Shown one piece after another: positions 1 to 23,063 of a stretch of DNA of 23,063 nucleotides. Under the pieces are notes generated by a model. That model saw only the letters and a list, made by a program, of their open reading frames with translations, was not told where the DNA came from and ran no database searches. The position numbers were made by a program, and so were the translations under genes. How positions within the stretch are numbered: position 1 is the stretch's first letter; every line of letters begins with the position of its first letter. The stretch lies in NCBI GenBank assembly GCA_030637655.1, contig DAOWGI010000028.1, forward strand, positions 1 to 23,063, written 5' to 3'. This stretch comes from a candidate division FCPU426 bacterium. Lineage in GTDB: Bacteria; Oederibacteriota; JAAXVQ01; JAUVAV01.

Positions 1-744
1 ATTAACCGGGGTTTTCAGGGCAATGGAAAAACCGTGGTCTGCATCCAGGATTTGCACTGTAATTATGAAGTGCAAAAGAACATTGCCGGCATTATTCAGC
101 ATTTGGTAAAAAAACATGGATTGAAACTCGTGGGTGAGGAAGGAGCATTTCACACGGTAGATACCTCGCCTATAAGCGCTTTTCCGATCAGGAAAGTCCG
201 GGAGGAAGTGAGTGATTATTTTGTCAAGCAGGGCAAGATCACAGGCGCGGAGCATTATGCTGCCATCAGTGGAGGCGCTATTCAACTGGAAGGCATTGAA
301 ACCCCGGAACTGTATGAAGCCAGCCAAAAAGCAGTGCGCAGTTTTTTAAATGCCGAGAGCCAGGGCTATTGCTATGATCTGCGTGATATGCTGGAAGAAT
401 TGAAAGCTGATATTTATAATTCCCAACTCTTGAAATTTGACCACAAGCGCGTAGCTTATCGCGAAGGTAATATCAGCATCCTGAAATACAGCGCGTATCT
501 GCACCGCACAGCCCGTAAGCTGCAATTGGATTTGGACGTGTATCCCAATTTGGCCCGCTTTTTAAGCCTGAAGCAAAACGTCTTTTCACCAAAAGTCGAC
601 CCGGACCAGCTTTTCCAGGAACTGGACAATTTGGATGCTGCTATCCGCCAACAGCTCTATACGGATAAAACGCAGCAGGAGTTGGATGAGCTTTATCATC
701 GTCTGGATATTGTTGAAAAGATGCTCAATATTTCTGTTTCCTAG
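1..744 (+). CDS. N-terminal part of giant mosaic membrane protein (5'-truncated by window edge; ends at an in-frame TAG)
   Basis: Frame is open from base 1 (INRGFQGNGKTVVCIQDLHCNYEVQKNIAGII...). It is the same frame as 787-9861, and the 14 codons after the TAG (EELQKFRTEREKYR) are open and helical-looking, so this is part of the downstream gene. Confidence 0.85.
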   Translation: MNRGFQGNGKTVVCIQDLHCNYEVQKNIAGIIQHLVKKHGLKLVGEEGAFHTVDTSPISAFPIRKVREEVSDYFVKQGKITGAEHYAAISGGAIQLEGIETPELYEASQKAVRSFLNAESQGYCYDLRDMLEELKADIYNSQLLKFDHKRVAYREGNISILKYSAYLHRTARKLQLDLDVYPNLARFLSLKQNVFSPKVDPDQLFQELDNLDAAIRQQLYTDKTQQELDELYHRLDIVEKMLNISVS

Positions 745-3700
745 GAAGAGCTGCAGAAATTCCGCACAGAGCGGGAAAAATACCGCATGAAAGAATTTGT
801 TGATTTTATTAATACCGTAGGGGCGATTCGTGAATCGCCCACCAATGAAGTGGATTATATTGAAAGTGAGATGTATGCCCTGGACGAGTATTTGAACCAG
901 GTGGAATATTTCTATCGCCTGGCCGATGAGCGCAGCATTCATTTTGTGGACAATATAATAAGGAAGATGGACGACCTGGACGAGAAGCTGGCAGTCATGA
1001 TAAACGGCGGATTCCACGCAGACATAGATTTGGCAGAACTAAAACGCCGGGATATCACCCATGTTTCGATCAAACCGCGCGTGACCAGGCAGGATGTGGT
1101 GAATCCGTATTTTGAATTGCTCCAGGACCGCCAGACCCCGCTGGAAAAACTGCTGGCCAAGAATCAGACGATTATGGCGATAATGTGCGGTTGGAGTAAA
1201 CAAGGATTTCGTCAGGAAACTGCCTTAAGCGTGAAAACCTTCGCCTATGCTATAGAAGCTGATGAATCGAGTAATCCAAATTTCGAAGAACAATTTTTGG
1301 AGTATAAGAAGGACCACAACATAACTGAATTATTTAAAATAAAAGAACCGGAAGCTGCCAAGCTGAAGATAAAATTGCCGAATGGTGTCAAAGCCTGCCA
1401 TGCGTTGATAAAAGGGAAATCTGAAATAAATATGGTTATGCTGATTACCAGAAAAGACCTTTTCTCAGAAGCCGGGCTTCAAAAAATGGGTTCGGTTGAT
1501 ACGAAACCAATTGGAAAGTACCATCTTTCACTTTTTTCGACTGAAAAACAAGCGGCTAAAGCAACACAAGCTATCAGTGTTCGAAACCAGCGGGTATCGG
1601 TTTTTACCAAAATTGGTGAAATGGCAAAAACTGTTTTTAAAATACCGGCTCGAATAGTAAGTTTTCTTTTCAAGCTGCCATCACGGGTAAGAACCATAAG
1701 CATACAGGCTTGGTTAAGCACAGCAATAGGAATAGCATTAGCAATATATACAATTACCGGCAATGTGCCTGGGCTAATGGCAGTGGTATCGCTGATAGTA
1801 AGCGTCTATATATATGAAAAGAATGTTGACAATTGGAATATATCATTTGCCGGTGTGCCGCGAGTGATAGAACAAGGGATAGTGGAGGTTGGACAAAAAA
1901 CCAAACTTGTTTCATTGAACGAAGGGCGGTCGGGGGATCAGGACTTACCGGAGAAAATAACGTCAGGCAGCACAATTCCGGCAAAGTATGAGAAAAAAAG
2001 AGCGCTGGTATCGACCTTTCTACAATTAAATAAATGGATAATGGTGGTTATATTAGCCGCTAGTCTGACATTTACTCAAGGCTGCATATTTACAATTAAA
2101 ATGAAATATTATGGAATGACCAGACCGGGTATCTTGGAAAAAAGGGAAACATTATTGCCAAGATTTAATTCGCGGATAATTAGCAAATATCCCAAAATTA
2201 GTAAGGGAGAAAAATTCACTCCTCAAGAAAAAGAAAAAGTTTTGCAAGAGCTAATTGAAGTTATATCGAAAAATAAATTTTTAGCAGTCAAAGCTAATAG
2301 AGGAATAAAAGGCCTGCCCAGATTTTATAATTCAAATTATTATCTGGAAAACCTGAATTCTATCATTGTTGAAGCTTGGGGCGGTTATGATGCACTTAAT
2401 GAAGCGCTGTTGCACGCAGAGGGTTCCGAATTTGAAAGAAGCGAAATAAATATCATACAAATCGCGCCGGAAGATCTGGTTAGAGCCGGCCAAGATCCAT
2501 TAAAATATGAGAAAAAAACAATAAACTTGCCAAAGGGAAGTTTTAGCGCACATTTGGAGGAATTCACATTTGAGGAAATAAATCGCATCTGGAAGTTCTG
2601 GTACCGGGAATGTACATACCGTTTAAAAAATCCACGCAAATTCTTCCGGTTCATGCACTTAATTGAAAAAAGCCGAAAATCTAAATCTGAATTTATAAAA
2701 AAAATGATCTCGGACGGTCACTCTGAGGCTGTCGCAAAAACTATAGGAACATTTTTAGAAAAAGTGTCGAAAATCATGCCACAACTGGAATTTTCAGATA
2801 ATCCAATGAAATTTATTATGGATGAGATTACGACCATGCGGGATAAGAAAAAAAATAAAGAAACAGCGCCAGGCACTAAAACCGGCGGATTTATGTCCCT
2901 TGGTCTGGACGGAAACGTAAAGAAGTTACTAAAGAAGTTTTCTGAAGACCCCGGGAAACAGCTAAAAGGGTTTAGAGAGCAAGTGTTGTTTAAGTCGCCG
3001 ATTTGGGAGCTGTGGTGGCAGGCATTTGGGTTATTACCCATACTCGGGGGTATATTAGGGATTATTATAGCGAATAAATTAGGAATTATAGCGCCAGATG
3101 ACTGGGCGATCATCTTGGCGGGAGACATGTTTGGATTTTTCTTAGGATTCTGGCTGGCAGTACCTATATTTGGTCAGCGGCATTTAAAGAAAGGTGAGTT
3201 TAATAAGGATATTTTTATTAATGCCGTTAAGTTATGGTACATCTATGGGATATCGGCAATAGTAGGAGGCCTTTATATACCACTATTCTTATTTGGCGGC
3301 GGGTACTTCGGGTACTTAATGTTAATAGGGTTTGTGATTTTGGGTGGAATCGGTACGGTGATAACTCATAGGGATATCAATTACAATAAACTCAGGAATT
3401 TAGAATTGGAGATTTTGAATAGTATTGTCAAAGAAGACAGAGGTTTCGTAAGTTCAATAAATGAAGTGATATCCAGCGCCAATAAGCAAAATAAATTGCC
3501 GTCAGAAGTAATGGAAAATATGTTAGAGGCAGCGGCCAATACAAAGCTTATTAAACTACAGACTGAATTGGCAAAGCAACTGCTTGAAAAGGAAAAATAT
3601 AAAGAAGCGGCTTTTATGGCAATGCCTTCCAGAGGAAAAGGCGAGCCAGGCCGTATGAGTGTTGAAAAAGCGGCAGCAGTTCAAAAGGCGAAGCATACAG

Positions 3701-6700
3701 GGAAAGTGCAACGTTTCTTATGGAACCTGCGTAAAACCGGCCAAATATTGTTTGATTCAGAATCGCGCCTTATCGGAAGAAAAACACTGCTCATGTTTTC
3801 TATAATTACCATAATAGTGCTGGCTGCCATCACCTATAGATCAGACAAGTCAGGTCAAATTGCAGAACAAAATCAGAAGCTAAACGCGCCAATTATCAAG
3901 AGATTAAGCTTGGAAGCTAAAGAACAGGGTTTTACAGTAGATGACCAGAGAGTGGCAATGTGGAAAGAGCAATTAAATAAGCATCTCACGGCATCAGACA
4001 AAAAGACGGAAGAAGATACAATTCTGTATTATTCTAGAGAAGAAGCAAAACGGCGGCACATGGCACTTGCTGCAATACTGGAACAGTTAAAAATAAAGGT
4101 GGAAGAACTTAATCTTCCAACAGACGAAGAGATAAATAATAAATGGAAGAGGCAACTGGAACAAGGAGATAAAGGGTGGGAAGCGCGCAAAATTATTGCT
4201 GCGCTGCTTAAGATTTGGAGTGAGCATAATGAATTAAATAAGCCGGTTATTAAGAGGTTAAAGTCAGAAGCTCGAAGCCTCCCGGGTTTTGTAATGGACT
4301 ACCGGGAACAGAAAAAGTGGGAGAAGCGCTTAAACCAGCATACTTGGAAATTGGGTAAGTGGTGGGAAGAAAAGAAAATTAAACAGGATATGCTAAGAGA
4401 AAATAATGAAAAGCTAAACGCGCCAATTATCGAGAGGTTAATGTTGGAAGCTGAAAAACTGGGTCTTGCAGCAAATCAACAGAGAGTGAAAGAGTGGGAA
4501 GGGCGATTAAACCAGTTTCCTAACGATGCGCACGACAAGCGTAAGGAAAAAGACACAATTGCATACGAACTGGAACAAGAAGCAAAATGGCGGTACATGT
4601 CACCTGCTAGGCTGGCGGCGTATTTAAAAGCAGAGGCGGAAAGTGGATATCTTACAGTAGACAAAAACCAAGTGGCAAAATGGACGAAGCAATTAGAAAA
4701 AGATAAATTGCCGGCAGCGCGTAGAATTATGGATGAGCTTGATAGGCTTTGGGCGCTGCATCTGAAACTAAATGAGCCGATTATCAAACGTTTAGAGTCG
4801 GATGCTGCACGCCTGGGCAAGCCGTTACGCAAAGATGTAATAAGAGATTGGGAGAGAGTGGCAGAGTGGAACAAGCGCTTAAACCAACATACTTGGAAAT
4901 GGCGTAAAGAGCAGGAAGAAGAAAAAATCAAACAGGATATGGCAAAAACAGAGCCAGTCACTGAAACCCGGGATGAAAGGTGGGAGCGCGTCGAAGGGCC
5001 GGCGTTTAGAAGTCTGAAAGGGTTCCCTGACGATCCGTATTACAAGCCTAAGGCCACTAAATCCGGCAGATTTATGTCCCTTGGTCTGGACGGAAACGTA
5101 AAGAAGTTACTAAAGAAGTTTTCTGAAGACCCCGGGGAACAGCTAAAAGGATTCAGAGAGCAAGTGTTGTTTAAGTCGCCGATTTGGGAGCTGTGGTGGC
5201 AGGCGGCCGGGATAGTATTACCCGCACTTGGGATGATAGCGGGGGCTATTATAGAGCCGGATTACCTTGGTATCAGAGGGTTTGGCGGCATGTTTGGAAT
5301 TATCGCAGGATTAGCGCTGGGAGTTATGTTTTATGCCCAGCGTCATGTAAAGCATAGCAAGGTTAGTGATAAAACAGGGTACTATATTAAAGCGCTAAGT
5401 ATATATTTTCCCTATGGAGTGTTGGGATTTGTATTATTTGTCTTTCTTAGCCCCACGTTCTTATTCAACATAGTATTCCTGTACATGATAATAGGTGGAC
5501 TGTTGATAGGTATATATCCCACATTTCGGAATCATAGGTCTATCAATCGCGATATACTCAGGGAGTTAGAATTGAAGATTTTGGCTGGTATTGCCGATGA
5601 AGAAGAAGATGAAGTCGCGCGTTCAATAGGTGGTGAAGTGATACTCAGCGCCTTTAAACAAAAGAAATTGCCGTCAGAAGTGATAGAAAACATGTTAAAG
5701 TCGACGGCCAATCCTGAAGTTGTTGATCCTAACGTTGTTGATCTGATGTCTCGAAAACAAAAATCTCTTGAAATACCGTCAGAATTGGTAAGACAAGTGT
5801 TTACAGAAGAAAAATATTTAGAAATGATAGAAAGGTTAAAGTTAACCAAAGTTTCTGATAAAGATAAAAATGATAAACTTCGTAAAATACAGACTAAATT
5901 GGCAAAGCAACTGCTTGAAAAGGGAAAATATAAAGAAGCGGCTTTTATGGCAATGCCTTCCAGAGGAAAAGGCGAGCCAGGCACCAAAGACAGCACTATT
6001 CTCCCGCAAGCAGTACGCTGGTTGTTGGCAGTGCCTTTGGGTATATCCGGTATCATGATGAGTGGTTTTAATCTCTGGCAGGCGCCCACTCCTGGTTCAG
6101 GCTTGCATACCACGCTTTCTGTTCTTAAAGTCCGCCTATTTAAATCCAAAGAGTCATCATTTTCCGGCAAACTTAAATGGCTAAAGGCTGCGCCCATGAT
6201 GTTAATGCCCGTGATGGCAATAACAATGCTCGGCACAAACTTATTCCTCGCTAGCTGGTCAATAATTGCAATACCTTTAAGTTTGATATTATATATAGTG
6301 CATACCAGGATAAACAAGAAATTTCTTTCGTGGCTCGAGAATTTTTTTGGCGGAAGTATGTTTTTTCTTCTTGTGACCCATATTTTTGGAGGACTTAGTA
6401 TTGCCGGAGAAGAAGCAAGTGCGCAATTTTCAGGGCTATACGGAATAGACTTTTTAATTGGTATCGGGGTAGTTGCAGTTGCTTTAATTGTGGTTAGTAT
6501 TATTTACCGGCAAATGCGTAGCAAAAAACAAATGAGAGAATCTTCCTTTGAGAAAACCGTGCCGGCCATTGGATTACAGGACAAATCGGATTGGTATAAG
6601 ACTTGGAGGATTATAGAAAAACATTTTGCAGTTCTAGCAAAAACAAAATTAAATAAGATTCGAAAATTAGATTTTGAAGATCCAGGCAATTATGCTGAAT

Positions 6701-9700
6701 TTCAACTTTATTACCTTCAACATCCTCACGAACTGCACAACTTTAATGTTTTTATAAATCATATTCAAAACTATTGGAGACTTGCTTTTGAAACTGCTGG
6801 GGATACGAACAATATTTTGTTTTACAAAAAGAAAGAAATGTTGCGGCGAATTAATATAGTTTGTCTAAGGCAATACTATGAGGACTTTTTGCAGGCGCGA
6901 TCAGATCAAAGGATTGGAATGCGTAGTCAAGGTCCTAAGCCTATGAGTCTGGAAAAATATATAGATTTATTCTATACGGAATTTATCAAGGAAGAACATG
7001 CGCAACAATTTATTTTTAACCACTTGCGGAAAATGGAAATAAGAAAGGGACAAAAGTTTACTCTTAATTATTTTGTAACCCACCATGATGAAATACAAAA
7101 TGAATTCATAGAAATTGCGAAGACGGAAGCGCCTGATTTAGTCAATAAAATTATAGAAAATATAGCCGAGATTTCCAAACGCATTGAAAAAGAAGCCGAT
7201 TTTGATGAAGGGGAGATATTAAAAAAGGACTGTTTGACATTTGTCAAGCAAGTGTTTGGATTATATTCAGAAGTAAAAAAAGCGCCAGCCGCTGAGTCTG
7301 CTAAATTTAAGCAACCATCCCCCCTCACTCCCGGCGCAATTGCCTCCCCCCTGGCAAAATTTTTCAACTGGACGCTGAGCCAAGCGGGAAGGTATGAAGG
7401 CTGGGCGGTAGCGGGTTTTTATTTGATACCTGTGATGCGTTTTATTTTAAAGGACGCGCCTACTGTTAGTGATTTCGGCTGGCTTATCATCCTGCCTGCA
7501 GCCGTGATTTTTGTTGCCTTCTTAGCTGCCCATTATGGTTGGGGCGTGCTGCAATACGATTCTGACGAAAAGAAGTATAAATCTTCCCATAAATTAGATG
7601 CAGACCAAACAGCTTACCAAAGATTCAAGCTTGCCCTCCAAGCCACCATGACCGCCACTGTAAGTTCGCTGCTAGGTCTGGCAGTGGTGGCAATAATAGC
7701 TGCCACGGGCTGGCTGGGGCCAGTGGCTTTAGTGCTCGCAGTGCTCGCTGTTCCTTTTGGCAGTTGGCTGCATGAACGAATGAATCTCCCGGCCGAAAGA
7801 GCAAATATTAATTTTTCTGATACTAAAAAGTATCAGTCATTAGAGAAGCTTTATGAAGATATGAAAATAAAGCCTCAGAATAGTAAAAAACCCTTAGCCG
7901 GGCACGTAATTGGAGAACGCCTGTCAGAATATGTGGATAATATATTCGGAAAAAAATATAATCTGATGAAGAATGTGCGTTTCTTGATCGGGCCTGCTTT
8001 TAGTGTCTCCTTTCAGGAAATGAATCCGGATGCAAAGGAAGATATAACCCCGGAATATCTCAAAGAAGAAACAGTATTAGTAATTTCTATGCCCAAGTGG
8101 CTCTGGAATATTGCCAAAAAAGACAAAAATATCAAATGGTGGTACCCGTTTGTTCATTATATACTGGGAATACGCTTGAAATTGAGTTTATCCTATCTTT
8201 CTCTGGAAAAGCGGTTTCTCTATAAATTGATTGAATCGGGCTGGGATCGCAAGGGCAAGGTGCTTAAATATATTTTGGAAAAAAGTCCTGATGTGGAGCG
8301 GATCATTGAGCCCAGGAAAGAACGACCTCAGGCTGATAAAGATCTCCCAATCGGTTTGGAGGCCTTTTTGCAGATATGCAACCAGGAACTGGGAGTGTCG
8401 ATTGCCGGTGAAAAACTTAAAGCAGAACTAAGCTCTGATTTAGCAGATGAGAATATGCAACAGGAGATTAAAGCGGCCAAGAAAAATCCAAGGAAACGGG
8501 CGGAACTATTTAGAAAGCATCCTTATTGGTTCCAGAAACGCCGGGTTGACACTATGCTGAATGCCGCGCAATCCGGGGAAAATACCCTGGCCAGGATGTT
8601 GATGCCGGATTTAGATGCTGACAAGTCTTTAAAGACCAAGGCGGAAAAGGCGCTGTCAGCAGCCATAATACGCGGCGATAAGGTAGACTTGCAGTATGAT
8701 TTTACTATAGCTGATCTTGAAATGATTCATTTACAGGCTTTTCCTGAAATGGCCGAGAGATTATTAGCAGAACAGGGAGATGCGCTGAAGAACTCTCCGG
8801 TATTAGAAATGGTATTGAAAGAAATGAAAAATGCTGAGCCAGGAAAGATAATCAGTATCAGTGTAGATGACCAAATCAGGGAATTGGTTAAAAAATACCA
8901 GGGCGAGAGAAAAGAAGAACTCACGCACTCTTTTGATCTGGGTAAAACCGCGGATGGTGATAGCGCTTACGCTATTGCTAACACGGCTGAGTTGGAGGCA
9001 TATAAAGTTAAAACAGAAGCTGGAACAATAACATTCTATCTGTCAACAGTCGGCCAGGTAAAGGTTGCTAAAGACGGTGACCTCGCTGAGGTTATCCGGA
9101 ATATAAATAGCCAAAAGCAGGCAATAAAACTCTTTGCTGGCCGGGATTCTTTGGCGCAAGGAATAGCAGCGGTAAATTTGAAGCGCAAGCTCAGTGAAAG
9201 CGCTAAAATTAAAATATGGATAAGCAATAAGCTGCGGTTTGGACTAAGCAGCCGGCATAGTTCTGTGGCTGCCGAAAATCCGGACGGCTATTTTAATTAT
9301 ATGGTTGAGCAACTGGAAGCTGATATACAAGCGCAAATGACGACGGCTGAGGTGAAAAAAACGTTTATCCCATTTATCACAGAACTCAAAAGACCGGGCA
9401 GTGATGTGCAAAAGGCAGTCAAAGCTGTGCTGAAGACCGCCAACCAAGACCAGGAAACCAAATTCCAGGCGCAGGAGCAATTAGCGCATGAGCTGCGGGC
9501 CCTGGTTACAAATTATAGTAAAATATTTCAGTCTGAAAATATTAAGGAAAATGAGGTTCTTCTGGCGGAGAATATTTTAAATATTGAAGCCTTTAGCCGC
9601 TTTGCCGAGTTAATGAACCCAATTATGGTAGTGGAACGAAATTACGCAACGCCTGATAAGCATGGGGAGTTGCAGAGTTTAATAGAAGAATTGGGGATCA

Positions 9701-9861
9701 GGCAAACGAATGTGAGCGTACCCTATGTTTTGCGGGGGAGAAATTGGGGAGCGCAGGGCGCTTATGATGATACACTGCGTGAAAACAATTATATACCAAA
9801 CGAGGAGAACACTAAGAAATTCCGGCGTAAGGCCATCAAGGTATTTGCCGGCGCAGCGTAA
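745..9861 (+). CDS. Giant multi-pass membrane mosaic protein, main part (first ATG 787, 3024 aa; continuous with 1-741 across the TAG)
   Basis: 9.1-kb stop-free frame with hydrophobic clusters (~1710-1815, 2035-2085, 3020-3370, 3785-3835, 5200-5530, 6015-6510, 7400-7790) alternating with charged soluble domains. It contains internal repeats and ends ...KAIKVFAGAA-TAA. No clear SD precedes ATG 787. Confidence 0.9.
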   Translation, partial: EELQKFRTEREKYRMKEFVDFINTVGAIRESPTNEVDYIESEMYALDEYLNQVEYFYRLADERSIHFVDNIIRKMDDLDEKLAVMINGGFHADIDLAELKRRDITHVSIKPRVTRQDVVNPYFELLQDRQTPLEKLLAKNQTIMAIMCGWSKQGFRQETALSVKTFAYAIEADESSNPNFEEQFLEYKKDHNITELFKIKEPEAAKLKIKLPNGVKACHALIKGKSEINMVMLITRKDLFSEAGLQKMGSVDTKPIGKYHLSLFSTEKQAAKATQAISVRNQRVSVFTKIGEMAKTVFKIPARIVSFLFKLPSRVRTISIQAWLSTAIGIALAIYTITGNVPGLMAVVSLIVSVYIYEKNVDNWNISFAGVPRVIEQGIVEVGQKTKLVSLNEGRSGDQDLPEKITSGSTIPAKYEKKRALVSTFLQLNKWIMVVILAASLTFTQGCIFTIKMKYYGMTRPGILEKRETLLPRFNSRIISKYPKISKGEKFTPQEKEKVLQELIEVISKNKFLAVKANRGIKGLPRFYNSNYYLENLNSIIVEAWGGYDALNEALLHAEGSEFERSEINIIQIAPEDLVRAGQDPLKYEKKTINLPKGSFSAHLEEFTFEEINRIWKFWYRECTYRLKNPRKFFRFMHLIEKSRKSKSEFIKKMISDGHSEAVAKTIGTFLEKVSKIMPQLEFSDNPMKFIMDEITTMRDKKKNKETAPGTKTGGFMSLGLDGNVKKLLKKFSEDPGKQLKGFREQVLFKSPIWELWWQAFGLLPILGGILGIIIANKLGIIAPDDWAIILAGDMFGFFLGFWLAVPIFGQRHLKKGEFNKDIFINAVKLWYIYGISAIVGGLYIPLFLFGGGYFGYLMLIGFVILGGIGTVITHRDINYNKLRNLELEILNSIVKEDRGFVSSINEVISSANKQNKLPSEVMENMLEAAANTKLIKLQTELAKQLLEKEKYKEAAFMAMPSRGKGEPGRMSVEKAAAVQKAKHTGKVQRFLWNLRKTGQILFDSESRLIGRKTLLMFSIITIIVLAAITYRSDKSGQIAEQNQKLNAPIIKRLSLEAKEQGFTVDDQRVAMWKEQLNKHLTASDKKTEEDTILYYSREEAKRRHMALAAILEQLKIKVEELNLPTDEEINNKWKRQLEQGDKGWEARKIIAALLKIWSEHNELNKPVIKRLKSEARSLPGFVMDYREQKKWEKRLNQHTWKLGKWWEEKKIKQDMLRENNEKLNAPIIERLMLEAEKLGLAANQQRVKEWEGRLNQFPNDAHDKRKEKDTIAYELEQEAKWRYMSPARLAAYLKAEAESGYLTVDKNQVAKWTKQLEKDKLPAARRIMDELDRLWALHLKLNEPIIKRLESDAARLGKPLRKDVIRDWERVAEWNKRLNQHTWKWRKEQEEEKIKQDMAKTEPVTETRDERWERVEGPAFRSLKGFPDDPYYKPKATKSGRFMSLGLDGNVKKLLKKFSEDPGEQLKGFREQVLFKSPIWELWWQAAGIVLPALGMIAGAIIEPDYLGIRGFGGMFGIIAGLALGVMFYAQRHVKHSKVSDKTGYYIKALSIYFPYGVLGFVLFVFLSPTFLFNIVFLYMIIGGLLIGIYPTFRNHRSINRDILRELELKILAGIADEEEDEVARSIGGEVILSAFKQKKLPSEVIENMLKSTANPEVVDPNVVDLMSRKQKSLEIPSELVRQVFTEEKYLEMIERLKLTKVSDKDKNDKLRKIQTKLAKQLLEKGKYKEAAFMAMPSRGKGEPGTKDSTILPQAVRWLLAVPLGISGIMMSGFNLWQAPTPGSGLHTTLSVLKVRLFKSKESSFSGKLKWLKAAPMMLMPVMAITMLGTNLFLASWSIIAIPLSLILYIVHTRINKKFLSWLENFFGGSMFFLLVTHIFGGLSIAGEEASAQFSGLYGIDFLIGIGVVAVALIVVSIIYRQMRSKKQMRESSFEKTVPAIGLQDKSDWYKTWRIIEKHFAVLAKTKLNKIRKLDFEDPGNYAEFQLYYLQHPHELHNFNVFINHIQNYWRLAFETAGDTNNILFYKKKEMLRRINIVCLRQYYEDFLQARSDQRIGMRSQGPKPMSLEKYIDLFYTEFIKEEHAQQFIFNHLRKMEIRKGQKFTLNYFVTHHDEIQNEFIEIAKTEAPDLVNKIIENIAEISKRIEKEADFDEGEILKKDCLTFVKQVFGLYSEVKKAPAAESAKFKQPSPLTPGAIASPLAKFFNWTLSQAGRYEGWAVAGFYLIPVMRFILKDAPTVSDFGWLIILPAAVIFVAFLAAHYGWGVLQYDSDEKKYKSSHKLDADQTAYQRFKLALQATMTATVSSLLGLAVVAIIAATGWLGPVALVLAVLAVPFGSWLHERMNLPAERANINFSDTKKYQSLEKLYEDMKIKPQNSKKPLAGHVIGERLSEYVDNIFGKKYNLMKNVRFLIGPAFSVSFQEMNPDAKEDITPEYLKEETVLVISMPKWLWNIAKKDKNIKWWYPFVHYILGIRLKLSLSYLSLEKRFLYKLIESGWDRKGKVLKYILEKSPDVERIIEPRKERPQADKDLPIGLEAFLQICNQELGVSIAGEKLKAELSSDLADENMQQEIKAAKKNPRKRAELFRKHPYWFQKRRVDTMLNAAQSGENTLARMLMPDLDADKSLKTKAEKALSAAIIRGDKVDLQYDFTIADLEMIHLQAFPEMAERLLAEQGDALKNSPVLEMVLKEMKNAEPGKIISISVDDQIRELVKKYQGERKEELTHSFDLGKTADGDSAYAIANTAELEAYKVKTEAGTITFYLSTVGQVKVAKDGDLAEVIRNINSQKQAIKLFAGRDSLAQGIAAVNLKRKLSESAKIKIWISNKLRFGLSSRHSSVAAENPDGYFNYMVEQLEADIQAQMTTAEVKKTFIPFITELKRPGSDVQKAVKAVLKTANQDQETKFQAQEQLAHELRALVTNYSKIFQSENIKENEVLLAENILNIEAFSRFAELMNPIMVVERNYATPDKHGELQSLIEELGIRQTNVSVPYVLRGRNWGAQGAYDDTLRENNYIPNEENTKKFRRKAIKVFAGAA
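2874..3023 (+). repeat. Intragenic direct repeat A, copy 1 (150 bp)
   Basis: Matches 5055-5204 with 5 mismatches and no gaps (offset 2181 bp, in frame). Encodes TKTGGFMSLGLDGNVKKLLKKFSEDPGKQLKGFREQVLFKSPIWELWWQA. Confidence 0.97.
3557..3651 (+). repeat. Intragenic direct repeat B, copy 1 (95 bp)
   Basis: Matches 5888-5982 with 2 mismatches (offset 2331 bp, in frame). Encodes QTELAKQLLEKEKYKEAAFMAMPSRGKGEPG. Confidence 0.97.
3865..4945 (+). repeat. Tandemly duplicated helical repeat domain (2 x ~178 aa, four LNxPIIxRL..W..xLN subunits)
   Basis: AAGCTAAACGCGCCAATTATC occurs at 3877 and 4411 (534 bp apart). AAGCGCTTAAACCARCATACTTGGAAA occurs at 4324 and 4873. KIKQDM occurs twice. Confidence 0.9.
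5055..5204 (+). repeat. Intragenic direct repeat A, copy 2
   Basis: 145/150 identical to 2874-3023. Confidence 0.97.
5888..5982 (+). repeat. Intragenic direct repeat B, copy 2
   Basis: 93/95 identical to 3557-3651. Confidence 0.97.
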
Positions 9862-9892
9862 GCCGGTAGCCGCCTGGGAGGCCGGAAATTTA

Positions 9893-10050
9893 CCTGACGG
9901 ACTTAGGTACAAAATCGAATTTTGAGCCTCTTCCCCCTTTGAAAAAGGGGGATTGAGGGGGATTTTGCATATGAAAGCGGGCGTTTTATTGATTAAATCC
10001 CCCCTGCCCCCTTTACAAAAGGGGGAGAATGACTAAAGTCCGACAGGCTC
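9893..10050. mobile_element. MITE/REP-like composite palindromic element
   Basis: Imperfect outer inverted repeats CCTGACGGACTTAG (9893-9906) and CTAAAGTCCGACAGG (10033-10047). They enclose two inverted units, TCCCCCTTTGAAAAAGGGGGA..AGGGGGATTT (9932-9965) and AAATCCCCCC..CCCCCTTTACAAAAGGGGG (9995-10025). No transposase present. Confidence 0.65.
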
Positions 10051-10086
10051 CTTGTTGCCCTCCTTGCTGCACAGGCTGATTATTAA

Positions 10087-10116
10087 TTGACAAAAAGAAT
10101 GAAAATAAGCTAAAAT
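10087..10116 (+). promoter_or_regulatory. Sigma70-type promoter of rpsU-dnaG-rpoD
   Basis: TTGACA (10087-10092), 18-bp spacer, TAAAAT (10111-10116), in AT-rich context. Confidence 0.7.
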
Positions 10117-10242
10117 ACATCTTTGTTTTCATTTTTCAGGTGTATTATTTTGAGATGCTTTTTAGGATGGGTTACGAGGTTGTGTGCGTAAGCGTCCAGG
10201 GAAAATGAGTATTCTGGCTAGAGAAAGGAGGGATTAAAAGTA

Positions 10243-10428
10243 ATGATTCAAATTCGAGTCAAAGATAGTGAGAATTTTGAGGCTGCCCTCCGTCGGTTCA
10301 AGAAAGAGGTTCAACAGTCAGGCGTTTTGTCCGAAATGCGTCGTCGGGAGCATTATGAAAAACCGAGCGTGAAGAAAAAACTGAAGATTTTAGCAGCCAA
10401 GAAAAAAGCCCGCAAACGCGGAGCCTAA
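10243..10428 (+). CDS. rpsU: 30S ribosomal protein S21
   Basis: Sequence [44 protein letters not shown] upstream, and position before dnaG. Confidence 0.98.
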
Positions 10429-10489
10429 TTGAGGGAATTATCGCTGATTTTTTTACCAATACAACAATGTAGTTTGGTTAAAACAATTC

Positions 10490-10530
10490 AACAGCCCGGA
10501 ATTTATTTTTCCGGGCTGTTTCCTGTTTTG
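10490..10530 (+). terminator. Intrinsic terminator between rpsU and dnaG
   Basis: 12-bp stem AACAGCCCGGAA / TTCCGGGCTGTT with a 7-nt loop and T-rich tail. Same position as the internal terminator of the E. coli rpsU-dnaG-rpoD operon. Confidence 0.75.
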
Positions 10531-10589
10531 TCCTTTTCAATATTAAGCAAATAATTAGACGGTAGTGATCCAATCCACTGAGGGTACTT

Positions 10590-12395
10590 GTGAGCTCGCA
10601 AGCAGATAAAGAACGTGTACGGGAAGCCAATGACATCGTTGAGGTCGTTTCAGGGTATGTGGCGCTCAAGAACAGCGGGAAAAATTTTAAAGGTCTGTGT
10701 CCCTTTCATAAAGAGAAAACTCCGAGTTTTATGGTCTCACCGGATCGGCAATCTTTTAAATGTTTTGGCTGCGGAGTAGGTGGAGATGTTTTTGAATTTT
10801 TGATGCGCGTGGATGGTCTCACATTTCCGGAAGCCATGCAGCAGCTGGCCATTCGGGGACGGGTGGAATTGACCCCATATCAGAAATCAGAGGACACCGA
10901 AGCTGACCGCTTGCAGCGAAAGCTCTACCCGGTTATGGCCTGGGCAGTGGAACGTTTTCAAAAAGGCCTGGCATCCTCAGAGGTCGGGTCCGAAGCACGG
11001 GTATATTTTGAAAAAAGAAAACTCACGCCGGCCTTGATCGAAAAATTCGGCTTAGGGTTCGCGCCGGCCGGTTGGGACAATATTTTGCGCGCCGGCGCGC
11101 GCGATCATTATTCGCGGGAAATTTTAGAACAAGCCGGTCTGCTGATCAGCAAAGAAGGCACTGACAAAGTCTACGATCGTTTTCGGACCAGAGTGATGTT
11201 TCCGATTTTTGATCTGCAAGGACGACCGGTTGCCTTTGGCGGCAGGCTCCTGGTTCCGGGTGAACCGAAATACTTAAACTCTCCGGAAACTCCGGTGTTT
11301 CATAAAGGGGAATTATTGTACGCGCTGAATTTTGCGCGGGACCGTGCGCGTGAGAACAAGCGTCTGATATTAACTGAAGGGTACATGGATGTGATTGCCT
11401 GTCATGGCGCGGATGTTACGGAAACCGTGGCTTCCTTGGGAACCTCTTTGACCACGCAACAGGCCAAATTGATCAAGCGTTATGTCAACCGGGTCATTTT
11501 ACTTTATGATATGGATGCTGCCGGTTTGCAAGCCTCGATCCGGGCTTTTGAAAATTTAAACCAAGTGGGAGTACAGGTTCGGGTAGCGGAGCTGCCGGAT
11601 GCCAAGGATCCGGATGAATTTATCCATACGCAGGGTGTTGAGGCTTTCCAATTTCAACTGGACAACACACTGAGTATTGTGGAGTTTGTGCTCAATGCTG
11701 CTTGCCAACGCCATGTTTTGGATTCGGTGGATGGAAAACTGGCTGTTTTGGGTGAGGTTGGGCCTCTGATTTTCCAATTTCCCAAGAATGGGGTAGAAAG
11801 GGGAGAGTATATCCATTTGGTGGCAGAACGTTTGCGCTTGCTGGACAGTCAGGTGATCGTTGAACTGGAGCGCCTGGGTAACGCAGCGCCTGTTTTTCGG
11901 GGCAAACAGGAAAAAAACGAGAAAACACAAATTCACGGTTTGGCCAGGACCTGCAAAGCCATTGAGGAAGTGCTTATTTCCATACTTCTGCAATTTCCTA
12001 TGGAAATAGAGGCTTTTCGTGAGGTGCTGCGGCCGGAAAGCTTTGCGGTTGCGGAATATCGTGAATTGATGGAAAAAATTCTGGCTGCCGAGCCGGTGGA
12101 TCCGGATGATGAGGAATTGTGGTTCCCGAGTGTTAGTGAGCATTGGCCTTTGGATATCTCAGAATTAGCCAAGCGTTTGAGCGCTATGGATCGCGGGACC
12201 GAGGAACCGGAGCGTGTGGTGAGGGATTGCCTGAACCGTCTCCAGGTGATGGAATTGCAGGGGCAACTCAATGAGATTCAAATTCGGATTAAGGAAGCAG
12301 AAAAGAATGGGGATATGGAAACTTGGAAGCAGAGGGCCCAGGAAAAAATCGAGCTGGCAGCCCGGATCAAGCAATTCGGAGTGATTTGGAAATAG
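10590..12395 (+). CDS. dnaG: DNA primase
   Basis: CHC2 zinc finger (CPFHKEKTPSF...CFGC), YDRFRTRVMFPI, PKYLNSPET, and TOPRIM motifs EGYMDVI and YDMDAAG. GTG start, TAG stop. Confidence 0.98.
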   Translation: MSSQADKERVREANDIVEVVSGYVALKNSGKNFKGLCPFHKEKTPSFMVSPDRQSFKCFGCGVGGDVFEFLMRVDGLTFPEAMQQLAIRGRVELTPYQKSEDTEADRLQRKLYPVMAWAVERFQKGLASSEVGSEARVYFEKRKLTPALIEKFGLGFAPAGWDNILRAGARDHYSREILEQAGLLISKEGTDKVYDRFRTRVMFPIFDLQGRPVAFGGRLLVPGEPKYLNSPETPVFHKGELLYALNFARDRARENKRLILTEGYMDVIACHGADVTETVASLGTSLTTQQAKLIKRYVNRVILLYDMDAAGLQASIRAFENLNQVGVQVRVAELPDAKDPDEFIHTQGVEAFQFQLDNTLSIVEFVLNAACQRHVLDSVDGKLAVLGEVGPLIFQFPKNGVERGEYIHLVAERLRLLDSQVIVELERLGNAAPVFRGKQEKNEKTQIHGLARTCKAIEEVLISILLQFPMEIEAFREVLRPESFAVAEYRELMEKILAAEPVDPDDEELWFPSVSEHWPLDISELAKRLSAMDRGTEEPERVVRDCLNRLQVMELQGQLNEIQIRIKEAEKNGDMETWKQRAQEKIELAARIKQFGVIWK

Positions 12396-12437
12396 GCGAA
12401 AAAAAGTGATTTTTCAAGCATTTTTTTAATAAGAGTC

Positions 12438-12465
12438 TTGACTCAACAAAAGTATAGGTTAGAAT
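12438..12465 (+). promoter_or_regulatory. Probable internal sigma70 promoter for rpoD
   Basis: TTGACT (12438-12443), 16-bp spacer, TAGAAT (12460-12465), with an A/T tract upstream. Confidence 0.55.
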
Positions 12466-12497
12466 AGGGACCCATTATTTAAAGTGAGGATACGCAG

Positions 12498-14270
12498 ATG
12501 GCCAAAGAAACAGAAAAGAAAACCATCAAACTTGGTGAAGTTGAAAAGCTACTTGAGAAGGGTAGAAAAAAAGGGTATTTAACATATTCCGATGTAAATA
12601 ATTTACTTCCTTCGGAGGTGGTTTCGTCCGAACAGATTGATGATGTTCTGATAATGCTGGGTGAGAATGACATTGAACTGGTGGATGCTGAAAAAGAGTC
12701 CAAAAAGGATGATAAAATTTCGATTGTGAGTGAATTGGAAGAAGCGGAATTTGAATCCTCGGCAGCGGCTTCAGTAGATGAAACCCGTTCTGATGATCCG
12801 GTGCGTATGTATTTGCATGAGATGGGACGTGTCCCGCTCTTGACCCGTGAACAGGAAGTGCGATTGGCCAAGCGAATTGAAGCGCAGGAATTGCGCGTGG
12901 AAAAAGCAGTGTTGGAAGCGCCCAGGTCCTTGCATGACATTAAAAATTTACATGAAAAAATTATGCGTGGAAAAATACTGGCTTCGGAAATTGTGAAGCA
13001 TACTATAGAGGGTGAGATCTCGCCTGCAGCAGAACGAAGCATGACCTCGTCAGTAAAGCGTGAGATCAAATCAGCCATAACTCATGATCAGAAAGCGCGG
13101 AAATTGCAGGAGCGCTTACAAAAACCGAAGCTCTCAGACACGCAGCGACGGACCCTGGAAAAACAACAGCAGCAAGCTTCTTTCAAACGGTTCAAAAGCC
13201 TGAAAAATATTAATTTGAACCAGGTGGAAATGGCCGAGCTGATTGATAAAATTAAGAACGTGGCCAATCAAGCCAAAACAGCCAAACGTAAAATGGAGAG
13301 TTTGCTTCGCCGGCACCGTATTAAAGCGGATGCAGTCAAGGGTATAGCTAAAACACTTAAAGGCACTCCGCGGGAAATTAAGAAACTGGAACGCGAGACC
13401 AAGTGTAAAACGGATGAGTGGCAGATTTTTATTGAGGCCTATCAGGATGAGAATCGCAAATTGCAACGTGCTGCCAATGACGCGCAGATGGAAGTGGTTG
13501 ACCTGATACTGTTGGTCACGGAAATTGAGGAGGGTGAAGCCGCGGCGTATAAAGCGCGTATGGAATTGGTGGAAGCCAACTTGCGCTTGGTTGTATCTAT
13601 TGCGAAAAAATACACTAACCGGGGTTTGCAATTTTTGGACTTGATCCAGGAAGGAAACATCGGTCTGATGCGGGCAGTAGAGCGCTTTGAGTATCGCCGG
13701 GGATATAAATTTTCCACCTACGCGACCTGGTGGATTCGGCAAGCCATTACCCGTGCGATTGCCGATCAGGCAAGAACCATTCGTATTCCAGTGCACATGA
13801 TTGAGACCATTAACAAATTAATCAAAGTCTCCCGGGATTTGGTGCAAATGCACGGTCGTGAACCATTACCCGAGGAAATTGCCAAAAAGATGATCATGCC
13901 GGTGGAAAAAGTCCGCGGTATTTTGAAAATTGCCCAGCAGCCGATTTCTCTGGAAACACCGATTGGCGAGGAAAAAGATTCTCATTTGGGAGATTTCTTG
14001 GAAGATAAAGATGTGGTATCGCCGGCCAATGCGGCGGCTTTTCTTTTACTGCAGGAACAAATAAGCAAAGTGTTGCATACCCTGAAAGATCGGGAAGCAG
14101 AAGTGCTTCGCTTGCGTTTTGGGATTGGTGATGGTTATCCGCATACCTTGGAGGAAGTTGGGAATATTTTTAATGTAACCCGTGAACGGGTGCGGCAAAT
14201 TGAGGCCAAGGCCTTGCGCAAATTGCGTCATCCTTCACGCAGCCGAAAATTAAAGGGGTATTTGGATTGA
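12498..14270 (+). CDS. rpoD: RNA polymerase primary sigma factor (with region 1.1 and non-conserved region)
   Basis: [55 protein letters not shown] and [22 protein letters not shown] motifs. Confidence 0.99.
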
Positions 14271-14293
14271 TGTGTGGGATTGAGCATTTGAGT

Positions 14294-14338
14294 AGTTGAA
14301 CAGTAGACCGCAGGTTCGCTTTACTCTACTGTTCAACT
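14294..14338 (+). terminator. Stem-loop after rpoD (terminator or processing hairpin)
   Basis: Perfect 14-bp inverted repeat AGTTGAACAGTAGA / TCTACTGTTCAACT with a 17-nt loop and weak U-tract. Confidence 0.5.
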
Positions 14339-14383
14339 GTTCTCGTGTTCATTTGCTCTGCAATTTTGCAGAGCAAAATTGCA

Positions 14384-14459
<76 letters not shown>

Positions 14460-14534
14460 AATTTCCGCCGCCGGCGGAAATTTGGAGAATTTGAACCTTG
14501 TTTCAAATTCTTAATTTAATCAAGGATTCCCATC

Positions 14535-14951
14535 ATGCGTGAGATCTACAACCGTTTCGCTGTAGCGTATTTGGCCGGTGCAATCGGCGGCCTGGCATAT
14601 GCTTTGATCGCCTGGTTATGCGATCAGTGGCAGTTGTTTGAGCTGCTTTCCGTAAAAATGAGTGTGACGCATCTTTCCTGGTCCTATCTGGCAGAACGGA
14701 TTTTAAAAGGTTCGCTCTGGGCTCTGTTGCTGGTTTTGCTGGGTCCGTTTTTCAAAGCCCGGGGTGCCTTGTTGGGTTTGATCTTGAGTCTGTTACCAAG
14801 TGCATATGTATTATTTATCTATTATCCCAGTCAGAACTTGGGTATTCTAGGGTTTTCCAAAGGTGCTTTAACCTTTCTTTTTGTTCTTCTTTTCAATGCC
14901 TGCTGGGGTTTTATTGCCGGTGGTATTTATGCCAGTCATTATCGTTCTTGA
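14535..14951 (+). CDS. Hypothetical 4-TM membrane protein
   Basis: 138 aa with four hydrophobic segments and AAGGA SD upstream. Confidence 0.85.
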   Translation: MREIYNRFAVAYLAGAIGGLAYALIAWLCDQWQLFELLSVKMSVTHLSWSYLAERILKGSLWALLLVLLGPFFKARGALLGLILSLLPSAYVLFIYYPSQNLGILGFSKGALTFLFVLLFNACWGFIAGGIYASHYRS

Positions 14952-14983
14952 TTATTAAATTAAAAATACAAAATTCAATTAAC

Positions 14984-15074
14984 GGGCGCACTCAGTGCGC
15001 CCCTACGGTTATTGATTTTTATTTTTAAGGGCGAACATACCCAAAAGACGGGCACAGGCAAGGTTCGCCCCTAC
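14984..15074 (-). repeat. Two GTAG-type REP-like palindromes
   Basis: GGGCGCAC-TCA-GTGCGCCC-CTAC (14984-15006) and GGGCGAAC...GTTCGCCC-CTAC (15029-15074). On the minus strand both read GTAG followed by a hairpin. Confidence 0.8.
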
Positions 15075-15115
15075 TGACTCCTGAATTCTGTTTTCTGAAT
15101 TCTGTATTCTGCCTT
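15074..15115. repeat. Degenerate 7-nt tandem repeat (CTGAATT-like, x6)
   Basis: ctgactc ctgaatt ctgtttt ctgaatt ctgtatt ctgcctt. Confidence 0.75.
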
Positions 15116-15220
15116 TCTCTGTGTATATCCGTGATTATTTATTTTGATTTTTCGGGTATTAAGGTTGCCCGGATTTGACCGAATCTATAATCGAATATAA
15201 TCCCTGAAGGCGGTGCACGG

Positions 15221-15919
15221 ATGTCCAGAACACACAAACCCGGTGAGCGCGTGGAGTCTTGGGGGGGGCGGCTGGATCAAAACCAATCGACAAATCAGGC
15301 TATAAACGCGGATTATAAGCATGTTTTGGAATTTTTACATCCCCGAGCAGGAGAATCCTTATTGGATGTTGGCTGTGGATATGGCCGGATGTTGGCAGCT
15401 GCCCTGGCCTTGGGCTTGAACAGCACTGGCATTGAGGATACTCCCGAAGCAGCCGCGGTAAGCCAAAAAAATGCACCGGACGCGAAAATTGTGGTGGGCA
15501 GTGATGTGGAACTGCCGTTTGAAGACAATCATTTTGATCTGGTCACAGCACTTAGTTTTTCGGATTATTTTTCGGATCCGGAAGAGGGGTTTGAAGAGAT
15601 TCGACGGGTCTTAAAATTTGGCGGACGGGCCTGCATTTTTTTGCCTAATTCAGATTTTATAGGCGCAAATAATAAATATTGCAAAACCAGATATACGCAG
15701 CCTGAGTCGGCACTTGTGTTTTCCTTGAAAGTATGGAAAAAAATGATTGAGGAATCCGGCCTGAAAATTGTCTCAGTACGTACCAGTACGCCTCAGCTGG
15801 GTCAGCAACAATCTGATTCCTGGAAAGGACGGTTAGCTCGATTTCTAACACTCCTGATGTGGCGAATTATGCCGTTGAAGTGGAGTTGTCAGTTTGTCTG
15901 TTATTGCTATAAAGATTGA
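15221..15919 (+). CDS. Class I SAM-dependent methyltransferase (Methyltransf_11-like)
   Basis: Motif I LLDVGCGYG, LPFEDNHFDLV and EIRRVLKFGG. Confidence 0.92.
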   Translation: MSRTHKPGERVESWGGRLDQNQSTNQAINADYKHVLEFLHPRAGESLLDVGCGYGRMLAAALALGLNSTGIEDTPEAAAVSQKNAPDAKIVVGSDVELPFEDNHFDLVTALSFSDYFSDPEEGFEEIRRVLKFGGRACIFLPNSDFIGANNKYCKTRYTQPESALVFSLKVWKKMIEESGLKIVSVRTSTPQLGQQQSDSWKGRLARFLTLLMWRIMPLKWSCQFVCYCYKD

Positions 15920-16016
15920 AAAACAGTCACCGCTTAAAAACCTAAATAACCACAGATGAACACTGATAAATTGAAAATAAAATTCAAAATTTAAAATGTA
16001 TGCTAAAATTTCTCTT

Positions 16017-16625
16017 ATGAAGAACCCAGGAACCAGGAACAGGCCAAAACCAACAAAAACCACTTCAGACCGAAAAAACTCCAGTGGATTTCTCTGGCTG
16101 GCCATGAATAAACCCGCAGAGGCAACGACTACGCGAAAAGAAGACATGGGTCGAAGAACGGTTTACGATTTATTACCGCCGAATTTACCCCGGGTTGAGT
16201 CGGTAGGTCGTCTGGATCGAGCTACCACCGGTTTACTGCTATTTACCAATGAGTTTAAGTTGGGACAGGCCCTCTTGAATCCGGAGAATGAGATTCCCCG
16301 GGTTTACCGGGTAGTAACAAATCGTCCTCTGCCTGAGCAGGCTTTGCCAACCCTGCGTCAGGGCGTGCTGCTGCAAGGCGGTACCATCTGTCAGCCGATA
16401 AAAATACAGAAAAACAATTTTCCCACACCTGGGCGCTCCTATGTATTTACACTCCAAGAGGGCAAATATCGTGAGGTCAGACGACTGGTCATGCATTTTG
16501 GCAGGACCGTGCGGGGGCTGCATCGTCTTACTTTCGGTCCTATTGAGCTGGGAAATTTGAAACCAGGGCAAGTGAGGCGGTTACCGGACTGGGAAATTAA
16601 TAAAATCCGAAAAATGATAAAATGA
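16017..16625 (+). CDS. rRNA pseudouridine synthase, RsuA/RluB/RluE family, lacking S4 domain
   Basis: NKP motif, catalytic VGRLDRATTGLLL, EGKYREVRR and GLHRLTFGPIELGNLKPG. Start is uncertain (15996 or 16017). Confidence 0.92.
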   Translation: MKNPGTRNRPKPTKTTSDRKNSSGFLWLAMNKPAEATTTRKEDMGRRTVYDLLPPNLPRVESVGRLDRATTGLLLFTNEFKLGQALLNPENEIPRVYRVVTNRPLPEQALPTLRQGVLLQGGTICQPIKIQKNNFPTPGRSYVFTLQEGKYREVRRLVMHFGRTVRGLHRLTFGPIELGNLKPGQVRRLPDWEINKIRKMIK

Positions 16626-16640
16626 CACCCCTTTTTCCCC

Positions 16641-16670
16641 TTGACGACGCTTAATTTGATGGTGTATTAT
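16641..16670 (+). promoter_or_regulatory. Sigma70-type promoter for tRNA-Val (and probably the downstream operon)
   Basis: TTGACG, 18-bp spacer, TATTAT, ending 16 bp before the tRNA. Confidence 0.6.
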
Positions 16671-16686
16671 CACCCTCTATTAAAAT

Positions 16687-16763
<77 letters not shown>

Positions 16764-16906
16764 GCTAATAATTTGGAGATAATCCGTTTTTATTATTATT
16801 CCACCCTGCTTTGGGAAGAGTATTTATTGCCTTTCCTCTGCCCAGAGTATCGGTAGCTTCAAAAAGTGAGGAAGATGTTGTGGAGCGTAGTCAAGGAGGC
16901 GTCCGC

Positions 16907-17641
16907 ATGGACGAAAAATTGTCGGAAAATGTCAGGGATGTAAAAGCGCAAGTTGCTGCTTTGGTTGCACTCCAAAAACTGGATGATGAAATCAATCAGC
17001 GCAACAGGCGGATTCAATGCCTGGAAGAGCTTATCCAGTCTGAAGATAAGACTATAAATCATTTGCGCGAAGGCTTAAGCGATCGCAAAAAAGAGATGGA
17101 AAGCATGCTTAAAGATCGACGTGCTGCCGAAGTGACCACCACTCAAAAAAACGAAGAAGCGCAAAGACTGGGTGGTCAGCTTTTTGAAGTAAAAACCAAT
17201 GAAGCCTACAGCACGCTCCAAAATGAGATTCAACAGAAAAAACATGAAACCGCTCTGCTGGAAGAGCGTATTCTGGAATTAATGGTTGCTGAAGACGAGC
17301 TCAAAGGTAAAATCAAAGAAACGGAAGCAGAATTAAAGCAAGGTGAGCAACAAGTGGCAGCCCGGCAAGCGGAACATAAAAATGAAATTGTGGAGTTTGA
17401 AAAAGAAATCTCGGATTTTCAGGCCCAGTGGGAAACCGCTGCTAAAAATGTCAAATTCGAATATTTAGATCTCTATCAGCGCTTGCGCGCTGCCAAGGAA
17501 GGCAAAGCCATGGCTCGTATTGAGAATGATATTTGCATGGGCTGCCGTTTGGCGATCCGGCCGCAGGCCGCCATTGAACTGAAAAAATATCGCAGTTTGT
17601 TGTACTGCAATAATTGCGCGCGCATCCTTTACGTGGATTAA
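16907..17641 (+). CDS. Coiled-coil C4-type zinc-ribbon protein (DUF164 / CdsZ / HP0958-like)
   Basis: AAGGAGG SD before ATG 16907, preferred to the ORF-track start 16811. LQKLDDEI, long coiled coil, VKTNEAY and C-terminal CMGC...CNNCARIL. Confidence 0.92.
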   Translation: MDEKLSENVRDVKAQVAALVALQKLDDEINQRNRRIQCLEELIQSEDKTINHLREGLSDRKKEMESMLKDRRAAEVTTTQKNEEAQRLGGQLFEVKTNEAYSTLQNEIQQKKHETALLEERILELMVAEDELKGKIKETEAELKQGEQQVAARQAEHKNEIVEFEKEISDFQAQWETAAKNVKFEYLDLYQRLRAAKEGKAMARIENDICMGCRLAIRPQAAIELKKYRSLLYCNNCARILYVD

Positions 17642-18624
17642 TGCCCTCCCGTCAACCTGCTGTCTCTGCTGTCATTCAAGACGCCCGTCGTGTGCTGCGA
17701 ATTGAGGCCAAAGCGATCTCGGATCTAATCCGTCAGGTCGGCCCGGAATTTGAACGCGCGGTGGAACTGGTTTTTCAATGCTTAGGCCGTGTTGTTGTGA
17801 TCGGTTTGGGCAAATCCGGGGTCATTGGCCAAAAAATCGCCGCCACCATGGCATCCACAGGAACACCGGCTATTTTTGTGCATGCTTCAGAAGCCATTCA
17901 TGGTGATCTGGGTATGCTGATGGAAAAAGACATTGTTATTGCCATTTCTAATTCCGGAGAAACCGAAGAGTTGGTCCGGTTGCTTCCGCACATCAAACGT
18001 TTGGGACTCAGCCTGATTGCCATGACAGGAAACTTGAAGAGTGTTTTGGCCGCCAATGCCGAGGTGGTACTCAATGTGACAGTGCGGGAAGAAGCCTGTG
18101 CCTTAGGATTGGCGCCTACTGCCAGTACTACTGCTATGTTGGCCATGGGCGATACTCTGGCAGTAGTCTTGATGAATCGGCGCGGGTTTAAACCTGAGGA
18201 TTTTTCCAAGTTACATCCAGGCGGAGAATTGGGCAAACGATTGATCAAGATACGGGATATCATGCATACTAGTACGCACATTCCCAAAGTGCCTAAGCAG
18301 TCAACCGTGGAAAGCGCGGTGTACGAAATGACACGCAAACGCTTTGGTTGTGTGGGTGTGGTGGATGCCAAAGGCCGCTTAGCTGGGATTTTTACAGACG
18401 GGGACCTGCGTCGCTTGGTTGGAAAAGAACAGGCAGTTACCAAATTAAAAATTGGGCAGGTCATGACCCCGAGTCCGATTGTGTTGCGTGAAGATGAATT
18501 GGCCATCAAAGCTGTCCGTGTCATGCAGGACAAACGTATTTATGTGTTATTGGTGGTGGATGCTAAGAAAAAATTGATTGGGATTCTCCATTTTCTCGAT
18601 CTTTTTGATGCCGGAGTGGTCTGA
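17641..18624 (+). CDS. kdsD: Arabinose-5-phosphate isomerase (KpsF/GutQ family; SIS + 2 CBS)
   Basis: GLGKSGVIG, EAIHGDLG, SNSGET, APTAST, HPGGELG and GIFTDGDLRR motifs. ATG overlaps the upstream TAA (TAATG). Confidence 0.95.
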   Translation: MPSRQPAVSAVIQDARRVLRIEAKAISDLIRQVGPEFERAVELVFQCLGRVVVIGLGKSGVIGQKIAATMASTGTPAIFVHASEAIHGDLGMLMEKDIVIAISNSGETEELVRLLPHIKRLGLSLIAMTGNLKSVLAANAEVVLNVTVREEACALGLAPTASTTAMLAMGDTLAVVLMNRRGFKPEDFSKLHPGGELGKRLIKIRDIMHTSTHIPKVPKQSTVESAVYEMTRKRFGCVGVVDAKGRLAGIFTDGDLRRLVGKEQAVTKLKIGQVMTPSPIVLREDELAIKAVRVMQDKRIYVLLVVDAKKKLIGILHFLDLFDAGVV

Positions 18625-19175
18625 TGTTGAGTAAAACCGCGCTTACTGGCCGTTTGAAACAGATACGTTTTGTGGTTGCGGATGTGGATGGCGTGCTCAC
18701 GGACGGTGGAATTTATATGGACAATTTTGGTCATGAAAGCAAGCGTTTTTCCGTGCAGGATGGAATGGGTTTGGCTATGGCCCGTTTGGGTGGTTTGCAG
18801 GTAGCTTTTCTTTCTGCCCGTGAGAGCAAGAGTGTGAATCAACGGGCCAAAGAATGCGGAGTCTCCTTGGTTATGCAGGGCAAAAAACAGAAGGCTCCGG
18901 CTTTTGCGGAATTGTGTTTGCAGGCCAAAGTAGAGCCAACGGCAACTTTGTATATGGGTGACGATCTCTTGGACCTGCCGGTTTTTGCGAAAACCGGTTT
19001 GGCTGTAGCGGTAGCCAATGCTGTGCCGGAAGTGAAAAAAGCAGCGCATTATATAACCGGTCTGGCCGGAGGACAAGGAGCTGTGCGCGAAGTGATGGAA
19101 CGTGTGTTGCGTGCCCAAGGTTCCTGGTCCAAAGTTATTTCTCAAATTCTCGGACACCATGCGGAAAAAAGTTAA
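18624..19175 (+). CDS. kdsC: KDO-8-phosphate phosphatase (HAD family)
   Basis: DVDGVLTDG, KRFSVQDG, YMGDDLLD and GGQGAVRE motifs. TGATG overlap with kdsD. Confidence 0.95.
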   Translation: MLSKTALTGRLKQIRFVVADVDGVLTDGGIYMDNFGHESKRFSVQDGMGLAMARLGGLQVAFLSARESKSVNQRAKECGVSLVMQGKKQKAPAFAELCLQAKVEPTATLYMGDDLLDLPVFAKTGLAVAVANAVPEVKKAAHYITGLAGGQGAVREVMERVLRAQGSWSKVISQILGHHAEKS

Positions 19176-20061
19176 GCATACCATAATTTATCTCGGGTTG
19201 CGTGTTTTAATATTTATTACACGCCTGCTGCCTTATGCTGTGGCGTTATGGCTGGGGGGAGTGCTCGGCGCAACATTTCATGATCTGGTTCCCAAGGAAC
19301 GAACCAGGGCGTGGAATAATCTGGCCATTGCTTTTCCTGAGGCACCGGTGTCAGAACGAAAAAGAATTACGCGCCGGCTCTTTATTTCCCTGGGCAAGAA
19401 TGCCCTGGAATTATTTAAAATGTTTTCCTATACCTCGGAAAAAATTGCCCGTCTGGTTACAGCAGTCGAAGGCGCCCAACACCTGGCAGCCGCGCATGCC
19501 CAAAAAAAGGGTGTCTTATGTTTGACAGCTCATTTAGGTAATTGGGAAATTCTTCCGATTTTTGTAAAACAACAAGGGTGGTCCTCCGCGGCTGTAGCGC
19601 AGGCCTTGTATGATGAGCGCTTGGATATACTGTTGAATAATTTTCGTGAGTCGCACGGTGTTCCAGTCATTAAACGGCAACAAGTGACTCGGGATATTAT
19701 CCGTAGCCTGCGTGAAAACCGGCTGCTGGGCATCTTGAATGATCAGGATACCGGGGTGGATTCCCGTTTTGCTCCTTTTTTTGGAAAAATGGCCAAAACA
19801 CCTATCGGCATCTTCCGGCTGGCACGGAAACTAAGCTGTCCGGTGGTACCGGTTTTTATCACTCGGCAAAAGGATGGTAAAAATAAGGTATTTATTGAAC
19901 CGGCCCTGGAAGTTCCAGTGACGCAGGATGAAGAAAAGGATCTGGTCGAATGTGCGCGATTGTGCAATGCTGCTATAGAAAAATTTGTTCGCCAATTTCC
20001 GGATCAGTGGGTTTGGTTTCATCAACGCTGGAAAAGTCAGCCTCCGGAAGCAGGCGCGTAA
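19159..20061 (+). CDS. lpxL: Lipid A late acyltransferase (LpxL/HtrB family)
   Basis: N-terminal TM helix, TAHLGNWE, LNDQD, APFFG and PDQWVWFHQRWK. Likely start ATG 19159 overlaps the end of kdsC. Confidence 0.9.
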   Translation: MRKKVKHTIIYLGLRVLIFITRLLPYAVALWLGGVLGATFHDLVPKERTRAWNNLAIAFPEAPVSERKRITRRLFISLGKNALELFKMFSYTSEKIARLVTAVEGAQHLAAAHAQKKGVLCLTAHLGNWEILPIFVKQQGWSSAAVAQALYDERLDILLNNFRESHGVPVIKRQQVTRDIIRSLRENRLLGILNDQDTGVDSRFAPFFGKMAKTPIGIFRLARKLSCPVVPVFITRQKDGKNKVFIEPALEVPVTQDEEKDLVECARLCNAAIEKFVRQFPDQWVWFHQRWKSQPPEAGA

Positions 20062-20087
20062 AATTCCGAAAAATGTGCGTGGGTAAA

Positions 20088-20690
20088 ATGAGAAGCTGTT
20101 CATTATCTTTAAATTGTTGGCAAGCAGTGAGTATGCTTTGTGTGCTGGTCACGTTGTTGTCCGGATGCACACAGGATCCGCCCACCATCCGGTTGGCTCC
20201 GATCAGTGGAGGGAGTGAAGAACCCACTATGCTTTTTGAAGGATTTCGCATGGTCTCGACCAACGCGCAAAACGTGGAGTGGGAATTCAAAGCCCGGGCT
20301 GCTCAGATCTATGAAAAAATCAATTTGGCCAAAGCCCAGGATATTGAAGTTTTGTATTGGCGCCAAGGCAAGGTGATTTCTACGTTGACCGCCAAGCGCG
20401 GTGTTATCCAAACCGATACTAATGATATGCGCGCGGAGAAAAATGTGGTCATGGTCTCGCATGAAGGTGTGTGTCTGTATACCGAACGTTTGAATTGGGA
20501 TCACACCAAGGATAAAATTTATACCGACTTGCCGGTACGTGTCGTGCGTGAGGGCAATGTTCTGACCGGTGTGGGTCTTGAAACGGATAGTGAATTGAAG
20601 CATATTGAAGTGCTCTCGGATGTGAAAATCAAAGTACGTTCCCTAAAAGAACTGGAAGAACAAAATAAAGCTGTGGAGAAGGCTCAATGA
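20088..20690 (+). CDS. lptC: LPS export periplasmic protein LptC
   Basis: Hydrophobic N-terminus with LLSGC, EWEFKARAA, LYTERLNWD, IYTDLPV and LTGVGLETD, plus synteny. Start is 20073 or 20088. Confidence 0.88.
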   Translation: MRSCSLSLNCWQAVSMLCVLVTLLSGCTQDPPTIRLAPISGGSEEPTMLFEGFRMVSTNAQNVEWEFKARAAQIYEKINLAKAQDIEVLYWRQGKVISTLTAKRGVIQTDTNDMRAEKNVVMVSHEGVCLYTERLNWDHTKDKIYTDLPVRVVREGNVLTGVGLETDSELKHIEVLSDVKIKVRSLKELEEQNKAVEKAQ

Positions 20691-21469
20691 AAAAACACTT
20701 GGCCTGGGCAATGACAGGACTATGCTTGGGACTGCTGGTGGGTTGTGTTCCCGGAAAGACCGTGCGTCTTGATTCGAACCGGAAAATAGTGATTCCGCGG
20801 GACAAAACCAAAGAATCCAAAGTTGTCTCCGCGGAAGAAAGCGAACGGTTCCGTCCGCCCAAAAAAGATAAGCCCATGCAGATTAGCTCGGACCGCATGA
20901 TCTACCGGGAAGAGGGTAAGGTAACGCTCTTTCTGGGCAATGTGCAGGTTAATCAGGAGCAAGCCTGGTTGTATACCCCTTATCTGCAAGTTAACTCTGA
21001 GCTGGGATTGGCTTCGGCGCGTCAAGGCGTGCGTTTGATTGATCATGAGCGCGGTATTACAGTAACTGCCAAGGAATTGGACTACCAAGAGGATCTATCC
21101 AATGTCATCACGCGGGAGAACGTGAAAGTGAGTACGCACGATGATCAGGGTATGGCACTGCGGTTGTATGGCCGGCGAATGGAGTGGGAAAAAAAAACCG
21201 AGAGCGTGCTGGCTACCGGGGATGTTGTGCTACACTACAAAGACACCACAGCCACAGCGGAAATCATGACTTACTATCAAAAACAACAAAAGCTGAAACT
21301 GGCCAAGGAATCGGATACGTCCGGAAAAAATCCTGTTGTCCGGCAGAAGGACAATATGATTACCGGTCAGATCATTACCTTGCTGATTAAAGAGAAGATC
21401 TATGAGGTTGAGGGATCAGCCAAGGCAATTATTTTGCCTAAGAAAAAACAGGCCAAAGCACAGGAGTAA
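20687..21469 (+). CDS. lptA: LptA/OstA-family beta-jellyroll protein
   Basis: [25 protein letters not shown] and NMITGQII. Lies between lptC and lptB with an ATGA overlap, and has the lipobox LLVGC. Confidence 0.82.
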
Positions 21470-21474
21470 AGCAT

Positions 21475-22251
21475 ATGCCGGTTAAAGTGAACCCTGAGAA
21501 AAATATTGTCGGACCTGCGATGCTTAGCACTCAACACTTGATTAAAGTGTACCGAAAAAAGCGAGTGGTCAATGAGGTGAATATCGAAGTGAACCGCGGG
21601 GAGATTGTCGGGCTCTTGGGGCCCAATGGCGCCGGAAAAACCACGACGTTTTATATGGTAGTAGGCATGATCCAACCTGAAAGCGGCAGGATTATGTTAC
21701 ACCAGGCAGATAAAACAGTGCTGGAGATTACGGAGCTGCCAATGTATCGCCGGGCGCGTCTGGGAATATCCTATTTGTCTCAAGAGTCCTCGGTTTTTCG
21801 CAAATTGACGGTAGAAGAAAATCTGCTGGCCATTTTGGAGACACTTAAGCTGAGCCGGGACGAGCAGGAAAAACGCTTAACTCATTTATTGTCTGAACTT
21901 AATATCTCCCATTTGCGCAAGCAGAAAGCCTACACGCTTTCCGGAGGGGAGCGTCGTCGTTTGGAGATTACCCGGGCCTTGGTTATTGATCCGGCCTTTA
22001 TTCTCTTGGATGAACCTTTTGTAGGTGTGGATCCGATTGCGGTTTTGGACATTCAGAATATTATCCGGCAATTAAAAAAGCGGGGAATCGGGATTATGAT
22101 TACGGATCACAATGTTAGGGAAACCCTCTCCATTACAGACCGGGCGTACATACTTTATGAAGGTAAAATCCTCTTGTCCGGTTCTGCTGGGAAATTAGCC
22201 AACAGCCAGAAAGCCAAAGAAATCTACTTGGGGGAAAAATTCACCTTGTAA
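21475..22251 (+). CDS. lptB: LPS export ABC transporter ATPase
   Basis: [48 protein letters not shown] and YLGEKF motifs. Confidence 0.97.
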
Positions 22252-22530
22252 AATCGGGTGGATTCCAAATGCCCGGGGGTAGCTATATTTACGTGGTTTT
22301 ACAAATATGTACATTTCTGTACTGGAAATAAAAATTTAGGTATTTTGTCAGTTCTTATAGAGAATTTCGAAATAATTATCCAAGTAAAATTGTAATTCTG
22401 ACTTTTTATCGATATACTTAAAGAATATTATTCAGCCCTTATGATTGTTAAAATATAGCGCTGCATTTTAATAATAATTAATCTTGCCAACTCGATCCTG
22501 AATTTTCATCTCCTAAGAAGAGAGGACCAT

Positions 22531-23063
22531 ATGACATTATTGAAACAATTCGTAATAATCTGTTTTATCCTGGCTCTGGCGCACACCGCATTTGGCGCGT
22601 GGGAGATTAATGAGGTTGGAGTGGGTGGCGGTATCTTTTATGATGTCACTGTGACTGCCGGTCGTAATGGTTCCACAACCCCCTATGTGTACGCTGCTTG
22701 CAGTGATTCCAGGGTATATGAATTCGCCTGGAACGGCGCCAGTTGGGTGGGTGGGCCCATTGCCTCGGATTATCTAAGATTCCAAGGAATCACTGCCGGT
22801 CAGGGACGCAATGACGGAACCATGTACGTGTATGCCACTAACGTTGATGACCGTATACATGAATTATACTACAACGGCGCCAGTTGGATCCGGACCGAAT
22901 TGCCAGAGGCCGGAGATAATTTCGCATATTGTGCTGTAGGCCCCGGCCGGAACAATGAATCCACGGTATATGTGTATGGCGGTGAGGACGGCGGTGTGGT
23001 ACATGAATATGAATATAATGGATCCTGGACCAGGACAGCCATTGGCGGCCCTGGAGGTTTTAA
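22531..23063 (+). CDS. Secreted beta-propeller repeat protein (3'-truncated by window edge; absent from the ORF track)
   Basis: AGAGGA SD, ATG 22531, signal peptide MTLLKQFVIICFILALAHTAFG|A. Three ~47-aa repeats (GRN..T.YVY......V/IxEY.xNG.SW) follow, and the frame stays open to the end. Confidence 0.88.
   Translation, partial: MTLLKQFVIICFILALAHTAFGAWEINEVGVGGGIFYDVTVTAGRNGSTTPYVYAACSDSRVYEFAWNGASWVGGPIASDYLRFQGITAGQGRNDGTMYVYATNVDDRIHELYYNGASWIRTELPEAGDNFAYCAVGPGRNNESTVYVYGGEDGGVVHEYEYNGSWTRTAIGGPGGF

Follow-up and report, generated by a model that had tools for sequence, protein, structure and literature searches.

How could two copies of one protein module come to have nearly identical ends and strongly diverged middles? 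The question is raised by the window analyzed here, a 23,063-nucleotide stretch from a candidate division FCPU426 bacterium, in which a giant gene (3,000+ residues) carries two short segments, A and B, each present twice and enclosing dissimilar transmembrane (TM) cores. A and B correspond to the two ends of a single ∼260-residue stretch, and A, core, and B very probably make up one four-helix membrane module that occurs twice in the gene (Table 1), its ends sharing a recent common ancestor and its cores an old one. That combination leaves recombination as the sole source.

Table 1. Positions of the module copies, their edges, and the surrounding gene in the window
Feature	Position	Strand	Remarks
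N-terminal domain	1..744	+	Conserved across the giant-protein family; in frame with the giant ORF
Giant ORF	745..9861	+	3,038 codons stop to stop; first ATG at 787
r, left copy (13-bp direct repeat)	2868..2880	+	Codes PGTK; A1 begins at its base 7
A1, N-terminal end of module copy 1	2874..3023	+	Two short helices; invariant Glu at 3007
TM core, copy 1	3024..3363	+	58% nt and 38% aa identity to copy 2; F/Y-x3-H motif at 3169
Distal core, copy 1	3364..3556	+	72% nt identity to copy 2; H-x3-N motif at 3367
B1, C-terminal end of module copy 1	3557..3651	+	58-bp exact run with B2
Cargo Y	3652..5054	+	Between module copies; one hydrophobic segment; old internal repeat (3864-4392 versus 4398-4941, 67% nt identity)
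A2, N-terminal end of module copy 2	5055..5204	+
Core, copy 2	5205..5887	+	Glu, His, His, and Asn positions as in copy 1; 53-residue insertion immediately ahead of B2
B2, C-terminal end of module copy 2	5888..5982	+
r, right copy	5976..5988	+	12/13 bases as in left copy; base 7 is the last base of B2

We compared the two copies base by base and found the contrast reported in the original prediction, with 145/150 identical positions in A (exact runs of 68 and 50 bp) and 93/95 in B, against 58 to 72% identity in the cores, whose divergence is itself uneven. The A-A and B-B spacings (2,181 and 2,331 bp) are multiples of 3, so crossovers in either segment keep the frame. The contrast holds at synonymous sites: the codon-aligned dS between copies is 0.10 in A and 0.00 in B, compared with 0.81 in the TM core and 0.28 in the distal core, and codons are identical at 67/70 same-residue sites in A plus B and at 24/35 in the TM core (Fisher P = 0.0003). 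A two-breakpoint fit put the edges at 3022 and 3559 with a log-likelihood gain of 62, while codon shuffles (n = 20) gave at most 10.4. A and B are equally diverged (5/150 and 2/95 differences, P = 0.71), and indels lie at the inner edges, namely, gaps of 1 and 7 codons immediately inside A and the 53-codon insertion directly before B. At the outer side, identity continues up to the last base of B; the drop noticed earlier after KGEPG was observed, but it marks the end of the duplicated module and not a fall within homologous sequence. The outcome that was to count against the original prediction, two copies only and uniform dS, was seen in its first half, but dS is not uniform.

Evaluation of 99 genomes of the phylum showed that the module is present in two of them and that none besides the genome under study has both copies. 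In the other one, which belongs to another genus and served as an outgroup, the module occurs once with the same ends, so the segments formerly described as anchors are indeed near-identical but are the termini of one natural module and not free elements. Jukes-Cantor (JC) distances to the outgroup are flat (A, 0.77; TM, 0.76 to 0.86; distal, 0.67 to 0.78; B, 0.43), whereas those between copies are 0.04, 0.61, 0.35, and 0.03, respectively. With this one outgroup, the ratio of copy-to-copy to outgroup distance amounts to 0.05 (0.02 to 0.11) for A, 0.76 (0.59 to 0.96) for TM, 0.48 (0.32 to 0.66) for distal, and 0.07 (0 to 0.20) for B. Likewise, identity to the outgroup is similar in the ends (40/82) and the core (60/155; P = 0.17), unlike the identity between copies (76/82 and 69/155; P = 2e-14). 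Since divergence from the outgroup is flat along the module, constraint fails to explain the difference between ends and core, and codon simulations at anchor-level dS reached the observed synonymous difference in only 0 to 3 of 300 runs. As read from the sequences, recent recombination has equalized the module ends or replaced a core. In this either-or form the homogenization proposed originally is retained, the outgroup and the simulations excluding even divergence and protein constraint alone.

We then looked at the outer edges of the duplication and found both at base 7 of a 13-bp direct repeat, r, whose two copies are 3,108 bp apart and in frame. This shared position suggests a microhomology-mediated tandem duplication that may later have been split by the 1.4-kb cargo. 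B1 also stops at base 7 of r. Random in-phase 13-mer pairs matched as well as r in 13 of 4,999,964 draws, and we estimate a chance match at roughly 1 in 2,500 after choice of register and flank. Conversion cannot reach the outer halves of r, which are not part of the duplicated DNA; they match at 11/12 bases, the probability of which is 0.95 at anchor-level, 0.11 at distal-core-level, and 0.014 at TM-core-level divergence. If PGTK is under selection, r would date the duplication only weakly (odds falling to about 2:1, by our estimate). An end repeat was found at 1/8 intragenic duplicates tested. With exactly three occurrences in the genome (both strands) and none at the ends of cargo Y or of the 7 other duplicates, r was rejected as a family-wide site.

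We prefer, tentatively and by a narrow margin, a young duplication that united divergent cores. An ancestral module flanked by r would have given two copies in tandem by recombination using r. Either two versions already divergent in the population would have been joined at once, by homology on one side and microhomology on the other, or one core would soon have been overwritten by a divergent version via crossovers in A and B. Cargo Y, for which we found no homologue in the rest of the genome, would then have entered and split the central r. A and B would have acted as passive landing pads for RecA, which is encoded in the genome, with no dedicated recombinase sites, and the benefit is likely the presence of two different membrane cores within one surface protein. 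The equal divergence of A and B is predicted by one event, and the anchor-level match of the outer halves of r counts for a young duplication, as does a second sandwich in the genome (C73 versus C115), where equally diverged flanks (95.5% identity over 112 bp and 94.3% over 959 bp) enclose a 41% identical TM module.

A donor or a single-module allele for this route was found in none of the protein, genome, metagenome, and viral searches. Protein clusters in three length classes (best ∼8,000 candidates each) contained no match to module alleles, and metagenome, genome, and viral contigs contained none to the module; 1.84 billion protein representatives returned only the window's own protein and missed even the known outgroup, so that these libraries are incomplete. 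In Bacillus, exchange is very inefficient with donors that are over about 17% divergent (PMC6382021, available part), which implies that A and B were already near-identical in any donor.

Almost as probable, and like the preferred route rated below an even chance, is that the tandem duplication is old and that repeated intragenic gene conversion has kept the ends alike. The core might, with the same reservation, have escaped conversion through selection for two cores and through blocking indels and differences (a peak of divergence). The three strata of divergence between copies (0.03 to 0.04, 0.35, and 0.61) resemble a shrinking convertible zone, whose inner edges adjoin the indels mentioned above. 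The giant-protein family is rich in old intragenic duplicates and conversion-like patches, which favors this route, and in 88 giant-ORF stretches from 6 genomes, 17/18 near-identical mid-gene patches were within one genome. In the genome under study, 3/7 nonrepetitive patches end within about 15 bases of the start of a hydrophobic segment; the idea that such patches always bracket membrane cores was rejected, as other patches cover hydrophobic segments. On the other hand, an old duplication needs separate conversions at both ends, up to the outer homology edge, decay would be expected in the halves of r that conversion cannot reach, if they are neutral (the 0.014 to 0.11 given above), and direct repeats 2.2 to 2.3 kb apart must long have avoided in-frame deletion.

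Old duplication with conversion is a known model, described for primate red and green opsins (PMC3924837, available part), which like the present gene have one divergent region, low-divergence flanks, and indels ending conversion; the flanks here are merely 150 and 95 bp and stop at the duplication edges, and a role of selection on the core is putative. The segments of homA/homB, together with babA/babB, of Helicobacter pylori provide another parallel, with conserved or homogenized ends around a polymorphic middle, middle alleles common to the paralogues, and intragenomic recombination (PMC2795765, available part). These are separate outer-membrane genes known from many sequenced strains, whereas the present modules belong to a single giant gene with no known allele series; the accessible text of that paper reports concerted evolution for segment 3 only, while the match here extends to both ends.

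That the membrane cores are still being varied seems unlikely. A core-plus-cargo circle would be excised via A and reenter via B, or core alleles would be exchanged between strains; crossovers confined to the ends would keep these homogenized, and populations would, just as doubtfully, hold swapped, deleted, and third-core forms. In metagenome run X3, one contig runs from core 1 across B straight into the downstream flank, leaving out 2,331 bp, and is indistinguishable from a k-mer graph clipping artifact; in another, A has 3 other letters and is joined to core 2. These contigs and the C73/C115 sandwich fit ongoing core variation without demonstrating it. The B1-to-B2 joint was seen once, in 1/4 runs, and the skipped DNA in X3 is as deep as the flanks (6.1 to 7.2 and 5.4 to 6.8), so the joint requires no deletion.

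The original prediction took A and B for constant sites at which cassettes are exchanged. Such a dedicated, programmed system with a pool of cores and cargos is highly improbable, even if the frame-preserving crossovers, the X3 joints, and the second sandwich would suit it. The assembly (120 contigs, 91.6% complete, so that hidden copies are possible) contains just two copies each of A and B, a six-frame search of the genome found no orphan or silent cores or cargos, no recombinase was seen by eye among the window ORFs, the outgroup has one natural module, and both the scarcity of r and the depth of the skipped DNA speak against exchange sites. The cassettes of Borrelia vls likewise end in short direct repeats (17 bp, against 13 bp in the present gene) and form a variable region between common sequence, but vls has 15 silent cassettes that are 90 to 96% identical to the expression site (PMC2632889, available part), whereas we found two expressed-frame copies with cores 58 to 72% identical and no silent pool. 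Silent-cassette antigenic variation (vls, msp2, and pilE type) relies on a pool of silent donor cassettes with common flanks, and the parallel once drawn with antigenic-variation cassettes is not supported.

An assembly artifact, in which paralogues or strains were fused via common ends or the ends collapsed to a consensus, is less probable still. This is a metagenome assembly, no contig covers the whole stretch, the order of the pieces is not confirmable from contigs, and the first 1.1 kb of the window conflicts with many contigs. Against an artifact, run X1 tiles all unique pieces with 0 to 2 other letters, each piece reaching 30 bp into an exact run of A or B, and gives similar depths for X, Y, and Z (12.5, 12.3, and 14.5). 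The copies retain 7 distinguishing bases, and the 68-bp longest exact run is well under the 141-bp contig overlaps of the assembly (assembler word length inferred). X1 is possibly the source of the assembly and hence not independent; X2 and X3, from the same study, cover parts. Core 1 had a depth of 20.1 in X1 (other pieces, 12.3 to 15.8) and a low depth in X3, contig depth not being equal to copy number.

A young duplication without exchange, through fast core evolution (positive selection or local hypermutation) or more constrained ends, is the least credible explanation. In its favor, dN is near dS in the cores, hydrophobic segments retain fewer identical synonymous codons (400/575 versus 2,840/3,601 in 18 hand-picked paralogous segment pairs), and B is the part best conserved against the outgroup (56 to 59% aa identity), but the outgroup comparison and the codon simulations largely refute it, and the changes do not favor adenine (A, 54/148; C, 25/65; G, 51/125; T, 56/154) and include several indels.

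Other diversification systems were considered and rejected. Polymorphic toxins (Rhs, CdiA, and MafB) vary in a C-terminal toxin domain, downstream of which lie an immunity gene and orphan modules. In the giant gene the variable part is internal, the C terminus is 70% in common with paralogue C93, a repeat element and a primase gene follow, and domain searches matched no toxin or other family domain; the suggested toxin cassette is not supported. Diversity-generating retroelements make changes only at template adenines, without indels, and carry their own reverse transcriptase (RT); the missing adenine bias and the indels contradict this, and of 3 RT matches the two pieces scanned were both best matched as group II intron RTs. 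Shufflons and integrons have a conserved site at each cassette junction and a linked recombinase, which the distribution of r and the window ORFs do not support.

The case is a clean example of a known process, and we found no dedicated system for swapping cassettes. For an uncultured lineage, it shows base by base how giant modular membrane proteins are put together, with microhomology at duplication edges, a linker cargo, and module-end recombination on view. If divergent cores are actively exchanged, these surface proteins would have a route to diversification; at present, the process is ordinary and the gene unusual. The giant transmembrane-punctuated proteins of Omnitrophota (bioRxiv 10.1101/2023.11.21.568195 and 10.64898/2026.06.07.730766) are likewise very long, with repeated modules that are mostly old, and the parts of these two preprints that were consulted describe no near-identical module ends; neither main text contains the terms "recombination" or "shuffl." Literature searches on Omnitrophota giant-gene conversion, FCPU426 giant proteins, and Firestonebacteria (the latter two by title, among the matches listed) yielded no description.

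We also analyzed the module for a possible protein family. In CPBP/Rce1-type intramembrane proteases, four helices carry the motifs EExxxR, FxxxH, and HxxxN. All 3/3 module copies share one Glu, F/Y-x3-H, and H-x3-N without variation, but EExxxR is incomplete. CPBP was absent among the 9 families listed by a Pfam search (E up to 10, most weak matches being filtered). Fold searches with a structure model built from 3 sequences (pLDDT 65) gave no match at E ≤ 0.001 and, as the best match by Z score, SNX1 (9.4, root mean square deviation 2.0, 92 aligned residues), which is below the meaningful level for helical bundles; these outcomes rule out no family.

The giant ORF contains 14 hydrophobic segments, both module copies included, and the gene is one of about 29 paralogues. 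An in-frame TAG at 742 to 744 closes the conserved N-terminal domain; the matching codon is CAG in 4/15 paralogues read and a stop in 0/15. Among the matches listed, loose contig ends and variants were located at the repeat element at 9.9 kb and in the N-terminal region. The closest named relatives are labeled Candidatus Firestonebacteria and Goldiibacteriota, and one relative of the N-terminal domain lies on a contig labeled Omnitrophota.

A single ORF belonging to a giant membrane protein family holds both copies of the module, in which near-identical ends (A and B) enclose diverged cores. Realignment upheld the counts of the original prediction (145/150 identical bases in A and 93/95 in B) and the frame-preserving spacings of the copies (2181 for A-A and 2331 for B-B). 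The abrupt loss of identity was also recovered: a two-breakpoint fit placed its edges at positions 3022 and 3559, with a gain far beyond that in 20 shuffles. The codon-aligned dS proved uneven along the module; the membrane core has 0.81 and the distal core 0.28, against 0.10 for A and 0.00 for B. Five of the seven differences between the copies in A and B change a residue.

Ends that are merely constrained should be conserved against an outgroup as well. G003, a genome from another genus, has one module copy (43% identical, with unrelated flanks). Nucleotide identity of copy 1 to this outgroup was 0.52 in A, 0.52 in the membrane core, 0.56 in the distal core, and 0.68 in B, versus 0.96, 0.58, 0.72, and 0.97 between copies 1 and 2; constraint on the ends alone is ruled out, as these are not conserved in G003. 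The outgroup-scaled distances between the copies were 0.05, 0.76, 0.48, and 0.07, respectively, with no overlap between the intervals of ends and core, and in simulations of young duplicates that differed only by faster protein evolution, 0 to 3 of 300 runs reached the observed synonymous difference. Together, the scaling and simulations indicate, from one outgroup, that common ancestry is recent for the ends and old for the cores. Among the copy differences, no adenine bias was found.

The module was found in 2 of 99 genomes of the phylum, the window's (G000) and G003. Since the G003 copy spans from the start of A to the end of B, A-core-B forms a single natural module (about 260 residues), and its structure is predicted with moderate confidence to be all-helical. 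One Glu, F/Y-x3-H, and H-x3-N are invariant in the three copies, a layout reminiscent of CPBP proteases; the module failed the Pfam test for CPBP, and Pfam, NCBIfam, and PADLOC gave no family above cutoff in the parts of the gene scanned.

The duplicated DNA is bordered by a direct repeat, r; the 7th base of its left copy is the first of the A1-A2 homology, and the 7th base of its right copy is the last of the B1-B2 homology. Only 13 of 4,999,964 random in-phase pairs matched as well. The outer halves of r, which lie outside the duplicated DNA, match at 11/12 bases, which has a probability of 0.95 for an event of the same age as the anchors and of 0.014 to 0.11 for one of the same age as the cores; by our estimate, selection on the PGTK peptide encoded by r would cut these odds to about 2:1. 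With X and Z as outer flanks and M as the module, the simplest history would lead from X-r-M-r-Z to X-r-M-r-M-r-Z, cargo Y then entering the middle r. A role for r as a family-wide site was rejected (3 exact occurrences in G000; such ends in 1/8 duplicates tested).

The pattern is real, and ordinary recombination explains it. The genome encodes RecA and MutS, and the exact runs in A and B (50 to 68 bp) exceed the RecA minimum of 25 to 35 bp stated in an excerpt of PMC6382021. We tentatively favor a recent duplication uniting divergent cores, either two divergent module versions that would have been joined via r or a young duplicate in which crossovers in A and B would have overwritten one core. 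This history accounts for r, for A and B having diverged to the same extent (p = 0.71), and for identity up to the outer edge; no donor allele appeared in any search made. An old duplication with ends kept alike by conversion is a possibility to be taken seriously: it accounts for the inner-edge indels and for the presence of three divergence strata, and it agrees with the habits of the giant-protein family. Conversion that keeps parts of old duplicates alike is treated in sections of a review (PMC3924837), and conversion-homogenized ends are described for homA/homB in part of PMC2795765. Ongoing core exchange in the population seems improbable. Recombination at the anchors is supported by the recent ends and old cores in the outgroup test. 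Their proposed role as exchange sites for cassettes is not supported: genome-wide, the assembly has two copies each of A and B and no third with other neighbors, and no orphan cores or cargos were found in six frames. In this it differs from vls, with its 15 silent cassettes (portion of PMC2632889). In the way it works, the mosaic resembles the segmental recombination seen between adhesin paralogues of H. pylori, and it is a further case of a known recombination process. A polymorphic toxin, a DGR, and a site-specific cassette system were rejected on the features tested.

Four cold-seep metagenome runs from one study (X1 to X4) were compared with the window. Contigs from X1 cover every unique piece with 0 to 2 differing letters and break at the exact runs, where a 31-mer graph must break; this coverage supports each piece and its anchor link, not the order of pieces, and the window may itself derive from X1. 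In X3 alone, at sixfold depth, one contig links core 1 via B to the downstream flank, with 58 letters that suit either side; a second one leads from A to core 2 with three differing letters, over a stretch in which A has exactly three differences. DNA skipped by the joint is as deep as its flanks. Both contigs fit a core-swapped order and clipped graph branches about equally well, and they were given no weight as evidence.

Features of the window and of related giant genes
Feature	Location	Observation
A1; A2	2874-3023; 5055-5204	150 bp
B1; B2	3557-3651; 5888-5982	95 bp
Membrane core; distal core, copy 1	3024-3363; 3364-3556	
Core, copy 2	5205-5887	
Cargo Y	3652-5054	
Repeat r	2868-2880; 5976-5988	13 bp, 12/13 bases match, in frame
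ORF	745-9861	
In-frame TAG	742-744	Within conserved N-terminal domain; 742 is C in X1 and X2 contigs (may be paralogues), T in X3 and X4 contigs (depth about 4.6); could be a nonsense allele of recent origin or a mixed assembly
Probable gene start	G000:C40:1-247	Overlaps window 1-40 exactly (40 bp); would add 69 codons (about 3,355 total), join uncertain because region is common to paralogues
N-terminal patchwork	1-1180	58 to 98% identity per 60-bp window to each close paralogue; closest paralogue switches along region
Return joint	2691-2817	X1 and X2 contigs (depth 3-4) return from 2817 to 2691 with 21 intervening letters; may reflect a minor tandem duplication or a different organism
Another membrane module	7300-7790	F-x3-H (7519), H-x3-N (7771); common to paralogues C40 and C93
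Palindromic intergenic repeat	9893-10056	At least 10 further copies in G000, which has many such small families
Second sandwich, two giant genes	G000:C73 (ORF nt 34961-36621); C115:15853-27270 (ORF nt 8591-11418)	C115 has about 390 extra residues between patches
Outgroup giant	L017 (G003:C277)	Helicase-like motifs (by eye) 3' of module; tail 74% identical to G000 paralogue C10 versus 64-70% for adjoining housekeeping genes, hence a hint of module traffic between genera
Intragenic repeat, relative's giant gene	L107 (G002), ORF nt 8398-9707; 15025-16334	1,310 bp, 99.7%
Tandem, relative's giant gene	L060 (G005), ORF nt 3501-4244	300-bp period, over 99%

The analysis covered 29 ORFs of the family in G000, 26 recognized by a shared N-terminal domain and 3 included by hand; this domain has 6 to 35 matches per genome in all 11 genomes of the giant-protein family. 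Named relatives are labeled Candidatus Firestonebacteria or Goldiibacteriota, and one Omnitrophota. The portions consulted of the main texts of two Omnitrophota giant-protein preprints do not mention recombination, and the literature searched held no description of the mosaic module. Stretches of 75 bases with 71 or more matches were present in 23 of 427 paralogue alignments in G000 and, outside the N-terminal domain, in 8 of 69, one being a contig overlap. Among 88 giant-ORF stretches from six genomes (all 29 from G000, and 20, 13, 11, 9, and 6 that are part of the others' giants, some cut at 20 kb), we found 18 mid-gene patches (at least 60 bp, at least 90%), 17 of them within one genome, in 5/6 genomes. 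A deep core between two near-identical patches was seen twice, in the window and in C73 versus C115 (patches of 112 bp at 95.5% and 959 bp at 94.3%; core, 41% at the amino acid level), and two more pairs have shallow dips. In the middle regions of the G000 giants, many paralogous segments have 75 to 88% identical synonymous codons and only 43 to 55% amino acid identity; protein change is therefore about as fast as silent change.
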